Shown here: in pieces, positions 1 to 44,108 of the stretch
How the letters are laid out: the number at the start of each line of letters is the position of its first letter
How positions within the stretch are numbered: the first letter of the stretch is position 1
Source: a virus
Taxonomy: Duplodnaviria > Heunggongvirae > Uroviricota > Caudoviricetes
DNA length: 44,108 bases
IMG/VR virus record: IMGVR_UViG_2529292919_000018
Reading direction: 5' to 3' (one strand)
Program-made: the position numbers and the translations under genes
The notes under the pieces: model-generated
Told to the model about the DNA's origin: nothing
The model's database searches: none
What the model saw: only the letters and a program-made list of their open reading frames with translations

Positions 1-1119
1 TCAAATAACCAACTTAACCCATTCCTGACCTCGAGTATCGTTATAGCGATCGGTGGTTGCCTGGACTTTATGTCCTAGTAATGTTTTTGTATCAATACCC
101 TGTGCACGGTACAGCCGTTCTGATAGAGAGCGTTGTTCATGAAATGTTGGCGGAGTTTTTCCTGCTGGTGGAATTATCCCAGCCAGATCCCGTGCTTTGG
201 CAAAGTAGTCGCTCAGGTTGTCTTTACTCATCGGCTTCGGTTGTTTCTGGTGCCGACTATGGATTAGATATGGACTTAATATTCTGTCTCGGCACCCATC
301 AATAACTTCTTTTAACGTTATCCCAATGGCATCACAGCGTAGTGTAAGCGGTAACGCCAGACGCATTCCGGTTTTTCCCTGGGTGATATGCAAGTGTTCG
401 TTCCACACATCTGAAAAACGCATGTGGCAAATGTCATCACGGCGCTGACCAGTAACAATCGCAAGAAGCATTGCGTTACGGATAAAGTGTTTTTCAGGCG
501 TTGCATTGTAAATTTTTTGCCAGTCTTCCATGGTGAGCCTGGCTCTGGTTACTTTAGGGATCGGTTTACGGGTAGCCTCCGGAGGATTCCATCCAGGAGG
601 AACTTCCCCTGCATGCTGTGCTTCTTTATAAATATCAACCCATAATCCACGATTTACTCTCGCTGTGCTGACCATGTCTTTATCCAGCCACTCATCCAGT
701 ATTAATGCAAAGTCTCTTACTTCCAGTTCTTTCAATGGGTGGTTTCCCAGACGGGAAACCAGGTATGCAGCCATTCGGGTTTTTTCTTTGTGAGTTGTAG
801 CTGCAATATCTCCATTTTTCAGTCGCGTGTCCTGTATTTTCAGATATCGATCAACCCATGCCTTTAATCTGATACCCCGACGTTTTGTTGCTGACGGACT
901 TTCATCAATTTTGCGCATGAAATATTCAGCTTCTGCTGCAGCTATTCGCTGATTGGCTGTGGAAGCGATTTTTTCTGCCTTACCTTTGTCTGTTCCGAGT
1001 CCGTGAAATTTTCCAGTCACAGGATTTTTATACTGGTAGTAAACTCTGCCAGTTCTGCGATCAAACTTTTCGTAAAGACCGGCTACGTCAGTGCTGTTTT
1101 TTCGTGGCCTCGGTGACAT
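1..1119 (-). CDS. int: Tyrosine-type site-specific integrase (lambda Int family)
   Basis: 372-aa ORF ending exactly at window start; C-terminal catalytic region with R...HxxR...Y pattern (TFHEQRSLSERLY, LLGHK, TTDRYNDTR); N-terminal arm-binding-like region; overlapped by xis-like gene. Confidence 0.9.
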   Translation of the reverse strand: MSPRPRKNSTDVAGLYEKFDRRTGRVYYQYKNPVTGKFHGLGTDKGKAEKIASTANQRIAAAEAEYFMRKIDESPSATKRRGIRLKAWVDRYLKIQDTRLKNGDIAATTHKEKTRMAAYLVSRLGNHPLKELEVRDFALILDEWLDKDMVSTARVNRGLWVDIYKEAQHAGEVPPGWNPPEATRKPIPKVTRARLTMEDWQKIYNATPEKHFIRNAMLLAIVTGQRRDDICHMRFSDVWNEHLHITQGKTGMRLALPLTLRCDAIGITLKEVIDGCRDRILSPYLIHSRHQKQPKPMSKDNLSDYFAKARDLAGIIPPAGKTPPTFHEQRSLSERLYRAQGIDTKTLLGHKVQATTDRYNDTRGQEWVKLVI

Positions 1120-1357
1120 GAGTTAAAATCTCCTTCAGTGCATCATCATCGCCAGTATGAATTTCCGGCGCAATTCCCGTTTCACCAGGCCCAACAAATA
1201 CTGCTCGGCGATCTATCAGCCAACGCCCACGAATTTTTTGTGGTCTTGGAACGATGTATCCTAGTTTTCCGTATTTCACCAGGGTAGTGTTTGTTATTGG
1301 GAGACTGAACCGTTTTGGTTTCCACTCGTCGAGCGTTATCAGGTACTGTTCGCTCAT
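1088..1357 (-). CDS. Putative excisionase / small DNA-binding protein
   Basis: 89-aa ORF from ATG at 1357 with GGAG RBS; 3' end overlaps the int start, the classic xis-int arrangement. No motif recognised; call is positional. Confidence 0.45.
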   Translation of the reverse strand: MSEQYLITLDEWKPKRFSLPITNTTLVKYGKLGYIVPRPQKIRGRWLIDRRAVFVGPGETGIAPEIHTGDDDALKEILTHVTEATKKQH

Positions 1358-1418
1358 GGCTATCACTCCGGAACGCGCCAGTTGCAGAATATCAACGACA
1401 ACTGGCGACGGTTGAACA

Positions 1419-3890
1419 TTAAAAATCAGCCTGATTCGGGATCAGTTTTTGCCAGATAGCTGAAACGTATTTTGCCTGGTGACGAGCGTCATCAAGTGCA
1501 TTATGGCGCTCACCTTCGAATGGAATAGCCGTTCTGGCATCGAAGTCTATGGCTTTCCCCAGCTCAACGATTGTGCGTACATCGCGATCGTTGTAGTAAC
1601 GCCACGGGCAGGGGATCCCCTGCCGTTCGTATGAACGGCGCAAAATCGTGTTGTCGAAGTTGGCTCCATTTCCCCAAACCTGAACAAAAAATTCACCGGA
1701 GTTTTCGTCGATAAATTCCCGCAATTGTAACAGTGCATCATCTAACGGGATTTCATCGGTCATAATGGCAGATTGCGCTTCGCGTGATTGCTTAAGCCAC
1801 CATTTAATGGTGTCCCGATCAATGACTCCGCCAGCAGTTTCCAGATCGATAGTCTTACTAAATTCCGGTCCCATATCTCCGGTTTGCGGATCGAAAAATA
1901 TTGCACCTATTGAGATGATCGGGGCATCAGGATTTTTTCCCATGGTTTCAAGGTCGATCATTAGATGGTCACACGTCCTGCTGGTGGATGTGATTTCGTG
2001 ATGACCGTTCACCTTAATTGAGTGATCTGCCGTCTCGCCAGTCTCATTATCGCTATTGTGATGCTGATTGCCGCCAGTGTTCTCCTTGTGTGGATGCTCA
2101 GCGCCTTCCATTTCCTCCGGATCATCTTCCTGAACTTCAACCTGATACTCTTCACCGAATGTTTCCTGGTATGTTGCGTCGCCCATCACCGCACCACAAT
2201 CAGGGCAGTTGCCGCCGCCGGTCTGACCGCAGGCGGTGCAGACTTTTTCCACTTCCTGTTGCACTACTGGTTCAGGTAGTTTCGTTTCTGGCTCGTTTTG
2301 TTGCGTATTTGGGCTGTTTTGTTCCGCTTTCTGGTCGTTCTGTTCCGTTTCTTGCTGGTTCTGGTTCACAGAATCGCGGGTTTCAATCCCCTTCACCCAT
2401 TTCGGATCATTCGGATCGCTAACCCCTGCAACAAATTCACCACGTGATACTGCAAGCAGTTCATCGGCGTCAGGCTGGCTGATATTGGCTGCCTGCATAA
2501 TTTTGTTTACTTCGTCAGCGGTAACTTTTACCGGCCCTGGTTGTGCGGTCGTGTCAGATGCACCAGTATTTTGTTGTGAACCTGAGTATGTACCGTTTTT
2601 GCGGGCGAAATATTCTTCTTTCGTGATTTCAGTAGCCCCTGTAGCCAGTGCCTTATCCAGACCAGAAAGTTTGTTTGCGCGACCGTATTTTTCGCTATCC
2701 TTGTCGGTGAAGAGGAAGTAGAACGGCCCTTCACGCTCTACAGATGGTTCGACTTCCACTTTGCATTCGGTTTTTTCGTTGTCCGGAATTGCCGTTTCCA
2801 CTGCATCAGTTTCTGGTACTGGCGACGAGAGAGTATCAGTTGCGCTCTGATTTCTTCCTTCATCTTCAAACACGCCCTTTGTAGTCAGGTATTCAGTAAT
2901 GTATTTGTTCAGTGCCACAGGGTCTTTGTGAATGTCGATCGGACGTTCACGGACAAGGCCAAAAATAGTCTGGCGGTCGTAGCGAAGGGCATCAGGCTGT
3001 TTGCGCATTGATGCCGAGATACGCTTCCAGTCTTCGCGGTCGTTGTCGATAACTTCTTTTTTTGCCCAGCGATGGATGCTGCCGTCAATGTTTCCGGCAT
3101 CCACATCACCAGGCCAGAGAGCGTAGGCCAGTTCGTCATCCAGTGTTTTCCATGTCTGCTTGTATTCGCGATGAGTGGCAGCAATGACCGGGCTGATTTT
3201 TCCTGTTGAATTTTCAGTGTTCTGTTGATTGGCTCTGGCGCGGGCGAGATCAACAACAGACGTGTATTTTCCGGTTTCCTTGCGTTCACCTTCGCGACGT
3301 TTTTTCCAGATGCGCATCTCTGCCTGAATTTCGGGCCATTTGGCACCAGGCTTACATTTATGCTTAACCCACCCGATGGCATGCAGCTTAAGCTCCGGAT
3401 ACATGGCGTTAACTTCTGGCATTTTCATCAACGCTTCAACGATATGTCCGTCGAATGTTGCCATGTCTTCCTGCAACAATTCCTGTGCGCTAATCACCAT
3501 ATCAACGGTGATGTTTTCACATGTGTCGAACTTAACCATGACAGCGTTCTGTACTTCAGGGGCCAGCTTGTCAAAAGTGACGTTCATCGGATCGGATTCA
3601 GTCTCAACCGGGACAAAAGAAGCAGAATCCTCATCCCAGCGGTTTTCCTGCATATATTCAGCATCCCATGAATCGAGGGCAGGGCGGGGTATGCCAGGTT
3701 TATCCTCGCAGACAATAAATTTATAAGCGCAGTCCTGAGCAGCCGGATAATGTTCCAGGAATTGCCAGTGAAATTTTGCTCGAGCACGGCGTTCGTCGCC
3801 AGCTTCAATGGCTGTGGCTACAGCCACAGCGCCTTCTTCCCTTGTTGCCAGTTCGTCAGGAATAGCGGCGCAAATAAAGACTTTACTCAT
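1419..3890 (-). CDS. Large multidomain protein with C-terminal DEDDh (DnaQ-like) 3'-5' exonuclease domain, zinc ribbon and acidic low-complexity linker (YdfE-like?)
   Basis: Start set to ATG at 3890 (MSKVF, GAGG RBS) rather than track start 3926. C-terminus has Exo I IDLETMG, Exo II WGNGANFD, Exo III HNALDDA. Central Q/E/T-rich segment and CTACGQTGGGNCPDCGA Cys4 ribbon. Confidence 0.75.
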   Translation of the reverse strand: MSKVFICAAIPDELATREEGAVAVATAIEAGDERRARAKFHWQFLEHYPAAQDCAYKFIVCEDKPGIPRPALDSWDAEYMQENRWDEDSASFVPVETESDPMNVTFDKLAPEVQNAVMVKFDTCENITVDMVISAQELLQEDMATFDGHIVEALMKMPEVNAMYPELKLHAIGWVKHKCKPGAKWPEIQAEMRIWKKRREGERKETGKYTSVVDLARARANQQNTENSTGKISPVIAATHREYKQTWKTLDDELAYALWPGDVDAGNIDGSIHRWAKKEVIDNDREDWKRISASMRKQPDALRYDRQTIFGLVRERPIDIHKDPVALNKYITEYLTTKGVFEDEGRNQSATDTLSSPVPETDAVETAIPDNEKTECKVEVEPSVEREGPFYFLFTDKDSEKYGRANKLSGLDKALATGATEITKEEYFARKNGTYSGSQQNTGASDTTAQPGPVKVTADEVNKIMQAANISQPDADELLAVSRGEFVAGVSDPNDPKWVKGIETRDSVNQNQQETEQNDQKAEQNSPNTQQNEPETKLPEPVVQQEVEKVCTACGQTGGGNCPDCGAVMGDATYQETFGEEYQVEVQEDDPEEMEGAEHPHKENTGGNQHHNSDNETGETADHSIKVNGHHEITSTSRTCDHLMIDLETMGKNPDAPIISIGAIFFDPQTGDMGPEFSKTIDLETAGGVIDRDTIKWWLKQSREAQSAIMTDEIPLDDALLQLREFIDENSGEFFVQVWGNGANFDNTILRRSYERQGIPCPWRYYNDRDVRTIVELGKAIDFDARTAIPFEGERHNALDDARHQAKYVSAIWQKLIPNQADF

Positions 3891-3982
3891 TTGTTTTAAC
3901 CTCATGACAGATTTAAGGATGAACAAATCCCTGCCATTGCTGGCATATAAGAATGAAACCGGATATTTATTACGGAACTGTT

Positions 3983-4174
3983 TTAAAGACCTGCCGGGAT
4001 TTCGATATTATCCTGGTGAATAACTTTATCGACCGGGTAACAGTTACCGGGAATTTTCTGTTCGGTTGCTGCAGTCATACACTACTGCATTGTCCTGTGA
4101 ACACTGACTGCAATATCAACTGGCTCTCCGGAAACAAGAAAAACTGTCAGAACAAGCACAAATGCTGAATTCAT
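3983..4174 (-). pseudogene. ydfD: ydfD-like small lysis-protein gene interrupted by in-frame amber codon (TAG on the minus strand at 4082-4084)
   Basis: ATG at 4174 overlaps dicB stop (ATGA). Frame reads MNSAFVLVLTVFLVSGEPVDIAVSVHRTMQ, then TAG, then 32 more sense codons (CMTAATEQKIPGNCYPVDKVIHQDNIEIPAGL) to TAA. Total 63 codons, matching my recollection of K-12 YdfD length. Confidence 0.45.
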
Positions 4175-4359
4175 TGTGCACATCCTTTTGGCATCAGACG
4201 TAAACGAGCCAGCATTGAAACAATGCATATTTTATTTAATAGCTCCCGTTCTTGTTTTCTCTTGTTAATGGCATCTTCAGTAAATACTGGGTTACTGATA
4301 GTGACACCAATTTCAAAACAACCTTCAGACGTATTAACGTTTGGTAATAACGTTTTCAT
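4171..4359 (-). CDS. dicB: Cell-division inhibitor DicB
   Basis: 62-aa frame MKTLLPNVNTSEGCFEIGVTISNPVFTEDAINKRKQERELLNKICIVSMLARLRLMPKGCAQ (internal Met of track ORF 4171..4464); matches recalled K-12 DicB; downstream of DicF on same strand. Confidence 0.8.
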   Translation of the reverse strand: MKTLLPNVNTSEGCFEIGVTISNPVFTEDAINKRKQERELLNKICIVSMLARLRLMPKGCAQ

Positions 4360-4528
4360 TATCGCGTCCTCAACAATGAATTTTGTGATGCAGTGCCTGG
4401 TGCCTCCAGGTGACGTTAACCAGTTAACAATTAACGCCGGATACAGAGAATCCACCCATAACACTGTTTTTGGTTTTAACTGTTCCGCGTGCGCTCAGCC
4501 GCATTCACCACATCACAAAATTCACTTT

Positions 4529-4586
4529 AAAAAGGGCGGCAGAGCAGTCACGGAGTAAAACTGATACCGCCAAACGTCACCAGAAA
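4529..4586 (-). ncRNA. dicF: DicF small regulatory RNA (ftsZ-targeting) with intrinsic terminator
   Basis: Minus strand reads TTTCTGGTGACGTTTGGCGGTATCAGTTTTACTCCGTGACTGCTCTGCCGCCCTTTTT: GC stem (GGCGG...CTGCCGCC) plus U-run, matching my memory of DicF; sits between ydfC-like gene and dicB. Ends +/- a few nt. Confidence 0.75.
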
Positions 4587-4927
4587 ATTGATAACAGAGG
4601 GCGTTGCAGCGGGGTTGTCACTTAAGCGTATGGTCAACCTGACAACCCGGTGTCCTCAACGGGGGAAGGAATAACCCCGCCATACTTACCGCCGCGCCAT
4701 TTCGCGGATTGCCACAACCGGAAGCGCACGGTCGACGAAAATTTAACGACAGGCTATCTATGAACCAGCTACCTCGCCGTGCGCTTTCGCGTTATGGTCT
4801 GACTTTTCAGGGAAATATCCTTTCAGTAAACTGTCAGTGCCGGATGCTCACCCGTGTCCGGCGCACGCACTCCACCTCATCCGTGGAGAACTCCTTAATT
4901 ACCAACCTTAGCTTCGTTGGTTAGCTA

Positions 4928-5146
4928 TTAACGCGGGTATGTAATCATTCTGGCAATGCTTAATGTCGCTGCTTTTTCCAGATTAGTGATATCCTGCTCC
5001 AGAGCGGACAGATTTTCAGCCTGCTTAGCCCTGGCTTCATTGGTCCATTTCAGATCCTGCGCTGCATTAATTTTCTGGCGCATCCACTCATAAAGTTCAT
5101 CATCGGTATAGTCTGGCGCGATGATGACGGGTTCTCGTTTCTGCAT
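4928..5146 (-). CDS. ydfC: YdfC-like small protein (dicB operon)
   Basis: 72-aa ORF, ATG at 5146 with GAGGA RBS; size and position match ydfC of the Qin dicB operon (recollection). Confidence 0.55.
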   Translation of the reverse strand: MQKREPVIIAPDYTDDELYEWMRQKINAAQDLKWTNEARAKQAENLSALEQDITNLEKAATLSIARMITYPR

Positions 5147-5175
5147 ACTGATTCCTCGCGGTGCTGTTTCGCTTA

Positions 5176-5304
5176 TCAGCCGTTAGATTTTGCCGAACTG
5201 GAAAGTGCCTGTTTAAATTCGCTGAAGCTGAGAGCTTCTTCGCCTTCGGCAAGACCTTCGAAGTATTCTTCGTAAGCCTTTTCCATGATTGTGTCGAAAT
5301 CCAT
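5176..5304 (-). CDS. ydfB: YdfB-like small acidic protein (42 aa)
   Basis: Not in the >=60-aa track. Minus-strand ATG at 5304 after AGGTGGGTGA RBS gives MDFDTIMEKAYEEYFEGLAEGEEALSFSEFKQALSSSAKSNG, stop at 5176-5178. Confidence 0.5.
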   Translation of the reverse strand: MDFDTIMEKAYEEYFEGLAEGEEALSFSEFKQALSSSAKSNG

Positions 5305-5305
5305 A

Positions 5306-5461
5306 TCACCCACCTGAATTTCTTTCCAGCCAGCGACGCGCTCCAGATTCGGTTTTAAACGTTTTGCTTTTGGTATACGTCATCGCGGTGAACGTACCGT
5401 CCTGGTTGGGGAACACGCCACATACCAGAGATTCGCTGTTGCCAAGATCGATAGTATCCAT
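5306..5461 (-). CDS. ydfA: YdfA-like small protein (51 aa)
   Basis: Internal Met of track ORF 5306..5554: MDTIDLGNSESLVCGVFPNQDGTFTAMTYTKSKTFKTESGARRWLERNSGG; first gene of the leftward operon below the repressor. Confidence 0.45.
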   Translation of the reverse strand: MDTIDLGNSESLVCGVFPNQDGTFTAMTYTKSKTFKTESGARRWLERNSGG

Positions 5462-5652
5462 GTTGACCTCATTTCCCCTTAACGCCGGGGTAGCGGAACT
5501 GTTTGCTGAGAACACCGTGCGGTGTCTTGATGGATCGTAATTTAGTTTTCTCATGAATATTGATCAAGTGCTTTTGATGATAAAACTCAATATTTAATGC
5601 AAAATAAAGCCAATACATTGAAATGTAAGGCTTTAAAATTTGTGAAGGGGGG

Positions 5653-6060
5653 TTATTGATGTTTGTTACGTTTGCGAGCTTCTAGTAGCTCGGTGAATAG
5701 GCGATTAAAATTCTCAACGCGGGCACGGAGTTCGCTGATTTGTGCTTGCTGCTCTGATTTTGGAAGTGCGCGATACAATCGCAACATCTCCAACTCATCT
5801 TCCGATAAGTCTAAGGCGCTGTTGAGTGCAACTGGTGGATCTGGTGTTTTATCCTCGTCACCAAACAGTATCCAAGTTGGTGAACATTGCAATACCTCAG
5901 CCAGGCGATGCAAATTTTGCCCGCGCGGGGCTGTATGGTCGCTTTCCCATAGTGAAATTGATGAGCCAGATACGCCAGCAGCTTTGCTTAAATCGTTTTG
6001 ACTTAAACCAACCTGTTTGCGTCTTTCTCTAATTCGTTGACCTAAAGTTTTCTCGTTCAT
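5653..6060 (-). CDS. dicA: XRE/cI-type HTH repressor (DicA-like immunity repressor)
   Basis: 135 aa; N-terminal HTH (GQRIRERRKQVGLSQNDLSKAAGVSGSSISLWE) and LQCSPTWILFGDEDK segment recalled from DicA; divergent from a Cro-like gene. Confidence 0.85.
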   Translation of the reverse strand: MNEKTLGQRIRERRKQVGLSQNDLSKAAGVSGSSISLWESDHTAPRGQNLHRLAEVLQCSPTWILFGDEDKTPDPPVALNSALDLSEDELEMLRLYRALPKSEQQAQISELRARVENFNRLFTELLEARKRNKHQ

Positions 6061-6137
6061 ATTTAGATATCTTAATAATCCTTGACTTGAGATTCCTTGA
6101 GTGATTACTATTGAGAAAACTCAACTTTGGAGGGGTG
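6061..6137. promoter_or_regulatory. Divergent promoter/operator region between dicA-like and dicC-like genes
   Basis: 77-bp AT-rich spacer with repeated TTGA(C/G) half-site-like motifs (CTTGACTTGAGATTCCTTGAGTGATTACTATTGAG); GGAGGGG RBS for the rightward gene. Confidence 0.4.
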
Positions 6138-6365
6138 ATGTTTAAATCAGACGTAATTAATTTTTATGGGACGAAAGCCAAAGTAGCGAAAGCTGCTGGT
6201 GTTGATCCATCTGCTGTTTCTCAATGGGGGGAACTGGTTCCTGAAGGTCGCGCGATGCGCCTGCAAGAGGCATCCGGCGGGGAACTTCAGTACGACCCCA
6301 AAGTTTATGACGAATATCGTAAGGCAAAGCGGGCGGGGCGGTTGAACAATGAAAATCACCCCTGA
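6138..6365 (+). CDS. dicC: Cro-like small regulator (DicC-like)
   Basis: Track ORF starts at TTG 6111; ATG at 6138 follows GGAGGGG RBS, giving 75 aa (MFKSDVINFYGTKAKVAKAAGVDPSAVSQWG...); divergent from repressor. Confidence 0.7.
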   Translation: MFKSDVINFYGTKAKVAKAAGVDPSAVSQWGELVPEGRAMRLQEASGGELQYDPKVYDEYRKAKRAGRLNNENHP

Positions 6366-6900
6366 ACAGGTTTGTGAGGCTCTGGATGCCTGGGTATGCC
6401 GACCAGGAATGACACAGGAGCAGGCGACGATATTAATCACGGAAGCATTCTGGGCTCTGAAAGAACGCCCGAACATCGATGTTCAACGCGTCACGTTTAA
6501 TGATGGCGAGGTTGATCAACGGGCGCTGTGCGTTAACCGGGTGAAGATATTCGAACGCTGGAAAGCTATCGACACCAGGGATAAGCGGAAAAAATTCACG
6601 GCGCTGATTCCGGCAATTATGGAGGCTATCCGAATTAGTGATTTCAGGCTGTATCGTGAGATCAGTGATGGAAAAAGCATTACGTACATGATCGCCGGAT
6701 TAAACAAAGAATATGGCGATGTGGTGGAGTCCGGGCTGCTTTTTGCGGATCCATCTGTTGTGGAACGTGAGACTGACGAGCTTATAGAAAAAGCTATTGC
6801 TTTCAAGCATGCGTATCGTCAGCAATATCAATATTACTTTGCAGATAAACAAATGTCTGCCAGGGGTTCGTATGAGTATCGATGCACTACGATGGGCTAA
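6349..6900 (+). CDS. YdaT-like protein (CII-like position; YdaT toxin-domain family?)
   Basis: 183 aa directly after cro-like gene (start overlaps its end); segment DKRKKFTALIPAIMEAI resembles the KxxKLIPAIL core I recall from Rac YdaT. Assignment tentative. Confidence 0.45.
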   Translation: MKITPEQVCEALDAWVCRPGMTQEQATILITEAFWALKERPNIDVQRVTFNDGEVDQRALCVNRVKIFERWKAIDTRDKRKKFTALIPAIMEAIRISDFRLYREISDGKSITYMIAGLNKEYGDVVESGLLFADPSVVERETDELIEKAIAFKHAYRQQYQYYFADKQMSARGSYEYRCTTMG

Positions 6901-7912
6901 AAAGGTGAAAACCGGCAGTTCATCCAGTAAGTCTGTATTGACCTGGCTTGCTGATATGTGCGGTGCCGATTTGTGTGCATACCCGTCTGTATCTGCACTG
7001 GCAGAAGTAACGGAACTGAACAAAAAGACTGTGCAGGACAGCTTACGACACCTGATGGAGATTGGGTTAATTGTTGATACCGGTGAGAGAAAAGGCAGAA
7101 CAAAGCAAATTGTGGTGTACCGACTTATCGGTGTAGAAGAAAGTGTTGCCGAGCCTGAATACACCCAAAAACGGGAGTCTTTAAAGGTGGGTAAAATCGG
7201 TGCTGTTAATAAAAACAGTACCGAAAATGGTTATGTTTCAGCACAAAACAGACCCAAAAACGGAACTCTTAGCTGCATGGAAAATAACCAAAGACACCCA
7301 AATTTTCCATCAAAGACACCCAAAAACGGATCACGGAACCCAAAGGAACCCAAAGAGCTAAACCCCACACATAACGCACGCGAGAGTGCTCCGACCAGTG
7401 AGCAGAAAGTTTTGTCGTTACAGGCTGCACCTCCTGTATTCCTGGATGGCCTGAGCGAACCCATCGAAAAATTTCCGATGACCGATAGCTGGTATCCGTC
7501 ACGGGATTTTCGACGACGGGCTGCGTTGTGGGGGATGGCTTTGCCGGAGACAGAATTCACACCTGCTGAACTTGCCGCCTTCCGGGGCTACTGGGCTGCT
7601 GAGGGGAAAGTGTTTACGCAGATTCAGTGGGAGCAGAAATTCGCCCGTCACGTAAATCACGTCAGGGCGCAGGTTAAACCAGTCAGCAAGGGGGTAAACC
7701 ATGCAGCAGCACCAGGTGACACCGCATCACGGGCAGTTCAGGAAATTCGGGCAGCACGTGAGCAGTGGGAACGTGAAAACGGATTTATCAGCGACGGAAA
7801 CGGCCTGGAAGCTGTGGGAACTCATGGGGGAGGTTTATTCGAACCGCTGGACCCAGAAGAACGGGGCCGCACCTTCGAAGCTCTGGATTGCACAGATTGG
7901 TGCGATGACTGA
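6872..7912 (+). CDS. Replication initiator (O-like, N-terminal winged-helix DNA-binding domain)
   Basis: ATG at 6872 (MSIDALRWAKKVKTG...); wHTH-like N-terminus; position before a P-like gene. 3' end overlaps the P frame, so the true C-terminus is uncertain. Confidence 0.6.
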   Translation: MSIDALRWAKKVKTGSSSSKSVLTWLADMCGADLCAYPSVSALAEVTELNKKTVQDSLRHLMEIGLIVDTGERKGRTKQIVVYRLIGVEESVAEPEYTQKRESLKVGKIGAVNKNSTENGYVSAQNRPKNGTLSCMENNQRHPNFPSKTPKNGSRNPKEPKELNPTHNARESAPTSEQKVLSLQAAPPVFLDGLSEPIEKFPMTDSWYPSRDFRRRAALWGMALPETEFTPAELAAFRGYWAAEGKVFTQIQWEQKFARHVNHVRAQVKPVSKGVNHAAAPGDTASRAVQEIRAAREQWERENGFISDGNGLEAVGTHGGGLFEPLDPEERGRTFEALDCTDWCDD

Positions 7913-8366
7913 GCAGAAAATCCGACAGGTCTGCCGCCAGTGCATGGACCGCTGCCGGGCGGGTGAAACATGGCCTCCGGACCTGGCTGAGTTTGTGGCG
8001 CTGATTTCTGAAAGCGGAGCCAATCCATTCGGTCTGACGGTGGATGCCGTGATGGAGGAGTACCGTCGCTGGCGCAACGAGTCCTGGCGATACGACGGGA
8101 GCGATAAATACCCGTGGTCTCAGCCTGTGCTGTATCACATTTGCCTCGAGATGCGTTCAAAGGGGATTGAGCGGCAGATGACCGAAGGGGAGTTAAAACG
8201 GCTTGCAGAACGGCAGCTGACGAAATGGGCAAAGCATGTTAGTAACGGCCTGAGTGTTCCGCCAGTCCGGCGACAACTGGCGGCACCCAAACGCCCGTCG
8301 GGGCCAACGCCAATTGAGTTGCTGAAACAGGAATATGAACGCCGGAAAGCGGCTGGGCTTGTCTGA
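7701..8366 (+). CDS. Replication protein P-like (helicase loader)
   Basis: Alignable by eye to lambda P: TMEQ..R, PxxxxFVA, YPW, TxxELxR, AxxELxHMTxRIN-like spacing. Strong SD AAGGGGG before ATG 7701; alternative starts 7827 or 7905. Confidence 0.7.
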   Translation: MQQHQVTPHHGQFRKFGQHVSSGNVKTDLSATETAWKLWELMGEVYSNRWTQKNGAAPSKLWIAQIGAMTEQKIRQVCRQCMDRCRAGETWPPDLAEFVALISESGANPFGLTVDAVMEEYRRWRNESWRYDGSDKYPWSQPVLYHICLEMRSKGIERQMTEGELKRLAERQLTKWAKHVSNGLSVPPVRRQLAAPKRPSGPTPIELLKQEYERRKAAGLV

Positions 8367-8398
8367 GTTGAGAAGTAATTTTTACCGGGAGGAAATTT

Positions 8399-16805: not shown

Positions 16806-17294
16806 ATGATATATCCGGAAATTACAGGCAAAAGCGGCGAGCATTTACGTCTAAAAACGCTGGAAGCCGTCTGGATCCAGGGGAAATTACGGATGTGGGG
16901 GCGTTGGTCGTATATAGGTGGTGGCAAACCAGGAAATATGTTCAATCAGTTGCTGGCATCCAAAAAACTGACAAAAACCGCGGTCAATGAAGCCCTGCGT
17001 AGAATCAGGGAGTCAGGGATTGATAAACCAGAGCTGGAAGCATTCTTGCGAGAGATGATCGCTGGCAGACAGAAGAGCTGGTTGTCTCACTGTACTGATG
17101 CAGAGGCGTTACGCATTGATGGGGTGATAAGTAAAGCGCTTGCACGTTATCCTGGATTGATTGATATCCTGCGGCAAAGGTACGAAGGGCGGGGGATGAG
17201 TAAACGCAAAATGGCTGAATTGTTGAATGAGGTTCACCCTGAGTGGTGCTATGCAATGCCGCAATCGTATAGATATGTGGCTGAGAATAGCTGA
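16806..17294 (+). CDS. Putative late-gene antiterminator (Q-like) by position
   Basis: ATG 16806 (GTG 16794 overlaps rusA stop); located between rusA and a terminator/late region. No zinc-finger seen, so family uncertain. Confidence 0.4.
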   Translation: MIYPEITGKSGEHLRLKTLEAVWIQGKLRMWGRWSYIGGGKPGNMFNQLLASKKLTKTAVNEALRRIRESGIDKPELEAFLREMIAGRQKSWLSHCTDAEALRIDGVISKALARYPGLIDILRQRYEGRGMSKRKMAELLNEVHPEWCYAMPQSYRYVAENS

Positions 17295-17510
17295 GTTTAT
17301 TCTGTATCCACTGATGCGAGATGCATTTTCTTTTACTGACGCTTAGAATCTGGAGGGCGTTTGTTGTTGCACGAAGAGGATTTTTGGCTGGTAGTAAGGT
17401 TTGTGCAGTTTTAGAAAAAAAGCTTGTATTTTTAGCCATAAACTGTTTCAATCCAGCTACGCTTCGCAAAGCTGTACCGCGAGGCGAATAGCAGACATGG
17501 ACACCTGAAA

Positions 17511-17536
17511 GAACCCGCTTTATGCGGGTTTTTTTA
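17511..17536 (+). terminator. Rho-independent terminator (tR'-like) downstream of Q-like gene
   Basis: ACCCGC-TTTAT-GCGGGT hairpin followed by TTTTTTT. Confidence 0.6.
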
Positions 17537-17658
17537 TGCCTGAAAAACGGCACAGAACATTAAACGCGCTGGTAGTTGTGAATACTGGTCTTTCAGCTTG
17601 CTGGCTTTTTCGACAAGAGGTATTGGTATGTCACGTTAACCGGAAAAGGGAAAAAAGC

Positions 17659-17856
17659 ATGCTAAAACAGCAGGATATGACCGAAACCGCCAGAGTGGTG
17701 TTTAATGAATTAAGCGTCACCGAACCGGCGACCGTCGGGGAAATTGCGCAGAATACTTACCTTTCACGCGAACGCTGCCAGTTAATACTGACTCAGCTTG
17801 TTATGGCGGGTCTGGCAGATTATCAGTTCGGTTGTTACAGACGCCTTCCTCAGTGA
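17659..17856 (+). CDS. Hypothetical small protein (65 aa)
   Basis: ATG 17659 downstream of terminator; MLKQQDMTETARVVFNELSVTEPATVGEIAQ...; no family recognised. Confidence 0.4.
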   Translation: MLKQQDMTETARVVFNELSVTEPATVGEIAQNTYLSRERCQLILTQLVMAGLADYQFGCYRRLPQ

Positions 17857-18006
17857 AGGCTTTTTAATTTGTGGTAATGGGCGGCTGGTGGGTGTTAGCG
17901 GTACCTGCCAGCCATCTGCTCATGCGTTGGGGTCACAAGCAAACCTCAGGCCCATCTGCTTTGCGCAAAAGCGGTATGAGCCTATCAGAGAAGTGCTTAT
18001 TGATCT

Positions 18007-19056
18007 ATGATTAATACTGTAAAAATATCCAGTTGTGAGTTAATCAACGCTGATTGTCTGGAATTTATCCAGACCTTACCGGAAAATTCTGTCGATCTGA
18101 TAGTCACAGACCCGCCATACTTTAAAGTGAAGCCCGAGGGCTGGGATAACCAGTGGAAGGGCGACGATGATTACCTGAAATGGCTGGACCAGTGTCTGGC
18201 GCAGTTCTGGCGGGTACTGAAGCCTGCCGGAAGTCTTTACCTGTTCTGTGGTCATCGCCTGGCATCTGACACCGAAATCATGATGCGTGAGCGCTTTAAT
18301 GTGCTGAACCACATTATCTGGGCGAAGCCGTCCGGACGCTGGAACGGGTGCAATAAGGAAAGTCTGCGGGCGTATTTTCCGGCAACAGAGCGCATTCTGT
18401 TTGCAGAACATTATCAGGGACCGTATCGCCCGAAAGATGATGGCTATGTGGTACAGGGGCGCGGGCTAAAACAGCACGTCATGGCCCCGCTGATTTCTTA
18501 CTTTCGTGATGCGCGTAAATCACTGGGAATAACGTCAAAACAGATAGCGGAAGCCACCGGAAAGAAAAACATGGCTTCGCACTGGTTTGGTACCAGTCAG
18601 TGGCAGTTACCGAACGAGGGTGATTACAACAAATTGCAGGCGTTGTTTGCGCGTGTTGCGGCAGAAAAACATCAGCGCGGGGAACTGGAAAAGCCACACC
18701 ACCAGCTGGTCAGCACATACAGTGAGCTGAACCGGCAGTATACGGAACTGCTGAGTGAATATAAAAATTTGCGGCGGTATTTCGGTGTGACGGCGCAGGT
18801 TCCGTACACCGATGTCTGGACGCATAAACCGGTGCAGTACTATCCAGGGAAACATCCGTGCGAAAAACCGGCAGAAATGCTGCAGCAGATAATCAACGCG
18901 AGCAGTCGTCCGGGAGACCTGGTTGCAGATTTTTTTATGGGTTCAGGTTCAACGGTAAAAGCGGCGATGGCACTGGGGCGTCGTGCGATTGGTGTTGAGC
19001 TGGAGACCGGACGTTTTGAACAGACAGTCAGGGAAGTTCAGGATTTAATCGTTTGA
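18007..19056 (+). CDS. DNA methyltransferase (N6-adenine/N4-cytosine, beta-class; orphan)
   Basis: Motif IV DLIVTDPPYF near N-terminus and AdoMet motif I FFMGSGSTVKAA near C-terminus; no adjacent restriction endonuclease gene. Confidence 0.85.
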   Translation: MINTVKISSCELINADCLEFIQTLPENSVDLIVTDPPYFKVKPEGWDNQWKGDDDYLKWLDQCLAQFWRVLKPAGSLYLFCGHRLASDTEIMMRERFNVLNHIIWAKPSGRWNGCNKESLRAYFPATERILFAEHYQGPYRPKDDGYVVQGRGLKQHVMAPLISYFRDARKSLGITSKQIAEATGKKNMASHWFGTSQWQLPNEGDYNKLQALFARVAAEKHQRGELEKPHHQLVSTYSELNRQYTELLSEYKNLRRYFGVTAQVPYTDVWTHKPVQYYPGKHPCEKPAEMLQQIINASSRPGDLVADFFMGSGSTVKAAMALGRRAIGVELETGRFEQTVREVQDLIV

Positions 19057-19105
19057 AACGGATGAGATTGCAGAATTAATTACGCACCATTATTATTCTG
19101 CTCCC

Positions 19106-19181
19106 GGCCCTTTAGCTCAGTGGTGAGAGCGAGCGACTCATAATCGCCAGGTCGCTGGTTCAAATCCAGCAAGGGCCACCA
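19106..19181 (+). tRNA. tRNA with CAU anticodon (Met or lysidine-type Ile2; ileZ-like)
   Basis: Acceptor stem GGCCCTT/AAGGGCC, D-arm TAGCTCAGTGGT-AGAGC, anticodon loop CTCATAA, T-arm GGTTCAAATCC, 3' CCA. Coordinates +/- 2. Confidence 0.8.
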
Positions 19182-19188
19182 TCACATA

Positions 19189-19265
19189 CCGCCATTAGCT
19201 CATCAGGATAGAGCGCCAGCCTTCGAAGCTGGTTGCGCGGGGTTCGAGTCCTCGATGGCGGTCCA
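19189..19265 (+). tRNA. tRNA-Arg (anticodon UCG; argN-like)
   Basis: Acceptor CCGCCAT/ATGGCGG, anticodon stem GCCAGC/GCTGGT with loop CTTCGAA, T-loop TTCGAGT, 3' CCA. Confidence 0.8.
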
Positions 19266-19278
19266 TTATCTGTACCCT

Positions 19279-19355
19279 GCGTTGTTAGCTCAGCCGGACA
19301 GAGCAATTGCCTTCTAAGCAATCGGTCACTGGTTCGAATCCAGTACAACGCGCCA
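19279..19355 (+). tRNA. tRNA-Arg (anticodon UCU; argO-like)
   Basis: Acceptor GCGTTGT/ACAACGC, anticodon stem ATTGC/GCAAT with loop CTTCTAA, T-arm GGTTCGAATCC, 3' CCA. Confidence 0.8.
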
Positions 19356-19368
19356 CGCTTATTTTTCC

Positions 19369-19392
19369 AGGCTCGCTTCGGCGGGCCTTTTT
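19369..19392 (+). terminator. Hairpin + T-run after tRNA cluster
   Basis: AGGCTCGC-TTCG-GCGGGCCT followed by TTTTTC. Confidence 0.45.
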
Positions 19393-19532
19393 CATATCCG
19401 CGCCACGCCCGGCGCACATCAAAAAACCACAGAGCCTTTCAGGGGGGAGCTTACGGGATGGTCAGTGTGACTTTCTCTGTGGGCTGGTCACCCCCCCGGG
19501 CGCAGGCTCACCCACTAAAAGGAAAAGTCACG

Positions 19533-19958
19533 ATGTTTGGTATTTTCAAAAAGAAAACCCGCAAGGCCATTACCGAAGTGAAGAAGATGGAGAACCGTGA
19601 CGCAGTGGAGGCGACCGTCTGGGGCGCGTACTCCATTGCATACGCTGACGGCACCTGTGACGCGAAAGAAATCGCGGTACTGGAAAAAACCATTGCAGCA
19701 CTTCCTGCCTTTGCGCCGTTCTCCGGTGAGATTGCACAAATGAGTGCAAATATCCGCGCCCGTTATGAAGCGTCGCCGCGTTCTGCCAATGCCGAAGCTC
19801 TTCGTCAGCTGGCTGATGTTGCCGGTACTGATGATGCAGTTAATGTGCTGTGCCTGTGTCTGGATATCGCTGACCAGGACGGTATCGCTCAGGAAGAAGA
19901 AGCGCAACTGAAGAAAATTGCGCAGGCGCTGCAGTTGCCGCTGGAGCAGTACCTGTGA
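19533..19958 (+). CDS. Hypothetical protein, possibly TerB-like fold
   Basis: Track ORF 19233..19958 overlaps the tRNAs; real start taken as ATG 19533 after AAAGGAAAAG. Repeated ADG/DQDG...E motifs (YADGTCDAKEIAVLE; DIADQDGIAQEEEAQL) suggest TerB-like. Tentative. Confidence 0.4.
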   Translation: MFGIFKKKTRKAITEVKKMENRDAVEATVWGAYSIAYADGTCDAKEIAVLEKTIAALPAFAPFSGEIAQMSANIRARYEASPRSANAEALRQLADVAGTDDAVNVLCLCLDIADQDGIAQEEEAQLKKIAQALQLPLEQYL

Positions 19959-20193
19959 AAAGTGCGCGCCTTGTGCTGGCTGTCATCCTGTTGTTTCTGG
20001 TAGTGGTGGTTGATTTCACCGGACGACTGATGTCAGTGCTGACAGATGGTGTGCTGGTGGCGATGGTGCTGGTCGTGCTCCGGCCTTTACTGCGTAAATC
20101 TGAATAACATCACACAAAAGGCATCTGCGGATGCCTTTGACGGGGTGTTTTTTACGGGTCGCTGGTGGCCCTTTTTTATTTTCAGGAGGAAGT

Positions 20194-20586
20194 ATGTCTG
20201 AACCCTTATCCGGTTCCGGCACGGCTGCGGCGCTGGGGGGCGCGACGGTATTCGGGCTGTTTACCGGGATGGATTTCGGGATTGTGTTTGGCGCGTTCGC
20301 CGGGGCGTTATTTGTGGCAACAATGCCACAGTCACTTTCAGTCTGGCGCGTAGTGGCACATTTTCTGGTGTCGTTTATTGTCGGCGTGCTGGGAGCGCGT
20401 GTGCTGTCAGCCTGGATTGCATCAAAAACAGGGTATGACGCTACATCAGCAGATGCGCTTTGCGCGGTGCTGGTCTCGGTGGTGTCGGTGAAGATTCTCT
20501 CGTTCATCCACCAGCAGGATATTGCATCGCTGGTGTCCGGTGTGTTCTCCCGCCTGCGGGGTGGAGGAGGCGGCAATGTTAAGTAA
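20194..20586 (+). CDS. Membrane protein, putative holin
   Basis: ATG 20194 after GGAGGAAG; Gly/Ala-rich hydrophobic helices; directly upstream of endolysin. Confidence 0.5.
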   Translation: MSEPLSGSGTAAALGGATVFGLFTGMDFGIVFGAFAGALFVATMPQSLSVWRVVAHFLVSFIVGVLGARVLSAWIASKTGYDATSADALCAVLVSVVSVKILSFIHQQDIASLVSGVFSRLRGGGGGNVK

Positions 20587-20851
20587 CCTTCCCGGATTGC
20601 TGAATGTGGCGTTATGCACGGTTATCGTGCTGACGCTCTTTTTTTATCGTCGCCGTGATTCCAGACATAAACCGCTGGTGTCATGGCTGGCCTGGCTGCT
20701 GATGCTGCTGTATGCCTTTGCGCCCCTCAGCTATCTGTGTGGTCGCCCGTTAGCAACGGGCTGGCTGGAAGTGTTTTTTAATCTGCTGTTCTGCGTGCTG
20801 GTGATACGCGCACGCGGGAACGTCACAAAAATCTTTCCATTGTTGAGGTGA
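20576..20851 (+). CDS. Small membrane protein (holin/antiholin-like)
   Basis: ATG 20576 after GGAGGAGG; two hydrophobic helices; overlaps neighbours on both sides. Confidence 0.45.
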   Translation: MLSNLPGLLNVALCTVIVLTLFFYRRRDSRHKPLVSWLAWLLMLLYAFAPLSYLCGRPLATGWLEVFFNLLFCVLVIRARGNVTKIFPLLR

Positions 20852-21231
20852 ATATGCCGGGTAAATTCAGATTCAGCCGTCGCAGTGAAAAAAATCTGGA
20901 GGGTGTCAAACCACAGCTGGTTGCTGTAGTTCGCCGTGCGCTGGAGCTGACGGAGGTTGATTTCGGTATTACGGAAGGCCTGCGCAGTAAGTATCGCCAG
21001 AAACAGCTGGTTGCGGAAGGGAAAAGCCAGACCATGAACAGCCGCCACCTGACCGGTGATGCGGTGGATGTTGTGGCCTACATTGGCAGTCAGGTGTCAT
21101 GGGAGTGGCCTCTGTACGAGAAAATCGCACAGGCATTTAAGCAGGCTGCCGCAGAGCTGGGGATCGCTATCGAATGGGGCGGGGACTGGAAAACGCTGAA
21201 AGACGGACCTCACTTTCAGCTGAAGCGATAA
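20848..21231 (+). CDS. Endolysin, peptidase M15 (L-alanyl-D-glutamate peptidase type)
   Basis: 127 aa; SRHLTGDAVDV ... GGDWKTLKDGPHFQL zinc-peptidase-like H/D/H pattern typical of small M15 endolysins; position after holin-like genes. Confidence 0.75.
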   Translation: MNMPGKFRFSRRSEKNLEGVKPQLVAVVRRALELTEVDFGITEGLRSKYRQKQLVAEGKSQTMNSRHLTGDAVDVVAYIGSQVSWEWPLYEKIAQAFKQAAAELGIAIEWGGDWKTLKDGPHFQLKR

Positions 21232-21242
21232 GTAAAACAAAA

Positions 21243-21272
21243 CCCCGGCTGGGGGAACAGTCCGGGGTTTTT
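21243..21272 (+). terminator. Rho-independent terminator after endolysin
   Basis: CCCCGG...CCGGGG stem followed by TTTTT. Confidence 0.5.
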
Positions 21273-21363
21273 AGTTTTCACGTCAAAGGGGAAATTGTGA
21301 TTAGTGAGTACGGAGAAAATCCTCGTGGGAAAGTATAAAAGATTCTTTTTGAGGTTGTCCATT

Positions 21364-21478
21364 ATGAAAGGTATTGAAATGGAAACTCCCGCGAGCCTTG
21401 ATTTGACAAGGGCTGCGGCCTTTGCAATTCGCCTTGTGGCGGTCGCTGTTCTGATTTGGGCTGTGCGTTGGTGGTGAT
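21364..21478 (+). CDS. Small transmembrane peptide (about 37 aa), possible spanin/lysis accessory
   Basis: MKGIEMETPASLDLTRAAAFAIRLVAVAVLIWAVRWW; directly precedes the lipoprotein gene. Confidence 0.3.
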
Positions 21479-21661
21479 ATGGCGCGAAAACACTGGACAC
21501 ACAGAATGCCGCGAACGGCGGTGAAACGGGCACTGGTAGCGATACTGGTGCCTTTTTTATTGGTGGGGTGCGTCAGCCTGGATAAGGCGCGCCAGCTTTT
21601 CGATACCGCGTCTCAGGTCTGTGAAATTGTCGACGGTGTTCGGCAGTGTCTGCAGAACTGA
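21479..21661 (+). CDS. Small lipoprotein (lipobox LLVGC), possible o-spanin-like lysis component
   Basis: 60 aa with signal-like N-terminus and LVGC lipobox; adjacent to lysis cassette. Confidence 0.45.
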   Translation: MARKHWTHRMPRTAVKRALVAILVPFLLVGCVSLDKARQLFDTASQVCEIVDGVRQCLQN

Positions 21662-22003
21662 TCGCCTGTAAGAGCAGAATATTTTGCTGAAAAATGAAGG
21701 GTGCGTCAGCGTCCGGAAAGCATGAAATTCTGCTGCGTGTGCCAATTTTATCTTATTCATTCTAAATCTTGCCGAATCAAGATGAACTTTGATCAACTGC
21801 CCGGCGGCAAGGGGCATTAAAACAGGAGAAAATTATGTGGAAACCTACAGGTGATAAGTTAATCACCGCGTTGATTGACGGCAAGCCACAATACTTACGC
21901 ATTGAAATGAGCGGTCAACATGCTCGATTGATTCGTGAGTAACAGGCATTACAGCAGCTCTTCAGTGAGGGGCTGCGATAATGTCGGTATTAAGGAGATT
22001 CCA

Positions 22004-22354
22004 ATGCCATCACGGATCCCCCGCGCCTGTCGTAAGCGAGGCTGCGCAGGCACAACAACAGACAGCTCTGGCTACTGTGGTAAACATCGTGGTGAAGGCT
22101 GGGTGCAGCACCAGCGCGGACTGAGCCGCCACCAGCGTGGCTATGGCTCAAAATGGACGGTGATTCGTGCCCGTATTCTGAAGCGCGATAAAGGTCTGTG
22201 TCAGTTGTGTCTGCGTGCCGGTGTGGTGAGCGAGGCGAAAACCGTCGACCACATCATCCCGAAAGCGCATGGCGGAACAGACGCAGACAGCAACCTGCAG
22301 AGTCTGTGCTGGCCCTGCCATAAAGCGAAAACAGCGCGCGAACGAATCAGGTGA
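22004..22354 (+). CDS. HNH endonuclease (terminase-associated)
   Basis: ATG 22004 after TAAGGAG; CQLCLRAG...DHIIPKAHGGTD..NLQSLCWPCH motif; immediately upstream of terminase small subunit. Confidence 0.85.
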   Translation: MPSRIPRACRKRGCAGTTTDSSGYCGKHRGEGWVQHQRGLSRHQRGYGSKWTVIRARILKRDKGLCQLCLRAGVVSEAKTVDHIIPKAHGGTDADSNLQSLCWPCHKAKTARERIR

Positions 22355-22501
22355 TAATTATTCTCACTTGTAGGGAGGGGCGGGGCAAATCCCTGCAGCC
22401 CTGGCTGTCCGGGACCGCCCGCCAACCCTTCTTCGCATCGCCGCAGGTTCGAAAACTTTTTTTTGGGAATGCGATCAAACGATTGATAGGTAAAATCGAT
22501 T

Positions 22502-22984
22502 ATGTCAGGACCCCCGAAAACCCCGCCACGCCTGCATTTGATACGAGGCAATCCCTCAAAGCGTCCCGTTAAAGACGCCAAAAAAACCGCTAAAAAGGAC
22601 GAAAAAGGTCTCCCTAAAATTCCGCAGCATTTAGGGGCGCAGGGAAAGTACTGGTTCAGGCGAATGGCGGAAGAGCTGAATGTGGAAGGGATCATTTCTC
22701 AGCTTGATGCGCGTGCACTCGAGTTGCTGGTGGAAGCCTACACCGAATACCGGCATCACTGCGAAACACTCGATGTTGAGGGTTATACCTACCGCACGGA
22801 AACGCAGAACGGTGATGTGCTGATTAAGGCACACCCGGCTGCTGCGATGAAAGCGGATGCCTGGAAGCGGATCCGGGCGATGCTTGCAGAATTTGGTATG
22901 TCACCGGCAAGCCGGGCGAAAGTAAATATCGCCGGACCGGATGATGTTGATCCGCTGGCAGAACTTTTAAAAGCGAGAGACTGA
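22502..22984 (+). CDS. Terminase small subunit (P27-family-like)
   Basis: 160 aa, basic N-terminus; immediately precedes large terminase with overlapping stop/start. Confidence 0.75.
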   Translation: MSGPPKTPPRLHLIRGNPSKRPVKDAKKTAKKDEKGLPKIPQHLGAQGKYWFRRMAEELNVEGIISQLDARALELLVEAYTEYRHHCETLDVEGYTYRTETQNGDVLIKAHPAAAMKADAWKRIRAMLAEFGMSPASRAKVNIAGPDDVDPLAELLKARD

Positions 22985-24741
22985 TGGCAAAAGTGGCTGA
23001 CGGGATCCGCTACGCCGAACGTGTTGTTGCAGGAGAAATTGTCGCTGGTGAATTTGTCCGTCTGGCCTGCCAGCGTTTTCTTGATGATCTGAAGTACGGC
23101 GAAGAGCGGGGGATTTATTTCAGTGAACCCCGTGCGCAGCACATCCTGAATTTCTACAAATTTGTGCCCCATGTAAAAGGGGCGCTGGCAGGTCAGCCCA
23201 TTGAACTGATGGACTGGCATGTTTTTATCCTCATTAATATTTTTGGTTTTGTCATTCCGCTGGTGAATGAAGAGACCGGGGAAGTTGTCATGCGCAGCGA
23301 TGGCAGCGGACGCCCGGTGATGGTGCGCCGTTTCCGGACAGCGTACAACGAAGTCGCCCGTAAAAACGCAAAATCAACCCTGTCATCAGGTATCGGTCTG
23401 TATATGACGGGGGCAGATGGTGAAGGCGGGGCTGAGGTGTATTCAGCCGCAACCACGCGTGACCAGGCCAGAATCGTGTTTGAAGACGCCAAGAATATGG
23501 TCAGAAAAGCCCGATCGACACTCGGGCGGTTGTTTGATTTCAACAAGCTGGCGATTTACCAGGAGCAGAGCGCATCAAAATTTGAACCGCTTTCCTCGGA
23601 TGCAAACAACCTGGATGGTCTGAACATCCACTGCGCCATTATTGATGAGCTGCATGCACATAAAACCCGCGACGTGTGGGACGTTCTGGAAACGGCAACC
23701 GGTGCCCGTCTGCAGTCCCTGTTATTTGGTATCACCACGGCTGGCTTTAACAAGGAAGGGATTTGTTACGAGCAACGCGATTACGCCATCAAGGTATTGC
23801 GAGGCTATAACAGCGACGTGGAGGGCGCGGTAAAAGACGACTCCTACTTTGCGATTATTTACACCCTCGATGAGGGAGATGATCCGTTTGATGAAACGGT
23901 CTGGCAGAAAGCGAATCCCGGCCTGGGCATCTGTAAACGCTGGGATGATCTGCGTCGCCTGGCGAAAAAAGCGAAAGAACAGGTCTCTGCGCGGGTGAAT
24001 TTTTTTACCAAACACATGAATGTGTGGGTAACAGCAGAGTCTGCCTGGATGGACATGATTAAGTGGGAGAAGTGCGAATACATTGCTCCACAGCATGAGC
24101 TGAAAACATATCCCATGTGGGTCGGCGTCGACCTTGCTCATAAGATTGATATCTGTGCGGCGGCAAAACTCTGGCGAACGGATAACGGGCATGTTCATGC
24201 CGATTTTAAATTCTGGCTTCCGGAAGGACGGCTGGAACGATGCTCACGGCAGCAGGCAGAACTTTACCGGAAGTGGGCGGAGATGGGTAAGCTCATCCTG
24301 ACGGATGGTGATGTTATCGATCATGCTCAGATCAAAAGTGACCTACTGGAATGGATTGGCGGTGAAAACCTCAGGGAACTGGGATTTGACCCGTGGAGCG
24401 CAATGCAGTTCAGTCTGGCGCTGACTGAAGAAGGTATACCGCTGGTGGAAGTTCCGCAGACGGTCCGCAATCTGTCAGAGGCCATGAAGGAAACGGAATC
24501 ACTGGTCTATGCCGGGCGTTTCCACCACAGCAATCATCCGGTCATGAACTGGATGATGTCTAACGTTACGGTAAAACCGGACAAAAACGACAATATCTTC
24601 CCGAATAAATCCACGCCGGAAGCCAAAATCGACGGCCCTGTTGCGATGTTTACAGCAATGAGCCGGATGCTGGTCAATGGCGGTGAACCGGAGCCGGATC
24701 TGTCTGAACATCTGGTCAGCGTTGGTATTCGCTCGCTTTAA
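22984..24741 (+). CDS. Terminase large subunit
   Basis: 585 aa; ATPase then nuclease domain pattern; position between small terminase and portal. Confidence 0.9.
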
Positions 24742-24752
24742 CCGAGGTCATT

Positions 24753-24935
24753 ATGTTTCTGATAATTCTCACGCCTCTGGTGGGCGTGCTGGGTGTGCTT
24801 TTGCTGGCGTATGGCGCCTGGCTGATTTATCCCCCGGCGGGTTTTGTTGTTGCCGGGGCGCTGTGTCTGTGCTGGTCGTGGCTGGTTGCGCGTTATCTCG
24901 ATCGCGGTCACCGGGTCGCCTCCGGAGGTGAGTAA
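24753..24935 (+). CDS. Small membrane protein
   Basis: 60 aa, two hydrophobic helices, between terminase and portal. Confidence 0.4.
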
Positions 24936-26176
24936 TGTTTTTCCAGGGGCTTTTTCAACGTAAAAATAACACCCCCGTCACAACGCCCGGGATGCTTGCG
25001 GAAGAGCTGGGGTTGTCATACGACACCTATACCGGAAAGCGGATCAGCAGCCAGCGGGCCATGCGGCTGACGGCGGTGTATTCCTGCGTCAGGGTGCTGG
25101 CTGAGTCTGTTGGTATGCTGCCCTGCAGTCTCTACAAAATCAGCGGCACCCTTAAAACACGGGGGGTGGATGAACGGCTGCATAAGCTGATTTCAGCAAA
25201 ACCCAATGGCTACATGACGCCGCAGGAATTCTGGGAGCTGGTTATTGTCTGCCTGTGTCTGCGGGGGAATTTTTACGCCTACAAGGTGAAGGCGCTGGGG
25301 GAAGTAGTGGAGCTTCTTCCGATAGATCCGGGCTGTGTGGAACCGAAGCTGAACAGCCAGTGGCAGCCGGTTTATCAGGTGACGTTTCCGGATGGCTCCG
25401 TGGATGTGTTGACCCAGGATGAAATCTGGCATGTGCGCACCCTGACGCTGGATGGACTTGTCGGTCTGAATCCCATTGCATATGCGCGCGAGGCCATTTC
25501 ACTGGCAGCGGCAACCGAGGAGCACGGCGCCAGGCTGTTTGGTAACGGTGCTGTGACATCCGGTGTGTTGCGTACGGAACAAAAGCTCACGCCGGATGCT
25601 TATGAGCGCATGAAGAGGGATTTTGAGGAGCGTCATCTTGGGCTGGGTAATGCGCACCGTCCGATGATTCTGGAAATGGGGCTGGACTGGAAGCCGGTGG
25701 CACTGAACGCCGAGGACAGCCAGTTCCTGGAAACCCGCAAGTTTCAGCTGGAAGAAATCTGTCGTCTTTTCCGCGTGCCGCTGCACATGGTGCAGAACAC
25801 CGATCGCGCCACTTTCAACAATATTGAAGAGCTGGGGCTCGGATTTATCAACTATTCCCTTGTGCCGTATCTGACCCGTATTGAACAACGGATCAATACA
25901 GGGCTGGTCAGGGAGAGCAAACAGGGGAAGTTTTACGCCAAATTTAACGCCGGGGCGTTACTGCGCGGGGATATGAAATCCCGTTTTGAAGCCTACGCCA
26001 CCGGGATTAACTGGGGAATTTACTCTCCCAATGACTGCCGCGACCTGGAAGATATGAATCCGCGTCCCGGTGGGGATGTCTATCTCACACCGATGAACAT
26101 GACCACGAAACCCTCCGATGGCAGTAAAGCCGGTAAGCAGAAGGATAACGCCAATGCAGACGAAACAACGTCTTGA
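24935..26176 (+). CDS. Portal protein (HK97 family)
   Basis: 413 aa following large terminase; typical size/position. Confidence 0.85.
   Translation: MFFQGLFQRKNNTPVTTPGMLAEELGLSYDTYTGKRISSQRAMRLTAVYSCVRVLAESVGMLPCSLYKISGTLKTRGVDERLHKLISAKPNGYMTPQEFWELVIVCLCLRGNFYAYKVKALGEVVELLPIDPGCVEPKLNSQWQPVYQVTFPDGSVDVLTQDEIWHVRTLTLDGLVGLNPIAYAREAISLAAATEEHGARLFGNGAVTSGVLRTEQKLTPDAYERMKRDFEERHLGLGNAHRPMILEMGLDWKPVALNAEDSQFLETRKFQLEEICRLFRVPLHMVQNTDRATFNNIEELGLGFINYSLVPYLTRIEQRINTGLVRESKQGKFYAKFNAGALLRGDMKSRFEAYATGINWGIYSPNDCRDLEDMNPRPGGDVYLTPMNMTTKPSDGSKAGKQKDNANADETTS

Positions 26177-44108: not shown

Follow-up and report, generated by a model that had tools for sequence, protein, structure and literature searches.

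Genetic context and distribution of the gene

The window, that is, the whole stretch of 44,108 nucleotides of viral DNA analysed here, carries an intact 'exonuclease' gene of the ydfE type, whose 823-amino-acid coding sequence including the stop codon occupies positions 1419..3890. This gene and all other features for which coordinates are given lie on the minus strand. The reading frame spans 1419..3926 if begun at a TTG, and the ATG at position 3890 yields the 823-residue product that is also called by RefSeq; in the upstream sequence a GAGG ribosome-binding site is found at 3900..3903, with the ATG 9 nt downstream. The gene is already annotated and catalogued in databases, and the RefSeq 'exonuclease' of E. 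coli E2348/69 (E2348C_RS06490, WP_000048294.1) is 99.8% identical to the window protein. The literature searched contained no experimental work on this protein or on YdfE.

The preliminary description of this DNA placed the gene beside int and xis, and both indeed follow directly downstream (1..1366, with int at 1-1119 and xis at 1088-1366), neither recT nor bet being present in between in the gene list and annotation of the window. Upstream (4082..4585), and within the same leftward operon, are situated ydfD, which is prematurely stopped in the window, dicB (4171-4359) and the DicF small RNA (4534-4585). A consensus scan, in which promoter-like sites were fewer than in shuffled sequences, returned no promoter-like or convincing terminator-like site that would split the gene from its minus-strand neighbours. 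A promoter or terminator belonging to the gene itself was considered and rejected, as the scan gave nothing near the gene on this strand.

Residues 1-256 of the window protein are identical to the product of K-12 ydfE at 252 of 256 positions (98%). This pseudogene (b1577) of the Qin prophage likewise has dicB and ydfD upstream and int downstream, but an IS2 element interrupts it after residue 256, and the RecE-like middle, linker and nuclease described below are missing from it. Judged by this alignment, the window gene is the intact form of K-12 ydfE, as had been guessed beforehand. It ranks among the most widespread genes of E. coli prophages: among 5426 complete E. coli genomes, 4799 have DNA that matches it, some at up to 10 places, and about 65% of the complete genomes contain a near-full-length copy. 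The first 11 of the PPompW/Stx2a records among the matches listed (H31-H41) show a 2468-base stretch against the 2472-base query. The copies in these records are frameshifted, the frameshift itself having been read in one of them, and prophage maintenance therefore does not require the gene.

Domain architecture of the protein

The C-terminal part of the protein (residues 641-823, 1419..1970) constitutes a predicted DEDDh 3'-5' exonuclease domain of the Rv2179c-like/DexA family. A Pfam profile search matched residues 642-813 to PF16473 (Rv2179c-like 3'-5' exoribonuclease domain) with an E-value of 6.5e-68 and a score of 228.3 bits against a curated cut-off of 27, covering positions 2-177 of the 177 profile positions. 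The three motifs are Exo I DLETMG (residues 646-651 with D646 and E648, 1938..1955), Exo II WGNGANFD (residues 739-746 with D746, 1653..1676) and Exo III HNALDDA (residues 796-802 with H796 and D801, 1485..1505). In an alignment of 15 sequences that includes T4 DexA, D646, E648, D746 and H796 occupy invariant columns and D801 a nearly invariant one, and the catalytic pentad D-x-E / D / H-x4-D reads as intact. The nuclease proposed from inspection of the sequence is thus borne out, with all five catalytic residues present and the motifs placed as claimed. A sequence search also matched the domain to the T4 DexA structure 8KEL (E 1.4e-6), the sole family member with a solved structure found in this way.

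The protein starts with a part formed by an alpha/beta subdomain (residues 1-100) and a helical subdomain (residues 105-205), which together span 3276..3890 and show AF2 pLDDT values of 86-95 and dN/dS values of 0.06-0.15. The two subdomains correspond to YdfE_N and YdfE_C, and it is they that K-12 ydfE has retained. Homologues of the N-terminal 260 residues carry the Pfam families YdfE_N (PF27430) and YdfE_C (PF27432), to which the window protein is assigned via these homologues and not by a profile score of its own. The N-terminus had been called unassigned; this no longer holds for its family, as YdfE_N and YdfE_C now exist, and does hold for its fold, since the structure searches run gave no informative match for the scaffold. 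Next comes, at residues 245-340 (2871..3158; pLDDT 78-89, dN/dS 0.06-0.08), a helical module whose homologue lies in the non-catalytic middle of RecE, as seen in a BLASTP match to RecE 278-350. Residues 388-437 (2580..2729; pLDDT 74-85, dN/dS 0.06-0.07 at a dS of 0.6) form a beta-hairpin and helix module, GPFYF...GRANK...EITKEEYxARK, that is conserved in every scaffold bearing a YdfE-type N-terminus and whose invariant columns are G388, P389, F390, Y391, R404, N406, K407, E421, I422, E426 and K431.

A flexible linker of the RecE type completes the scaffold. Residues 501-550 are rich in Q, E and N with a net charge of -7, and are followed by the Cys4 knuckle CTACGQTGGGNCPDCG, a putative zinc ribbon with the halves CTACG and CPDCG (residues 551-566, 2193..2240). 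Scaffold and nuclease are connected by an acidic, His-rich linker (residues 567-640, 1971..2192) with a net charge of about -15 (-15 for the acidic stretch 571-640) and a dN/dS of 0.3-0.6. Sequence and composition hence agree with the Cys4 ribbon and the low-complexity acidic linker noted earlier. Purifying selection acts on every folded module: dN/dS amounts to 0.06-0.15 in these modules wherever dS is large enough to measure, versus 0.6-0.9 in the predicted linkers.

A large part of the scaffold is related to RecE. Residues 262-625 (2016..3107) are homologous to residues 278-591 of Rac RecE (BLASTP, 39% identity, E 6e-60), the likeness being much closer from about residue 470 on, ribbon and acidic tail included, and on the DNA level the recE of Rac-SA53 is 83.7% identical to query nucleotides 1453-1856. 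The NCBI RecE model NF007259 matches residues 237-625 through model positions 260-602 of 877. The C-terminal PD-(D/E)XK nuclease of RecE is not reached by the BLASTP alignment, which stops at RecE 591, and phmmer gave no match between RecE 601-866 and the 97%-identical representative P0121. Furthermore, the window protein shows no Pfam PDDEXK/DUF3799 match, and no YqaJ or lambda Exo-type PD-(D/E)XK match emerged from the Pfam, NCBIfam or PDB searches. With 271 bits against an equivalog cut-off of 1269 in NF007259 and no PD-(D/E)XK domain, the protein is not a known RecE or Exo orthologue. The initial view that it does not look like RecE or lambda Exo is therefore correct for the catalytic domain and has to be abandoned for the part that aligns with RecE.

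Since ribbon and linker are RecE parts, the protein is best described, from its sequence, as a RecE-scaffold chimera whose C-terminal nuclease was replaced by a DEDDh domain of the Rv2179c/DexA family, and not as an unrelated protein. Linker 567-640 is the likely recombination joint because the homology to RecE stops there. This architecture explains the confusion in the naming of the gene and gives K-12 ydfE an identity. Database names are inconsistent, and the label 'Exodeoxyribonuclease VIII' was transferred from the shared non-catalytic region and is therefore misleading as to both polarity and mechanism.

Exchange of C-terminal effectors among scaffold relatives

A second homologue search returned almost only E. 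coli fragments, and diversity was obtained after E. coli sequence had been dropped from the query alignment. Among the relatives, a RecE_N front is joined to a DEDDh domain in P0123, P0126 and eight others, YdfE_N is joined to a PD-(D/E)XK nuclease in P0140, and P0161 carries the RecE nuclease behind a mixed RecE_N/YdfE-type front (both weak matches, followed by the shared middle). In P0155 and its relatives YdfE_N precedes a possibly Rad52-like domain. These domain combinations show that the C-terminal effector is exchanged as a module. The Cys4 knuckle is kept in RecE and in the relatives P0123, P0124, P0148, P0184 and P0204, and most other DEDDh fusions do without it. For a possible common origin of the YdfE-type and RecE-type N-termini, hhalign aligned 133 collinear columns at a probability of 28%.

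For the P0155-type C-terminus, Pfam Rad52_Rad22 hit the expected motif in all five members tested, each time below threshold (E about 0.003, 17.7 versus 20.3 bits). An hhalign comparison with a manually entered N-terminal sequence of human RAD52 yielded 114 collinear columns with 27% identity and 3.8% probability. Sequence and profile searches of the PDB were empty or returned insignificant matches only, and no Rad52 was among the Foldseek matches of the full-length AF2 model. A Rad52-like domain is hence possibly present in these relatives, which is a lead and no finding.

The swapped nuclease represents a natural experiment on what RecE uses its long and puzzling non-catalytic part for. It is conceivable, if doubtful, that the YdfE/RecE scaffold serves enterobacterial lambdoid phages as a general platform delivering interchangeable DNA-end effectors to one common partner or substrate, with the DEDDh version as an annealase-free recombination strategy in which ends are made ready for host RecBCD-Chi/RecA by a 3'-5' exonuclease of the phage. 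Such a platform might carry exonucleases of either the 5'-3' PD-(D/E)XK or the 3'-5' DEDDh type, or else a Rad52-like annealase.

Candidate functions and comparison with known systems

The DEDDh domain is linked to recombination by its closest standalone relative, gp34 of Salmonella phage epsilon34. This DnaQ-type nuclease of a canonical phage recombination module is 57% identical (E 3e-73) and encoded between the Erf-SSB genes and abc2. No gene for a single-strand annealing protein (SSAP) or an anti-RecBCD function lies between the repressor and int in the window, nor does the annotation of the 19 kb common to E2348/69, where a RusA resolvase gene is present, list any. Chi occurs 16 times in the window versus 1.44 expected, 12 of the 16 sites being on the plus strand. 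A RecET-like two-component mechanism was excluded because none of the five DEDDh examples inspected has an adjoining gene for an annealing protein.

We put forward, at about even confidence, that the protein is an early-expressed 3'-5' DNA-end exonuclease assisting RecBCD/RecA-dependent phage recombination. This mosaic early-region nuclease consists of a RecE-type non-catalytic scaffold (residues 1-640), ordered as YdfE_N/YdfE_C, RecE-like helical module, small beta/alpha module and flexible Cys4/acidic RecE-type linker, and of a DEDDh 3'-5' exonuclease taking the place of the PD-(D/E)XK 5'-3' nuclease of RecE. Transcription would start at the leftward early promoter and reach the gene last before xis-int. 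The gene product may remove nucleotides from the 3' ends of DNA intermediates in phage replication or recombination, for instance by blunting them or by trimming 3' tails and heterologies. The scaffold would keep the nuclease attached to a partner or substrate. This processing would support host RecBCD-Chi/RecA recombination, since the phage has many Chi sites and encodes neither an annealing protein nor a RecBCD inhibitor. Against a role in recombination speaks that 3'-5' exonucleases usually depress it, a point made by the authors of PMC12315714 themselves. The Chi-rich background without annealase and Gam would make the role of a 3'-5' exonuclease in phage recombination testable in the culturable phages Tritos and mEp460. 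Whether the domain prefers DNA or RNA cannot be read from its sequence.

A different function, which we consider unlikely, is that of a defence or superinfection-exclusion nuclease destroying the nucleic acid of incoming phages, either 5hmC-containing DNA in the manner of EcD or the 3' ends of RNA phages in the manner of TONDO. The domain is a DexA homologue, the short E. coli DexA homologue EcD ('HREX') has been reported to degrade T4 DNA and to protect cells (PMC12153337), and the gene is extremely common among E. coli prophages. The TONDO proteins offer a further precedent, being DEDDh exonucleases with auxiliary domains, some of them prophage-encoded, that block MS2 and Qbeta (PMC13344964); they were, however, picked as homologues of ISG20, a different DEDDh branch (PMC13344964). 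Neither of the two features that mark HREX (DexA/EcD) is found in the window protein. The W152 of DexA (KFWNQRD), required for 5hmC recognition (PMC12153337), is a Tyr here (RYYNDRD), and the Asp aligned with the tetramer-contact residue D90 is kept ('LDD'), whereas EcD has an Ala at this site, a loss that results in a dimer sparing unmodified DNA (PMC12153337). PADLOC-DB 2.0 returned no family for the whole protein and only a generic Cas-associated DEDDh match (E 6.8e-7) for the isolated domain. The gene moreover belongs to a repressed leftward early operon and has no promoter-like site of its own, its nuclease domain alternates, at one locus and on one type of scaffold, with the RecE nuclease and with a possibly annealase-like domain, and the standalone gp34 resides in a recombination module.

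The PF16473 family is named for the RNA exonuclease Rv2179c, and its member T4 DexA acts on DNA. Decidedly unlikely in our view is that the protein acts in the way of Rv2179c, as a 3'-5' exoribonuclease by which RNA of the host or the phage is trimmed or degraded soon after induction; pL-operon transcripts and small RNAs such as DicF would be possible targets of such an enzyme. The best Pfam family bears an exoribonuclease name, RefSeq titles some copies '3'-5' exoribonuclease domain-containing protein' and the gene is co-transcribed with DicF. The family name is nevertheless the sole tie to RNA here: the one structurally solved relative found by sequence search is a DNA exonuclease, the scaffold is common to the DNA enzyme RecE, and gp34 is encoded between ssDNA-binding/annealing and anti-RecBCD genes. 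An anti-defence enzyme removing host immune nucleic acids with free 3' ends (retron msDNA, DRT cDNA, linear or cyclic oligonucleotide signals) is highly improbable, for although such molecules are in principle open to attack by a 3'-5' exonuclease and an early gene at the accessory end of the pL operon would fit the timing and location of counter-defence, no analysis or paper found supports it, and the ties to RecE, to epsilon34 gp34 and to the possibly Rad52-like relatives all suggest recombination.

When compared with characterized systems, the catalytic domain shares its Pfam and PHROG neighbourhood and all catalytic residues with T4 DexA (8KEL) and EcD at about 24-28% identity. DexA and EcD are, unlike the window protein, single-domain enzymes, and T4 DexA has extra loops. 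To epsilon34 gp34 the identity spans the whole DEDDh domain, and both genes belong to the early left operon of lambdoid phages. The 182-residue gp34 stands alone amid annealase, SSB and anti-RecBCD genes, whereas the nuclease of the window is fused to a 640-residue scaffold and lacks such neighbours.

With RecE (exodeoxyribonuclease VIII, Rac, K-12) the window protein has in common the helical middle, the DPNDPKW segment, the Cys4 knuckle and the acidic tail, and both are large proteins encoded in the early left operon of lambdoid prophages, their C-terminal catalytic domain standing behind a long flexible linker. They differ in their nucleases, DEDDh (3'-5') versus PD-(D/E)XK (5'-3'), with nothing aligning to RecE 600-866, and in the N-terminal 260 residues, which are YdfE-type and not PF06630 in the window protein. 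Furthermore, recT adjoins recE in Rac, whereas xis directly follows the gene of the window. Phage Tritos, finally, carries a gene (TRITO_27) that is 94.6% identical to that of the window, in the same early-left order of cI, ydfA/B/C, DicF, dicB, ydfD, nuclease, xis and int. Tritos is the prototype of a class with 'nuclease only, no SAP, no anti-RecBCD, many Chi' in PMC12315714, whose accessible text does not give the domain make-up of the Tritos nuclease. The prophage of the window is a member of that class and shows no difference of substance from Tritos.

Domain architecture and selection

The gene occupies a single long minus-strand frame (1419..3926, opening with TTG in the six-frame ORF list of the window), in which an ATG at 3890, also the RefSeq start, yields a protein of 823 aa and is preceded on the same strand by a GAGG ribosome site at 9-nt spacing. 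When the gene was compared with three phage alleles, dN/dS amounted to 0.06–0.15 in folded parts where dS was measurable and to 0.6–0.9 in predicted linkers. Since dN/dS is low in the folded parts, the 823-aa frame is a real gene and not a chance ORF. Against one single allele, dS ranges from 0 to 1.13 along the gene. It jumps sharply along 1419–3890 in comparisons with the phages Tritos, Evi and PhiR42_1, being 0 at residues 245–340 and 1.13 in the DEDDh domain against Evi. These abrupt shifts indicate that the alleles are patchworks and that intragenic recombination is ongoing.

The dN/dS values also count against the view that the gene is decaying, for which the truncated K-12 copy (ydfE) speaks, as do the first 11 PPompW/Stx2a records listed among the nucleotide matches (H31–H41), all with a frameshifted gene, the frameshift itself having been read in one record. 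In these records, the stretch that aligns to the query of 2472 bases is 2468 bases long. In the Stx2a-converting phage Stx2_14040 (comparison locus L014, 101–2568), the gene is annotated as frameshifted by a 4-bp deletion, which is probably common to all 11 records. The frameshifted copies show that the gene is dispensable for keeping those prophages.

The preliminary description had placed DnaQ-like Exo I, II and III motifs in the C-terminal part, and all three are there (DLETMG, residues 646–651; WGNGANFD, 739–746; HNALDDA, 796–802). The DEDD-family assignment is confirmed by the Pfam Rv2179c-like 3′–5′ exoribonuclease domain, which matches over its whole length at residues 642–813 (E 6.5e-68). 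When aligned with DexA and 13 further homologues, the protein has four of its five catalytic residues at invariant columns and D801 at one that is almost invariant. The only solved structures retrieved by sequence search were 8KEL and 8KEN (E 1.4e-6 and 1.3e-5), which represent an exodeoxyribonuclease of 227 residues in two forms; a paper citing 8KEL describes it as T4 DexA. PHROG 2082 ('exonuclease') matches the protein end to end. The DEDDh domain shares 57% identity (E 3e-73) with epsilon34 gp34, a protein of 182 aa whose gene is flanked by those of an Erf-like annealase and SSB on one side and by abc2 (anti-RecBCD) on the other, and PMC12315714 singles out this 'DnaQ' gene of epsilon34 as very probably a genuine component of the Rec module. 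Sequence similarity thus places the window nuclease in a recombination-module clade.

A Cys4 ribbon and a low-complexity acidic linker had likewise been proposed, and both are present: the cysteines are C551, C554, C562 and C565, residues 501–550 contain 20% Q, 18% E and 12% N, and residues 571–640 carry a net charge of −15. The knuckle is kept in RecE and in several relatives with the same linker and is missing from most other DEDDh fusions; this distribution marks it as part of the RecE-type linker rather than of the nuclease fusion itself. In an AlphaFold2 model of residues 1–470, built with 52 diverse homologues, four modules are predicted with confidence, and three linkers of low pLDDT (206–237, 344–384 and 438–458) are predicted to be disordered. 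The modules are alpha/beta (1–100, pLDDT about 90), helical (105–205, about 93), again helical (245–340, about 87), and two hairpins with a helix (388–432, about 80).

A RecE-type scaffold with exchangeable ends

In BLASTP against K-12 RecE, residues 262–625 align with RecE 278–591 (39% identity, E 6e-60), and the similarity becomes much closer from about residue 470 onwards ('SRGEFV.G.SDPNDPKWVKG', the Cys4 knuckle and the acidic tail). The NCBI RecE equivalog model matches residues 237–625 only, scoring 271 bits where 1269 would be required, and neither BLASTP nor domain mapping revealed a counterpart aligning with the RecE catalytic domain (600–866). The earlier statement that the protein does not look RecE-type hence holds for the catalytic domain and fails for the middle, which is homologous to RecE 278–591. 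Rac-SA53 recE DNA is 83.7% identical over gene nt 1453–1856, which puts the exchange point in the linker just ahead of the nuclease. By these alignments, the protein is built on a RecE scaffold whose nuclease has been exchanged for another, and this makes 'exodeoxyribonuclease VIII' labels misleading.

Homologues were sought among 1.84 billion representative proteins, and mapping of their domains shows that both scaffold ends are exchangeable and the family combinatorial. The window protein joins a YdfE-type N-terminus to DEDDh, whereas the homologues P0123, P0126, P0133, P0134, P0136 and others carry a RecE-type N-terminus (PF06630) before DEDDh. P0140 combines the YdfE-type N-terminus with a PDDEXK-like domain (DUF3799), and P0161 has a mixed front (weak matches to both N-terminal types, then the shared middle) and the RecE nuclease. 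In a large group from Enterobacter, Klebsiella and Citrobacter, to which P0155 and P0137 belong (labelled 'exodeoxyribonuclease VIII' by NCBI), the YdfE-type N-terminus precedes a C-terminus below the Pfam threshold. Its motif KKSLTDAxKKALSxLGFSADVWLGLYD coincides with a just sub-threshold Pfam Rad52_Rad22 match in five of five members tested. Collinearity with the human RAD52 N-terminal domain was seen in a non-significant alignment using an approximate query, and neither PDB sequence/profile searches nor Foldseek confirmed the likeness. This C-terminus is possibly an annealase domain, and the group may be the 'RecE-2' proteins that PMC12315714 describes as having no nuclease domain. P0155 (Enterobacter hormaechei, loci L007/L008, 6001–8370) and about 100 relatives have the YdfE-type scaffold and no recognisable nuclease, and a Sipho_Gp157 gene follows P0155-type genes. 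Such proteins are probably misnamed 'exodeoxyribonuclease VIII' and may be scaffold–annealase fusions. A 702-aa scaffold variant, P0129 (Enterobacter, L010/L011, 5001–7109), sits at the same place ahead of xis-int; its C-terminal ~250 aa have no Pfam match and hit only PHROG 26058, annotated as of unknown function.

Recombination context and predicted role

We inspected five DEDDh examples: the window together with E2348/69, Tritos, vB_EcoS-689R5, Citrobacter phage Chris1, and PhiR47_1 with a standalone version. The expected position next to int-xis was borne out: in four of them, the nuclease gene comes last or second to last in the leftward operon, ahead of xis or int; in PhiR47_1, the stretch read downstream holds only a hypothetical gene and a PanT/PanA pair. 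No annealing-protein gene is adjacent in any of the five, which excludes a RecET- or Red-like pair. On the minus strand, no promoter-like or convincing terminator-like site isolating the gene was found. An intact DEDDh active site sits on a RecE-type scaffold, under selection, in a recombination-gene neighbourhood.

Chi octamers (GCTGGTGG) occur 16 times in the window, compared to 1.44 in dinucleotide shuffles, with 12 of the 16 on the plus strand. Positions include 164, 1980, 15414 and 38994, the site at 1980–1987 lying inside the exonuclease gene. No annealase or Gam/Abc2 gene is annotated in the prophage region common to E2348/69; the phage hosting the gene is Chi-rich and has neither its own annealase nor a RecBCD inhibitor. 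Apart from the nuclease, the annotation of the shared 19 kb lists a single gene related to recombination, which encodes a RusA-family Holliday-junction resolvase (about 16433–16798, plus strand). Together with a DNA methyltransferase gene (about 18011–19060, plus strand; both positions offset from the E2348/69 annotation), it lies between replication and lysis genes.

We infer with fair confidence that the product is a metal-dependent 3′–5′ exonuclease on DNA, expressed early from pL. In E. coli genetics, RecBCD needs single-strand exonucleases for usable ends, and DexA is reported to have roles in T4 intron homing. These precedents tentatively suggest that the nuclease would process 3′ ends, making them blunt or clearing away 3′ tails and heterologies, and might in this way turn phage DNA into a substrate for the host RecBCD–Chi/RecA pathway. 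DnaQ-type nucleases usually inhibit recombination, as the authors of PMC12315714 point out themselves.

That the protein instead attacks incoming phage is unlikely. According to PMC12153337, a short E. coli DexA homologue degrades 5hmC DNA and confers protection from T4, and according to PMC13344964, DEDDh 'TONDO' proteins with auxiliary domains block RNA phages; however, PADLOC gave no match for the whole protein, the gene lies within a repressed early operon, the DexA W152 position is Tyr, the Asp at the D90 position is kept, and scaffold and closest relatives point to recombination. Slightly less probable still is a 3′–5′ exoribonuclease, for which the family name is the support. An anti-defence enzyme, for which support was sought and none found, is very improbable.

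Relation to ydfE and to described phages

The first 256 residues are 98% identical to K-12 YdfE, where the similarity ends. Together with the shared Qin-type neighbours, this upholds the earlier guess that ydfE is a truncated form of the gene. In K-12, the ydfE pseudogene (Qin) comes just after dicB and ydfD, its 3′ end is overlapped by IS2E, and the intQ pseudogene follows. The window has a prematurely stopped ydfD, dicB, DicF RNA (4534–4585, minus strand; Rfam 76.7 bits), ydfC/B/A and a DicA-like repressor. The Qin-type lysis gene ydfD (4082–4174, minus strand) is cut short to 30 codons (MNSAF...HRTMQ*) where 63 are normal; the E2348/69 annotation likewise flags an internal stop, and dicB (4171–4359) and DicF RNA beside it look intact.

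The gene is 99.8% identical to E2348C_RS06490 (WP_000048294.1, 'exonuclease') of E. coli O127:H6 E2348/69, located in a prophage integrated beside potC that matches the first 19.3 kb of the window at 99.74%. Of 5426 complete E. coli genomes, 4799 contain matching DNA, and 3533 of these have a match over at least 80% of the gene; the median number of places per genome is 2 and the maximum 10. Isolated phages with the gene include mEp460_ev081, Tritos, HannyBb, PhiR42_1 and Evi. Downstream of the replication genes, the prophage holds a Septu anti-phage system of two genes (10994–12989, plus strand), encoding the 457-aa AAA ATPase PtuA (E 2e-165) and an HNH nuclease, PtuB, of about 211 aa (E 1e-83); the adjoining DUF5677 gene (9113–9955), broken integrase and IS481 copy make this region look like an inserted defence islet.

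The gene is already catalogued in RefSeq, PHROGs and Pfam (YdfE_N/YdfE_C), under RefSeq/GenBank names such as 'exonuclease', '3′–5′ exonuclease', '3′–5′ exoribonuclease domain-containing protein' and 'exodeoxyribonuclease VIII'; the literature searched yielded no functional work on YdfE. To this known gene with a predicted role that is cheap to test, we add an explicit domain parse, the RecE-scaffold and nuclease-swap relationship that accounts for the 'exonuclease VIII' labels, the link of the DEDDh domain to epsilon34 gp34, and the combinatorial effector exchange on the scaffold. The phage class is already described in PMC12315714, where 'Tritos' denotes lambdoid phages that have a nuclease, lack both an annealase and an anti-RecBCD function, and are rich in top-strand Chi. 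The Chi excess of the window is the pattern described for lambdoid phages lacking an anti-RecBCD gene, and Tritos itself shares the early-left gene order of the window and carries the gene at 94.6% identity.

Follow-up and report, generated by a model that had tools for sequence, protein, structure and literature searches.

A dicF-dicB division-inhibition module of the Qin type in an Escherichia coli prophage element of very probably composite structure

The dicBF operon

The whole stretch of DNA analysed here, referred to as the window, is 44,108 nt long (IMG/VR record IMGVR_UViG_2529292919_000018) and comes from contig AIEY01000035.1 of the draft assembly GCA_000249115.2, to which it is 100% identical over the 21 kb compared. 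Its features are collected in Table 1. On the minus strand, a gene for a DicA-like repressor is followed by dicBp and then by ydfA, ydfB, ydfC, dicF, dicB, ydfD (with an amber stop), an exonuclease gene, xis and int. We assign the minus-strand segment 4171-4586 as an authentic dicF-dicB pair in the standard dicBF early-left (PL-like) operon of a lambdoid prophage. A first-pass annotation had seen here the division-inhibition module known from Qin. This agrees with the order of the genes, which is that of the K-12 operon, and with their location downstream of a DicA/DicC-like immunity region.

Table 1. Features of the window, with positions counted from its first nucleotide
Feature	Position	Strand	Basis or remark
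potC-type integrase, 372 aa	1-1119	-	166 bp from potC in other genomes
Excisionase	1088-1357	-	next to potC-type integrase
Exonuclease, 823 aa, distal gene of the early-left operon	1419-3890	-	Rv2179c-like, E=6.7e-68
ydfD (lysis protein) pseudogene, amber stop at codon 31	3983-4174	-	translation versus K-12 YdfD
dicB, 62-aa cell-division inhibitor	4171-4359	-	Pfam PF05358, K-12 alignment, PHROG 1251
U-tract after the DicF stem-loop	4529-4533	-	fold
dicF small RNA gene, 53 nt, with 3' stem-loop	4534-4586	-	RF00039, K-12 alignment, fold
Untranslated ydfC-dicF spacer, 5' part of the DicF precursor	4587-4927	-	within the 568-nt stretch matching K-12
ydfC	4928-5146	-	70/72 aa identical to K-12; PHROG 1744
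ydfB	5176-5304	-	42/42 aa identical to K-12
ydfA (DUF1391)	5306-5461	-	PF07151, E=2e-27; 47/51 aa identical to K-12
dicBp (PL-like) promoter/operator region and operon leader	5462-5652	-	K-12 alignment
DicA-like short repressor, 135 aa	5653-6060	-	HTH_3, E=1.2e-16
DicC/Cro-like regulator, divergently transcribed	6138-6365	+	P22_Cro, E=1.4e-17; 54/77 identical to DicC (~70%)
rem, antirepressor of DicA-type repressors	14775-15026	+	Pfam Rem; 80/83 aa identical to K-12 Rem
Q-like late antiterminator (DUF1133)	16806-17294	+	frameshifted; 162 aa instead of 180
Join of two parental prophage lineages	17657-17849		SNP pattern; 193 bp without informative differences
phiP27-type lysis, HK97-type head and Mu-type contractile-tail modules	20194-42429	+	comparison with AST19 and phiP27
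Tail-tube gene, -1 frameshift	31541-31896	+	T6 instead of T7 at 31564
Qin/ydfJ-type attR region	42673-42843	+	170/171 identical to the E300082 attR
ydfJ, N-terminally truncated, 427 aa	42825-44108	+	K-12 ydfJ also 1284 nt, abuts Qin

The small RNA DicF lies in the dicB operon, between ydfC and dicB, and has a 3' stem-loop and a U-tract. Minus-strand positions 4534-4585 match the Rfam model RF00039 with 76.7 bits (E=2.5e-15) from position 1 to position 52 of its 52 positions, which exceeds the gathering score of 48 across the full model. The segment 4534-4586 is identical to K-12 dicF (b1574, 53 nt) at 53 of 53 positions. The predicted fold of this RNA comprises the expected 3' stem-loop (-15.9 kcal/mol) and then UUUUU. 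A simple terminator scan, which accepts only loops of at most 8 nt and uninterrupted stems, left this hairpin unflagged because its loop is of 9 nt and its stem is interrupted. We therefore rejected this miss as evidence against the hairpin, which is seen in both the fold and the Rfam structure. Between the ydfC stop and the dicB start, 559 of 568 nt are identical to K-12, and therefore the precursor context of the mapped RNase E/RNase III processing is also conserved. In K-12, Hfq-dependent pairing of DicF with the ftsZ mRNA and its release by RNase E and RNase III have been established experimentally (PMC5069750, PMC10448788). As judged from the identity of DicF and its precursor with K-12, the DicF encoded here would be released and would pair with the ftsZ mRNA in the same Hfq-dependent manner.

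The dicB gene is located 175 nt downstream of dicF. Its product matches PF05358 over residues 1-62 of 62 (E=1.9e-40, 136.8 bits for a cut-off of 27) as well as PHROG 1251 (E=1.8e-39), and is identical to K-12 DicB at 62 of 62 residues. From this identity, the protein is predicted to bind MinC and target it to ZipA, and to inhibit ManYZ. We consider that the DicF and DicB matches do not represent a chance resemblance. The first-pass annotation was right in recognizing on the minus strand a DicF sequence with its terminator hairpin, followed by a 62-aa DicB frame: the alignments of DicF to the Rfam model and of dicB to K-12 both run from end to end. It had given 4529-4586 as the limits of DicF, of which the 5' limit is retained and the 3' side is a few bases too long.

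The other parts of the operon are less uniformly preserved. The same ydfD pseudogene is present in strain E2348/69, where it is annotated with an 'internal stop', and the N-terminal ORF of ydfD in the window matches DUF1482. The exonuclease presents YdfE_N, YdfE_C and 3'-5' exoribonuclease-like domains. The dicBp region is identical to K-12 at 131 of 198 positions overall, its last ~95 nt being nearly identical, i.e. the leader is conserved and the operator part has diverged. No candidate for dicBp was obtained with a strict sigma-70 scan of the minus strand, and the promoter was placed by alignment with K-12 instead.

Immunity region and proposed working of the module

A Pfam search with the DicA-like repressor gave HTH_3 only; the Peptidase_S24 domain was not found. 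The repressor is identical to K-12 DicA at 75 of 138 positions (~54%), and the divergence is mostly in the HTH half (24/57 identical, versus 50/80 in the C-terminal half). The operator regions share 43 of 85 positions with K-12 and their half-sites are of the type TTGAG..CTCAA, versus TTAGC..GCTAA in K-12. Such values for the HTH half and the operators do not correspond to the same immunity specificity as that of K-12 DicA. The immunity type probably differs from that of K-12, because the repressor, DicC and the operator half-sites have all diverged. With a short HTH repressor that lacks the S24 domain, a Cro-like gene transcribed divergently from it and an antirepressor gene of its own, the element has a DicA/Rem-type (Gifsy-like) immunity module. 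Rem acts as an antirepressor of DicA-type repressors (PMC10448788). That it could also control the repressor of the window is an extrapolation, this repressor being only ~54% identical to DicA. SOS control of rem via a LexA box (CTGT-N8-ACAG) was also considered, and was dropped: two matches were found for 0.5 expected, and 8 of 100 shuffles reach two. One of these two matches is located at an IS/hok boundary.

In the model published for K-12, dicBp is repressed by DicA, and repression is relieved via Rem or via a bistable DicA/DicC switch; the resulting polycistronic RNA is processed to DicF, which represses ftsZ and other mRNAs (PMC5069750, PMC10448788). In the same model, MinC is brought to the septum by DicB, which also blocks ManYZ. 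The identity of both effectors with those of K-12, together with this published work, suggests that the mechanism applies to the dicBF genes described here. The operon would remain silent as long as the short DicA-type repressor holds its operators. Displacement of the repressor by Rem, or a spontaneous switch of the DicC/Cro type, would result in one long transcript. DicF could be freed from this transcript by RNase E and RNase III, or could end at its own hairpin, and with Hfq would pair with ftsZ and other mRNAs. DicB would bind MinC and bring it to the ZipA/FtsZ ring, with arrest of division as a result. DicB may in addition block the ManYZ-dependent DNA injection by other phages.

Two arms of different origin

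The left part of the window resembles a prophage of the EPEC1 lineage. Positions 1-19355 are 99.7% identical to the potC prophage of E2348/69, and the same integrase is found 166 bp from potC in E2348/69, in ETEC H10407 and in the avian strain CM2010-0578/1. In the source contig, potC, potD, ymfA, ycfZ, cobB, nagK and lolEDC lie to the left of the integrase gene. Seven sister assemblies, including one at chromosome scale, have this left arm with the gene for the identical 162-aa Q-like protein, and there it leads into a lambda-type late region, as in E2348/69. The lambda-type late region of E2348/69 is itself decayed, with IS elements present and the gene block between prohead protease and gpK lost. 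We attribute positions 1 to ~17.7 kb to a potC-integrated lambdoid prophage of the EPEC1 lineage. The dicBF copy natively belongs to a lambda-type potC prophage, because the seven sisters and E2348/69 keep the lambda-type late arm.

From ~17.85 kb onwards the window carries a P27-type late arm. The segment ~19.4-42.6 kb shows 94.8% identity to phiP27 over 73% of the late arm. Identity to phiP27 is 91-100% for most head and tail proteins and 81% for the TMP; the terminase is of a different type and the fibres have diverged. By comparison with the late module of AST19, 32 of 33 CDS are full length, stop-free and mostly 98-100% identical, the exception being the tail tube. To the right of the tail-fibre genes, the source contig continues with the truncated ydfJ and with ydfI, ydfZ, rspR, ydfG and dcp, i.e. 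the neighbourhood of Qin in K-12. The core of the attR corresponds to the GAAATCCATAA repeat that flanks K-12 Qin. The potC-type att core CACCTTCTTATTCA was searched in the window and is absent. The right junction, at the 5' end of ydfJ, is thus the Qin site, whereas the integrase is of the unrelated potC type, and ydfJ-type integrases show no similarity with it. With a potC-type integrase and left flank and a ydfJ/Qin-type attR, the integrase and the right att belong to different systems; an integrase accompanied by its cognate attL and attR was not found. The left att is located outside the window; that the ends are non-cognate is deduced from the type of integrase, from the potC flank of the source contig and from the right att.

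Two genes of the element are damaged. The Q-like gene, between rusA and a methylase gene, has a 2-nt deletion at 17256 that shifts the frame after residue 150, and the conserved C-terminus is lost. The truncated protein matches only positions 1-151 of the 176 of Pfam DUF1133, and the Q-like protein matches Phage_antitermQ with 27.9-28.6 bits (cut-off 26). The intact form matches PHROG 753, 'anti-termination protein Q-like', over residues 1-178 (E=3e-78), and the residues that are lost fall within the conserved profiles of both DUF1133 and PHROG 753. The identical truncated protein is encoded on 20 contigs from several assemblies. We therefore rejected a sequencing error and consider the frameshift as a real mutation of the lineage. 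A scar of recombination or assembly was likewise rejected, as position 17256 is ~400 nt to the left of the switch between the two arms and the deletion is common to the sisters with the other late arm. Without its last 30 residues the protein is presumably inactive, and the window shows no intact late-gene antiterminator (162 aa versus 180 aa).

In the tail-tube gene, the window has a run of six T where AST19, JNE25-005, E300082 and phiP27 all have seven. Translation from the native ATG meets a stop at codon 19, and the gene is called as an N-truncated product of 107 aa in the source contig. A tblastn match, which starts at residue 8 of the tube protein, masks this frameshift. It may be a sequencing error, because it is in a homopolymer, like most private single-base indels of the window, which are in homopolymers of at least 6. 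A sister draft shows further split genes. The head, tail and lysis modules had been described in the first-pass annotation as complete-looking, with the reservation that inactivated structural genes would speak against a functional phage. At the level of open reading frames the description stands for 32 of the 33 late genes. It does not for the tail-tube gene, which is broken as sequenced, possibly through a homopolymer error.

The position of the switch between the two arms follows from the pattern of single differences. Relative to the sister potC prophages, the window has 5 differences in 6807-17849 and then 31 in 17850-19277. Relative to the P27-type context L010, there are 19 up to 17656 and then 3 after 17902. 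The dicBF copy stands beside a complete-looking P27 module only in the source contig, and the two arms were not found together in any of 5,426 complete E. coli genomes. We take potABCD to be near 1.18 Mb in K-12; ydfJ is at 1.631 Mb, ~450 kb apart from potC. Given this distance, and the opposite orientation of potC and ydfJ in the window, the join must be either a real inversion or an assembly crossover through a 1.8-kb near-repeat.

A real inversion of ~450 kb could have arisen by homologous recombination between the potC prophage and an oppositely oriented P27-type prophage at ydfJ, and we give it somewhat less than an even chance. The geometry is the one it would produce, since potC and ydfJ, which in the K-12-type order are both on the minus strand, here lie on opposite strands (minus for potC, plus for ydfJ). 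The switch is located in a 193-bp identical segment of a ~1.8-kb stretch at ~98% identity, as for a homologous crossover, and the junction from tail fibre to ydfJ is reproduced in an assembly of an independent read set (L032). The complete genomes mentioned above, however, have no example of the two arms together, and the join is seen in only one draft contig. Moreover, as estimated from K-12 map positions, the inversion would be strongly asymmetric around the terminus. The other explanation, for which we see an even chance, is a chimera of the draft assembly that leads from the potC prophage into a separate P27-type ydfJ prophage via the shared repeat. An identical stretch within a near-repeat is precisely the classic place for a mis-join, and the arrangement is collinear in all seven sister assemblies and in E2348/69. 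The homopolymer-type indels and split genes of this assembly and of a sister draft are typical of low-accuracy drafts. However, no further anomaly is visible in the parts of the contig that flank the element, 100 kb on the left and 31 kb on the right, and inversions mediated by prophages are frequent in pathogenic E. coli. Overall, we rate the two explanations about equally.

The two explanations have different consequences. For a chimera, the dicBF copy would in reality reside in the lambda-type prophage at potC, as it does in the sisters. For an inversion, both hybrids would have non-cognate att sites and hence would be locked in. It is conceivable, though less likely than not, that a real ~450-kb inversion took place between a prophage at potC and one at the ydfJ/Qin site, both of them carrying dicBF, and left both hybrids with non-cognate att sites. 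If true, this inversion would be a snapshot of dicBF lambdoid prophages becoming trapped and starting the decay that produced Qin-like elements. The division-inhibition module would then have kept its perfect conservation, with Q, ydfD and structural genes already starting to fail.

Whichever way the join was formed, it bears on the earlier reading of the window as one intact inducible prophage in which dicBF would be in its native functional-phage setting. The number of full-length late genes, the products of which mostly share 91-100% identity with phiP27, an inducible phage, is in line with this reading. So is the presence of a lysis cassette, terminase, replication genes, repressor and Cro, Rem, integrase and excisionase. 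Prophages with dicB and the same late module also recur at ydfJ and at yccA/tRNA-Ser. We nevertheless regard an intact prophage as very improbable. A potC-type integrase is combined with a ydfJ-type attR in the absence of the potC core from the window, the native late arm is of the lambda type in the seven sister assemblies, and frameshifts affect both the Q-like antiterminator, throughout the lineage, and the tail-tube gene, as sequenced. Even if the reading were true, this would not be the first such case. With high confidence, we consider dicBF to be authentic and native to the potC prophage, and the element to be a composite with non-cognate ends and frameshifted Q-like and tube genes that does not form a coherent inducible phage. 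A prophage in which each gene taken singly appears complete may nonetheless combine two elements whose ends do not match. Contigs of draft assemblies that run through prophage repeats should be checked before intactness is claimed.

Spread of dicBF and comparison with known systems

DicF and DicB are textbook examples of prophage-encoded division inhibitors, and the spread of dicF and dicB across E. coli prophages was reportedly described by Faubladier and Bouché in 1994. We found the 1.8-kb dic region matched in 4,759 of the 5,426 complete E. coli genomes, at a median of 2 places per genome and a maximum of 10. In a paper of 2016, the lack of DicB or DicF in ~2,000 phage genomes was taken as a hint of host domestication (PMC5069750). 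This absence is no longer true, because the functional phage mEp460_ev081, reported in 2023 to carry dicB, dicF, dicAC and rem (PMC10448788), and several deposited phages carry dicBF. In a collection of 50,697 phage records, a 601-nt dicB-dicF query is covered for at least 80%, at 96-99.8% identity, in 8 records, and DicB is encoded in 20 records, in 8 of them at an identity of at least 87%. The Rfam DicF model gives 72.5-76.7 bits in four deposited phages, Tritos, mEp460_ev081, vB_EcoM-606R7 and PhiR42_1. Tritos, which is spontaneously induced from LF82, was obtained from a plaque and seen by TEM to be a siphovirus, and the annotation of its record includes DicF and DicB. PhiR42_1, from ECOR13, carries flxA, relBE, hokD, rem, cspB/F/I, gnsB and a lambda terminase, and looks like a full-length relative of Qin. 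That dicBF occurs in functional phages is already known from the literature and databases. The proposal of the first-pass annotation that the window reveals the functional-phage context of the dic operon is thus not retained, as this context had already been published or deposited (mEp460_ev081, Tritos) and the prophage around the operon appears composite. Very little is new in the dicBF module of the window itself.

The int-proximal block made up of the exonuclease gene, ydfD, dicB, dicF and ydfCBA is found with different partners. It is accompanied by P27-type myovirus late genes at ydfJ in E300082, and by P27-type late genes at yccA/tRNA-Ser in AST19 and JNE25-005. It also occurs in the siphovirus Tritos and with the lambda-type late genes of PhiR42_1, and it is partnered by at least four repressor types. 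We interpret this independence of the dic block from the late arm as ordinary lambdoid mosaicism.

The closest known system is the dicBF operon of Qin in K-12. The order of the genes is the same, DicF, DicB and YdfB are identical, a short repressor without S24 domain, a Cro-like DicC and Rem are present in both, and the right end of the window uses the ydfJ attachment site of Qin. In the window, the operon continues into an intact exonuclease gene, xis and a potC-type integrase gene, whereas K-12 has ydfE', IS2 and intQ'. The amber stop in ydfD is a further difference with Qin, and the late genes are of the P27 type, versus the lambda-type remnants of Qin. The late arm is related to that of the Stx2e phage phiP27 (NC_003356): the genes for holins, M15 endolysin, HNH, portal, HK97-type head and Mu-type sheath, tube and baseplate follow each other in the same order in both. 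In contrast to the window, phiP27 has no annotated dic genes and carries stx2e, and its terminase, tail fibres, integrase and immunity region are different.

Among phages, mEp460_ev081 (LR597641), Tritos (OV696610), PhiR42_1 (PV340562) and vB_EcoM-606R7 (ON470580) share the arrangement int-xis-exonuclease-ydfD-dicB-dicF-ydfCBA-repressor, and their DicB proteins are 87-100% identical to that of the window. Tritos and mEp460_ev081 were recovered as plaque formers; PhiR42_1 and vB_EcoM-606R7 are known here as deposited phage genomes. Unlike these phages, the element of the window has non-cognate ends and frameshifted Q-like and tube genes. Finally, the module can be compared with kil of phage lambda, an FtsZ inhibitor of the PL operon. 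This is also a small product of the early-left operon that blocks host division on derepression (PMC3961180). The two systems have no sequence relationship, and dicBF consists of two effectors, a small RNA directed at the ftsZ mRNA and a MinC-targeting peptide. By analogy of position and effect, dicBF would be the functional counterpart of lambda kil.

DicB and DicF variants in other phage records

The dicF gene and the first ~37 dicB codons of the window are shared, at 96% nucleotide identity, with the PPompW and Stx2a phages LC567818-LC567841. Over its whole length the DicB protein of these phages is just 61% identical, which indicates that its C-terminal ~25 residues have been replaced. As judged from these alignments, LC567818-LC567841 encode a hybrid DicB variant. 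PHROG 24763 covers DicB residues 1-37 only. A further match was found in MT713136.1, the 254-kb jumbo-phage record of Aeromonas phage AP1, where 247 nt (249906-250152) match the dicF-dicB segment of E. coli at 98.8% identity. This stretch lies close to the end of the record, carries no annotation and is probably due to contamination or a chimeric assembly.

Accessory genes and insertion elements

Features discussed here, in window coordinates
Feature	Position	Strand	Remarks
Presumed Rem target, repressor	5653-6060	-	
DUF5677 gene	9113-9955		
Septu anti-phage defence system (PtuA + PtuB)	10994-12989	+	early-right region; two genes; PADLOC
hok/sok locus with insertion	13134-14559		
hokD CDS	14404-14559		
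Rem	14775-15026	+	
Three phage tRNAs (CAT, Arg-TCG, Arg-TCT)	19106-19355	+	
Middle tRNA	19189-19265		
Baseplate wedge protein, Mu gp48/YmfQ type	38715-39674	+	319 aa

The Septu pair consists of PtuA, an AAA_15/21 ATPase of 457 aa (PADLOC E=2e-165), and PtuB, an HNH nuclease of 211 aa (E=1.1e-83). The DUF5677 gene directly upstream of it gave no match in PADLOC. The hok/sok locus is interrupted by an IS481-family element: Rfam gives a sok/hok-leader match at 13134-13300 (112 bits), and homology of intact hokD loci to the window ends at 13294 and restarts at 14389. In the window assembly an indel in a T-run (position 14072) breaks the transposase of this element in two; most sister assemblies, which share the same prophage left arm, keep an intact product of 362 aa. 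Just right of the window, the source strain has ydfI, which adjoins ydfJ, split by an IS21-family element (IstA/IstB; source contig L030, 14500-17889).

The CAT tRNA is annotated as Ile in relatives. The middle tRNA is the site of greatest divergence between the two prophage lineages, with 19 of the 31 differences from sister strains falling in 19205-19277, and it is not annotated in E2348/69.

Tail-tube and baseplate genes

With T6 in place of T7, the tail-tube gene acquires, within 31541-31575, the zero-frame heptamer T_TTT_TTA. Heptamers of this kind are classic slippery motifs for -1 frameshifting, and slippage by -1 at this point would bring back the normal tube reading frame. It is conceivable that ribosomal or transcriptional slippage provides low-level rescue. 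The wedge protein has a repetitive C-terminal extension of ~124 aa, with motifs such as EPLAINHTGVHFAVV, and its phiP27 counterpart has 196 aa versus 319. In AST19 residues 1-195 are identical, and PGAP labels the gene there 'incomplete'. Gene calls in L031 and L032, two independent read-set assemblies, give the 319-aa product as well.

Rem and its presumed target

Rem is identical to K-12 Rem at 80 of 83 positions. The repressor presumed to be its target shares 42% identity with K-12 DicA in the HTH half, versus 62% in the C-terminal half. This pattern is compatible with the conserved C-terminal part being where Rem acts, in which case a single antirepressor could serve several immunity types.

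Follow-up and report, generated by a model that had tools for sequence, protein, structure and literature searches.

YdfD, a small protein of the Qin prophage of E. coli K-12, is lytic when expressed; it binds IspG, and lysis is relieved by overproducing IspG or by supplying HMBPP (PMC8835842). Published dissection assigns it two domains, N-terminal (residues 1-28) and C-terminal (residues 29-63), and its killing activity is sensitive to small changes at both ends: cells survive induction when one, two or five residues are deleted from either terminus, or when Leu63 is replaced by alanine (L63A; section 2.4 of PMC8835842). YdfD deltaC35, which retains only residues 1-28, bound IspG in pull-downs but did not lyse cells, and binding by the N-terminal fragment was much weaker than by full-length YdfD (PMC8835842). 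In the part of that paper that cites earlier work, the C-terminal domain by itself is credited with much reduced killing. Intact YdfD has been likened to phiX174 E, Qbeta A2 and LysM, single-gene lysis proteins that act on the synthesis of cell-envelope precursors, as a small protein that blocks a biosynthetic enzyme (here IspG) and brings about lysis that depends on cell division (PMC8835842). Those three are the sole lysis genes of small phages, whereas the ydfD described here is an accessory gene of an early operon, in what appears to be a disabled copy. In K-12, the early-left operon ydfABC-dicF-dicB-ydfD is transcribed together and repressed by DicA (PMC10448788).

Here we describe a ydfD locus in IMG/VR record IMGVR_UViG_2529292919_000018, a 44,108-nucleotide stretch of Caudoviricetes DNA (hereafter the window), in which the ydfD frame is interrupted by an amber codon. 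We consider it highly probable (roughly 90%) that this is a loss-of-function nonsense allele of a prophage accessory gene.

The ydfD locus and its operon

The locus lies on the minus strand, within an early-left operon whose relevant features, together with the lysis cassette of the same prophage, are as follows:

4534-4585, minus strand: DicF small RNA, upstream in the same operon (Rfam RF00039, full length, 76.7 bits against a gathering score of 48)
4171-4359, minus strand: dicB, cell-division inhibitor, intact, its stop overlapping the ydfD start as ATGA (Pfam PF05358, RefSeq)
3983-4174, minus strand: ydfD (DUF1482) frame with one amber codon, pseudogene (translation, Pfam PF07358, K-12 comparison, PGAP)
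1419-3890, minus strand: 823-aa exonuclease, intact, downstream gene of the early-left operon (PHROG 2082, full length; RefSeq in E2348/69)
20131-21231, plus strand: the canonical lysis cassette of the prophage, two holin-family genes and an endolysin (PHROG 198 and 217, holin; PHROG 465, endolysin)

Gene order along the minus strand is repressor, ydfA, ydfB, ydfC, DicF, dicB, ydfD, exonuclease, excisionase and integrase. The 62-codon dicB frame matches PF05358 over 62 of 62 positions (136.8 bits), its TGA is overlapped by the ydfD ATG (4174-4172), and RefSeq annotates an identical locus as dicB; the exonuclease begins 92 nt past the ydfD TAA. ydfD thus occupies the position typical of the DUF1482 family, directly 3' of dicB in a lambdoid early-left operon. 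Since the prophage has its own holin/endolysin cassette, ydfD is best regarded as an accessory gene and not as the main lysis system. A tblastn search for a second ydfD copy in the window returned the known locus only, and a scan for terminators and promoters around ydfD gave none above shuffled expectation.

The closest described counterpart is ydfD of K-12 Qin (lysis protein YdfD, WP_001083297.1), which has the same position after dicB, the same ATGA overlap, the same operon (ydfABC-dicF-dicB-ydfD-exonuclease) and 191 of 192 identical bases. The two loci differ in that codon 31 is GAG in Qin and TAG here, and in that the Qin exonuclease is cut by IS2, whereas the exonuclease in the window is intact and late genes are retained.

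A single amber codon replaces Glu31

Within the ydfD frame, the following elements can be distinguished:

4183-4187, minus strand: Shine-Dalgarno-like AAGGA, 8 nt 5' of the ydfD ATG and within the 3' end of dicB (sequence reading)
4085-4174, minus strand: 30 codons that remain translatable from the ydfD start, MNSAFVLVLTVFLVSGEPVDIAVSVHRTMQ (translation)
4082-4084, minus strand: amber TAG in place of GAG (Glu31), by G-to-T transversion of position 4084 (aligned with K-12 MC1061 and FORC 064)
3983-4078, minus strand: residual 31-codon ORF from Met33 (ATG 4078-4076), the conserved C-terminal half of YdfD (ORF list, DUF1482)

Translation of positions 3983-4174 gives MNSAFVLVLTVFLVSGEPVDIAVSVHRTMQ, a stop, CMTAATEQKIPGNCYPVDKVIHQDNIEIPAGL and a second stop: from ATG 4174 the frame runs through 30 sense codons to TAG (4084-4082), and then through 32 further sense codons to TAA (3985-3983). 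The earlier note, made from the DNA alone, had given these coordinates and the ATGA overlap with dicB, all of which are confirmed here. With the amber position counted as sense, the frame has 63 positions, the length of the 63-aa YdfD of K-12, in agreement with the size that the note gives for this Qin lysis protein; the frame is ydfD. The AAGGA motif is a putative ribosome-binding site for it.

Over a 571-bp stretch that spans dicB and ydfD, the window shares every base with E. coli FORC 064 (100% identity) and is 99.8% identical (one base apart) to K-12 derivatives. The one base that separates the window from K-12 ydfD falls in codon 31 and changes GAG (Glu31) to TAG, so that the stop stands in place of a sense codon, as the note had proposed, and is the sole difference in the 571 bp. 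In FORC 064 (NZ_CP022664.1, 1974762-1993376), the TAG allele is present twice, at sites separated by about 18.4 kb, and each copy is accompanied by an exonuclease, a repressor and an integrase of its own; either the prophage has been duplicated in tandem or the assembly is at fault.

The interrupted frame belongs to the DUF1482 family

The stop-repaired translation matches Pfam DUF1482 (PF07358) at 91.1 bits, where the cut-off is 25; on its own, the 31-residue segment past the stop scores 40.2 bits over profile positions 30-57, the C-terminal half of the family. Because both the repaired protein and the post-stop segment match, the arrangement is not a chance pattern of ORFs. Full-length DUF1482 homologues have an uninterrupted ORF of 63-67 codons, which the window lacks owing to the TAG at codon 31.

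When 17 full-length homologues, 70-92% identical to K-12 YdfD, were aligned, Glu31, Cys32 and Cys45 proved invariant and residues 31-62 the most conserved part of the family. The 30-residue product would contain none of the three invariant residues: Glu31 has become the stop, and both cysteines lie downstream of it. Two findings could have undone the earlier reading, namely homologues that end at the same point or a downstream segment of 32 codons that shows no conservation. Neither was obtained, as none of the 17 homologues (family members are 63-67 aa long) terminates near position 31 and the downstream half is the part most strongly conserved. With a stop that is premature when judged against intact, conserved homologues, and with the remaining frame still recognisable, the locus is a nonsense pseudogene. 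The suggestion that ydfD carries a nonsense mutation is accordingly supported by the K-12 GAG, by the invariance of Glu31, by the conserved codons downstream and by the PGAP annotation of an internal stop.

The amber allele is real but rare

We searched complete E. coli records for an exact 61-mer centred on the TAG and for its GAG version. The TAG 61-mer was found in 25 records and the GAG 61-mer in 1868, so that TAG makes up about 1.3% of exact matches. The carriers come from unrelated projects and from human, cow, dog, pig, chicken, giant panda, fish, seawater, cucumber and rabbit-farm sources. In an exact-sequence look-up of a larger protein collection, 80 contigs had a call for the 31-aa Met33 ORF, 13 for the 30-aa N-terminal product and at least 1000 for the intact 63-aa protein. 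PGAP annotation was read for 12 TAG-carrying records (E2348/69, FORC 064 and ten others), and each of them has ydfD labelled 'pseudo, internal stop'; at least one further ydfD-like copy is present in 20 of the 25 carrier records. We did not find the TAG allele in isolated phages, for which the phage collection has eight records covering ydfD; the three closest isolated phages with the same operon (PhiR42_1, Tritos and HannyBb) carry an intact 192-nt ydfD.

These counts bear directly on the possibility, raised in the earlier note, that the stop is a sequencing or assembly error in the source of the window. One-base length differences from E2348/69 in two T-runs (14071 and 17528) are possible homopolymer errors and suggest that the assembly is perhaps imperfect, but the ydfD change is a substitution and not a homopolymer indel. 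Moreover, the identical allele recurs in 25 complete records whose projects, hosts and countries are unrelated, and the exact 31-aa downstream ORF is called on 80 public contigs. Because of these recurrences, error is refuted as a general explanation, and we give it a negligible probability for the window itself. The TAG allele is real but rare and, being already flagged in public annotation (RefSeq/PGAP), already known.

Relation to the E2348/69 prophage and mosaic structure of the window

The nearest relative of the surrounding prophage is the one next to potC in E2348/69 (E. coli O127:H6), which has the same backbone and the same amber allele; its ydfD pseudogene, E2348C_RS28290, is annotated 'lysis protein YdfD, pseudo, internal stop'. 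This prophage is 99.7% identical to window positions 1-19355, with 47 substitutions and three indels. Unlike E2348/69, the window past about 19.4 kb has a different late region with tail sheath-type genes, which is known from other strains.

The window is therefore a mosaic, with a left 19.4 kb that resembles E2348/69 and a right 24.7 kb (terminase, portal, tail sheath, tape measure) that does not. The right part matches other strains, for example JNE25-005, E200139 and AST19, at 99.2-99.6% identity over 94% of its length, and no complete E. coli genome in the collection carried both halves together. Relative to E2348/69, the window has one base fewer at 14071 in a T-run of an IS481-family transposase, the ORF of which is shortened to 270 aa (13244-14056), two bases fewer at 17255 within a DUF1133 gene, and one base fewer at 17528 in a T-run; these length differences may reflect genuine frameshifts or else assembly errors in homopolymers. 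Three tRNA genes (CAT, annotated as tRNA-Ile in E2348/69; Arg-TCG; Arg-TCT) occupy 19106-19355, exactly at the end of E2348/69 similarity. The region of the middle tRNA (19205-19277) is densely substituted relative to E2348/69, in which only two tRNAs are annotated there. The ORF that leaves the window at its right end (42825-44108) was read over 427 codons and matches PHROG 2034, a family of unknown function. 'ydfJ: MHS family MFS transporter' is among the features that the best-matching genome lists across the whole 24.9-kb match to the late region. The end of the window may thus be host DNA at the K-12 site of Qin, though the integrase end matches the potC-side prophage of E2348/69.

Predicted loss of lysis

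The 30-codon product of the amber allele corresponds roughly to the deltaC35 fragment of YdfD (residues 1-28). Because lysis requires full-length YdfD and C-terminal deletions abolish killing (PMC8835842), the allele is predicted to be non-lytic, which these published truncation data make the most likely outcome. The alternative offered in the earlier note, a strain-specific truncation that leaves a functional membrane peptide, finds no support in the same data, given that the N-terminal fragment binds IspG in vitro and is inactive in cells (PMC8835842). The note had also described the first 30 codons as encoding a hydrophobic helix. A hydrophobic run is indeed present, though of only about 11-12 residues (A4-V14), and the helix is doubtful, as a moderate-confidence AlphaFold2 model makes this segment beta-strand.

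That model was built from an alignment of 17 sequences and was the best of five (mean pLDDT 75), the other four scoring much lower. With moderate confidence, it places strands at residues 5-12 and 18-26, a helix at 29-38 and a strand at 44-47, and on this model the stop would remove the only helix of YdfD together with its last strand. The hydrophobic N-terminus (residues 1-30) is modelled as a beta-hairpin and not as a transmembrane helix, which sits awkwardly with descriptions of YdfD as membrane-anchored.

Could the two halves together, or either singly, keep partial toxicity as a split gene, with translation re-initiating at Met33 to give an IspG-binding N-terminal peptide and a C-terminal one? 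The arrangement lends itself to such a reading: the in-frame Met33 ATG (4078) lies two codons past the TAG, with 3 nt between them, and opens an intact 31-codon ORF that matches DUF1482, while no carrier read has any other mutation in either half. The published N-terminal domain binds IspG, and the earlier work cited in PMC8835842 leaves some killing, though reduced, to the C-terminal domain alone. Expression of the Met33 ORF is nevertheless doubtful because its sole Shine-Dalgarno-like motif, AGGA, lies 14 nt upstream, which is not a useful spacing. Loss of a single terminal residue already abolishes plate killing (PMC8835842), and the AlphaFold2 model (best of five, moderate confidence) is broken by the stop at the start of its only helix, within one small fold and not between domains. 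As for the lack of further mutations, the general invariance of the region accounts for it. We therefore regard a split but active gene as quite improbable. Slighter still is the chance that the 30-residue fragment serves as a non-inhibiting IspG decoy, shielding the cell from full-length YdfD of other ydfD-bearing prophages in the same genome, or as one piece of a two-piece toxin completed by re-initiation at Met33. The N-terminal domain does bind IspG in vitro (PMC8835842), and further ydfD-like copies occur in the 20 carrier records noted above; against this, binding by the fragment is reported to be much weaker than by the full-length protein (PMC8835842), and the idea has no positive support.

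A further rival is programmed read-through or amber recoding that yields full-length YdfD, and its one point of support is the in-frame continuation of the ORF. The tRNA scan of the window returned only the anticodons CAT, TCG and TCT, in the near-identical prophage of E2348/69 the adjacent genes are annotated as intact with the standard code, and TAG at codon 31 is a minority allele (25 versus 1868 records) seen in 0 of 17 homologues. Such a programme is accordingly extremely improbable, and, as the window has no CUA-anticodon tRNA, an amber suppressor or recoding system was rejected as a candidate. Some natural read-through of UAG at a low level may nonetheless occur.

Taken together, these data favour loss of function, which may be pictured as follows. 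One G-to-T transversion has turned the invariant Glu31 codon into amber, and ribosomes starting at ATG 4174 would, whenever the operon is transcribed, release a 30-residue fragment in which both conserved cysteines and the conserved C-terminal half are missing. This copy of ydfD would then no longer lyse the cell, as lysis through inhibition of IspG needs the full-length protein (PMC8835842). The neighbouring dicF, dicB and exonuclease are intact and probably unaffected, and lysis at the end of the phage cycle would proceed through the separate holin/endolysin cassette. The amber allele itself is a heritable, low-frequency polymorphism carried by mosaic lambdoid prophages.

Origin and possible selection

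To place the allele in its genomic setting, we compared the flanks of 13 TAG loci and five GAG loci, reading codon 31 in 17 loci. Apart from the amber codon, ydfD matches the K-12 allele exactly in the window and in all 13 TAG loci compared, with no second disabling mutation; because the surrounding kilobase is nearly invariant among all K-12-type alleles, the absence of such a mutation is uninformative. The immunity regions beside the TAG allele are of at least five kinds among the carrier loci read, and the integrase modules of at least three. Both TAG and GAG occur on each of the two downstream haplotypes (window 3480-3700), a four-gamete pattern that is compatible with recurrent mutation and also with one origin and later recombination of the kind usual among lambdoid prophages.

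The allele might have spread as an adaptive detoxification, in which the host-killing gene was lost under selection while dicF, dicB and the rest of the operon were kept for host use. Expression of YdfD causes lysis (PMC8835842), all carrier loci retain an intact dicB and the window an intact dicF, and association with so many immunity regions and integrase modules implies that the allele has persisted through recombination. The allele is rare, however (25 exact TAG records versus 1868 exact GAG records), and intact ydfD has been kept both in the cryptic Qin of K-12 and in ECO2947. DicA-type repressors silence the operon, so that toxicity would rarely be expressed (PMC10448788), and most carrier records (20 of 25) hold further ydfD-like copies. 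On balance, we consider adaptive detoxification unlikely, though less so than the alternatives considered above.

ECO2947 (NZ_CP046259.1, 770015-770206) matches a 3-kb query from the window at 99.5%, about as closely as do the TAG carriers, yet it has GAG and an intact YdfD; its GAG could be either the ancestral state or that of a revertant or recombinant.

Implications

The interrupted frame is a nonsense pseudogene of an ordinary kind, derived from a prophage toxin gene that is already known: a single copy of this small gene, disabled in a minority lineage of lambdoid prophages that includes a prophage of the reference EPEC strain E2348/69. The finding is of use for annotation, and the allele could serve as a natural negative control in studies of lysis by YdfD and IspG. 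It also adds a minor data point on the decay of toxic accessory genes beside a dicF and dicB that stay intact.

Follow-up and report, generated by a model that had tools for sequence, protein, structure and literature searches.

Organization of the locus

Which genes fill the slot behind the ileZ-argN-argO tRNA cluster, occupied by stxAB in Stx2 phages, when no toxin is carried, and under which conditions would they be expressed? We investigated a locus of this kind in a virus sequence of 44,108 nt, the whole of which is called here the window (Table 1). The most probable reading, to which we give a probability of roughly 70%, is that it forms the accessory (moron) part of a late operon in a lambdoid Escherichia coli prophage, made up of stacked cassettes bounded by terminators. 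The genes follow each other from a Q-like antiterminator through a strong terminator and a small ORF to an orphan N6 DNA methyltransferase. This is followed by the unit composed of a pT-like promoter, ileZ-argN-argO and a terminator, then by a conserved leader and tciA-tciB, and finally by terminator-like hairpins, two holins and an endolysin.

There is nothing unusual in this arrangement, which existing records already annotate. The 1.2-kb tRNA-tciAB segment is present in 65 of 5,426 complete E. coli genomes, many of them from human isolates, with identities of up to 99.8%. Since the annotated arrangement is identical in these 65 genomes, the finding must be considered as already known. It has little weight as a discovery, as the cargo pair bears P1 gene names and the 1.2-kb layout is annotated in dozens of RefSeq genomes; the gene names ileZ, argN and argO have stood in Stx-phage records for decades. 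What is said here of the 933W and P1 genomes is based on GenBank annotations.

Table 1. Features of the locus, with window coordinates and the main evidence for each
Feature	Position	Strand	Evidence
RusA-type Holliday junction resolvase	16432..16797	+	Pfam RusA 4.9e-16; PHROG 34
Q-like late antiterminator (DUF1133 / PHROG 753)	16806..17294	+	Pfam DUF1133 2e-89; Phage_antitermQ 1.6e-6
Strong intrinsic terminator 3' of Q	17506..17536	+	stem ACCCGC/GCGGGU and U7; -20.6 kcal/mol, z -5.6
65-aa ORF (PHROG 331)	17659..17856	+	PHROG 331 3.7e-47; 'hypothetical' in TW10722
Weak hairpin and T run after the 65-aa ORF	17843-17865	+	terminator-like site; fold z only -1.35
N6/N4 DNA methyltransferase, orphan, type II-like, 349 aa	18007..19056	+	Pfam N6_N4_Mtase 1.1e-44; PADLOC MTase_II 8e-161
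pT-like sigma-70 promoter (putative)	19068..19096	+	TTGCAG-17-TATTAT, 8 of 12
tRNA-Ile2 (CAU, ileZ homologue)	19106..19181	+	ARAGORN; Rfam 72.5 bits
tRNA-Arg (UCG, argN homologue)	19189..19265	+	ARAGORN; Rfam 56 bits; cloverleaf MFE
tRNA-Arg (UCU, argO homologue)	19279..19355	+	ARAGORN; Rfam 70.1 bits
Intrinsic terminator closing the tRNA unit	19369..19393	+	8-bp stem, 6 GC pairs, T5; -14.6 kcal/mol, z -4.35
tciA leader, about 137 nt	19396..19532	+	conserved; without promoter-like hexamers
tciA, 141-aa soluble all-helical TerB-family protein	19533..19958	+	Pfam TerB 1.4e-7; PHROG 632 5e-64
tciB, 50-aa DUF3927 peptide, two hydrophobic segments	19955..20107	+	Pfam DUF3927 5.4e-14; PHROG 1470 2.2e-22
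Two stem-loops with U tracts, terminator-like	20117..20181	+	terminator scan; -28.2 kcal/mol, z -4.15
Holin (Phage_holin_8)	20194..20586	+	Pfam 3.7e-23; PHROG 198
Second holin (Phage_holin_3_7)	20576..20851	+	Pfam 1.2e-21; PHROG 217
M15 metallopeptidase endolysin	20854..21231	+	Pfam Peptidase_M15_4 7.5e-13; PHROG 465 3.6e-75

The RusA-type gene is the final early (nin-region) gene ahead of the antiterminator. In the Q-like protein, the DUF1133 model is matched at positions 1-151 of 176 only (Pfam), and PHROG 753 carries the label 'anti-termination protein Q-like'; this Q type differs from the Q of Stx phages. The strong terminator behind the gene is probably tR'-like, the target of antiterminator override, and the segment directly 5' of it (17388-17488) shows 82% identity to phage pPE4. 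A crude sigma-70 consensus scan located no pR' promoter. Compared with its closest relative, a 181-aa protein of TW10722, the Q-like gene is frameshifted and truncated by a 2-bp deletion after position 17255, so that late read-through may be absent altogether in this strain.

The methyltransferase is reduced to a 3' remnant in some Stx2 phages, as in phage 06-3462, where a 153-nt 'DNA methylase' remnant is found at the same place. The initial annotation described the tRNA trio as lying downstream of the Q-like gene, which is right as to direction, but the two are not adjacent, being 1.8 kb apart with the small ORF and the methyltransferase between them.

The tRNA genes and the terminator junction

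Exactly three tRNA genes were found by ARAGORN in the 44-kb window, all on the + strand, separated by 7 and 13 nt and ordered CAU, UCG, UCU. The three genes suspected from the sequence are real, since ARAGORN calls all of them and their Rfam scores of 56 to 72.5 bits far exceed the gathering score of 29 (E-values from 7e-15 to 2.5e-10). They sit in the late region, preceded by the Q-like gene and followed by the holins.

The anticodon set had been likened to that of ileZ-argN-argO, and the resemblance goes beyond the anticodons: positions 19000-19404 are homologous, with 91-93% nucleotide identity, to over 200 Stx2-phage records, whose annotations call the genes ileZ, argN and argO. Aligned with these, the CAU tRNA is identical to ileZ (76/76), the UCG tRNA has 2 differences from argN and the UCU tRNA has 1 from argO. 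Judging from these alignments, the trio is truly homologous to the Stx-phage cluster. Stx2 phages of the 933W type (Stx2a_WGPS8, F723, PA28, 06-3462) agree in the three genes, their order and their spacing, and also have a pT-like promoter, a closing terminator and a position after Q and the methylase or its remnant. In phage 06-3462, the putative promoter aligns with a feature annotated as 'pT; putative tRNA promoter', and a terminator is annotated at the place of the one that closes the tRNA unit.

The CAU tRNA is named tRNA-Ile by PGAP (TW10722) and Met by ARAGORN, which goes by the anticodon alone. It is identical to K-12 ileX at 68 of 76 positions, and both contain the acceptor pairs C4-G69 and C5-G68, which we take to be TilS determinants. 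It is probably an ileX-like tRNA-Ile2 that would decode AUA once modified with lysidine. The UCG and UCU tRNAs are the predicted readers of CGA/CGG and AGA/AGG, respectively.

Homology to the Stx phages stops at 19404, and homology to the tciAB-lysis region of the pPE4 type starts at 19369 (blastn); the tRNA terminator is a mosaic junction too. Weakly (E 0.078), it also resembles the 3' end of Rfam STnc100. The slot behind it contains stxAB in Stx2 phages and tciA-tciB in this prophage. No homologue of Stx2A or Stx2B was found in the window by tblastn (best E 0.82), in agreement with the earlier statement that toxin genes are missing. Relative to the Stx2 phages, the tciA leader holds about 95 nt that are absent from the stx2 upstream region. 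The locus illustrates cleanly that the 'stx slot' behind ileZ-argN-argO receives cargo in general, and that its recombination junction lies sharply at the terminator of the tRNA unit.

The late-operon morons of lambdoid phages (stx, nanS-p, bor-type) are likewise cassettes between Q and the lysis genes, with intrinsic terminators at both ends and module exchange at conserved junctions. The tciAB cassette differs from them in that no promoter was detected in it and virulent phages carry it as well. The lysis genes that follow it, two holins (Phage_holin_8/3_7) and an M15 endolysin, differ from the S/R/Rz-type genes of the related JLK-2012.

According to the Pas distribution paper, TerB, RusA and tRNAs are typical neighbors of Pas sRNAs. 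The candidates PasA, PasC and PasD were rejected for the window: positions 16001-22500 were compared by blastn (word size 7) with the E2348/69 loci of PasD2-PasA (PP2) and PasC (PP5), located by the coordinates in table S6 of PMC8550237, and the DUF3927 ORF was the only match.

The cargo proteins TciA and TciB

Searches against Pfam and PHROGs identify the cargo as a TerB-family protein and a small membrane ORF, as the initial annotation had proposed. The ATG of tciA is nested in a longer ORF starting with TTG. The Pfam TerB match (PF05099) reaches 32.2 bits, the cut-off being 24.4, and covers residues 11-57 only, while PHROG 632 ('tellurite resistance') matches TciA over its full length. Along its whole length of 141 residues the protein is 85.8% identical to TciA of phage P1, with a nucleotide identity of 80%. 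The proposed TerB-like repeats are real (AYADGTCDAKEIAVLEK and IADQDGIAQEEEAQLKK); duplicated acidic DG...E motifs occupy residues 36-52 and 112-128, and D39, G40, E46, E51, G117 and L126 are invariant in 31 homologues. The AF2 model has six helices (pLDDT 85.4). Its best fold match in the PDB is 2h5n, which is classed as TerB-like, and the match is moderate (probability 1.0, TM 0.54-0.60, Foldseek E 6e-3). Neither TciA nor TciB has a match in PADLOC, NCBIfam or PDB sequence searches.

In common with TerB of the ter operons (terZABCDE, IncHI2 R478, the O157 tellurite island), TciA is small and all-helical, matches Pfam TerB and has the duplicated DG...E motifs. On the other hand, its Pfam match is partial, the PDB sequence search yields no TerB, its partner is a 50-aa DUF3927 peptide, and no TerC or TerD/E/Z neighbors are annotated in TW10722, where the region is almost identical. 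The annotation of the P1 protein is 'by homology' only. As expected for an accessory cargo, neither gene corresponds to a core phage function: PHROGs assigns them to 'moron, auxiliary metabolic gene and host takeover', and P1 tciA, tciB and tciC are non-essential by CRISPRi (PMC10695390), which is the one experimental result found for these genes.

The small hydrophobic ORF announced downstream of tciA was confirmed as tciB, with a DUF3927 match of 52.4 bits (cut-off 25) and a match to PHROG 1470, labeled 'TciB-like'. In an alignment of TciB from P1, JLK-2012, Evi, N4-like phages and others, the pattern DFT...DG...WP(L/I)K is conserved, with R in place of W in this prophage. The GTG start of tciB overlaps the TGA stop of tciA (GTGA), an overlap that suggests translational coupling of the two genes. 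A TerB-DUF3927 fusion (P0060), considered as Rosetta-stone evidence, was discarded, being restricted to a single contig with a one-base shift and probably an artefact. At the end of the tciAB unit, just ahead of the lysis genes, the two stem-loops occupy positions 20117-20138 and 20156-20171 plus T6. No promoter-like site was found ahead of the holin in a consensus scan.

Distribution of tciAB

The order Q-(tRNAs)-tciA-tciB-lysis is also found in JLK-2012, Evi, LMessi, pPE4 and Klebsiella phage 1 LV-2017, the last without an annotated tciB. In JLK-2012 and Evi, the slot is composed of Q, a tRNA array, tciA-tciB and lysis genes, with 79-85% nucleotide identity in the leader. Both differ from this prophage in their divergent TciA allele, only 42-44% identical. 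The array of Evi, as the one described here, opens with a CAU tRNA and closes with Arg-UCU.

Outside the lambdoid group, the TerB and DUF3927 pair is kept in P1, N4-like, Pantoea and Pseudomonas phages, and is weakly matched in an Erwinia jumbo phage. N4-like phages and the jumbo phage group are virulent. In P1, the DUF3927 homologue tciB lies directly 3' of tciA as in our window, and the unit lies between tRNA genes, the first on its 3' side encoding an ileX-like tRNA-Ile2. However, the P1 genes belong to the C1-repressed ban operon and not to a late operon under Q control, the window has nothing corresponding to tciC, and nucleotide homology is limited to the tciA coding sequence, the leader not being shared. 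TciA and TciB are worth characterizing, since they form a two-gene module widespread in temperate and virulent phages of enterobacteria, Pseudomonas and Erwinia. The relatives search with the diverse alignment returned only E. coli prophage copies with 91-100% identity, and its scope is these copies rather than independent lineages.

The tciA leader

Nucleotide identity in the leader is 79-97% across all lambdoid tciA loci examined, even where the TciA proteins are only 42-44% identical. A long-range helix is predicted, in which CCUUU (19435-19439) pairs with the Shine-Dalgarno AAAGG (19518-19522). When the leader alignment is compared with the predicted structure, 96% of the cells are paired and 6 pairs show compensatory changes. 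The leader is probably structured, and according to the folding model it could occlude the ribosome-binding site of tciA.

The leader has no Rfam family even at permissive thresholds and contains no yybP-ykoY Mn riboswitch, the regulator of TerC-family genes. In the 177 nt from 19356 to 19532, a crude scan, blind to weak or activator-dependent promoters, found no sigma-70-like hexamer pair with at least 8 of 12 matches. Scanning genome contigs with one leader 16-mer gave mostly chance matches in unrelated phyla, and about nine loci carrying the leader, two of them titled Enterobacter.

It is tempting to see in positions 19396-19532 an undescribed cis-regulatory RNA that would gate tciAB translation by pairing of the anti-SD CCUUU with the SD, an idea that we put forward tentatively and consider doubtful. 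In the model, an alternative fold, with an invariant CCACAGAG/CUCUGUGG helix and a GCCCGG/CCGGGC helix that covaries, would release the SD.

Expression and possible role of tciAB

The lack of a detected promoter, the terminator in front and the leader predicted to occlude the SD lead us to infer that tciAB is made mainly during antiterminated late transcription. The pair would be produced together with the lysis genes when this transcription reads through, the synthesis of TciA and TciB being coupled. The two proteins probably assemble at the inner membrane into a complex, which might adjust the infected cell's membrane or ion physiology; their interaction is deduced only from the conserved adjacency, the overlap and one fusion that is probably artefactual. 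By analogy with TerB and the ter operons, they could protect against depolarizing insults such as pore-forming colicins, superinfection or premature triggering of the holins. This analogy is weak because no TerC/TerD/TerZ partner is present in the annotated neighborhood. The occurrence of the pair in virulent phages and the absence of a promoter-like site point to a lytic-cycle membrane role of TciA and TciB, rather than to classical lysogenic conversion.

Lysogenic conversion had been hinted at by the initial annotation for cargo in this position, and we consider it unlikely. The resting prophage would express tciAB, for example by read-through from the tRNA promoter, and the host would gain a Ter-like phenotype, with resistance to tellurite, pore-forming colicins or other phages. 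A pT-like promoter does exist on the same strand, 430 nt upstream, but a stable terminator (z -4.35) separates it from tciA, the 177 nt before the gene have no promoter-like hexamers, and the predicted leader fold occludes the SD. In favor of conversion, terminators delimit the cassette as they do a moron, both proteins are classified as morons by PHROGs, and the arrangement has been kept in 65 complete genomes, many from human isolates. However, pairs are also found in N4-like phages and, by a weak match, in the jumbo phage, which belong to obligately virulent groups and are unable to convert; moreover, the P1 annotation is by homology only and the TerC/D/E/Z genes are absent. The strong terminator behind the tRNA promoter, the lack of promoter-like sites and the pairs in virulent phages leave the hint unsupported for tciAB.

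We find still less probable that TciB and TciA are lysis-timing accessories, modulating the neighboring holins in an antiholin-like or holin-stabilizing way and so setting the time of lysis. The position of the pair would fit, since in all lambdoid examples examined it is found after Q and before the lysis cassette, in most cases directly 5' of the holins, and it would be co-transcribed with the holin genes, no promoter having been detected between them; TciB is also small and hydrophobic, as holin partners are. But this neighborhood is not preserved elsewhere: in P1, the pair is in the C1-controlled ban operon amid tRNA genes, with no annotated lysis gene in 8.4 kb, and the annotated neighbors are non-lysis genes in N4-like, Pantoea, Pseudomonas and Erwinia phages. 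Even next to lysis genes, at least three holin types adjoin the pair (Phage_holin_8/3_7 here, the lambda S-type in JLK-2012, and others), and in JLK-2012 a nanS-p-like esterase gene of 1.9 kb separates it from S.

Association with tRNA genes and codon usage

The adjacency of tRNA genes and tciAB recurs in unrelated phages. Besides the tRNAs of P1 (Asn and Thr upstream, Ile2 immediately downstream), they adjoin the pair in JLK-2012 (Asn/Thr/Gly) and Evi (CAU/Lys/Arg), while the Erwinia jumbo phage Caitlin has Trp and Cys tRNAs upstream and Pseudomonas phiK7B1 a tRNA 300 nt downstream. Among 80 IMG/VR tciA loci, which are closely related and non-independent, 49 are preceded within 700 nt by tRNAs on the same strand, and these make up at least 8 different anticodon sets. 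It would be very unlikely that the tRNAs and tciAB form one unit against tRNA- or membrane-targeting weapons of the host or competitors, in which the tRNAs replace those cut by anticodon nucleases or nuclease colicins and TciAB counters colicins or defence effectors at the membrane: the recurrent neighborhood would agree with it, but some half of the loci lack a neighboring tRNA, and tciAB is also carried without tRNAs by LMessi, the Klebsiella phage, pPE4 and the N4-like phages. Moreover, the variable anticodon sets speak for insertion into a common permissive slot and against a fixed functional pairing, and neither protein has a match in PADLOC. The recurrence of this adjacency across unrelated lineages might nevertheless reflect a functional link beyond a shared slot.

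Codon usage gives another view of the tRNAs. The codons AUA, AGA/AGG and CGA/CGG are 1.3- to 4.6-fold enriched in the prophage genes, relative to approximate E. coli averages, and tciA has none of them. As these codons are enriched in the prophage but missing from tciA, we infer that the tRNAs serve the phage genome and not the cargo. They would be transcribed in the lysogen from a weak promoter of their own and, once the prophage is induced, by late read-through as well, and would supply decoding capacity for AUA, AGA/AGG and CGA/CGG. This offers a testable rationale for prophage tRNAs, which may support low-GC accessory genes such as the Septu system of the same prophage. The enrichment is highest in the low-GC Septu defence island, where PtuA has 14 AUA in 457 codons, and in the early genes, with 16.0 AUA, 9.6 AGA, 4.8 AGG and 7.2 CGA per 1000 codons.

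TerB-family cargo downstream of a Stx-phage tRNA cluster

Exactly three tRNA genes were found by ARAGORN in the whole 44,108-bp window, with the anticodons proposed by the initial annotation, CAU, Arg-UCG and Arg-UCU, all far over the gathering score of the Rfam tRNA model (29 bits; table). The same annotation had likened them to the tRNAs preceding stx, and more than 200 records of Stx2-converting phages indeed match positions 19000-19404 at 91-93% identity, the genes there being annotated ileZ, argN and argO. On this homology, the trio is the Stx-phage cluster. The CAU tRNA has the same sequence as ileZ of phage 06-3462 and matches E. coli K-12 ileX at 68 of 76 aligned positions; argN and argO have two and one differing positions from the Stx-phage genes. 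The CAU tRNA retains the C4-G69 and C5-G68 pairs, which are determinants for lysidine synthetase, and PGAP named its near-identical copy in strain TW10722 tRNA-Ile. A segment upstream of the trio (TTGCAG-17-TATTAT) aligns with pT, annotated in 06-3462 as a putative tRNA promoter, and one downstream aligns with the terminator annotated in that phage.

In blastn, the homology to Stx phages ends at 19404, just past the tRNA terminator, and that to another set of phages (pPE4 and its relatives) begins at 19369 and spans tciAB and the holin-endolysin cassette. The tRNA terminator is therefore a mosaic junction. By position, tciAB sits where Stx2 phages have stxAB. Stx homologues were not found in the window (best tblastn E = 0.82), in agreement with the toxin-free reading made earlier.

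Features of the window discussed in the text
Feature	Position	Strand	Evidence or remark
DUF5677 protein	9113-9955		low-GC island
PtuA (Septu)	10994-12367		PADLOC 2e-165
PtuB (Septu), HNH	12354-12989		PADLOC 1e-83
RusA resolvase	16432-16797	+	profile match
Q-like antiterminator, DUF1133/PHROG 753 type	16806-17294	+	Pfam, PHROGs
Terminator, very stable	17506-17536	+	fold z -5.6
65-aa ORF, no assigned function	17659-17856	+	
N6 DNA methyltransferase, 349 aa	18007-19056	+	Pfam, PADLOC
pT-like segment	19068-19096		alignment with 06-3462
tRNA, anticodon CAU	19106-19181	+	ARAGORN; Rfam 72.5 bits
tRNA-Arg, UCG	19189-19265	+	ARAGORN; Rfam 56 bits
tRNA-Arg, UCU	19279-19355	+	ARAGORN; Rfam 70.1 bits
tRNA terminator	19369-19392		alignment with 06-3462
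tciA leader, 137 nt	19396-19532		
tciA, 141 aa	ATG 19533, stop ends 19958	+	Pfam TerB; phrog_632
tciB, 50 aa	19955-20107	+	Pfam DUF3927; phrog_1470
Two stem-loops with U tracts, 3' of the cargo	20117-20181	+	z -4.15
Holin 1	20194-20586	+	
Holin 2	20576-20851	+	
M15 endolysin	20854-21231	+	

The 141-aa protein, previously described as carrying TerB-like repeats, matches Pfam TerB (32.2 bits, cut-off 24.4) and phrog_632 'tellurite resistance' (5e-64). The duplicated motif, AYADGTCDAKEIAVLEK and IADQDGIAQEEEAQLKK, is present, with acidic and glycine residues that do not vary across 31 homologues. The small hydrophobic ORF noted at about 19955-20100 is tciB, whose GTG start overlaps the TGA of tciA in the sequence GTGA. 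It encodes a DUF3927 protein (52.4 bits, cut-off 25; phrog_1470 'TciB-like', 2e-22) with two hydrophobic segments, a conserved acidic residue in each (DFT... / ...DG...), and a basic C-terminus. Both proteins belong to the PHROGs category 'moron, auxiliary metabolic gene and host takeover', and neither was matched in PADLOC, NCBIfam or PDB sequence searches. P1 TciA is 85.8% identical to the 141-aa protein and is followed in P1 by tciB (DUF3927, 7e-31) and then tciC. The cargo is the known P1-type tciA-tciB pair. In a genome-wide CRISPRi screen, P1 tciA, tciB and tciC were non-essential for plaque formation (PMC10695390).

The AlphaFold2 model of TciA has six helices (pLDDT 85.4) and its top PDB match is 2h5n (prob 1.0, TM 0.54-0.60, E 6e-3). 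Because 2h5n is a structural-genomics protein classed with TerB, the match is consistent with a TerB fold but not strong. At codon 43 of tciB (20043-20083), this allele group has Arg (CGG) and most homologues a conserved Trp (TGG), a position that falls in the C-terminal motif ...LW-P(L/I)K.

Distribution of the module

The full 1.2 kb (19000-20200, counted at >=80% coverage) is carried by 65 of 5,426 complete E. coli genomes, with up to 99.8% identity in TW10722, where the annotation reads DNA-methyltransferase, tRNA-Ile, two tRNA-Arg, tellurite resistance TerB family protein and DUF3927 family protein. Phages JLK-2012, Evi, LMessi, pPE4 and Klebsiella phage 1 LV-2017 (tciB not annotated in the latter record) share the order Q-(tRNAs)-tciA-tciB-lysis. 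The module is therefore recurrent and the combination of tRNA trio and tciAB is already known, annotated in many genomes. The initial interpretation was essentially right overall, and what is worth pursuing is the function of TciA and TciB, the candidate leader described below and the repeated adjacency of tRNAs and tciAB across unrelated phages.

The leader and tciAB alone are found in 165 genomes. Among 80 close IMG/VR tciA loci, 49 carry tRNAs on the strand of tciA and no more than 700 nt upstream of it, most commonly CAU-UCG-UCU (17 loci), besides CAU-UCU, Val, Gly, Thr-Gly and more. Whatever the set, the spacer from tRNA to tciA is most often 176 nt long (22 loci). Pairs of TerB/TciA and DUF3927 genes also adjoin tRNA genes, whose anticodons differ from case to case, in phages of unrelated lineages: P1 (3116-4776), where an ileX-like tRNA-Ile2 directly follows tciC, Erwinia phage Caitlin (409-1809), Pseudomonas phage phiK7B1 (552-1530) and two further loci of our collection (L004 and L008).

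The pPE4 record (PP818812.1, 'Actinobacillus phage vB_Apl-pPE4') is 91-97% identical to the window over tciAB, holins and endolysin, and also carries a gene of the hok family, as enterobacterial lambdoids typically do. Its attribution to an Actinobacillus pleuropneumoniae host looks doubtful.

Expression and possible role of tciAB

Since no sigma-70-like hexamer pair (>=8/12) was found between the tRNA terminator and tciA, nor between tciB and the holin, tciAB would most simply be carried along by antiterminated late transcription, like stx2 in the Stx2 phages. The N4-like phages Pollock and UTK0002 (DUF3927 at 1e-14 and 8e-12), Pantoea phage LIET2 (3e-6), Pseudomonas phage phiK7B1 (8e-7) and, weakly, the Erwinia jumbo phage Caitlin (0.012), whose groups are known as strictly virulent, have the pair too. 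Because of the missing promoter-like site and the carriage by phages of these groups, we favor with moderate confidence a role of TciAB in the membrane physiology of the infected cell while the phage grows lytically, rather than classical lysogenic conversion, at which the initial annotation had hinted. TciAB could handle metals or ions, or could guard the membrane potential against colicins, superinfection or a holin that fires too early. In Vibrio phage BUCT194, TerB, TerC/Alx and TerB genes are consecutive.

Codons were counted in curated ORF sets of early-region versus late genes. Per 1000 codons, AUA reaches 16.0 in early and 5.5 in late genes, AGA 9.6 and 4.9, AGG 4.8 and 5.3, and CGA 7.2 and 5.0, the E. 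coli K-12 averages being about 4.3, 2.1, 1.2 and 3.5, respectively. AUA, AGA, AGG and CGA are all absent from tciA by codon count; in tciB, CGA and CGG occur once each. This enrichment in phage genes and near-absence from tciAB suggest that the tRNAs work for the phage genome, not for the adjacent cargo. The heaviest rare-codon users, with the top AUA/AGA content in the prophage, are the DUF5677, PtuA and PtuB genes (14 AUA and 7 AGA in the 457 codons of PtuA) of a low-GC island (38-42% GC at 8-14 kb) in the early region. The island (9113-12989) holds a complete Septu anti-phage system, PtuA plus PtuB, and is not found in the annotation of the otherwise near-identical TW10722 prophage. Plausibly, the tRNAs may serve such AT-rich accessory genes in the lysogen, via pT.

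A conserved leader upstream of tciA

The leader, from the tRNA terminator to tciA, is 79-97% identical in all lambdoid tciA loci collected, about 130 from E. coli, Klebsiella and Enterobacter with 59 distinct sequences among them, irrespective of the upstream tRNAs and even where TciA is only 42-44% identical (JLK-2012, Evi). Of these 59 sequences, 38 served to test two folds. In the first, predicted by RNAalifold, CCUUU (19435-19439) pairs with the tciA Shine-Dalgarno sequence AAAGG (19518-19522) in a long-range helix that surrounds GGGUGAGC/GCUCACCC and an inner hairpin. In an alignment of few clades, with the 5' side partly fixed by the search pattern, 96% of its cells are paired, against 32-43% in slid controls, and compensatory changes occur in six pairs, a number that 13 of 500 shuffles attained. 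The second fold, which excludes the first, has an invariant CCACAGAG/CUCUGUGG helix within a GCCCGG/CCGGGC helix, the latter with one clean C-G to U-A swap (23 versus 14 sequences). The single-sequence fold z-score is only -1.8, no Rfam family matches the leader, and conserved flanks are typical of recombination junctions as well. We thus treat it as a candidate cis-regulatory element, one fold of which would occlude the Shine-Dalgarno sequence.

The first ~95-100 nt also occur detached from tciA, ahead of other sequences (L211, ~3009-3340; L204, ~7995-8325; L114, 5988-6320; L146; L166). In two IMG/VR contigs this detached leader lies ~250 nt upstream of another tRNA-like sequence, judged by eye, in two further loci it precedes a 63-aa ORF, and in one genome a nearly complete leader is followed by the gene of a periplasmic binding protein, NMT1/TAXI-like. 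Phage Caitlin has a gene annotated as a TAXI-family solute receptor immediately downstream of its terB pair.

Prophage context

With an integrase-like ORF at its start and a gene layout running to head/tail-like ORFs, the window is essentially one lambdoid-type prophage. Past the endolysin, ORF translations revealed an HNH ORF, terminase-like ORFs and long plus-strand ORFs resembling head/tail genes. Across the Q-to-endolysin module (16001-21732), the window and the TW10722 prophage share 99.4% identity. Past that point, TW10722 has lambda-like packaging and tail genes, whereas the window has the HNH, terminase-like and different head/tail ORFs, which we read as a clean mosaic boundary of ordinary lambdoid mosaicism. 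Relative to TW10722, the Q-like gene has a 2-bp deletion after 17255 that shifts the frame at about residue 150, leaving 12 unrelated residues in place of the last 31, and the DUF1133 match ends at model position 151 of 176. It could be either an inactivated antiterminator, in a defective prophage, or a sequencing error. A real deletion may severely impair late read-through in this strain and thereby the expression of tciAB and of the lysis genes.

TerB, RusA, DUF1627 and tRNAs are typical neighbors of the PasA and PasC sRNAs (bioRxiv 10.64898/2026.05.13.724894; PMC8550237). When 16001-22500 was compared by blastn with the PasD2-PasA and PasC loci of EPEC E2348/69, nothing aligned but the DUF3927 ORF. 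In prophage PP2 of that strain (3459-3829), a TciB-like DUF3927 gene that lacks a TerB partner lies 40 nt upstream of PasD2, between Q and a nanS-p-like esterase, the same slot as tciAB in the window. The terminator that follows argO (19357-19399) has a sub-threshold Rfam match (17.5 bits, E 0.078) to the 3' end of STnc100, a prophage sRNA related to PasD according to the Pas sRNA paper.
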